NCBI RefSeq assembly: GCF_902652985.1
Contig: NC_047017.1
Location: 46,376,001 to 46,440,000, forward strand
Length of the DNA: 64,000 bases
Origin: Pecten maximus
Lineage: Eukaryota
Direction: 5' to 3'
Shown: positions 1 to 64,000 of the stretch, piece after piece
Position numbering within the stretch: position 1 is the stretch's first letter
How the letters are laid out: the number at the start of each line of letters is the position of its first letter
Position numbers and translations under genes: made by a program
The notes under the pieces: generated by a model
What the model was told of the DNA's origin: nothing
The model's database searches: none
Seen by the model: only the letters and a program-made list of their open reading frames with translations

Positions 1-404
1 CTACGAGTATACAGAGTTTCCTGACATGTATACAGTACTCAGCAACTTTTCATATTTGCTCATTATTTAGTATTATTTTGTGTACCTGGTTTTCAACATA
101 AAAGTTATAAACAATTATTACAATGTATTATTGTTTTGTTCTCTGCATGTAAAATATTTGTATTCTGTAACTACAAATGCGTGATCAAGTAAAATGAGAT
201 GTGTTAAGCATATCTGAAAAGCATAATATTTTTACTTCTATTGAGTCCAGCATCCTAGTATTATATTGTTCTGTCAATAAGCAGCAAATCGTAAGTGTAT
301 TGTATCTCCTTTTCGGGTGAGCTTACAATGGGAGACTAACTCAGAAATCGCGTATTGAATGTATTGATTTACATCTGAAAAATTGAATAAAGAAATGTAC
401 AAAC

Positions 405-2200
<1,796 letters not shown>

Positions 2201-5200
2201 ATGTGGAACCAGAAAATAGTCGTTCCTCCCATTGTCTGCAACATGAAGACCACTGTAACAGCAAATAACAAGGGTATGTTATTACAAAACTACACAATTA
2301 GTCTTTATTTTGGCCTCGGGCCAAGTTTGTTTTTGTACTACATAAACGACATGCCCCAACTGTATAGTTGAGTGTAAGCTAACTTTGACATCTAGTGTAC
2401 TACGTTTAAACTAGTAGTGCACTACATTTAAACTACAGGTAAACTAGTAGTGCACGACACCCTAAGAGATGATGAACAGCAAAACCCCCATACAGGTAAT
2501 GGGCAGTACCCAAGGCTACCTGTGATTTTTACCTGTACTGTACATATATAAGGCTATCTAGCACAGGTACTTGGGGTAAGAAATTACATTTGTATATATA
2601 TACTATATAGCCTCGTATTACTATATAAAAGTAATACGAGGCTATATAGTATATATATACAAATGTAATTTCTTACCCCAAGTACCTGTGCTAGATAGCA
2701 GTTATATTCAAAGAGCTATTAAAAAGGTTTTGCAAGTTTAGTTTGATGATAGATTTCAACCTTTCTATTCTTGTTAATTATGCACTGTAACTTAAGACAG
2801 ATTTACTTTAGAAATCCTTTAACTAAGTTAAATTGTTCAAGCCAAGTTTCATTTATCTTTTGGTACTTTATATTTTGTATTGATTAATCAGTTATATATT
2901 TCACATGTTTAATTCCAGTAATTTTGTTTTCATCACATGAAAGTATATAATAGTACATTTGAAAACAATTATCGTTACTTGAACATTTTCAATTTGATAC
3001 ATTTAATTTTTATTGTAGTTTAATTTCAGATTAAATTAAGCAGCATATTCATAATTTCATTTTTATGTGATGTTATGCTTATTAAAACCTAATTCAGCCC
3101 ATAATATATGTTGTACATTCTATGTGTATACATCCAATGCTTAAAGTCAGAAACCTGAACACATTAGGAAATTAACTAAACCTTGATTTAACATGTAAAG
3201 AAAGAGATTCTTTGAATGTACTGGTAATTAAGTGATCATAACAGTTCTACATTTCAAAATTTTAAGTTTATAAAAGGTATATGTTACTTGTAAAACACCT
3301 TCCATTTTCCTTTACTGAAATAGTTGAAATTTCTGTACATGTACCCGTGTGCAGGTATCTAGTACTTTGAAGATCTAACATATTGGATCTGATTCCAGGT
3401 ACATGTATCAGTTACAGGTAACACAGAATGAGATAATGGCCTGAGGGAACAATTAATTAATGTCATTTTTGTTATGAAATACATATAAGGCAAACTTGGG
3501 GAGGGGAAGGGCAACAATTTTAAGCTTATATAACACACATACATGTTCATGTCATACAACACTTGTATTTATAATTTCATAATTTTCTTCTATAAAGTTA
3601 CCTGCTATCAAATATATTACATACACATGTGGATCATGTGGACCTTATTAAGCCAAATTTTTTTTTTACAGTTCATGCTAACATGTTTTTCGGCATAGCC
3701 GTATAATTTTCTTTTGGCATGCTTTTGGCCTCGGATATGACGCGACAGGTGGCGTTACTTGTCAAGATGAAGTATGTGATTGGTCAATGTAGCGGTAAAT
3801 GCAAAATGCAGATATGTAGTTAAAAAACGAAACAAAGTTAAGATTTAATGCAAGATGATTAAGTAGATTATCTTTTTAAATGACACATTAATAAAATCAT
3901 ATTCCTGATTCAAATGCGTTTTTATTATTACCAAAAATGATTCAAACTGATATAATTTTGTTTTCGTGCTAAAACGCTTTAGTTCGTACTTATTTCCCCA
4001 TCAGTTTTACATTATAACCATCAGCATTAAAACTATGCCGTTTATCTTTTTTATAGATATTTCTTGTTTGCAATATTGTTTGAAAAAAATAATTTTGGGA
4101 TACATTTTGATCAGCATTTAAGTGTTTCCCTATTGCATTAAGAAAATGATTAACTGTTCATTACCTTAAAATGTATAACTGATGGGGATTTTACCCCTTC
4201 TTGTAATTAAAGAAAATCAGCATATAAACTATATTTATTGAATATCTTTATTGAGAAGAAAAATGTATATAAAAATCAATTATTTTTGGATGATTTGCAA
4301 ACAAAAATAAACTATGAAGTTTTGAAAAAAAACATCCACAGGTAGATATCATATATGGGTAGTGTTAGATGCTAATTACAGGTAGGTAAGGCAAAGGAGC
4401 CTGGCACAGCATGCTATAAATGGCCCCTGGGGGTAATTGGGAACTTGACAAAACAGGCACACCTAAAAGCTTAAGACTGATCCTCAACATCATACATATA
4501 TATTGGGCTGTAATATCTCCCCGACACTTTTTTCTATATACATCAATGACCTTGTGCATGACATAAATGGTCTGAACTGTGGCATACCGGTAGATAACAT
4601 TTACATTTCACTCCTCCTATACGCCGATGATATCGCGCTGATGGCCCCGGATGAACACTCTCTCCAACGTATGTTAGACAGTCTCGGCGAGTGGTGTAGA
4701 AAGTGGCGCTTACAGGTTAATCAGTCAAAAACCAAAGTGATTCACTTCAGAAACCCGTCGGTGCCTCAATCTCTCGTGAGCTTTACCTGTGGCGACCTTG
4801 ACATTTCGACCGTGGACCGTTATAGGTACCTAGGACTATGGTTCACTGAACACCTTGATATGACTATTACTGCACGTGAACTCTCAAAATCAGCGGGTAG
4901 AGCTTTATGTGCCCTATATACTAAATTTATACTAGCTGGTGGAATGACATATTCAGTTTTTAAATCATTGTATGAATCGCTGGTTGAGCCTGTTTTATTT
5001 TACGGCGCGGGTATATGGGGCCTAAATACGTACAAGTTTATACAAACTGTTCAAAACAGAGCATGTAGATACTTTCTTGGCTGTGGAAAAAAACGCATCA
5101 AATATCGCAACGCGTGGCGACATGGGCTGGGATTCCTGTATGGTGAAACAAAAACTTGAAGTGTGTAGATTGTGGCTAAGACTTCGTAGTACAGAAATGG

Positions 5201-8200
5201 ACAGAATAACGTATAAGATACATGCATGGTCTCTGTCTACTCCAAAGAGTTGGGAAACCAAAACTAAGAAATTTCTCCAGGATCGTGATCTTACAGACTT
5301 TTTAATACATGATGTTGATAAAATTCATTGTTTAAATATTGCTAAAATAGTATTAAGTAATGAGGATAGAGGAAACTGGTATAGAGATTTATGGAATGAT
5401 ATTGGTAATGAGAACGGAAACAAACTTAGAACTTACAGAAAGTATAAATATTGTGTTACACCTGAATATTATGTCACCACGATTATCAGTAGGCACCACC
5501 GTAAATGTTTAGCGAAATTTCGCTGTGGTAACTTAAAATTGAATATAGAGACCGGTCGGTACACTGTTCCAAAAACTCCATTACAAGAACGAGTTTGTCG
5601 ATTATGTAGTTCAAACCATATTGAAGATGAAACTCACTTCCTGATTGATTGTGATTTTTACGATGATTTAAGAAATACTTTGTTGGAGCAAGCAGGAGTG
5701 TTTAGTCCTACTTTTTTTGAGCTTGACTCCCAACATAAACTTATATATTTAATGAATAATAATGCACTACAGTGCTCATTATCATCTGTTTTATATAAAA
5801 TGTACAGAAGACGGCAATGCTTTTAAGGGTGAGATATTTTAGAAATTGTGTCAGATTTATCTGATTTTATCATAGTTGAATATTTTATGAATTGGATCAG
5901 GTTTATTGTGCATTTTAAAATTGTAATATATTGTAAGCAAATGTGACAATACTTTAGAATATTTTAGCATGTATTTCTTAAATTTAGTTAATGCATAGCT
6001 CTTATTAGATGATGATATGACAGTGTCTCATAGGTCGAAATCGGCCGGGATTCAAATGCGTTTTTATTATTACCAAAAATGATTCAAACTGATATAATTT
6101 TGTTTTCGTGCTAAAACGCTTTAGTTCGTACTTATTTCCCCATCAGTTTTACATTATAACCATCAGCATTAAAACTATGCCGTTTATCTTTTTTATAGAT
6201 ATTTCTTGTTTGCAATATTGTTTGAAAAAAATAATTTTGGGATACATTTTGATCAGCATTTAAGTGTTTCCCTATTGCATTAAGAAAATGATTAACTGTT
6301 CATTACCTTAAAATGTATAACTGATGGGGATTTTACCCCTTCTTGTAATTAAAGAAAATCAGCATATAAACTATATTTATTGAATATCTTTATTGAGAAG
6401 AAAAATGTATATAAAAATCAATTGTTTTTGGATGATTTGCAAAAAAAACAACAAAAAACCTATAAAGTTTTGAAAAAAAACAACATCCACAGGTAGATAT
6501 CATATGGGTAGTGTTAGATGCTAATTACAGGTAGGTAAGGCAGAGGAGCCTGGCACAGCATGTTATAAATGGCCCCTGGGGGTAAATTGGGAACTTGACA
6601 AAACATGCACACCTTAAAAGCTTAAGACTGATCCTCATATCATACATACATATATGTAGGTAAGGTGTTATGGAGGTCCATAAAGTGGTGCCACTGGTGG
6701 TAAGGTGGGGTTTGGGGCCTGGGGCCCAGGGGGCCATGACAACAGGCATGTCCTGAGAGTACCAATTATACATACAGGCACATTTACATAAGTATATATC
6801 TTGTTGTGTAGATATTATGTCTCTTACAAAACATAAATGAGGATATACAAAACTTCTGATTCTTGATACTTGATTATGTACTATGCAATGATTTCATGGT
6901 TGAATTAACAGATATTAGTGAAATAACAATACATTGAATTTAAAAATATTTTTGTCTGATAAAATACAAAGTAATAAATATCAAAATATATATGTACAGT
7001 GTACTTGAAAAAAAAAAATCTACAGTCATCAAGGCCTAAGGTAGAATTAATCATTAATATAAAATGTATAATAATTACAACTAAAAAAAGAATAAATGAA
7101 AAGCATAGTATTGATTCAAAATTTTGAAATCAGAAAGATAAACCTTAATTATACACTAAAATGAAATCTTAAAAAAAAAAATAATGATGAAAAAACCCAC
7201 TACAAATCCAATTGATAGAGTTTTAATTCCCCTTGTGCAATATATCATATAATAACCGCAGCCAATTTTATTTTGAGTTAGTATTAGATAAAATTTTATC
7301 AACATTTAAAAGATATATATAAGGCAGTCAATTCATGATCACGAGTGTAGGACAAAAGCCCCCCCGGACATTAGCCCCTAGGACAAAAGCCCCTCCGGAT
7401 GAAAGCCCCCCCCAGACATTTGCTAAAAACATATATTGAAATTAAAAAAAAAAATAAAATGAAAAAATAAATAAAAAAAAAAATTTATGAAGGGGCTTTT
7501 GTCCATTTTTTGATTAGTGTGAAGGGGCTAATGTCCGGGGGGGGGGGGCTAATATTCAGGGGGGGAGGGGCTTTTGTCCGTACCTCCAATTTACACAGGT
7601 CTGTATATGTAACAAATACAGGTATCTAACACATGTACAGGTGCCTATTGGCACTGTCCATTACCTGTATAGGGGGATTTGTGGTCACACCTGACTGGAC
7701 GTAGTGCACTACTAGTTTACCTGTAGCTTAAAGGTAGTGCACTAGGGTGTAAAGGTTAGCTTACACTCAACTGTATCTCTACCGAGATACTGCCTCAGTT
7801 AGGTTGGACGTTGTTTGCCAATGATACTATTGTGTACATCACGGTTAAATCCACTGAAACGTCAAACTCTCCGCAGAGTGATATGGATCAATTAGCAAGA
7901 TGGGAAAAACTCTGGAAAATGGAATTCCATCCCCAGAAGTGCAAGTCCTATCAATTACAAAAAATAAAACCCATCTGAAATTTAAATATTATTTACACAG
8001 ATATTGCCTTAATTGACCATACTGCTACATTTGTAAATCTAAATACCTACATGTAAATGTAGGTGTCACTGTAGCCGGGTTCAGTGCTACACAAAACATC
8101 ACACAGATGTAATTCTCGGTTCAATCTTTTATTGGACGGGAACAACAGAAGAAGACCTCTGCTATAACATAAATAAACATAAGAACACTACGGTACATTA

Positions 8201-11200
8201 TAAAAGATCGACACTAAACATTACACACTGGAACTGAACTAACATCATATGTAACACCCGTAATGGTTATAATTAACATAACAAACTTGATTACATTCAT
8301 CAGTATCACATAAATACAATGCGTAAATATATTAGAGTGAGAAAAATAACGCAAGTATTAAAAATACAATTGTACCTACTCTATCACTCTGACAGAGGTC
8401 TTTAGACACATATAGCGACAAAGTCAGTTTCTCTGCTTCATACTATGGTTCTGTTGAAAAATGAAACAACAAAACTAAATGTATATATTAACAAATGACA
8501 TGTAAAATAATTTATGAATAACAGTTTCCGTAATAGCAAAACGAGGACCATGCCGGAAAATGTGTTTACCAAAATTGAAATTAAAGACTTTTACTTGTTT
8601 TGATATTCCAATAAATCCTCATCCATAAAGGTAAGATACAATTTGAAATTGGACCAAAACCTGATAACATTCCAGACACTTACTTTTAAACATGTCCTGT
8701 TTCAAATCTGTCGTTAACTTCATAATTACAATATATTGAAGGTCTGTATCGTTTATTGTCCAGTGAGTGAGTAACGGTGCGAGAGAGATATGTACAGGTA
8801 CTCATACGAACATGCAATCACGTGACAAGGACAACACATAACACAACTAACAAATAGTTAAGACACACGTGGACAAGACAAACCATTTGGACCAATACAG
8901 ACAGGTATATGAAAATAACAACAAACGTTATACATACGTTGTGCATATAATATAATAATATATAATAGATGCCATTGAAACATAATAAAAACAACACTGC
9001 CACATCACTATTCAACAAGATCTCAAATGGGACTCGCACATAACAAATATTACCAACAAAGCAAACAAAACATTAGGCTTCATTGGGTACAACCTAAAGA
9101 TAAACTCCAAAAGTATAAAAGAGCAAGCATACAAATCATTAGTGGGTCCATCATTGGAATATGCTTGCTCTGCATGGGACCCATATCTAAAGTCTGACAT
9201 AAGTAAAATAGAAATGGTCCAACGTAGCTGCAGCTAGATTTGTCTAAAATCGCTTTCACAACAGTACACCTCTAGGTCTAGTGACATGATATACAACCTC
9301 AACTGGCCTAGTCTCGCTGACAGACGCAAGGACGCCCGTTTTATTATGATGTATTAGATCACACATCACAAAGTATCTATTAACAAAGACCTCCATCTAA
9401 CACCACAATTACATGTACATAAATCCAGACAATCACACACACTCTCCTATCAGTTCCCTCATTGTAAAACAGACTGTCGCAAATTCTCCTTCTTTCCAAG
9501 AGCCGTATCAGATTGGAACATACTTCCGTCTGAAGATTGGAACATACTTCCGTCTGAAGATTGGAACATACTTCCGTCTGAAGATTGGAACATACTTCCG
9601 TCTGAAGATTGGAACATACTTCCGTCTGACTTAGCTTCTTCTGTATCTATAGACTGTTTCAAATCTAAACTCAAATCTCTAAATAATTAATCTTGCTTCC
9701 TTTTTGCACACACAATCCTAAATATTGACAAATGTGCCTTTAGCTGTTTTTGGACCTATTATCTATATCAGACATTATGGAAACCAACATTATAAGAATT
9801 AATGAACCCATAATCCTATTTTTTGATTGCAAAGTTTAGTGTGTTGCATGATTTTGAATATAATATATTTCCCGTTTATTAACTTTATATGTGTTGTTTT
9901 TTGTAAAGTGTTTCATAAGGTAACTTTTCTCAAACAGCATATCCCCATTTTAGTACATTACAGAAGTATGAAAACAACAATGGCAAATCTCACTCACCTA
10001 CTATCGGATGTGTCTGTGTGGAAATCTGAGCTGCACATCCTGTCAAAGATGGTCTACAAGAAACACGCACAGCGGAGGAGAGAAAAAACACTACAAGGGC
10101 TTAAACGAGTATGGTTTTGTCACATTCTGAAGCTGCCATATATCTTACTATTTTGGATGGATTTTCTTTTTCTTATCACTAACTCAGGGCTAGTAGACTT
10201 GACTAAAAATCTGCTAGCCCAGCAAATATGCATACACTCTTTTACTTGGAAAATATTAAAGATCAGTTAAGAAAATATATTCAGAAAAGACTGTCCAGAT
10301 TCTGGTAAGGTAAGATTATTGCCAAGCATTGTATTTCGGTCACCCCCATGAATAGAATGGAATTCTCAGCTATCTGCTGAAACACCGTAGGGACATCAAT
10401 AGCTACCAGCTGTAGCTGTAGACCAAGCTGAAAAATTAGGAGCCCTCAAGGGATCAACTAGTGGATTTTCATACTAGTATAGAATAAGATCTTTCGATGA
10501 TCCATTTCTACAGATTCAGATCTATTAGAGTTACTTCCCTTCTTTCACTCTGTTAGATGGTATGGAGATATGATTTTGAACATTTTTTAAAATATATCAT
10601 GTATTGGTTATATTTATATTTTAGATGTGCTCACATGTATACATGACATTAATTGGTCCCCTTACTTAAGCTTTCACCTCTTAAATATATAAGTGTATAA
10701 GAACCATCAATAAATAGAAAAGTCACTTGGTTAAACATTTATATACATTTTGATTTATTTAATTTTGTATGGCAACAGCTGTGTTTAAAACTTTACAGAT
10801 CAAGTCATGCTTGGAAAGATTTTGTGCCTTTGAGGGTGTTAAGTATCTTGAGGATATAACAAGGTCACTAGATTCGTAAGTATAGAAAATATTGGCAGTG
10901 AAGAAAATGTATTATGAGTTTTGTTAATGTTCAAAATCAGCCTTCAATTCGTTTGATGATTATCAATTTTTCATTCATGGAATATTAACTCTTAATTCTT
11001 GAATATTAATTCTCGATTCATTGAATATTAATTATTCATTCATTGAATAGTAATTCTTTTTTCATTGAATATCAATTCTTAATTTATTTCTCAACTACTG
11101 CTGATGTACATGTACTTGATGTGTTCAGATGAACAAATTTTTGTATAGAAGAAGTATAAAATAATAATTCAACTTATGGTAGTCATCATATATGAATTGA

Positions 11201-14200
11201 TTGATATTATGCCTGATAATCTATTATAGTGTTGACCTTGATGATAACGCTGCATACCTGCCCTCCAGACAGATGTTAGAGTTTGTCCTTGTGAGACTGA
11301 TGGGTATGGCAGCCCTGTTAACCCAGACCATGGCATATTGTGTACACACCTTCATGTATCCTTGGCATTTCCTAATGATGAAAATTGTAAAATCTTTAAA
11401 ATACAAAATGTACTCCCTCATTCTACACTGTAATATTAAAAAAATGATTTAATGTATTTCAGTACATCTATGTACATGTATATTAAAAATGATGAGTGTC
11501 TGTTTATTATAATTAATTTTTTGCTGTTTGTATGTAAAATGCTGCTTTCTAATTCATCATTTTTTTTCTTTTCATACTTCTATGGGTAAAACAAAGATTT
11601 AAGCTCTGCCCTCTTGATAATGATTGGAGGAGTCTATGGCAACACGCCACCTGGCTAAAGTACTTTTTCGTGACTGAAATTCCTGTTTACTATATATACT
11701 CTTGTTTATACACATGCAATGTGCTTTGCTCACTGTCTGTCAATGTTGTGAAAAAAGCAAATTGCAACAACCTTAAATATTAGCATACCAAAAAGAAGAA
11801 AAATAAAACAATGAGGCAGTTATGACTTTTTCATGATAAAATCAGTTTCATATTTTCACACATGTTGAACTGGGCTTACGTCATCAAAACAAAAGGTCAT
11901 CTGTTTACATGTATGAGGTATGCATTCGACTCTTAAGACTACAGAATGAAGACAAAATACCTGGCATGTATGCAATATGATCTCCGGATCTTCAAAAGTG
12001 ATGAGACCCCCTCTTGACTGACGTATATCGCACGAGAGGCCACGGAAGGGATATTTGAATGTTGTGATTTGTCAAAAAATAATCCGTAATTTCACTTTTT
12101 GAATTGATGGATTTCTACATCAGTTTTTGTTTTTCTGTTGTAATTAAGAAATCAATCATAAGCTTTGATGTAAATATTTTCTAGTTTCGTAGGGATATGA
12201 AAAAAAAATTGTCTGAAAACTTTTGTAGGTACAAATGCACGGATTCATACAGTTTGCAAGCAATTTTGTTTTCATATCCCTATGAAACTAAAAAATATTG
12301 ACATCAATGCTTAATTTAAACAACCAATCACAGCTTGACTCTAAAATGGAATAATACCATATTATCCTTGACATGACCACTAGCACTGTTCAACATGATC
12401 TGGAGATAGGTATCCTCATCCCACAGTCAATGCTCTTCTTGTCTATAATCAGCCGGATATGGTAAGTACATTTTTACCTTATAAAATGATTTAAATTGTA
12501 CTTTCAGAAATTGTTACATGCTCCTATCTTCCAAACTATGTAACTTTTTAAGTGATATCTGTTTTGATTTCCAATGATTTCATGTTGTTTTTTGTTTTTT
12601 TTTGTAGATGTTGTTTCAGTAACAATTACCATGCTTGCTTACCATGGCTATTTAGAAGGGCAACTCTCAATTTTGAACACTTTAGAGTTTAGATATGAAT
12701 TATCACTATATTTGCATATTGTTACGTCATGTTGATATAGTAGTAGGGACTAATATCATTTTACTCTAAATACTAACCAGATGCAGACATCTATTAATTA
12801 GCTGACCAAGTAATATTTTGGTTGTGTTCGTAATATAATTAGGATCTTAGATGAGTTTTTGATTTCATATGAGATTTTATGAAACAAGTCTTAAAGCAAG
12901 CGAAGCAAGCAAACTTACTAGTGACATGCAATAGATATGCTCCATGGGTGAATTGAATAATTTTATAACAGGCCAATTATGTGCTAAATACGACAGTGTT
13001 GAAATTCTAATGAGAAAGAGGCAATTGTATATTACATGTAACTGTGCAACAGCTGGATGATCAAGTTACCTATGAATTTTATAAGAAACCTATTCTGAAA
13101 TGTACTCATGTAATATGTACATTGTAATTAAACAATTTAAATGAAATACTTTATTATCAACAAACTTCTGACATTTTCATTATGATCCACAAACTTCTTA
13201 CATTTTCATTACTGGTATCAACAAACTTCTTACATTTTCAGGATTTTGAGTAACTCTACCTGTATATATATGGTCACATGGTACAACTCGCTACAAAAGT
13301 GCATGGACCATTTGGAACCTACACAAGTTGTATGGGTAAGTTCAGACGTGTTTCATTTATCCACGTGTGACTACAGTTTTGCCTTAATTACTCTACTTGA
13401 CACTGGAACTTCATACTTTGGGAATGGGTTAACCATGCAGGGTGAGATATAGTGTATAGTATTAAGTCTAGTAACTTGACTAATTATCTTGTTAAATCTT
13501 GTTTTAATTAAAATAAGCCTTCCATTGTTACATTTTAACACCACCTGTTGTCTGCCATATTTGAAATAAAACATTCTTAAGGCTCCTTAATGCATTTGAA
13601 TATTTAGTTACATGTACAAATGTATAATTGAGTCTACTGATTAAATAATAACTTAACTGAGGACAATATATATGTATTCTTCCCAGTTTCGATATAGGAT
13701 ATACATGTATACGTATTTCATGTACACATAACAACACCAAAAGATTTCAGTTCTCTTAGAATTTTACAAAAATAATTGAATTTTGCTATTTCCTTTAAAA
13801 CTATATATATTACAAACACAAAATGATCAAATTATTATCATCATGAAATATTTTGAAAAATAATTTCAAGCAAAGTTTTGTGATAATCTGTCTTTGTTTT
13901 ATTTTCATGCATCGATTTTGGGACCTCCTGGACATCATTTTTGGTCAATTTTTTTCATGTACAAAATATGCTAATAGAATGTTTTTTCCAGCATTTTCAG
14001 CCCAAAAAAGTACCTGCATAAATTACACATTTGGGCAGGTTACACATTATTTTTACCGTTGTGATTCTGTAAATACTGGAATTATTATGAAAATTTGTAG
14101 TTTGACTAGCTTAATTAGCTGAACGAAATTTGTAGCTGCCGCCATAATTTATGTACATGTATATATATATTATTACACCTTTAAATGTTTTGACATACAC

Positions 14201-25983: not shown

Positions 25984-27210
25984 GTGGTAGATAACATGTA
26001 TAATAAAAAGGTGTCGTGGTAGATTACATGTATAATAAAGAGGTAATGTGTCGTGGTAGATTACATGTATAATAAAAAGGTAATGTGTCGTGGTAGATTA
26101 CATGTATAATAAAGAGGTAATGTGTCGTGGTAGATTACATGTATAATAAAAAGGTAAAGTGTCGTGGTAGATTACATGTATAATAAAAAGGTAATGTGTC
26201 GTGGTAGATTACATGTATAATAAAAAGGTGTCGTGGTAGATTACATGTATAATAAAAAGGTAATGTGTCGTGGTAGATTACATGTATAATAAAAAGGTAA
26301 AGTGTCGTGATAGATTTCATGTATAATAAAGAGGTAATGTGTCGTGGTAGATTACATGTTTAATAAAAAGATAATGTGTCGTGGTAGATTACATGTATAA
26401 TAAAAAGGTGTCGTGGTAGATAACATGTATAATCCAAAGGTAAGGTATCGTGGTAGATTACATGTATAATAAAGAGGTAAAGTGTCGTGGTAGATAACAT
26501 GTATAATAAAAAGGTAATGTGTCGTGGTAGATTACATGTATGATAAAACGGTGTCGTGGTAGATTACATGTATAATGAAAAGGTGTCGTGGTAGATTACA
26601 TGTATAATAAAAAGGTAAAGTGTCGTGGTAGATTACATGTATAATAAAAAGGTAAAGTGTCGTGGTAGATTACATGTATAATAAAAAGGTGTCGTGGTAG
26701 ATTACATGTATAATAAAAAGGTAAAGTGTCGTGGTAGATTACATGTATAATAAAAAGGTAAAGTGTCGTGGTAGATTACATGTATAATAAAAAGGTAATG
26801 TGTCGTGGTAGATTACATGTATAATCAAAAGGTGTCGTGGTAGATTACATGTATAATAAAGAGGTAATGTGTCGTGGTAGATTACATGTATAATAAAAAG
26901 GTAAAGTGTCGTGGTAGATTACATGTATAATAAAAAGGTAAGTGTCGTGGTAGATTACATGTATAATAAAAAGGTAATGTGTCGTGGTAGATTACATGTA
27001 TAATCAAAAGGTGTCGTGGTAGATTACATGTATAATAAAGAGGTAATGTGTCGTGGTAGATTACATGTATAATAAAAAGGTAAAGTGTCGTGGTAGATTT
27101 CATGTATAATTAAAAGGTAATTTGTCGTGGTAGATTACATGTATAATAAAATGGTAAAGTGTCGTGGTAGATTACATGTATAATCAAAAGGCGATGTTTC
27201 GTGGTAGAAT
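25984..27210. repeat. Minisatellite with interspersed 37-bp and 32-bp units (~34 units)
   Basis: GTGTCGTGGTAGATTACATGTATAATAAAAAG with or without GTAAT/GTAAA. Confidence 0.97.
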
Positions 27211-27714
27211 GCAGGTGTTATACAGTGTCCGAAATGATAAGGTTTTTGAAGGAAAATAACAAACGATTGAAGAATAACTTCACTACTGTATTATTTTTAT
27301 GTTTATTCCATTGATTCGTCCATTATTATTTAGATAGCATAATTATAAAATTCTAGATCAAAATGTAAATGAGCCCGTCACTAGATGTAAAATGTGTATA
27401 TATATAATTAAACGCCATTTAAATATAACTCATAATTGGTTTAGATGTAAGATCAGATAAAGTTCAGACAATTGTGACTGCACAAATTGCTCATAACTAA
27501 ATCTTCAGTTTAAGTTGATACTCGATGTGTGCGACCCTGGAAACAATGATTGTTATGATTATAAGATTTGAAGATTCATGTTATTTATGAATAATAATAA
27601 CGAAGGTAAAACCTTATTTACATCAGTAATTGACGTATAACAAGTTTATAACGATACCTTTTGATTGGAGTTATTGTTTTTAATGTTTTACACATACAAA
27701 TACTGACATGAACT

Positions 27715-29500
27715 ATCTAATATAATCCGTAACTAGGATATCTAATATAATCCGTAACTAGGATATCTAATATAATCCGTAACTCGGATATCTGATATAA
27801 TCCGTAACTCTTATATATAATAAAATCCGTAACTCTGATATATAATATAATCCGTAACTCGCATATCTAATATAATCCGTAACTCGGATATCTAATATAA
27901 TCCGTAACTCTGATATATAATATAATCCGTAACTCGATTATCTAATATAATCCGTAACTCGCATATCTAATATAATCCGTAACTCGCATATCTAATATAA
28001 TCCGTAACTCTGATATATAATATAATCGTAACTCGCATATCTAATATAATCCGTAACTCGCATATCTAATATAATCCGTAACTCGCATATCTAATATAAT
28101 CCGTAACTCGCATATCTAATATAATCCGTAACTCGGATATCTAATATAATCCGTAACTCGATTATCTAATATAATCCGTAACTCGCATATATAATATAAT
28201 CCGTAACTCGCATATATAATATAATCCGTAACTCGCATATCTAATATAATCCGTAACTCGGATATCTAATATAATCCGTAACTCGGATATCTAATATAAT
28301 CCGCAACTCGATTATCTGATATAATCCGTAACTCGCATATCTAATATAATCCGTAACTCGATTAACTAATATAATCCGTAACTCGATAATCTGATATAAT
28401 TCGTAACTCGATTATCTAATATAATCCGTAACTCGATTATCTAATATAATCCGTAGCTCGGATATCTAATATAATCCGTAACTCGATTATCTTATATAAT
28501 CCGTAACTCGATTATCTGATATAATCCGTAACTCGCATATCTAATATAATCCGTAACTCGGATATCTAATATAATCCGTAACTCGATTATCTAATATAAT
28601 CCGTAGCTCGGATATCTAATATAATCCGTAACTCGATTATCTAATATAATCCGTAACTCGGATATCTAATATAATCCGTAACTCGGATATCTAATATAAT
28701 CCGCAACTCGATTATCTGATATAAACCGTAACTCGCATATCTAATATAATCCGTAACTCGGATATCTAATATAATCCGTAACTCGCATATCTAATATAGT
28801 CCGTAACTCGCATATCTAATATAATCCGTAACTTGCATATCTAATATAATCCGTAACTCGGATATCTAATATAATCCGTAACTCGCATATCTAATATAAT
28901 CCGTAACTCGCATATCTGATATCATCCGTAACTCGGATATCTAATATAATCCGTAGCTCGGATATCTAATATAATCCGTAACTCGATTATCTTATATAAT
29001 CCGTAACTCGGATATCTAATATAATCCGTAACTCGCATATCTAATATAAACCGTAACTCGGATATCTAATATAGTCCGTAACTTGGATATATAATATAAT
29101 CCGTAACTCGCATATCTAATATAATCCGTAACTCGCATATCTAATATAATCCGTAACTCGCATATCTAATATCATCCGTAACTCGATTATCTAATATAAT
29201 CCGTAACTCGGATATCTAATATAATCCGTAACTCGCATATCTAATATAATCCGTAACTCGCATATCTAATATCATCCGTAACTCGATTATCTAATATAAT
29301 CCGTAACTCGGATATCTAATATAATCCGTAACTTGGATATATAATATAATCCGTAACTCGCATATCTAATATAATCCGAAACGCTGATATATAATATAAT
29401 CCGTAGCTCAGATATCTAATATAATCCGTAACTCGGATATCTAATATATTCCGTAGCTCTGATATCTAATTTTATCCGTAACTCGGATTATGTTAGATAT
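27715..29500. repeat. 25-bp minisatellite (~70 units) ending in an inverted partial unit
   Basis: Unit ATCTAATATAATCCGTAACTCG(CAT/GAT/ATT). GGATTATGTTAGATAT at 29485-29500 is the reverse complement of the unit start, with one mismatch. Confidence 0.97.
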
Positions 29501-31049
29501 TTGCACAAGTCTCAAAAAGCTGAAATGTAAAAACATGTCGCGATGTTCATAAGGTTATAATGAGGATTCTTCGCAAGGTTGTTGGCTGATTTCTTTATTT
29601 CTTATACATGTACATGTGGTTCTGGCCTCATCTCTGATGTTCCGTGCTGATCCTCTCACTCGATTGATTGATTGATGGGCTTAACGCCCTTCTTCAACCT
29701 AGGACACGTCACTCAGACTTTTCTGTCACTCTTATCTCAAACATGTATACTTCCTCGAAGACACCCTTTCGAATCTTACCCTCGGAAAGCTTTCATCCTT
29801 TTGTTAAACTCACACGGGACTCATTCCTATCTTACTAATTAACTATAATGTCACACATATCCTTACACACATAATAACCAGCTTCCTGTACTCTATCAAA
29901 AACATGTCATATATATGTTATTAAAGCCACTAAAATGACTGCTTTTCATTTATCTGCGATCATACTTTAAATCTAATTGTATCATATAAACTACTCTAAA
30001 ATATCCTAACTAAGGATACATCATACATCATTCTAAACTTAATACATTGTATAACTAATTTAATTAAGCATTTAATATTGTATAAAAACACATCTGTTCT
30101 CTGACTGGTCACTTTCCCTCTCACAGACACTGACCTCACATTGACCAATACACATCTACTTATCTCTGACATTCGCATGCATCACTTGCTCTCTACATCA
30201 CTTGCTCTCTCTATATACTGCCAATGTGAATTTTAAGTAGTTGAAACAACCTTTGCCGGTAATATATAATGTAAAAGTAATAAGACGCATTGACAGTACA
30301 TTCGCGATAAACATTATTGTATATTTAAACATTTACTATTTCGCACTTGTCTCCGCCACTGATTGATGATTGATAAATAGCTATTTTAACATTTTTATAT
30401 ATACACTAATAAGTAAAGTGTTTCGAATTTATGCATACTCTACATTGAGAACGTAAAGATTTGGCCTTTATGAAAACAATGTGTCTTCGAAAATTCTGTA
30501 ACGACAGGTTTTGTTTTTAGTTTTTTTTTCGTTTCGTTTCGTTTTTTTGTTTTTTTTTATTTATTTATTTATTTTTTTTTGAAGCCCTACCGTTACTTAA
30601 AGGCATCACCTTTTGGAACCAATCCATAACATTTTCTATCAAAAGTGCTTCATATTTTGTAGACCAGTCCATGATATAAACACAATTGTTTTCCTTTGGT
30701 TTTGTAAATATTTGGGTCGTTGGCATAATTATGATATTGCTTAAAATTTGAAGTGTTTTAACATTTAACGTGACTAGAAAATTACTCGTCTCAGAGTTTA
30801 CTTATGAATGATTAATCTAGATTAGTTGATATATATGTCTATAAATCATGACCTGCTATTCGATTACCCATCAGTAATTCGGGGGAAAACGTACGACAAA
30901 AAATAAACAAAGAAAAAAACCAAATGTCCTTCTAACTCAAAATCGATAAAACATTTGAACAAAAAGAATAGAGACATTTGTAAAAGTATGCAAAGAGAAA
31001 ACAAATCCGTTGTTCCATAGGAAAATGAACGCGAAGCTTGTCGACCAGT

Positions 31050-34000
31050 TCAACACAAAATTTGGGCATTTGTACAATCGACTTCAACCCGCAGGAACAT
31101 TGTGTCGTCTTTCAAGTACGTTTGCGTTTCTAGTTTAGCATGACTAGCAAAGGTTGGCACGCCACACGCGACGTTCATTTCCGTTGTGGGTCTTTTAAAG
31201 CTGTTGCTGCTTGTGCTAGGCATGAAATGTTCGGCGATGTGTTGTCCGGTTCCATTTTGGTCTAATAGTTTTAAAGTAACTGGAAGCTGGAAAGGCCAAG
31301 GTAAAAGTGCATCAAAGTCGCCACGCATCACTACTATGAAGAATGAGAGATGGGTCCCCTTCCCGGACCCATCACCATTCAGGTATATCCTCCCGCAAAG
31401 TTTGTATCCGTATCTACTAGTGTAGAACGGTTGACTATACAAAGAAAGGGTTTTCCCGCTGATTGCATCACGTTTCCGTTTACTGTAACCTTGAAGTTTC
31501 CACATGAGGACACCATCATGGTTGATCGTTTCCTGCAGTTGAAGTCTCAGGTCTAACTCGCTGACTCGGATATCCAGCAGGCCAACTTGCTTCTCCACTT
31601 GCTGTATGACTTTAGGATTGCCACCTGATTAGAATATACACGAAAATCGGTATAAAGAGGTAAAATTTACATAGTAGTGGGATAAATAGTATCTAATAAC
31701 TGACCACAAGGTATTAATCAAGTGATCATTTCAATATCATTGTTATATAGGAATATAGGGTAACAAATGTAGTTTAGATATTTTAAGTAGATGTACTTTT
31801 TTAATGTACCAGCACAGATGTGCTTCATTTAATTGCCATCTAACGGAATTTACTACAAAAAACTTTTGTATCCAGCAATTCAGTAGTGCATGTTTAAATT
31901 TTGAGCGTGGATAGAAATAGATTTTACCTCGATGTACTAGTACATAGCAAAAATAAGAGTAAATATGATAACATACACCCTGCTGCTACTCCAGACCGTT
32001 CTATTTGCGTCATCTTTTTATTTGACTCCTGGACTGCATCCCGCATTACCGCGACTTCATGCTTGAGTTTGTCAACGGTCTCCACAGACGCTTTGTCCTC
32101 AAGCTTGCGTCCTGTTTGTATCACTCTCTCTCCACTGCTTGCCAGGACTTTCTGCAATGTCATTTGAATAACCAGTGAAAATTTTCGAAGCAATTAACGC
32201 CCTTTATACCAATAATATTTATTTATTCATATTTTTTTTGAAAGCGTTTGTGTATTTCAGGAAGATACATCATTACAGGGACTAGCATATTCTTTTGAAT
32301 ATATATGAATAAGATCCGGGTCAGTGTAAGGCCAAGTGCCTATATATTCTTATTCAAAGCCAAATGAACAATTTGCCGTATTGAAATAACCGGTTGTATT
32401 TACGCAAAATTTCAAAATTCAAACTATATATCATTACGTCACAGACCAAATATCATGCCCAATGGGATTTAGTCTGACACGACCAATGTGACATTAAAAG
32501 CGAATAATGTCATTTATTGGGGGAACCCGGAAGATATATCCAAGAAGGCAACTTGCCAAAATATCATGATTCTGATAATTGTGTTCTATCAGCTATTTAG
32601 ATGTTGTTTGAACTATGTGGACTTAGAAAAAGACAAGGACTTATTTTTGAATTTTGTGAGTGCAATCTATTCCAGATTATAATTGGTCAAATATCATAAT
32701 CCTGGTCATCTTAGTTATTCATGCCAGCATAATGCCGACACAAAATTGAAACAGTGACATGACTGGACAGTGAAATAAATTCATCAATTTGAAGAACGCT
32801 GGAATTTCCGTCATGGGATGAGCTCAACTCTTGTTTAACCTGCATGCTAGTACCACAGGCACACATATAAAATAAGTTGATTTTCAATTTATCTTTGCCG
32901 TTTATGTATGCATACCTCCTTGTCATCAATATCTAGAGTAACAATCCTTTTAAACTTCGATGTCACTGATACTTGAAATACATTAATGTACGAGTCTTCA
33001 AAATATTCAAAACACATTGTTGGCACCACCATTCACATTAGGCTACTTCATAATGTCCAAAGTGAGAAGCTGATGTCAGCATTCACATTAGGCTACTTCA
33101 TAATGTCCAAAGTGAGAAGCTGATGTCAGCAGTCGTGTTGGCTAGGAAGTGCTTCTCTGAAATGAAATTGAAACTTAGGGAGAATAACAATATCTAATAT
33201 ACCATCATTTCCTGAATGGACGTCTTGTTGGCTTTGGCCTCTTTTTGTAGTTTTTCGTTTTCTTCGATAAGTTGGGGGATCCTGGCATTCTCCAGTATAA
33301 CTTTATCCAATGTGACCTGAAATACATATATGTTAATATACAGACGTTTGTCACATTATATCAAATATCCTAGGATGTTCGTTTCAATTAAGTGATTTGA
33401 AAGATGCAGTCCTTAATGAATAAACATCATGTATCTCTTAAGGAGAACTTAATCCAGATAGGAATAATACTGTGTGTTTAACGTCCTATCAACAACTATG
33501 ATCATTTAAGGACGGTATACAGGATACAAAATATGTATGGTGAGGGTGTGTGTGGGTGTGAGAGTGTGTGTGTATGTGTGTGTTTTGAGAAGCTGCTACA
33601 CACTGTAAATTAGTGTTAATGTTTACTTTATAGTGATCCCCCACTTAAGCATACTGCCGAAGACACGAAGCAGTACTGGCGAACGGACTTACTAGTCACT
33701 CCACTCACAAAATGATGAGCGATAGGCAGGAGTAGAAATTAAAACAAGTACACCATGTTTGAACTCTGGTATGTCTCTATTAGACAACAGAATCCAAAGT
33801 TTTTCTCACAAGAGCGAAAGCTCAACTAAAGGGAAAAATAGACAGTATCAAGGGAGGCATTAGGGAGGAAAACGATTTCTAGAAAGATTAGAAAAGATAT
33901 AAAACTTATTCGTTTCATGTAATCAGGCGGCCGGTTCTAATTATTATGAGTCTATTTTTTCCGAGACTCTGACAAGTGTCATCAGTTAGATATGAAATGA

Positions 34001-37000
34001 AACGTGAAATATGAATTCAAGATTCTAGTGATCTCATCACAAAGATATGTTTGCCAACATTTATGTAAATGGTATTTTGTCAGATTAATAAGAAATCTAA
34101 AATGTGACATTTTCACTCACTGCCATTCCTTCCTTCCATAATTAGTGATTACATTGCAATGGGGGTATTGATGCATTCATCTAAGGTCTTCTCCATTTTG
34201 ATAATTTTGACATTTTTCCAGACAGATTTAAACAGAAATGTTTAATATATATTTTCATAATGTTTTGCCCTTAGCATAAATGACGACAAAACTGTCAAAA
34301 CTGACAAAAACTGTCGTAGATGTGCATATACCATTCGGTATACACTGATTCAACAAAAGCTAATAAATATATGAATTAACCAATCAATAAATATAGTAAA
34401 TTATTACTAGGTAATACATATCTCTATTTTACATTTCCATACTGTTCTGGATTTCAACAGTATGACTTTTAGTATGAAAAAGGCAGAAACAACTGTAGGA
34501 TACAGTTTTATAATCGGAATATATTCGGAAACAATTGTATGCATTGTAAATTAGTTGCGATTAATTTGTGTAACTATCGTCAATCATATGGCACAATGAG
34601 GAGCCGCATTTGAAAAAATAATATGAAAATAAATGTCCCAGCTTCAATGCGCAAGTACGATAATTTTATAACACGTGCTTATGCCAAAATGTCTGTGTGT
34701 AATGTGTGGTACATTATGTATTTTACTGTCCACAGAGAAGCTGTGGGATACAAAAAGGTAACATTGTCTCACCTTCATTTCTGTTATCATTGATTCGTGC
34801 TGCTCATTGGAGGTGATACTCTTATTTAATAACATGTCCATGTGTGCTACGATCCCCTCCTTCTTATGAGCTTCCATCTGTTCTACTGTACCCTGTAACG
34901 GTTGTCATAGAGATTAAGTTGTAAGTAGTGACTATTTATAATAACTAATTACGGAAAAGGTTGATTACGATTATCAACAAATATCAAATGAAACTAACGT
35001 TAATAGTTATTTGTATACATTTTACATGAAAATGTTGAAATTGCATAGTTGAATGTCTTACAGATATGTACCCGCAACTTAAACCACTTCATTGTACACA
35101 AACATCATATCATAATTACATGAAGCTCATCATTAAACAGTAAAAAGTACGACCAATGTCATTTTGATTATTTTCCACTACACTGACTACCGTCAATAGT
35201 AGTGATAGAATACTTATATGATTATACTATCCGTTGTGTCTCTCCTGTTTCTATGTCTGCCATTGTATTTGTTCTTTTTTTATAAAGTGTTTTTTTATTC
35301 AATCATAAAAGTAAATTCAAGAACAAACAATATCTATAATTGTACAAACTCATTCTTAAGAAAATACATTACATGCAGATGCATAAGATCCATACAAGAT
35401 TAACAATAAGCACCAGTCATCAACTGTCAAATTTTCATTTACGAATGTAATAAAACTAAAAAAAATTAAGTGCGGGTAAGGGTTATAGTTCTAGACATTT
35501 GCTTACCTCAAAAGTACAGCCATATTTGGATAATGGGCACACGATCTTTCTGAGTGGACACTCTAGCAAGTGCCTCTGAATCTGTACCAAAAGTAATTGT
35601 TTAACCTTGTCAATGACATTTTAAACTTTGTAAGATATTTCCTTCTCTATAACGTTATTTCTATCGTTAATTTACACAGTCATCATTGTTTCTGTGAAAA
35701 GATTTGAATGTTTTATCAAACACACTAGTATAATTGAATGCACTGTAACATATATGCCCTTAGCTTGCTCGGTACTTCAATAATGAAATCAATACAATTT
35801 GTACAAATAATAATTATCTTTCAAATAAATACTACACCGCAACAGCGTTTTAGAGATGATGCTATTCTACCTACCGTAGATTTGCTTTAGGTTCTACTTA
35901 CCGTAGATTTGCTTTAGGTTTTTTACCTTTATATGCGAGGCTTATCTTATTGAAGAAATCCTGTAATTTTGCCCATTTGTATGTAAAAAATTTAAATCTA
36001 AATCTTTCAATAACCAGGTTTAGTGACCGTATCTCTCGGTACTTACTTACACCGTTATTGGTTTGTTTTGTTTGTTTTTGGTTAACGTCCTATTTACAAC
36101 CAGGGTCATTTCAGGACTTGCCAGGTTTTGGAGGTGGAGGAAAGCCGGAGTACCCGGAGAAAAAAACCCGGCCTACGGTCAGTACCTGGCAACTACCCCA
36201 CGGAGATTTCGAAATTGAAACTCAGATGTGGAGGGCTAGTTGATAGTGTACTGTCGGGACACATGAACCACTCGGCGACCGTGGCCCCCTTACAGCGTAC
36301 CCAGCAAGGATAGCTTACAAGTAAACTGTAGACTACGCGTTTTTAATTTCCTAATTTGTTAACTTCTTTTTTTTTACTTCAAAGAGCATTTGAGGACTTC
36401 GAAGGTAAATTAAATAGGAACGATGGACTGATATATGAAGTTAAACGAGGACTCATTTATCTATATCGCTATTTCTGTGACGAATTCCGACAACTGACGC
36501 AGTAATTAACAAAGTATCTGAGAGGAGACGAAGGTTAATAAAGACCGTGAAAAATTGAAAGGAAAAGTCTACATAATGATCTCATTTGGAGATATGACGT
36601 CAGACGTGTCCGATGCTCGCTGTTGTTACTAGTCTGTTCGTTGTTACCATACTTGTTTTATAATTCTAAGGAGGTGAATAACCTAAGTTTGACTCGAAGA
36701 GCGGCCTTATGTTCCTTGTGCGTTAATAAGGGTTACTTTGGAAATCAATATTTTTGTCAGATTTGTTTATTTTATTTAGAATGATGGTTTCGTTATCATG
36801 TCAGTATGCTCTATTTTCCATCCACTACCATATCGAGTACCACCTCCTGTCTGTACTTACCTCCTCACGTAATATGCCCTGAACTCCGCATCCGTTAGGA
36901 CACCCCAAGGGAGAATGCTGGCATTCCGAATTCTTATGATGCTGTTTAATAGAAAATATGATAATAATACTCATCATTATACTGTTTCTTAAACTGAGAA

Positions 37001-38775
37001 TTTAGCAATGAGTTAAAGACGAAATATCAACAATATTGTTAATTTTGATTGATGCAGGGGGGAATTCTTACCTCTATGTTCTTGATGCTGATTCGTTCCC
37101 GACAGTATTCGCATGGTATTTCTCTATATTCACATGTGTTTGATGTGTGGTCCTCAAGCTCTGATAGACGTACTTGCTGGCTACATTTATCACAATGCCT
37201 TTCTTGATAGCTACAAATGGCTTCGTGTGTCTGCAACAATGATACACTGATTATATGCATGAATACCAGTTTCCTGTTAGGTACCTGAAACCTAGTTTAA
37301 AGGGTTTGCGATCATCGTGAAATGATATAATAGACCTTTGGTAAGATAACTACTAGTTCACCTGGATGTATCATCTATATATTATATCATAAATCATAAG
37401 GATATTATAAGAGTCAAAGTAATTTATACTTATAAGTATACGAGATATAATATATAAGTATCATCAGTATTTCAAATTATAAATGATAAACATATTGTGA
37501 AAGTCAAAGTGATTTTTACTGTGATATACTGCACCGGTGATACATTTCCACAGAAAGGCATATTACCACAGTGACTAAATCGAAAAACATCTAAATAACA
37601 ATAAATGAGAAAACAACAATATTACCGCCCAATTTCTTCCCGGTGTCACTGAATATTTTTACATTTTAAATACAAGATAAAAAGAGAAGCTCAAACTTTG
37701 ATAATTTGATGCATACTACCGTGAGGTGTGCAACTTATGGTATACAGTGGCCTGTTATTATTTTTAATTGATCCTGATTACTCTCAGTCGGGGATTATGC
37801 ACCTTCAAACAAATAATTGATACATCTACATGTATACCATTCAGCTGTTTCTGGAGTATACTCACCGCTAGACCTGACCAGGGTAGCTTTTCTTCGCAGC
37901 CTAGATCCTTGTTGGGACAATATACCGCAAGATTCGATATCTCACGCCTTTTGCATGCATCTGGAAATACCTTAAACAGATGTTATATAAACTATCATCG
38001 AATTGTTGTTAAGGACAACATTGTTTTTTATAATCGTAATACCACATTGACAGTCATCAGATACGTAAAACAGCATTACTTAACATTCGACAGGCATTCT
38101 GCTTATCATATAATCATATGATACTTTAATATATAAGAAGTAGGTAGATGGCGAAGAAAACATTGCGAAAACTACACACAACATGTACCTTAACATGTAT
38201 TGACCAAACAAACGTCATACACATTAACAAGTATTGACTTAGCAAACAGCATATACCTTAACATGTATTGATCCAACAAACGACTTACACATTAATATGT
38301 ATTGACCCTACAAACGACATACACATTAACATGTATTGACCCAACAAATAGCATACACCTTAACAAGTATTGACTTAGCAAACAACATATGCCCTAACAT
38401 GTATTGTGTACAGTAACAGTGTACTGTGAGGTACATAATAATTAGTTTAACAATCGCATGTAGCAGAACGTAAGAAATATCCCATATAGAAATGAGACTA
38501 CTTACATCCTCCTTGGAAAATATCTCCCCACAGTCTTGCTCAAGACATTTGCCTGTGTCATTCTGTTCGAAGATGAACTTGATATCGTCCTGACAAATAT
38601 GATGGCCGCATCGCAGCTGGAAAGCGTTTACTAATACTGACTGACAAATTGAACATTTATTGTCCTCACTCGGGTCTGATATGAACTGCGGTTTTCCGAC
38701 AGGGTTCATGAGTGGCGATTTAAATGTTGGCGAGATAGATGCCAGCTCATCTTCACCATCAGTTTCTAGTGACAT
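31050..38775 (-). CDS. TRAF3: TNF receptor-associated factor, TRAF3-like (RING, TRAF zinc fingers, coiled coil, MATH), 557 aa
   Basis: Join 38775-38506, 37970-37866, 37230-37072, 36941-36861, 35581-35507, 34892-34773, 33316-33203, 32151-31977, 31624-31050 gives 1674 nt, all GT-AG and in phase. The MATH exon KRKRDAISGKTLSLYSQPFYTSRYGYKLCGRIYLNGDGSGKGTHLSFFIVVMRGDFDALLPWPF is closest to the TRAF3 pattern. Exact orthology within the TRAF2/3/5 group needs a tree. Confidence 0.9.
33031..33130. repeat. Exact 50-bp tandem duplication in a TRAF intron
   Basis: ATTCACATTAGGCTACTTCATAATGTCCAAAGTGAGAAGCTGATGTCAGC occurs twice. Confidence 0.95.
33470..33960 (-). mobile_element. Degenerate SINE-like element
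   Basis: Its tail (TTTAACGTCCTATCAACA...TCATTTAAGGAC) resembles that of the 36061 SINE. It has an internal (GT)n tract and a decayed head. Confidence 0.55.
36061..36288 (-). mobile_element. tRNA-derived SINE with a V-domain-like core
   Basis: On the minus strand: GGGGCCACGGTCGCCGAGTGGTT (box A), a degenerate box B, core TTTCTCCGGGTACTCCGGCTTTCCTCCACC and tail AAATGACCCTGG...AGGACGTTAACC(AAAC)n. Confidence 0.88.
38180..38408. repeat. ~36-37-bp degenerate tandem repeat (~6 units)
   Basis: Recurring CATATACCTTAACATGTATTGACCCAACAAA-like unit. Confidence 0.8.
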
Positions 38776-41331
38776 TGTTTTAAATATTATAACAAAAACG
38801 ACTAAAATACGACTAAAAATAAAATAAACGAATAAGTAAAAAAAAATAAATAAAAAAAAAATAATAAAACAAAAATCTTCGTATAAGATTGACAAATACA
38901 GAATTTGTTAGCAGTAGTCTAAATAAACTTAATCGTATGCTTCCATGCCAAAATATATATGCATAATGTTCGCAGGCTACTAGAAATGGTCGAGCCTCAA
39001 TATATTTATTACTTTCAATGTCGCATTCATATTTCATGACAGGCCGGGAGGTTCAACCCGGATAGAATGATCATTTCACAGGTAGTTGATTTCATTGTGA
39101 AGTATGGCCACACTGTAAAAAACGGAAAGCAAGAAACATATTACATATAAATACAGTATCATGGAACCTAGTAATTTGTGCTTTATAATTCTGATTATAA
39201 TTATAATGCCTCGAATAGCAATTAACAAACATAATGTAAATAACGGCATGGTTCAGTACCAATATTTTGATAGTTCACTTCCTAAATCTGCTGGTATATC
39301 AGATTATAATGTTTATAAATATGAGATTTAGAATTCATCGTGAAATGCCTTTTACACAACTATATAGTGACCATTCACATGTTGTACTGCTTCTTAAAGT
39401 TCCATTAATAACACATTAGAAGCAAGAAACATTCCACCCTCCTGGAAACTATCAAATGTTAATTAATACATCAAGGTTAGAGGACTAATTAATTACGTAT
39501 CAAACTCTACACCAATATCGATCACATATTACTTTTGTACGATCATCAGAAATAATATCTTTGAAAAATTATGTAATTATCTTTTTGAACAAAAGTTATA
39601 TCAGGAATCTGGTTTTCTACTTGGTGACGTTAATATCAACAACTTTTAACCGTATATCACTAAAGTGTCATTTCATCTACATAGAAAACAAGAGCTCAAT
39701 TGACCGGAATCCCCCACCTGCTATCCAGTGATCCTCCTCATGCAATAGCATAATTAAGAACACGTGTAGCAGAGACCAGATATAAGATCTCAGGTCCTAG
39801 CGGTTATTTGAAAAGGTGTTGGCTAATTCAACTCTTTCAAGGGAGGTCATGGAATTCTTTACTGTACAACAATAGGGACCCCTAGATTGTTTTTCTATGT
39901 AATTCAACAAACATATTTCCGAGTTAATTCCCCTACATCACTATTAATTCATTGAGTTACTGCGTATTTGTCTATAATATATCTCTGTGATTCTATCTAA
40001 ATTGAGTATTTATTTGAATATTTACATCTCTGGCTAGGGTAACCCAGTTTATCAAAAGTATAGGCAGAGTATGTAGCCAAATCCTTTCGTGTTGACATCA
40101 AAATAATTTGAAATGAAAATCAATCGAGCTGTCCGAATTCGGGATACTGTGAGGACAGGTATGTAATCTTAGGCAAGACTGATAGCTGATGGAAAAACAA
40201 CAGAGAATACTGACATAGAAACGAGACCATAACTCACAGACTCGATAAAACAAGAACAAAATATGGAAATATAAGTTGAGCATAGAGACACCTGAAAATG
40301 AAAGGGGAAAGAAAAAGGTAAATATGTCTCAGAAAGGTAAGCGGTTTTTTTTTATCGCCAACACCTTCCATAAAGGTTTAGGCCAAACCGAGTTACATCA
40401 CGAACATGAAATGCAATAGCGTTTACAGACGAAAATCAGATCAACATATGTCTTATCTGCAGGTACGGCCACAAGCCTGCTTTATATGTAAATATTCTAG
40501 TGTTGATTTTGACATCGGGATCAATAAATAGAGGCTTATGTTTTGTTTTAAATTATGGATTGAGGTGCTTGTTCTTTAATAATTATGAATATTTATCCCC
40601 TCTGACAGTGAATCCAATTAAGCCTGTTTTCGTTTATATCGTGTATATCGTGTATATCTGGCTTATTCTTCGTTCGTAAAATAATAACAAAGCTGGTACT
40701 TCACGCCAGTGCAGAAACCATGCATCGTACCAACAGAGTTATGTACCCTTACTTTATCATTATGCATATGTAACGGTGTCTGTGTAACTGTAAGAGTGAT
40801 TGGGATACACAACCATATGACATATATGTTTTTACTTTAGATTCCTCGGGCCCAGTACATCACGTTCTACAATCACCACTACTAAATATGTCCATGTTGG
40901 ATCTCGTATGCTTAAACACGGCCAATAGGAATATTGAAACATCATTCTGCGAAATATTGATAAGAATAATATGATTGATATTTAAAAGATTTTACTTATT
41001 TTTATATTTGAATCTTTTAAGTAGCTGTCTTATTCTAAATCGCTTTGGCAGCCTTGTCCCAATACTCCAGCAAATTACACCCACCATATCGCATATGAAG
41101 TTAACCTTAGATTCATATACATCATTTCATAACCTTTTTTCCATACATAATTCTTATTTGCGTCTAAAAGTTTTCGTCTGATATGGAAGTAATAAACACA
41201 GTAATGTTTTTAGGACATGTATGTGATATAGGCGTATGAGTAATGCGTTTATTCAGTAAACTCTCCATGTTATATTTTAAAAATGATCCCCCATGTTATA
41301 TTTTAAAAATGATCTCCCCATATTATATTTT

Positions 41332-42262
41332 AACAAGAGGCCAAGGGCCTCGTAGCTCTCTGGACGTTGATACAGTAACGTGCCAATTTTAGTCTTTTTT
41401 TTTTTTTTTTTAATTTTGCTATATATTCTTTGTATTTTTAACTTTTTCAATGAATTTTCCTGACTTTATGTATTGATCGTTTTAAATGAAATTTTGTACT
41501 CTTATAGAGAATTGTTTCCTGTTTCATCTCATAATATTTTCACTGTTTTCCGATGTATATGACTAGAGAAATCATATATTTTTTTTACAATATCTAATTT
41601 TTTGAACGCCATATTGACGTTATTTTAGTAACGTCATATAGAGAAATGGCGTCACACGGAAATTATCAGTGTAGACAATTCTGTATTGCTCCATAAATAC
41701 TCAACGGAAAAATAAATAAATATTATGAGAAGAAACTATGGACATTTCTTCATAACATGACGAAATATTGTCAAAATCCGTTCACATAGTAATGTTTCAT
41801 ATCAGTGTGTTTGCCAGGGACGTATACGTATACCTCGCGAGACACTCTGTACACTGTAGCAGACGACATAATGTGTATAAAGTAACACGCATAGCAGCAT
41901 TTTTTGCAGCGGCACAGGGATACGTGTGTTGCAGCACATTACTATATACACATTACAGTGGGTTGATATAGGAACTTTGCCTCATAACTCCTCAGAATAA
42001 CGTTCGGCATGTCCCTGTGACACCGAATATGTCCAAAATGACATCGTAAATTGACGATTACTCGAAAATGAAAACATTTAACAACTCAAATTTCTTGTCA
42101 AATCTAGTTCGTGTCGACCCCAATCATGTGTCTTGAAATCCATTCTGACAGTCCCACTGTTTCTGATATCCTCTGTCCACAAAATTTTAATAATTCTACT
42201 TCCGGCAAAAACATGAAAATGACTGCGTAAGCTCTCCTGGACTCCGTCCAGAGAGCTAAAAA
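41332..42262 (-). mobile_element. Helentron/HINE-like element inserted in a ~28-bp tandem repeat
   Basis: AACAAG start, hairpin GAGGCC-AAG-GGCCTC, perfect 13-bp subterminal IR AGCTCTCTGGACG (41354) / CGTCCAGAGAGCT (42245) and an A-run end. The interrupted unit TATATTTTAA|AAATGATCTCCC resumes afterwards. Confidence 0.82.
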
Positions 42263-42589
42263 TGATCTCCCTATATTACGTTTCTAAAGTGTAAGGCACT
42301 TGTACAATTATTTGCATCTTCTAATTTTCTGTTTCTTGTCTACTTTATACATGTAGATATTTCAGTTTTGGTTTTTTGGAAAGAAATCTCATCATAAATT
42401 ATCAATATAACTGTGACGTAATAAAAAAAATCAACCAAAGATTATTGTATCATTAACATGCATGACATGCGCATCGCTATCCCGTGTGACGAAGTATAAA
42501 ATTATGTCGTCAGTTGATAGGGATAGATTTGTACAGTTAAATCATATATCAATGACCATATTAGGATGTTTTATATAGTTGATAAGCAC

Positions 42590-43030
42590 AACCTTTCCCA
42601 GAAGGGGGAATAATGTACTGTATTTTCAAACACGTTACTTCGTTATATTATTCATGTGACATACCAGATATGTTGTTTCACATGTAAAATAAAAGATATG
42701 GTATTTTTCGAATTTCGAAAACATATTTTATCTCTAAATCTATAATGTAAACCGTGTGACCAGACCAATCCAAACAGTTAAATTTACATATATATATAGA
42801 CTATACTTACTTCTCCTGTAAAACTGTATCGTAATCCCTTCATGTGACCGTACTACACACTGCATACTGGGTGAGCTGTCGACCCTATATACATGTATAT
42901 GTGTATGGGAAGATATCAAAGGTAGGCGAATAGCATGCCAGCGATAGGCTGAATGTGGTTACACACATAAATACACATTACTCAGAGTGAGAGTGTAATA
43001 CATGTAATCGAATTCCCAAGAAGGCGGCCA
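42590..43030 (-). promoter_or_regulatory. Putative promoter and non-coding first exon of the TRAF3-like gene
   Basis: Strong minus-strand donor GTAAGT at 42810-42805 and a TATA-like element at ~42885-42890. STAT-type TTCCCAGAA (42595-42603) and TTCCCAAGAA (43013-43022). A pyrimidine-rich acceptor near 38814 shows that an upstream UTR exon is expected. Confidence 0.4.
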
Positions 43031-44769
43031 TCATTCGCTTCAAACTTAGAAATATTATTTTATTTTCCTCTTTACAGCGTAAGAAGGGTAGATTGGAAAG
43101 TGCTGTTGTGTAAAAGATGGTAAATGAAGGTTTGTAGAAATTTATAATTAGGTGTGTGTATGAGGGCAAATACTCTATGCAATATAGGAGGGTGAGTGAT
43201 AGTCTGTATATTACGGTAAATAATACTAAATTCTAAAATACTGATTCTGACAATAAATCAAGACCTATTTCATCAACCATCTTATATGGAATTTATCTTG
43301 TTGTTGCATGTAACAACGTTCACGTGAAATGCTTTCAGTGAATTAAAGATAACCCTGCATCATGATATATGATATATATATAAGTTCGTAATTCGAAGCT
43401 GTTTTAAGAGAGGCTTAGTTGATAGCACCCTGCTCTATGGCCCATCTTCGGCCCGCACGGTACCGACGATGCCTTTGGTTTTTATGGTACGACTATATAA
43501 AGGACAGAGACTTGGCTTGGTACTAATTCCCAACTCATGGTCGATGCGGTAAGTGAACCTGCTTTATATCTAGGTGATGCATTTGATGTCATTGTCGCTG
43601 TTTTTGTTGCCACGATAACTATGATGCGAGAACAAGTTATAATGATGCAAATATACACGTTTAAAAGATATCTATTTTTATTTTTATCTAGAATGCTCAA
43701 AACTTGTCAAGATTTATTGCCACAAAGACTAATGATAGATTAGATATATAACATAATATTAATCAAACGCGGTTTGACAAAGTACTTGCAACGTCGTTGG
43801 GTGAAAGAACACATTTATTGGCAAATCTTAGGGATCAGGCCAAAGTTATTTCAATTGATCACCGTCACGCCCTTTGGGTTGATGGACCAGGGGACGATAG
43901 GGGAATAAGTTAGAATTCATCAATTACTGTAAAATATTATCTCAGGAAAAAACTGAATAAATTTACATGTAGGTTGTGGTTTCCACCGTCCCTAGTTGTT
44001 ATTTCAGCGATAGACCAGTAAGCCAATAAGAAATCTAACCAACTTTGATGTTAATTTTTCAAAGTAATTACTACAATAAATATAAACGAATTACTTTACT
44101 TTTTTGTTAATTGCAACACAATGGGTAATGATTTCATTTTAATACAAATGTTTTTCTATAAATAGACCCAGCAATTACATGTGTCTATATTGATATAGTT
44201 ATTTATAGAAACAGTACGATATAGATAGAAACTGGAAAACTAAACTGTTTGGTATTCGTATTTTCATGTACGACGTGTGCTGGCCTTTACTACTGTACCT
44301 ACATGTTTTAGCCTATTTTTCATTGTATGAATATCGTAGTATATCTGACGTACTGATATGTTTATATTTATACTCCTCAATAAATACTAATTACAGTATC
44401 TGACGTAATGCTGTGTTTATATTTATACTCCTCAATACATACTAATTACAGGTCGTATACAGCGGCCCACACCGACATATCGCTTCGACTCGCGCTGTCA
44501 TATTTTTTAAAAACCTTTTAATTGACTATTCATTGATACCATATATACTTTTCTAACTTATACAAGCAGGTCTTTTGTGATTGAATTGTCGACCGAGGGG
44601 ATCATTATCACAAACATAAAGGTATTGTTCGTTGTTTATCTAGTAAGTATGTGTAACTGTTCCTGTACAATGTATATGTGATCGTTTGTAATTTACTTAT
44701 TTTTTGATAAAGGGGCAGATTGCCTCGAAAATTCGGCAGTTATATATGTATATGATATAAAAATTAAAC

Positions 44770-45170
44770 ATGTTACGTTTATCTATAAACAGAAACTCAC
44801 AAGATTTACGCACACATGTTACGGTATCTATAAATAGAAACCACGAAGACATGACACATACAGTGTATGTGTATTTATAGATACCGCTCAAACTATGTTA
44901 CGTGTATCTATAAATAGAAACATAGAAGACACGGGGGAAAACCAGACGGTGTGTTGCTATAAGCATATTTATATGTGTGTGTGTATTTATAGATACCGCT
45001 CAAATATGTTACATGTATCTATACATAGAAACATAGAAGACACGGGGGAAACCAGGCGGTGTGTTGCTATAAGCATATATGTGCGTGGGTGTGTATTTAT
45101 AGATACCGCTCACAGATGTTACATGTATCTATAAGTAGAAACCAAGAACACATGACAACACCAGGCGGTG
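44770..45170. repeat. ~110-bp degenerate tandem repeat (3-4 units); related single unit at ~55620-55740
   Basis: Recurring GTATTTATAGATACCGCTCA...GTTACATGTATCTATAAATAGAAAC...GAAGACACGGGGGAAACCAG. Confidence 0.8.
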
Positions 45171-45480
45171 TATATATAATGACAGAGCTCAAACCTGTTA
45201 AGTGTACCTATCAACTGATGCATAAAAGACACGTGAAAAACAGTTTGATTATGTGTATTAATTTACAACGATCACATTTTTTTACGGTAACATGTATAGC
45301 CTACATAAGTGAAATCAGTGCGGGATATTTACGGAAGCTTATAGGGGTGATCACATAAATATATTATATCTCACTAAATTGGTACAAAGCATTTTGATAC
45401 TTAAATTTATATATTGCTACACTTTTTGTGTCAATATCCGTTAAGTTACTTTATGATATAAACATTAGGAAGCTTTATTC

Positions 45481-47944
45481 TAGTAGTGCACTACACCCTA
45501 AGAGGCGATGAACAGCAAAACCCCCATACATGTAATGGGCAGTACCCAAGGCTACCTGTGATTTTTACCTGTACTGTATATATAAGGCTATCCAGCAGTT
45601 ATATTCAAGCGGAAGTAAAACCCATAAATACATAGAGTTATTAAAAAGGTTTTGGAAGTTTAGTTTGATGTTATATTTCAACCTTTCTATTCTTGTTAAT
45701 TATACACTGTAACTAGGTTAAGACAAATTTACTTTATAAATCCTTTAACTAAGTTAAATTGTTCAAGCCAAGTTTAATTTATCTTTTGGTACTTTATATT
45801 TTGTATTGATTAATCAGTTATATATTTCACATGTATAATTCCAGTAATTTGGTTTTCATCACATGAAATATATAATAAAACATTTGAAAACAATTATCGT
45901 GACTTGAACATTTTCAATTTGATACATTTAATTGTCATTGTAGTTTTAATATCAGATTAAGTTAAGCAGCATATTCATAATTTCATTTTTGATGTGATAG
46001 TACGCATATTAAAACCTTATTCAGCCCATAATATATGTTGTACATTCTATGTGTATACATCCAATGCTTAAAGTCAGAAACCTGAACACATGAAGAAATT
46101 GATTAAACATTGATTTAACAGGTAAATAAAGAGTTTTCTTTGAATCTACTGGTAATTAAGTGATCACAACAGTTCTACATTTCAAAATTTTAAGTTTATC
46201 AAAGGTATATGTTACTTGTAATACACCTTCCATCTTCCTTTACTGAAAAAGTTGAAATTTCTGTACATGGTACCCGTGTGCAGGTATCTAATACTTAGAA
46301 GATCTAACATATTGGATCTGATTCCAGGTACATGTATCAGTTACAGGTAACACAGAATGAGATAATGGCCTGAGGGAACAATTAATGTCATTTTTGTTAT
46401 GAAATACTGGCAAACTTGGGGAGGGGGAGGGTAACAGTTTTAAGCTTATATAGCACATATACATGTTCATGTATCTGTAGCTCTACTTGTCATACAACAC
46501 TTGAATTATACAACACTTGTATTCGTAATTTCATAATTTTCTTCTATAAACTTGCCTGCTAACAAATATATTATAAAACATATGGATCATGTGGACCTTC
46601 AGTTTTTTTACAGTTCATGCTAACATGTTTTTTGCAATATTGTTTAAAAACAAAATTTTGGGATACATTTTGATCAGCATTTAAGTGTTTCCCTATTGCA
46701 TTAAGAAAATGATTAATTGTTCTTTACCTTAAAATGTATAACTGATGGGGATTTTACCTCTTCTTGTAATTAAAGAAAATCAGCTTATAAACTATATTTA
46801 TTGAATATCTTTATTGTGAAGAAAAATGTATAAAAAAATAATTTTCTTTTTTTGGATGATTCACAAAAAAAACAAAAACAAAACAAAAACAAAAAAAATA
46901 GACATTTTTGAAAAAACATCCACAGGTAGATATTATATATGGGTAGTGTTAGATGCTAATTACAGGTAGGTAAGGCAGAGGAGCCTGGCACAGCATGCTA
47001 TAAATGGACCCCTGGAGGGTAATTGGGGACTTGACAAAACTTTCGCCAGGTGTTAAAACAGGCACACCTTAAGACTGATCCTCACCTGATACATGGTGTT
47101 ATGGAGGTCCATAAGGTGGTGGTGAGGTGGGGTTTGGGCCCTGGGCCCCAGGTGGCCATGACAACAAGCATGTCCTGAGAGTACCAATTATACATAAGGT
47201 ACAGGTATATAACTTATTATATGTCTCTTACAGCACATAAATATAATTATATTCGAAACTTAAGATTCTTGATTATGTACTATGAAATGATTTCATGGTT
47301 GAATTAACAGATATTAGTGAAGTAACAATATATTGAATTTAAAAATATGTTTGTCTGATAAAATAATAAATATTAAAATATACATACATATACAGTGTAC
47401 TTGAGAAAAAAATCTACAAACAGTCATCAAGGCCTAATGTAGAATTAATCATTAATATAAAATGTATATTAACTACATCTAAAGAAAAATGAAAAGCATC
47501 AAAATTTTGAAATCAGGAAGATAAACCTTAATTTTACACTATAATGAAATCTTTTCAAAAAACATATTGATAAAACCCCACTAAAAATCCAATTGATATG
47601 AGTTTTAATTCCTGTTGTGCAATATATCATATAAGAACCACAGTCAATTTATTTTCAGTTAATTTTAGATAAAATTTTATCAACATTTAAATATACCTGG
47701 TAAAGTCAGGATGACAGAAATAAGGCAGTCAATTTACACAGGTCTGTATATGTAACAACTACAGGTATCTAACACAGGTGTCCAGTGGCACTGTTCATTA
47801 CCTGTATGTGGGGAATTTGTGGTCACACCTGACTGGACGTAGTGCACTACTAGTTTACCTGTAGCTTAAATGTAGTGCACTACTAGTTTACCTGTAGTTT
47901 AAACGTAGTGCACTAGGGTGTAAAGGTTAGCTTACACTCAACTG
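45481..47944. mobile_element. Second copy of the non-autonomous TIR element (outer left TIR missing, no nested inserts)
   Basis: Collinear with 2445-7773 once the inserts are removed. Intact right end ...GTTAGCTTACACTCAACTG followed by TA. Confidence 0.9.
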
Positions 47945-48411
47945 TATGTCTAGTTCTAGATCTCAGTTGGAAAGAGCAAAATTCAAAGGTCTCATTTCTA
48001 TCGATGATTTCAATTTTCTAACGCCCGCGCGATCAGTCTACGAGGAAAACGAATTACACAAAATGATTTTTGCTAACCGTACCACTCGCGACGTATGGTT
48101 TAATATGAATAGAGTTCTCGGCGATCTATTGTTATAGGTACAAACATTAGTATGTACATGTCAATTAAGAATCAAAAGTGCTGTACAGATATATATATAT
48201 ATATAGAATAAAAGTGTCCATGTGGAGGTAAATAATAATAAAATTAGGGGATAGTAAGTTGTTTTGAGTGGCTATACTGGCGATTAGAACATGAAATTTG
48301 GTTTGAACTCGAGACCGATAGGTCGAGAGTTTAAACCAAATTTCATGTTCTAATCGCCAGTATAGCTACGAAAAACAACATACTATCCCCATTCTAACAC
48401 GTTTACGTTAT

Positions 48412-49960
48412 AGTTATTGAATAGCATTACGAGTGTATCCGAAATATTTGTTGAAGGGGCGGGTACGAGGCGCGTCAGCGCCGAGTCCCCCGCCCCTTCA
48501 ACAAATAACTCGGGTACACGAGTAATGATTTCAATAACTGGCTTGTACCATGGCACCTCCCACTTTGTGTCAATCAAATTCTAGTTCCTTTGTCATTGAC
48601 CAATCATATTCGACCGCACCCGCTTTCTCACGGTGAGATTCTGCAGTACGGAAATCATCTGTCAAATTCCCACGTTGCGACACAGTACATGTACCATAAA
48701 CTTTCCAATAGGAGAGTTGTTATTTAGAAAAGATGTCGGATTTGGGCGCAGCGAGAGATCGACATAAAGAATATCAGACACTACAGTAACCAAGGTGAGT
48801 AAAATATATAAGAATTAGAAACACTAGACTATTTGTGAACTATTCTATTCACTAATGTGTTAATCCTCAAATCCGCAGTCCGCATTCATTAATTATAAAT
48901 GTACTGCTTATACTGTCTCGCAATAGTTTTATTACCATCAATGCACTTTTAAAAGCTTTCAAAGAAAAACAGCCGCTTAATTTTAACTGTATATTATTAT
49001 TATCACAAGTTTATAATGAAGTATTCTAATATTTAGATCTTAACCATTGTAGGTGAACGCTGCATAGTCGATTTGTATGAGAAGTACCTGCAGGCCCTAG
49101 TCTCTGGGAAATTCTACAGGCGCGCATTACCTGGCACACCTCCGAGGTTTGGGAACCAACCGGTAGGAGTTAATAAACTGAGAAATCTTATGAAAATTAT
49201 TTGTGCAGGCGCGGGATTAAGTGGAAATTATACCAATCATTCGGGAAAACGCACATGCGCAACACAACTCTACATCGCCAGGGTTGATGAGCAGGAGATC
49301 ATGAACAGAACTGGACATAGGTCAGAAAAGGCTGTGAGAAAATACAAGTCAGCTGACGAATCGGTGTTACGCAAAGTATCCTCGGTGTTAGATCCTCCAC
49401 AGAAAAGAAAACGTCCCGAAAACAAAACTCACCAAGAAGAGCCCACTGCCAAACGTGCTACAGTGCCTCTCAGTGATATAAGTTATCTCCCGACAGGAAG
49501 TCTTTTTAACAACTGTCAAGTTACTTTTAATGTCGGAAACAAGTGACCTTTTAAACGATTTTTGAAGACGTGGCATAGTGACATTAGTGTTTATGATTTT
49601 TAAGAAGACATCGGGTATAGTCTTATAACCTTTAAATTGTTTGTTTATAATTTTGTAAACAAATATTACATGTATTAAAAATGAAATAAACAGATTTTTT
49701 GTTTGTTTTTCAAAATGAACAGTGTTGTAATTTGCATCTTGATTGTAGCGATTTTTCTCTGGGACATGACTGTAAATCGATACATAAACATTGTTTCAGT
49801 CTTACTGTGAAAAATAACTTGGAACTTATTGCACAGCTAGGCTCCACCCCAATCAATGTATCGGGGTAGTTAGTGTATGCCTAGGCTCCGCCTCTTCTCG
49901 GACTATCGAGATTTATACAACAGTCAACTTCAAAGAAAAATAGCCGCAACCATGGTACAA
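48412..49960 (+). mobile_element. Inner Crypton-type element (internally deleted) carrying a tyrosine recombinase fragment
   Basis: A 128-bp hairpin (48412-48539) is followed by TTGTACCATGG (48543-48553), with its exact reverse complement CCATGGTACAA at 49950-49960. Contains the DUF3504 coding exons. Confidence 0.78.
48733..49546 (+). pseudogene. Crypton-type tyrosine recombinase (DUF3504, ZMYM/QRICH1/KCTD1-related) C-terminal half, spliced and 5'-deleted
   Basis: Exon ...AQREIDIKNIRHYSNQ, GT-AG intron 48795-49052, then GERCIVDLYEKYL...FYRR...QPVGVNKL..LMK.IC..AGLSGNYTNHSGKRTCATQLY...DEQEIMNRTGHRSEKAVRKYK. There is no in-frame start, and the box I arginine region is missing. Confidence 0.88.
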
Positions 49961-52900
49961 TATCGTATATATTTAGAAACATTGTTTTACAGTGCTACAA
50001 CTACGCTGTTAAGTACTATGTGACCTCCGTTAGTGACGTGTCATACTGTGGCGGATTGACCAATCAGAGAGAAGCTATCAAAGTCGGTCAATTGGCCACG
50101 CCCATACTGGCGAGAGCTCGGTCTGTATGTTAACGAAGCGGGGTATTTGGATTGTTGTGAAAGTCCTGTTTCCGAAGATTTAAAGACATATTTGGATTTA
50201 CGCAGTATGCTTAACGACATGTGCATTTTAACAAAGTCAGGGTTGATGTGTTTCTACAGGCTCAACCGTTATGTGAAGTTGTGTGCACTTGTTCCATTTC
50301 ATTTCGGATTTTACTTGACCTTAGATGCTTACACACGGACGAAATGAACGTTTCAATCAATAAATGACGGTAAGAATGATGTTAACGATTTTCGTTAAAT
50401 TTATTAAGTTAATTCATTCTATTCGATTTCTTCACTTTCGATTCCAATATCACGGGTCATAAATCATAAATGGTGCAGAGTGTTGAATTTCGCTACGAGT
50501 CGAACTTGACGCCATATTGTTTTGATTAGAAACGGGGCGTGGCTTAACACGATATGTCATGGTTCTATCGCAGATTAGAAGTCGGTCCGCAACCAATCAA
50601 AACACGCGTTGCAAACGAATCGTGTTAGAATAAAAAGTATAACACAGATCTGCTGTCTCCCTCGTACTTTCGCGGCTATATCGTGCCGCTCTTCAGGTGA
50701 ATCCCCTATATATAGGCGTAGCTACTATGTAAGTACCTGATCTATAAATAGTAATGGAAATACCAGGGGCTGCTGATCAAAACCTCATTACAGTTCGAAA
50801 TATCGACTAGATGCCTACGGGGTCGCAAGATGGAAGGACCACCTAAAGTAATATACATATATGTGTAGGTATATATATGATGTTTAAGTGATTTATTGAT
50901 ATTTAAGAATAATTCTATATTGTTTTCTTTATATATACTGTTCGTTTTTCAAACGCCTTCTCAATTTCTAGCACCAGTTTTTAATTCTTAATCAAGATAT
51001 TGCAAAAATAAACAAAAATCTTGTCAAAAAAGAGCTGACTATCAAACGCAAATGTGTAATCAAGGGAGGAGACGTTTATAATTTTCAATACTTGGCTTTT
51101 AACAAAAGTAAATAAATGAATCCAAAAATCTTGACATTAACACCTGTTTGGAAATTTACCCTACGATTTTATGTAATGCACAGAATGGTTTATAATCTTC
51201 ATTGCTTACTTTTCTTTCCGTTTATATTTGATAACTTTGATTAATAGATGTCTTGAATTCTCGTAGAGTCTTCTATAACTGTCTATAAATCTGTACGCCC
51301 GGGGTTCTCTATTGTTTCCAGCTCCAACTCTTTCTACCATTTTTCTGATTTCCCTTTCCTGTAGGATAACAGGCCTTTATACATACACCAAACATCTGTT
51401 TTACACTGTTGACATCACATACAAAACTTACCTGCACGAGTAATACACTCTGACAATAGCTAATGACGTCACAATTAATCTTTGAACAGACTCACCTTAA
51501 GCATTGGAGATCAATATGAATCCATTTCTCAGAAAACTGACTATATCAATTATGTTGGTGGATTCCGTAAACCTGCATGTCGTGTTTGGCTTTCCTACTC
51601 GTAGATGCATCTGTTCAGAATGAATATACACTTCTATCTCCTCATTTTTCTTTGAAAACTATATATAAGGATCCAATGCCTACGAGATTGGCTATCTAGT
51701 GTGTTAATACACATCCCAATGCACCATTTAAGGTCCACTCATTTGGTCGCTGAAACACTTTTTCTGTTATCCTTGTATCTATATAAAGTAACAATAGTTG
51801 ATTCTTGGATATGATCTGTCATTAATCTGCTGATGATGATTTAAAGGCCCAGTTGTATTCATAAAGTAGATGTAGTTGCGAGATGATAATATGCGTTAAT
51901 GTTTTGCTTTCGGAAAGATACGGAGTAGTCGTAAGTTTCCGACGAGATAAAAATAACCTTGGGAATTTCAGAAAATATTTATATTTAGACTACGGCAAAA
52001 ATATCGCTTAATGATACTTCTATTGCATTATTAATGTATGTATATAATTATCCTTATTCGATAACAGTCGATATACCAGTTATTAGTAGAGTAGTTAAAC
52101 TCTGTAGTGTGCAGCGAAAGAAACGACAAAAACACAATAATACCGAGAATCCACATCGGTTAATGTGATGAAAAAATTGAAACTATTTATAAACGCGTAT
52201 ATGGCTTACAGTGTAATAAATGGAGATCAAAATAAGCAAACGAATAACCTCATCTTTCGTCATTGGATTATTTAATCGAATGTATCGAGTAATCAAGTCA
52301 AAATGATTATTTATATATACATGTACGTGCATGTAGTTGTTTTGTATAAACACAGTTTGACGAATACAAGGTAGTGTAGTAACATTCCTTTCATACGATG
52401 AAGATCTATTAAATATTAAACGGATCAACGACCCTGGCATTGACGTACAATATATGTAGTCATGACCTTCAAACCAGAAATCCCAGAGAAAGCTTGGTAC
52501 AAAAAAAATGTATAATTTCACTCAATTTTAAACAGAACTGTCGTATCTGTACTTCCTTAATCTTTTCTTATTAACAAATAATCGAAATTTGATACACCTA
52601 TAGGTAAGAACAAAGCAGAATCTACGAATGAAATATCGGGAAAAAAATATAGCGTGAAATAGTGATAAAAACCTTTAATAGTTTATATCCAAAGAAGATG
52701 CCTGTCTCAAAATCGTCCATGTCCAACTAGGGACCAATTTAATGAGGACTAACAAAGTATTGGGGAAAGATCTTTCTAGTACTTAACGAAAAAAACATCT
52801 GGTAAAGGGCGATTTAACTAGTCTACCATTTGATTTGATGTCTCTATCTGCCTGTATTGTTCGGATATAACCGTACTTTGTTAAGTTTATCTATTAAACT

Positions 52901-53929
52901 TGTAAAACTGTTCCATGTTCTATGTCTATAAGTGATCGTTTGTAATTTAGTTCTGTCTTGACAAAGGAGCAGATTGCCTAAAAAATCGACAATTTACTTG
53001 TCTGTAATGTCATATTTGCCTTGTCGCCTTCATTAAAACGTAGTCCACCTGAAGAAAGCCTCTGAAGTCTATGAATTGTAGAAACGTATTAAAACTTTAT
53101 TTTATATGCATACATCGTTCTAACTCTTAAATTGGTTTTACCAGGTCTGTCCGCCAATCAGATTACGACCATATCGGATATGCATAATGTCAAGATTATC
53201 AACTCTTGTCAAGTTTTTCATGCTCGAGGTAAGTCAAATTTATTGTTATTCGATACCATATTCGTGTTTGATGCTTTGCTGTTTTAATTTCATTAATTAT
53301 AAACATGGAATATCAGATAGAACAAATAAATATCAATAAATAAAATCAAATTATATTTTTTCTAAATATAAGTTAACAACACCTTACAAATCACCTCCTT
53401 CAACCACCGTCGTGTAATTTGTTAAGATAGAGGGATTGTGATCAAATGTCTTCACTCTATTTTTGTGTGGAAGAGGCTGTCTTCCATAATTTAAATAAAC
53501 ATCTCCGTTCTATACAAGTAATCGGAAACAAGCTGTCAATGTATTACCCGGCATGCTTTCTGGGGACCAGGAAACCTAAAGGAAATACCTTAAACAGAAA
53601 AATACTTCCTCTTCCGTGCGGACAATGAGATTTCGACTTATTTGATCTGAAATATAAGTAGGCGCAATCTTTGGAAATCTTCTATATGCTTCATTTATCG
53701 CCTTCAGATGAATGATGTTTGACCTATTTCGATTGAGGGAAAGCCAACGTGGTAATTAAATTTGTAACGAAATAAATTTGAACGCGTTGAACTATCGCGT
53801 ATACGCCAATTTTGATTGTATTTCTTATGTTATTAATGTAAAAATTACACATCAACCACACTGTCTTGTGCCAAGTCCCTGTAATCATAATTGCTAGGTT
53901 TTTCCGGCGGAAATGCATTATTCTATAAT

Positions 53930-54220
53930 CAATACACGTACATGTATATCTGTAATTATAAAGTCACGTATTACGTGTGTCTATATTTTTACGTACATGT
54001 TTATCTGTAATTATAAATAGTCACGTATTACGTATGTCTATATTTTTACGTACATGTTTATCTGTAATTATAAATAGTCACGTATTACGTATGTCTATAT
54101 TTTTACGTACATGTATATCTGTGATTATAAATAGTCACGTATTACGTGTATCTATATTTTGACGTACATGTATATGTGTAGCTATAAATAGTCACGCATT
54201 ACGTGTGTCTATATTTATAC
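53930..54220. repeat. 54-bp tandem repeat (~5 units)
   Basis: Unit TACGTACATGTTTATCTGTAATTATAAATAGTCACGTATTACGTATGTCTATATTTT. Confidence 0.92.
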
Positions 54221-57200
54221 AGCTATATATAGGACAAGTAGAAGAAGTTGGAAAACCTTAATGTTGCCAAACATAGTATTAGTGTACAATGCATGATGTG
54301 TATGTATATTTATACAGACGTATATTAATAGACTCACGGAATAGCCTACTTGATAAGGTAAAACATGAAAGAGATCTGCTGGATAGTTCATGCATGAAAT
54401 GCCTAATCAATATTTGGTTTCCACGTATACCAGTCAATAATCCGTCTTCAATAAACATATGACCACTTCTAATGATGAGTCATGATCAAATACGCTCCAG
54501 ATCGTTGTCATGCTCATATATTAATACTTTCTTAAAGATTTACATGTAATTATGAATATGTTAACATCATATTATCAATTAATGATCATGTAAACACATC
54601 ATACTACTTACAGAATTTAGAGTGCTCAAAAACTCATTCGCATTGGTCATTGCAGCAAACTTTGGGTTTTTGGTTTGTTAATTATTGTAGAGATATTTCA
54701 TAAATTAATAAGCTCTAAATAAAAAAAAATAAAAATTTTGAACGTTTTATCAAGGAGTGTCTCTGTCCGGTGTTTTGCGTTTAAGGAGTTACGACTCTAT
54801 TTGGTGCCTTTGAATGTCAAACAAGAATAAACATCTTCATATTTGCACAGCATAGTCATAAAATATACCAAAAGGTTTGTTTGTACATGAAGTTTTCTTA
54901 AGAATACCAATAATGTGCTGTAAACGCTAACTGTTTCTTTTATAAAAATCACTTTGTGGTTAGATGAAGCACGGAATAATTCTAAGTCACACAAATAACC
55001 AAACCTGAAAAATAGCCATGATGTTATGCTCAGAAGAGTCTATAGACCAAACGTGGGGCAGAACCAAGTCATACATTAGGGAGAAGAAAGTTGTTTAGAA
55101 AGAATGAAACTTTGTCGCCTCTAACGATAATGTTATGAGTTAAATGAGTAAATTAGCCTGGATGCATATGTGTATACGAGTGAATTTAAAATTTAAAAAG
55201 TAATTGTGATGTTTAATTTGTAATGATATATTTAAACATTTTAGTCCGTAATAAATGATAACACCAAAAACAATACCAGTATATGGTGATAAAATGATTA
55301 AGCAGAAGAGTAGCACCATTTGTGTTGCTGCGTTGCAGGGATACGTCGTTATATACTTGCTAACAGGTCCTATAAATCTATAATTCGACAAGTTACTGTG
55401 ATACTGCGTTTTGACAAATATTCGAAAACAGAAAAAAAAACTAAAACTCAAAAAAACTAAAAATGTTCTTGTTCAATTTCATGCTTCTTGAGCTGTATTC
55501 TGGAAATACAATTGAAGTTCCACTTTTGAAAATCAGTCTTCGAAAATTCCATAATTCTATCTCAAACAAAAACAGCCACCAATTGCTTAAGCTAAATGAG
55601 ATGATTCATATCCCAAACATGTACTTATATTTATAGATACCACGTCACTTGTTACGTGGATTTATAGATAGAAAACTACTACAAGATACGGGAAACCCGG
55701 ACAGTGTGTAGTTACGTACGTGTATTTATAAACCAGGCAGCAAAGTGTAGTGATTTATAGACAACCTGTAACATGAATAGAAACAGTAAATATCTCGGAA
55801 ATACCCATGTATATTTTGAGACAAGGCATCTCACCGGATTTCTACGTTGTGAAGCTGATTATTGAAATCGATAAGTTAGTGAGTAACACTTATCATGCGT
55901 TGTTCATTGTTTTTGGTGTACTTATTCACTATAAAAAAGATGATTATGTCTTCTGTCTTAAGTTTGCTGAGTCGTTCGTATAGATAAAGTAAATCACTTA
56001 GTTACCTGTAGACGAGTGCCTAAACTTTTAATTAACAATTAAGAAAATTTGTGAATATACCCCATTATATATGTTTTATATATGTATCATTGGTGAAATA
56101 CCTCGAGAATAAAACCAACAAAATATGCGGACACGAAGGGAAAAAAATAGGCAATGGCAGCAAATTATCAAAAGAATAAAAATTTGACAATCTATCATAT
56201 TGTCATCAGTGTCTGTGGTCGACTTCTAAAAGGAACGGTAAACTGGAGACTGGTGAGTACACAGGTGAGTGTTGACTGGCCGCTAGTCCCAAAGTTTTTA
56301 TAAAGAGTTATAATGATACTAAGCGGACTTCATTTAGTTGAAAACCTGAAATTTAAATCATCTTATCAAGCGTATATGATTTTGAATAGAAATATCGAAT
56401 AATCACTTGGTTACTTCTAGAATCCTCAGTACTCCTGATATACACTTTAACAAGTTCTATTGAACAGCTGATCTGTTGTTATAAACAAAAATAATGCCAT
56501 GATAAATATGCTAATCATGCATCAAAAGTAACGTATGTTTTCATTAACAAAACAGACACATCATTTCAAAGAAATTAAACATAGATAACAGAAACCACAC
56601 GCCGATGATATGTAAGAACATAATATAATGATTCTTAGTAAGCAAGGTATATTATGTCCAACATTTATCGTTGATGATATATTTATAACACAACCAGGTA
56701 CTACTCAAGCTTATCAATAGTTTCTTACCTTAGTTATACCTGCACATACAGATGTGACTAAAATGTATAGATTTCTAAAAAAACAATTTAAAAAAACCAC
56801 TACGTGTAACATCCTATAATAACGTTATTGATAGCTCAAATACATGTAACTAGTAGGAAACGTTAAATAAATTATTGATTTGATTATGTAATTCAACCTT
56901 TCATATTGCATTGACATTTCTTCATGCATTTTAGTATTCATAGTAATCAAAATTAGACTCCAAGAGTAAACATAGCTGCAAATGAGAATGAATACCTTTC
57001 TTTTTAAAAGGTAACCGTAGAAAATACCGTTTTTTTAAAAGATATTTTCGGCCGCGTCATGTTTGAAAACACTTTATCACATGTGTATGATGTATGTTTA
57101 TCAATGTATGATTACTACCTCACATTGTTTCAACGTTAATATAATCCACACCACAGTTTTAAATTAATGACATACCTATTTAACGTAATTAACATAGTAC

Positions 57201-59654
57201 GAGCACCGTCTAATGATAGCTAATGATGTCACAATAACAATGACCAGACTCGTCCTAAATACAGTATTAGAGACTAACATTAATCAATTCGTCAGAAAAC
57301 TAAATATACTAGTTATATATGTAGACATCTGATCTATTTTGAGAGGTAATTAATGTCTGATGGTGGTCTTCCATAATCCTGTATGTCATGTTTGAATTTC
57401 CTACGAGTAGTGGTATCCGTTTTGAATACAGACGTCTATATCACGTTTCTTAAAAAACAAAACTATATACTTATTATCCTACAGCACCATTGATAGTTCC
57501 ACTTTGACTTCCTGTCAGGATTTTCATATATCTGATAGCTCTACTTCATTGGCAGGCTCGTGTCGTTTGTACATTCCTTATAACTATATAAAGTAACAAT
57601 GGTTTATCCTTGGATATGATCTGTCATCAAGTCTGCCGATGACAGTTTTACCTAAGATGTACGTGTTAAACAACATCAGGGCATTAATGGCCACATTGAT
57701 AAGTTTATATACCATAGACTTACTTGCAGTTGAGATTTTCATATCCAGCAAATGATTCCTAATAATGTCACTGCAGATTCAACACGTTAAATTTTGATTT
57801 TGGGAAGATAGGGGATTTTATTTTCATTTTGCATGAGGATTTCATTTTTTCGATTTTTAGAGGACAGAAAAAACCCTTTTAATTATAGCTTCATTCTAAA
57901 AACTAATTAGATATGCATAACGTCATTCAGGATATGGCCGTACACGAACCCTCATTGGCTAACGAAAACAAATTTAAATGCTATTTATAAACCCGTATCT
58001 GGCTTACTCACAATGTCCTATAACGTTTAACCGAACCCTATTGGTCCAGATTCGTTTTGTGTAATATACATACAGCATAATAGCCTATTAACCTCAACTC
58101 GAAAATTTACTTGTCTGTAATGTCGCAATGACTGCATGACCAATTATGTACATGTATACCGAGTAACACTCATTCAGCGAACATCTGTGTTATGATCAAG
58201 AAATATTGAACCATATACCACTATATACCCTATATTTGCGTGTGTATATATTATACGGGCGAATTTACTTGACAACAGGCTGATTTTTTTTTTTTTTTTT
58301 TTTTTGTTATTTCACTAATGGTGACATTATTTTCGCAAGCTTGGCTAAATTATATCTTTTTGTTTTTTGTACTTTCTTTCTACAGTAACTTTTAATTATT
58401 TTCTATATTTATAACGACACATTATCTTAACTATAAAGATGTTTTTACTAACAAGTCTCTAGTTTAGCGTCCACTAACAATATCAATATATTCAACTTAC
58501 CGGTCATGTCCATTGATTACTTGTATTACATCGTTGGTAGAATATCGAAGAAAATTGTATTTATGTTTGTATATACACTGTATATATACACATGTATTCG
58601 GATATCGGAATAAACGGGGATTTCAAGTTCCCGTGATAAAAATAAAGATACAATTGTCCCACAATAACCACAATGTAATCCAACAAAATACCATTGTATA
58701 GTAATGATGCTTTATGTAAGTCTGATATCATGTATTTACAATGGATAATGACTGTACAAAGACCGACCTATATATAATGTCATACAAGGTAAATTCAAAT
58801 AACACTCGTCATTCTGGCCTATTTAGTCATATTATTATCGGCTATATAAATAGTAATGTTCATATGATTTGAATGTACGCAGCACATTCCATTTATATGA
58901 ACTTATACAGTATGACGTGTTCCTATTAATACAAAAATGTAGATAGCAAGTACACATATTTCTAATAATGGCATACGTTATGGACACTTATATAGAAAGA
59001 AAATACAACTCGTAACAAGTCATGTAAATGAACGGAGTAAATGTAGTCATCAAAATAAGTTTTCTGATTTCTCACATGACTGGCGATGTAATATCGAATT
59101 TAGTCCACCCGTTCAATAATTTGATCCGTCATAGGCATTCATATGAGGGAAGTTTATTAATCTGCATGTACGCGAGTGTAAAATCTTATTTATCTAATAA
59201 CTAACCTAACGTAATTTTTATTGACCTCTGTTCTATAAATATTCCATTATCTACACATTTTCAGTCAATGCAGAAAAAACATGTGATACGAACAAAGGGG
59301 ATTAACCAAAGGACATGTATAACTGATGAACAATGAAAGTACGTTGGACAATTGTCATGCATATGCAATATATATAATCATATCAAATGAAATCATTAGT
59401 TATTACGATATGATTATCTTTTATTCATTTATGCATTACTCTGTCAATAGAATATGACCTTACAAACATTTGAATTTGATTTGGTAGCCAAATCATAATC
59501 TGAATGCTGTTAATGTAAGTAATTTATTGGGATGTTTGCTTTGTTTTCAGAGTATGAAGGCCTTTACGAATGAGGGTTAGGTTGGCGAACATTTTGCTAG
59601 TTAAGGGGAAACCAAAAGTGAAGATAAAAACAAAAATCACACCGATATCTTCTT

Positions 59655-62600
59655 ATGGCATCAAGTAAGTATATATCAAATGCATATTTTCATTAGTTTT
59701 TGTTTAGCTGCATGCCCTCACCGTAACTGAACCTTACAGCCCGCACAGCGCAAATATAGTCTTTCTAAAAATATATATACATGTATATCAAAACTAGACC
59801 CAAAAATATATCCAGCATCAACAGATAGCCTGATTGTACATTAAACCTAGTGTATATGTAAGACTAAAGGTAAGTGATAATCTTATCTTCATTCCTCGGG
59901 AACAAACTTAGTCCATCTGTTGGCTAAATTGTCTTTATTTTATACAAAGCTCATTATATTGAAGAGCTTACTTACAACACAAGCAACATAGACAGCTAAG
60001 CAATATTATAAGCATGATCATTTCATTTCCCCAATTGTTAATTTTCCATTTCTAGAAAACAACACCCCTGCAGCACCTACCTTACGGTGTTTACACATGT
60101 ATGTATGTCTCAGAGTGTTGATTCGATGTTCAATGCTATTTCCCTTTATCATGATGTCCATGACCGATTCGAATACTGACTGAATGATTACCAATCCAGT
60201 TTGAGGGAATTTTAAAAAGCATTATGACCGATATCATGATCTTATTTGGAGAAATTATATATGAAGTCAGACGTGTTTGATATTTGTTGATATGCTTATT
60301 GGTTCCAGATCATGCGGGATTATTATCTGTGTACATTTTCAGTAATCTCCATGCAAATATATTCTGTATGTATATAATTTTTTATAATTTGGCGATTTTG
60401 AGTTGAATTATGGCTTCGTTTAATTCAAATTAATTTAGATAAAATTCAAATATTTAATAATAATTTACATACAGCAACGCAGTTTCTGTGAAATAATACC
60501 GGTACTTTATATGTGTATATAATGTATACAGTACGTGACGTAAATTATCCACGTCATATTTGAAGATACAGCGACTAGCATGGTACCTTGTTTGTGATAG
60601 GCATATCAGAGTCTCTAAAACACAATGTAGCTGAAACTCCTGCTTAACATTACGAGAGTGGGACAACTCATTCACCCAATGATAGGATGGGCTGTTTTAC
60701 TGGTGCCCTTCGGCGGTATATCTTTTTTTTTGTATTGCTTATGACTCGATCCATGCAATCGCCCATTTAATAAAACACAAATTTTATCAATTAAAAGTTG
60801 GCAGCTTACCCAAAAATAATGATGTTATTGGATAGGTTAAATGGCATGTAAGAGCACATCGGCACAAAAGGCAGTAACCCTGATGTTAGTAGTGGACTGA
60901 AAACCTAAAACCTGCAGAACCCCCGGCTCTATACACCTGAAGTGTTACGTCACTATATTTCCAATTGAAGCGTATTACGAAAGTAGTTGTGTGATACCTG
61001 AGATAGCCTCATCACAAAGAGGCAAACACGAGCAAACCGTAGCATCCGAAAACACGCACCCACTCCAAACACATATCCAGCTAGCTCATAGGGGAAACTG
61101 CCTGAGATAACCAATGTTGTTGATAGTTGATAGGACGATTAAAATATTAAACTTAATCAATACCAAACATGGACGTATTGAGTGCATGGATTTCTAAATA
61201 CTGTATAAGGATCTATTCATCTATACTCAGACTTTCACCGTATTTATGGGACTCCTGTTTTGTAATATCTAAACTGTTTTAGGTAAATGTTTAACCGCAT
61301 GTTTGCATATACTATTTGCAATATCAAATATAAAACGGTACCACAGATTATGTCCATCGTTAATTGGTATTATTATTATTATTTTTTTTTTTTATTTTGT
61401 TGTTTTTTTTTCTTCTATACAATATGTTATTAAATGGACGAGATTATATTTTGATTTTTTTTTACCTATCCTAGTTTCGTCACTCTCCTCTTATGTACAG
61501 ATGAGTTTTAGAAGAACGAAATTTTATCAACTCTGTCTAACATCCATTTCCTTTATTTACATCGCATCTTTTTATTTGAATCTAAGTTTATAGGATCACA
61601 TTGTTGAATTATGTATTGCAAATTGAAATACGAGAACTTGGTGCCTTTGATTGATAGTTTTATAAATGTATATTTTATCTTAATATATCCAATTGTAATT
61701 GTCGTGAACACAGGTGCTAATATCTTGTTTGTTTTTGTACAATCCTTACTGGTAACCATCATATTTTATCCCACACAACTATCTATTCATTAAAATGTTC
61801 AAATGACTTTTAAACACAGATTTCAGCGAGGGAAGCACACTCTCCATAACATCACTGTTTAAGTGTAAAGCATGCTGTTGTGTCCTGAAGGATGCCATCA
61901 AACTACCCTGTGGACACAGAGTCTGTGATAGCCCATGTCTAAAGCAGCTATTTGTCAATTCACCAGAAGCTCGATGCCCTGTTAAGTCATGTAGTACCGA
62001 CATAGACCAAACAGAGGTATGTTACTTTAAACATCACATATATCTTACCGCTGTAGGACAATACAAGGTATACAATAATCATATTGATCGTATAGCTCAT
62101 CTCTAATATGTTTGAACATTACTATGAAAATCGTCGAATGCGCTCCTCCTACAGTTTTCATCATAGTAATTTGAAACTGAACTTGTTAATGAAGTCATGC
62201 CATATGCCGAAGCTTTGTCTATCGTTTATTGCAGTTATGCCCCTTTCAGTGATATTTTACGAATCAACATTGATGACTACTTTGTTGGTTGTGCACCTGT
62301 ATATAATGTTTTCATCATCCCTAAAAGCGAGTAGTAAATTATCAAAGCTTTATGACGCAGAGACCTAAAATGAAAGAATGAACTTGTATTGATACCATGG
62401 AATGTTGAGATTCAGCATCAACGGGTGTTCATATGAGAAAAGTCATAAATAACTGGAAAAAAATAAATAGATGGAGGGTTATCATTCCATATCTGCTACT
62501 TTGTCGGTGTTTATTATAAGTGTTTTGTGAAGAGGGCCCGTAAACATATGACTGATTGATGAGTAAGGAACAGTAGTAAGTCATCATGACGAAAGTTCTA

Positions 62601-63044
62601 ATTTCAAATGTAAGTTCTTTTACAAGTATTTTTGTTCAAATAGATAACATCAGATGACGTCCTACGGAAGGCAATCTTAGAAAAGGTATTTTTTCTACCC
62701 TGATAATATTCTTTATTATCAAAATCATCCTTCCTAACACTAATTACTTGTACAACGTTTATGAACATCACAATAAACATTTATACTCTTTATATCTTAA
62801 TATATACGTTTTACAGGCATACGAATTGATATTATATATCTATATATATACGGTATTGATTTTTTCTGAACACTTTGTGTGTTGTTCATATTGCAGCATG
62901 CACGTGAGTATATTCAAGCATTATCATTTGTTATTTTTCCACACCAAGGTAAACCAGAGTGGTAGCCGATCGAGTATCATTGGAAATCCTACCAACTTAC
63001 AGGCACTTGCACTTGCTGACACACAAACTAGGACTTTATTTCAG
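59655..63044 (+). CDS. RING-HC finger protein with a TRAF-like RING, 5' exons only (continues past the window end)
   Basis: Join 59655-59664 (ATG GCA TCA A|GTAAGT), 61820-62016 and tentatively 62949-63044. This gives MASNFSEGSTLSITSLFKCKACCCVLKDAIKLPCGHRVCDSPCLKQLFVNSPEARCPVKSCSTDIDQTE|VNQSG. The RING exon ends in phase 0 at the same position as in the TRAF3-like gene. The ORF track misses it. Confidence 0.75.
60010..60310 (+). mobile_element. Penelope-like RT C-terminal relic
   Basis: Reads FISPIVNFPFLENNTPAAPT.GVY, matching the PLE motif FPIVNFPFL.SNIP..PAYGVY. Confidence 0.65.
60880..61150 (+). mobile_element. Degenerate SINE-like element
   Basis: Its 3' tail GTTGATAGGACG.TTAAA is the reverse complement of the tail at 33478. 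GC content is locally raised. Confidence 0.45.
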
Positions 63045-63364
63045 GTAAATATAAATAGCATACATCCTGTATGCATGACATAAGCATGATCAATAATATG
63101 ATTTGGTTACAAATATCTCACACTAAGATATCACATATTATATGATATTGCTAGATACATTACACTAAGATGTTAAATGTTAGTTGATTCGTGATTGAAA
63201 GTTTGTCAAAACAACACTGTTTAATGTCGTAGAATATAAGGTAAATGTATATCAGCATTACTGCTTACCTGTTGTCATGAACTACTTCCATTTGGCAAAC
63301 ATGTACTAAATATAATGAACTCTGAACAATCTGGGATTTTAAACATACCTGTTCCACAGATAAG

Positions 63365-63765
63365 CATATGCCATGGCGCAACATCCGTCCGTCCGTTTTC
63401 CGTCATATTTCCTTTGATTCGTTACTAGTCATAATCTCATAAATATACCAAATTTAGCCAGGAGCCGCGTTTTTGGAAGGGACATACATTTTGCATCAGG
63501 AGTAACTCTTGAACGCAAGGAGTCACAGGGTCGGGTCCGAATAGGGGAAATAGGGCAAGTGTTTTTAATCACTACTAATCTCATGTAATTTGGAAGGGGA
63601 ACAAATTCTGTATAAATGGTAACTCGCCCCCTGGGAGAAATATAGGTAAATCCCTTAAATCGGTACTACTAGTCATAAAGCACTGAATGGATGTGGATCG
63701 TTTGTTTGTTTGTTTGTTTATGTTTTACGGCCCATCGACAACTAGGGTCATTTAGGGCCAAACAA
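63365..63765. mobile_element. HINE-like fragment ((CGTC)n plus core repeats) abutting a minus-strand SINE/LINE tail ((TTTG)n...CTAGGGTCATTTAGGGC)
   Basis: CCGTCCGTCCGT microsatellite, repeated TACTAGTCATAA / TAACTC cores, then a (GTTT)n tail at 63700-63720. Confidence 0.5.
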
Positions 63766-64000
63766 TATACTATCGTATTTTCCTATTTTTAACGTTAAAA
63801 TCAGATAAAATTTGTCATTTTTAAAAGCATTCGAATTGTATATTTAGATCATTATGATAAAAAAAAGTTGGTTAAAAATGGTAAAATATATATATGTACG
63901 AATAGATTATGTCAACTTTGTGATATAAATAAAACGTCAAGGAGAGTAACGTAAAAGACATCAAAGTCTATAAAATAGATCGATTTCTTTCAAGTAGCTA

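Follow-up and report, generated by a model that had tools for sequence, protein, structure and literature searches.

The locus described here raises the question of how the tyrosine recombinase (YR) of an animal Crypton might recognise the ends of its element: within a 64,000-nucleotide stretch of the Pecten maximus genome (the window), two nested elements share one asymmetric plan, and the inner one carries the remnant of a YR gene. No class of eukaryotic DNA transposons is less well understood than the Cryptons. Animal Cryptons have been published as lacking terminal repeats, direct or inverted (Kojima & Jurka 2011, PMC3212892), flanking repeats or boundaries could not be identified in the Glomhopper study of 2026 (PMC13465315), and a 2025 survey described Cryptons as hard to classify and without conserved structural features. 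Because the ends of animal Cryptons had no recognisable structure in the literature searched (2011 to 2026), non-autonomous copies have been nearly impossible to classify and the mechanism has been untestable. Our analysis indicates that a large group of animal Cryptons, long thought to lack recognisable ends, has a long hairpin at the 5′ end and a short matching motif at the 3′ end (Table 1), which suggests how the recombinase recognises the ends.

Both elements begin with a hairpin of approximately 130–145 nt, located 0–5 nt from the 5′ end and followed by an 11-mer, the body and the reverse complement of this 11-mer, which forms the exact 3′ terminus. The nesting, the common asymmetric plan and the exact reverse-complement 11-mers had been claimed in a preliminary description; all are present in the sequence, and the nesting is borne out by copies that join 48406 directly to 49961. 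The outer element is a non-coding transposon of 835 bp in its uninterrupted copies, in which 48244–48406 is continuous with 49961–50631; in the window it is split by the inner insertion at 48406/48407, which provides a clean empty-site test for the inner ends (48406|49961). Some details had to be corrected. The inner element had been placed about 10 bp inside the outer motif at a TATA site but follows the outer 11-mer at a distance of 5 bp, between ..CGTTTAC and TATCGTATA.., and the inner post-hairpin 11-mer TTGTACCATGG had been positioned about 2 bp off. The outer hairpin does begin at 48247, the start formerly given for the element, but the element itself starts at 48245. Genome-wide copies and empty sites, which had been suggested for fixing the termini, did fix them: approximately 300 outer and 10 inner copies begin and end at these motifs, with all inner-family copies running from 48407 to 49960. 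Markers of the outer family gave 285 (5′) and 328 (3′) matches across the genome and none with reversed controls, and all 29 outer copies whose ends and flanks were compared share the same fixed start and end points.

If the hairpins were independent palindromic MITE-like insertions beside the elements, the 11-mer pairs would be coincidental. A single exact inverted 11-mer pair within a few kilobases is indeed close to chance (for 11-mers that start no more than 30 nt from a hairpin, approximately 0.06 pairs are expected per hairpin), and the window contains unrelated palindromes, namely 2553–2699, rejected from the superfamily as a copy-specific perfect palindrome inside another repeat, and 12159–12313, rejected as having neither CGAG loops nor a motif pair. 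However, hairpin, motif and 3′ end move together in the outer and inner copies, the same arrangement occurs in unrelated sequence at every YR locus examined, and control hairpins show neither motif pairing nor CGAG loops. The motif pairs are real termini because copies elsewhere end there; the copy alignments refute the MITE-like or chance origin, to which we assign a negligible probability.

Table 1. Features of the nested elements (window positions) and of related loci (L numbers)
Feature	Location	Strand	Remarks
Outer element	48245..50631	+	TAGGGG...GTTAGAAT; split here by inner element; 1-nt (T) ambiguity at each end
Outer 5′ hairpin	48247..48390	+	70-nt arms, 90% complementary; DNA fold −66.2 kcal/mol, z −19.5
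Outer CGAG/CGAG loop	48310-48313 + 48324-48327	+	flanks the apex; a GA/GA loop lies near the foot
Outer post-hairpin 11-mer	48391..48401	+	ATTCTAACACG; kept in 285 genomic matches of a 20-mer spanning it
Outer 3′ terminus	50621..50631	+	CGTGTTAGAAT; exact reverse complement of ATTCTAACACG; homology among copies ends at 50631
Inner element	48407..49960	+	GTTATAG...CCATGGTACAA; 1554 bp; internally deleted copy of a 2.44-kb Crypton-like element
Inner 5′ hairpin	48412..48539	+	−51 kcal/mol, z −12.0
Inner CGAG/CGAG loops	48430-33 with 48519-22; 48466-69 with 48482-85	+	two loops
Inner post-hairpin 11-mer	48543..48553	+	TTGTACCATGG; reverse complement is the inner 3′ terminus
Recombinase exon 1 remnant	48733..48794	+	start codon at 48733
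Intron	48795..49052	+	phase 1, GT..AG, 258 nt; equivalent L061 intron 4843-5100
Recombinase exon 2	49053..49546	+	C-terminal catalytic half; NHSGKRT, GHRS, tyrosine of VRKYK
Inner 3′ terminus	49950..49960	+	CCATGGTACAA; exact reverse complement of TTGTACCATGG
Full-length inner copy	L061:3939-6380	-	intact two-exon recombinase gene inside hairpin/11-mer ends
Full-length inner copy	L062:2009-4442	+	as L061
Full-length inner copy	L063:3964-6378	-	as L061
Pecten family 2	L070/L071		plan present; 46% protein identity; protein P0001 intronless
Saccostrea echinata	L072		plan present
Pinctada	L073		plan present
ENA assembly	L074		plan present
Branchiostoma	L075, L077		plan present
Mytilus	L076		plan present
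S. cucullata	L078		plan present
ENA assembly	L079		plan present; autonomous copy and two non-autonomous copies with identical ends in one array

The earlier link to a Crypton-type tyrosine recombinase is substantiated by the intact two-exon gene that L061, L062 and L063 carry between the same ends; at the 3′ end of L061, contigs of three independent runs diverge exactly at the terminus. The gene had been seen in the window as a DUF3504 YR fragment. The remnant is real, and its fragmentary state is explained by an internal deletion at 48746/48747 in exon 1, which removed approximately 890 bp and shifted the frame, so the inner copy in the window is dead. Contigs of two probable RNA runs lack the L061 intron (258 nt), which those of the DNA run retain. 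Full-length copies of 2.1–2.4 kb contain a single gene encoding QRICH1, DUF3504 and Phage_integrase domains, and neither a reverse transcriptase nor another transposase. At least 150 DUF3504/YR loci are present in P. maximus. Exons 1 and 2 were searched separately, and the intronless family-2 protein P0001 was used for whole-protein searches. Exon 2 matched the Pfam Phage_integrase profile (5.5e-6) and was also aligned to XerA (5hxy). The Pfam DUF3504 match and the QRICH1 structure 9hjt as best PDB relative suggest probable membership of the CryptonA/DUF3504 group. R240, K286, H359, K362, H385 and Y393 are conserved, with R240, H359 and Y393 invariant and K286 and H385 also present, and at the position of the second arginine (Arg II) of the R-H-R-Y tetrad 13 of 14 sequences have a lysine (K362), an arginine being found only in P0079. 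As Arg II thus appears as a conserved lysine in the Pecten proteins and most relatives, the activity of the recombinase is presumed from recent transposition. The dN/dS values between copies of the same family (0.37–0.71) are uninformative because copies decay after insertion, as expected.

The plan extends far beyond the window. Apart from the inner family, the loci examined comprised Pecten family 2, two Saccostrea species, Pinctada, Mytilus, two ENA assemblies and two amphioxus species; 5′ boundaries in the other species were read from one copy each, except at L078 and L079. The expectation that intact YR copies always have hairpin and motif ends held at 11 of 11 recombinase loci, with arms of 30–90 nt and motif pairs of approximately 9–32 nt across families. 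The plan is strictly tied to an intact, expressed YR gene in divergent families and species; splicing is seen in the probable RNA contigs. Pecten, Saccostrea and Pinctada have kept the 3′-terminal 30 nt in common, despite protein identities of only about 45%. We consider it highly probable that the outer and inner elements are members of a single Crypton-type superfamily mobilised by a DUF3504-class YR, whose cis-acting sites would be the 5′ hairpin plus motif at one end and the motif's reverse complement at the 3′ end, with folding of the site and one-strand exchange as the inferred part of this reading. For the outer family, pairing the coordinates of 5′ and 3′ markers genome-wide revealed no autonomous partner with the same ends, and the one 5.7-kb copy found in this way (C4:29390358-29396083) has no DUF3504 hit. 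By analogy only, its enzyme would be a tyrosine recombinase, and the family is presumably mobilised in trans.

The superfamily resembles the CryptonA/DUF3504 Cryptons in its single YR gene (DUF3504/Phage_integrase fold), the absence of a target-site duplication (TSD), the excess of non-autonomous over autonomous copies and its occurrence in molluscs and chordates. In contrast to the described CryptonA elements, the scallop-type elements combine a long 5′ hairpin with conserved G·A loops and a motif pair of approximately 9–32 nt, and Arg II is mostly lysine. Inverted repeats of which one has a stem-loop on its outer side, the lack of a TSD and the tandem copies are also features of Helitron2/Helentron (HLE2) elements and their HINE derivatives. 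Helentrons are common in bivalves. When read on the minus strand, the topology matches the canonical HLE2 plan, in which 11–18-nt repeats are accompanied by a stem-loop outside the right one (PMC11417382, PMC4067079), so that the elements could be rolling-circle transposons served by a Rep/helicase encoded elsewhere, with the YR as a captured passenger. We regard this as very improbable. HLE2 insertions fall between two T residues, and the elements have T runs at their ends; the insertions analysed here (29 outer, 10 inner) occur at TAW|N6WTA, and neither strand carries a T^T signature. Their stems of 5–10 bp lie 8–35 bp from the end, whereas the arms here are roughly ten times longer and lie 0–5 nt from the end. 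No Rep/helicase was found at the 11 coding loci, and the neighbouring genes at the retrieved loci are unrelated. The YR, in contrast, is intact and in a single fixed orientation at all autonomous-looking loci, down to a protein identity of about 38% and across phyla; its retention at 11 of 11 loci argues against a passenger gene.

The hairpins of different families are unrelated in sequence, yet they share internal loops in which CGAG lies opposite CGAG on the gene-sense strand, forming tandem G·A mismatches. This common feature of otherwise unrelated hairpins is new here. Among the 2x2 loops, 21 of 25 are GA/GA, mostly CGAG/CGAG; the sense strand contains approximately 47 CGAG words versus 4 CTCG words, and in 12 of 13 cases folding gives a more stable hairpin for the top strand than for the bottom strand. 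None of 13 control hairpins contained a CGAG/CGAG loop, and no RNA family (Rfam) was detected in 47500–51500. In the L055/L057/L059 subfamily, compensatory changes in the inner hairpin show that the arms drift while complementarity stays. That these loops are shared by otherwise unrelated hairpins and absent from the controls speaks in favour of a folded strand being recognised, as it is in integron attC. Kept strand-specifically as CGAG/CGAG mismatch loops, they would make sense only in a folded strand. The CGAG words could alternatively be duplex protein-binding sites in direct orientation.

The insertion sites bear on the same question. Two empty sites with exact joins demonstrate that neither element produces a TSD; for the outer family, the joined flanks of L007 occur as an exact 24-mer in L071, which provides a paralogous empty site. 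The target is a short AT-rich palindrome, TAW|N6|WTA, with insertion at its left edge, and TAWT is similar to the element terminus GAAT. In the classical double-strand model for Cryptons (Goodwin), the YR would act as a transposase on duplex DNA, with the motifs as binding arms and the hairpin as a spacer, promoter or platform for accessory proteins. Such action is the standard YR mechanism, and the likeness of the left half of the target to the 3′ end of the element (AAT vs AWT) recalls CryptonF-1_cRei (PMC9977147). Three of ten families also show significant resemblance between the hairpin foot and the terminal motif, which would make the joint a core site with two 11-bp halves around a 6-bp spacer; with three families only, a canonical duplex core site was dropped as a general feature. 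We nevertheless consider the duplex model rather unlikely. The target spacers have no homology to the element, yet there is one fixed junction point, 4–6-bp direct repeats are absent from the outer and inner flanks, and none of 29 outer copies showed the second type of junction that staggered exchange of two strands over a non-identical spacer should also produce. The arms drift freely but stay complementary, and their sole conserved imperfections are the symmetric CGAG/CGAG loops, which in duplex form are direct repeats, awkward for a symmetric dimer, and in folded form a two-fold G·A motif.

Based on these observations, we propose a hypothetical single-strand mechanism in which (i) the two ends are joined, in a circle or a tandem, so that a 125–190-nt interrupted palindrome arises whose short motifs would pair at the foot, the joint falling next to a 2–5-nt bulge on the outer border of the 3′ motif; (ii) the YR would recognise this joined site once folded into a hairpin or cruciform, with the correct strand marked by the G·A loops; (iii) the YR would exchange one strand with the target, and replication would complete the reaction, comparable to integron attC x attI or CTX phage attP x dif. 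The formation of an att-like site on circularisation, already suggested in the preliminary description, is indirectly supported by seven exact head-to-tail junctions of the outer family, by the lengthening of the palindrome on end joining in every family and by the CGAG loops. No circle junctions were found in Logan contigs of four runs, and the inner-family junction 24-mer is absent from the assembly; the missing circle junctions are not evidence against circles because contigs drop rare forms. The fixed junction without duplication fits one-strand exchange resolved by replication. We tentatively suggest that a widespread animal Crypton clade, present in bivalves and amphioxus, may move via a folded hairpin with G·A mismatches marking the reactive strand, although we would place the odds for this somewhat below even.

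If this holds, these Cryptons would be a eukaryotic counterpart of integron attC/CTX-type single-strand tyrosine recombination, and the CGAG/CGAG signature would assign many ‘orphan’ palindromic repeats, possibly including some Helentron-like annotations, to Cryptons. Hairpin, CGAG/CGAG loops, motif and 3′ complement together form a sequence diagnostic that defines concrete cis sites; an orphan hairpin repeat of 300 copies is now linked to an enzyme class, and Helentron-style detectors may misfile such repeats. Oligonucleotide substrates modelled on these ends would make action of a eukaryotic YR on folded single strands testable. DUF3504 domains have been domesticated into ZMYM2-4, QRICH1 and KCTD1, so the ancestral DNA substrate bears on these vertebrate proteins.

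As in integron attC and CTX phage attP(+), recombination would be carried out by a YR, circularisation would be needed to complete the imperfect palindrome, and conserved unpaired positions would tell the strands apart. The analogy is functional only: unlike attC sites, the elements reside in a eukaryotic host and encode their own enzyme, the hairpin is twice as long, and tandem G·A mismatches, not extrahelical bases, create the asymmetry. CryptonF-1_cRei, the sole Crypton for which transposition has been observed, uses a target like its own terminal motif (CACCG vs CAYCG; PMC9977147). CryptonF elements are flanked by 5–6-bp repeats with no hairpin reported, whereas the scallop elements share only 1–3 nt with their target (..AAT vs TAWT). 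A fixed junction, the lack of duplication and arrays of adjoining elements, seen here at L079 and in the outer-family tandems, are further features in common with the integron attC and CTX systems.

The preliminary description had reported two nested hairpins, each accompanied by an 11-mer and its reverse complement, and all of these features were found in the window sequence (see table). Folded as single-stranded DNA, the outer hairpin reaches -66.2 kcal/mol (z-score -19.5 against shuffles) and the inner hairpin -51.0 kcal/mol (z-score -12.0). A single inverted 11-mer pair is near chance level, and the ends were therefore checked against other genomic copies in the Pecten maximus assembly (918 Mb, 3983 contigs). 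For the outer, non-coding family, 20-mers spanning the markers gave 285 (5') and 328 (3') matches, with 0 for reversed controls. Homology among 29 copies begins with TAGGGG and ends with GTTAGAAT; the uninterrupted element measures 835 bp, with 48244-48406 running straight into 49961-50631 in other copies. A paralogous empty site, an exact 24-mer in a repeat at L071 equal to the joined flanks of locus L007, shows neither duplication nor loss. The inner family comprises about 10 copies, all spanning GTTATAG (48407) to CCATGGTACAA (49960), and the empty site of the window insertion is provided by the ~300 uninterrupted outer copies (..CGTTTAC/TATCG.., slash marking the insertion point), again with no duplication. 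At L061, a full-length inner copy, contigs from three independent runs, one of which bears a second organism label, diverge exactly at both ends. A 33-bp unit is present as three tandem copies at 47839-47937, ~300 bp before the outer element starts.

Features of the nested elements in the window and terminal motifs at recombinase loci
Feature or locus	Source	Position	Motif	Reverse complement or 3' terminus	Remarks
Outer hairpin	Window	48247-48390			Arms 70 nt, 90% complementary
Outer motif	Window	48391-48401	ATTCTAACACG	50621-50631 (exact)	
Inner (second) hairpin	Window	48412-48539			
Inner motif	Window	48543-48553	TTGTACCATGG	49950-49960	
L070, L071	Pecten family 2		TTGTATCATAGATG..		46% protein identity, intronless
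L072	Saccostrea echinata		TTGTGACACGAC		
L073	Pinctada imbricata		TTGTATCATTGC		
L074	ENA assembly		TTGTACCATGG		
L076	Mytilus trossulus		TTAGAACAT..		
L078	S. cucullata		TTGTATCATGGAT		Two copies
L075	Branchiostoma belcheri		TTAGAACAT	..CCATGTTCTAA	
L077	B. lanceolatum		TTAGAACCCGG	..CCGGGTTCTAA	
L079	Second ENA assembly (ERZ18545484)		TTCTACCAT	..ATGGTAGAA	

Full-length inner copies (L061, L062, L063) are 2.44 kb long and carry an intact exon 1 (320 aa, QRICH1 and DUF3504 domains), a phase-1 intron of 258 nt and an exon 2 with C-terminal Phage_integrase motifs; the exons served as separate search queries, not as one joined protein. The intron is skipped exactly in contigs of two probable RNA runs and retained in a DNA run, which shows that the recombinase gene is transcribed and its transcript spliced. 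R240 (GLRGxDEH), K286, H359, H385 and Y393 are conserved across an alignment of 14 homologues. Alignment to XerA (5hxy) places a conserved Lys (K362, P0001 numbering) at the position of the second catalytic Arg; this Lys is shared by the proteins from Pecten, oysters, mussel and amphioxus, and among the 14 homologues only the protein P0079, whose clade retains it, has Arg. Internal deletions of exon 1 vary in size: the window copy lacks ~890 bp at 48746/48747, a transcribed copy in run X7 lacks 681 bp (L061:5301-5983), and others lack ~680 bp. Internal deletion has occurred repeatedly, and transcription was seen for at least one of the derivatives. Contigs of run X6 (organism B) contain the inner family at 95-99% identity to L061:3939-6384, with the same ends, which could reflect a close relative or horizontal transfer.

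The proposed linkage of the tyrosine recombinase (YR) to hairpin and motif ends held at every recombinase locus examined: the hairpin lies upstream, followed by the motif, the gene on the same strand and the reverse complement of the motif downstream, the latter being counted as 3' terminus only where copies define that end. The 5' ends in most species other than Pecten come from one copy each; in Pecten family 2, the homology shared by L070 and L071 starts 5 nt ahead of the hairpin. A Pecten maximus protein named 'zinc finger MYM-type protein 2-like' matches the 459-aa ORF of L070 at 100% identity. All termini finish in ..AA, including those of the outer family if a 1-nt ambiguity is resolved that way, and the 3'-most 30 nt are recognisably conserved among Pecten, Saccostrea and Pinctada, whose proteins are only ~45% identical. 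The reading of the hairpins as coincidental MITE-like insertions is excluded. Read on the minus strand, the plan is identical to the canonical Helitron2/Helentron layout, a likeness that matters for annotation. However, features expected of such elements are absent: the elements neither insert at T^T nor carry terminal T runs, their stems are not short, no Rep/helicase is present, and what is retained across phyla is an intact recombinase in fixed orientation.

For animal Cryptons, no terminal repeats were found even when 50 copies were compared (Kojima and Jurka, PMC3212892), the Glomhopper study (2026, PMC13465315) found neither boundaries nor repeats, and a 2025 survey describes Cryptons as hard to classify, conserved structural features being absent. 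CryptonF-1_cRei, the only Crypton seen moving, has a terminal motif resembling its target (PMC9977147), a trait common to the elements described here.

Hairpin sequences are unrelated between families, and their arms vary by compensatory substitutions (6 pairs). In minimum-energy DNA folds, their 2x2 internal loops are nearly always CGAG opposite CGAG (13 element hairpins folded), that is, tandem G·A mismatches with closing C:G pairs; GA/GA occupies 21 of the 25 such loops. There are usually two, one ~16-24 nt from the foot and the other flanking an apical mini-hairpin. Tandem sheared G·A pairs in the context 5'-pyrimidine-GA-purine-3' are unusually stable in DNA. CGAG occurs ~47 times on the gene-sense strand and CTCG only 4 times, two counts that would match in a true palindrome; in 12 of the 13 element hairpins the sense-strand fold is more stable than that of the opposite strand. 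A further 13 hairpins from these loci contain no CGAG/CGAG loops; the only hairpin outside the element set with such a loop itself carries the full plan. We regard these conserved mismatch loops as a new feature. In duplex DNA the CGAG words repeat directly, at mirror-image positions, an arrangement poorly matched to a symmetric protein dimer, whereas folding of the strand brings them into a two-fold motif by which the two strands can also be distinguished. For the mechanism, a purely duplex, classical Crypton reaction is the main alternative and a possible one.

Elsewhere in the window, a perfect palindrome (2553-2699; arms 70 nt, 100% complementary, loop 7 nt, no CGAG loops) is specific to one copy of a ~400-copy repeat, the other copies joining 2563 to 2690, and could have arisen by inverted duplication at this site or as an artefact of long-read assembly. 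The imperfect 155-nt hairpin at 12159-12313 (arms 63 nt, 87%) lacks CGAG loops and a convincing motif pair and represents a palindromic repeat of another type. Two overlapping ORFs at 4503-5826 (218 and 249 aa) resemble part of the reverse transcriptase of a non-LTR retrotransposon.

Joining the 3' to the 5' end lengthens the palindrome in every family, in the order 3' motif, 2-5-nt bulge, hairpin, 0-5 nt, 5' motif. The assembly contains 7 exact instances of the outer-family junction CGTGTTAGAAT/TAGGGG; no head-to-tail junction of the rarer inner family was found there, and no circular forms were seen in sequencing-run contigs. Outer-family flanks have the consensus T-A-W-T / N5 A-T-A (26-29 sites), so that, given the 1-nt T ambiguity, the target is the small palindrome TAW-N6-WTA, insertion taking place at the left boundary of its 6-bp centre. 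The window inner insertion (TAC/TATCGT ATA) and most other inner sites match this pattern, and the target centres have no homology to the element. All 29 outer copies share one fixed start and end point; a staggered exchange of both strands over a heterologous spacer should yield an alternative junction class in half of the progeny, and 0 of the 29 copies show it. The fixed point and the missing class point to single-strand exchange followed by replication, and we propose that the YR would exchange one strand with the target before replication.

The array at L079:2915-6399 comprises a non-autonomous, an autonomous and a second non-autonomous element with one hairpin and end type common to all three; an exact head-to-tail join links the first two, and 20 nt separate the second from the third, recalling a cassette array. 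A 1.19-kb non-autonomous element of the same plan (L070:4182-5370, 3' end ..GTCATTGGATAA) has inserted, with no duplication, into the 3' part of the L070 family-2 Crypton, and another of ~440 bp (L071:1540-1983) lies just upstream of a second family-2 copy. Insertion of superfamily members into or beside each other is frequent. By its shared architecture, the outer family would be mobilised by a recombinase of the same kind. At C4:29390358-29396083, outer-family 5' and 3' markers occur on one strand at a distance of 5.7 kb from each other; the interval is either a candidate autonomous partner or the result of a nested insertion.
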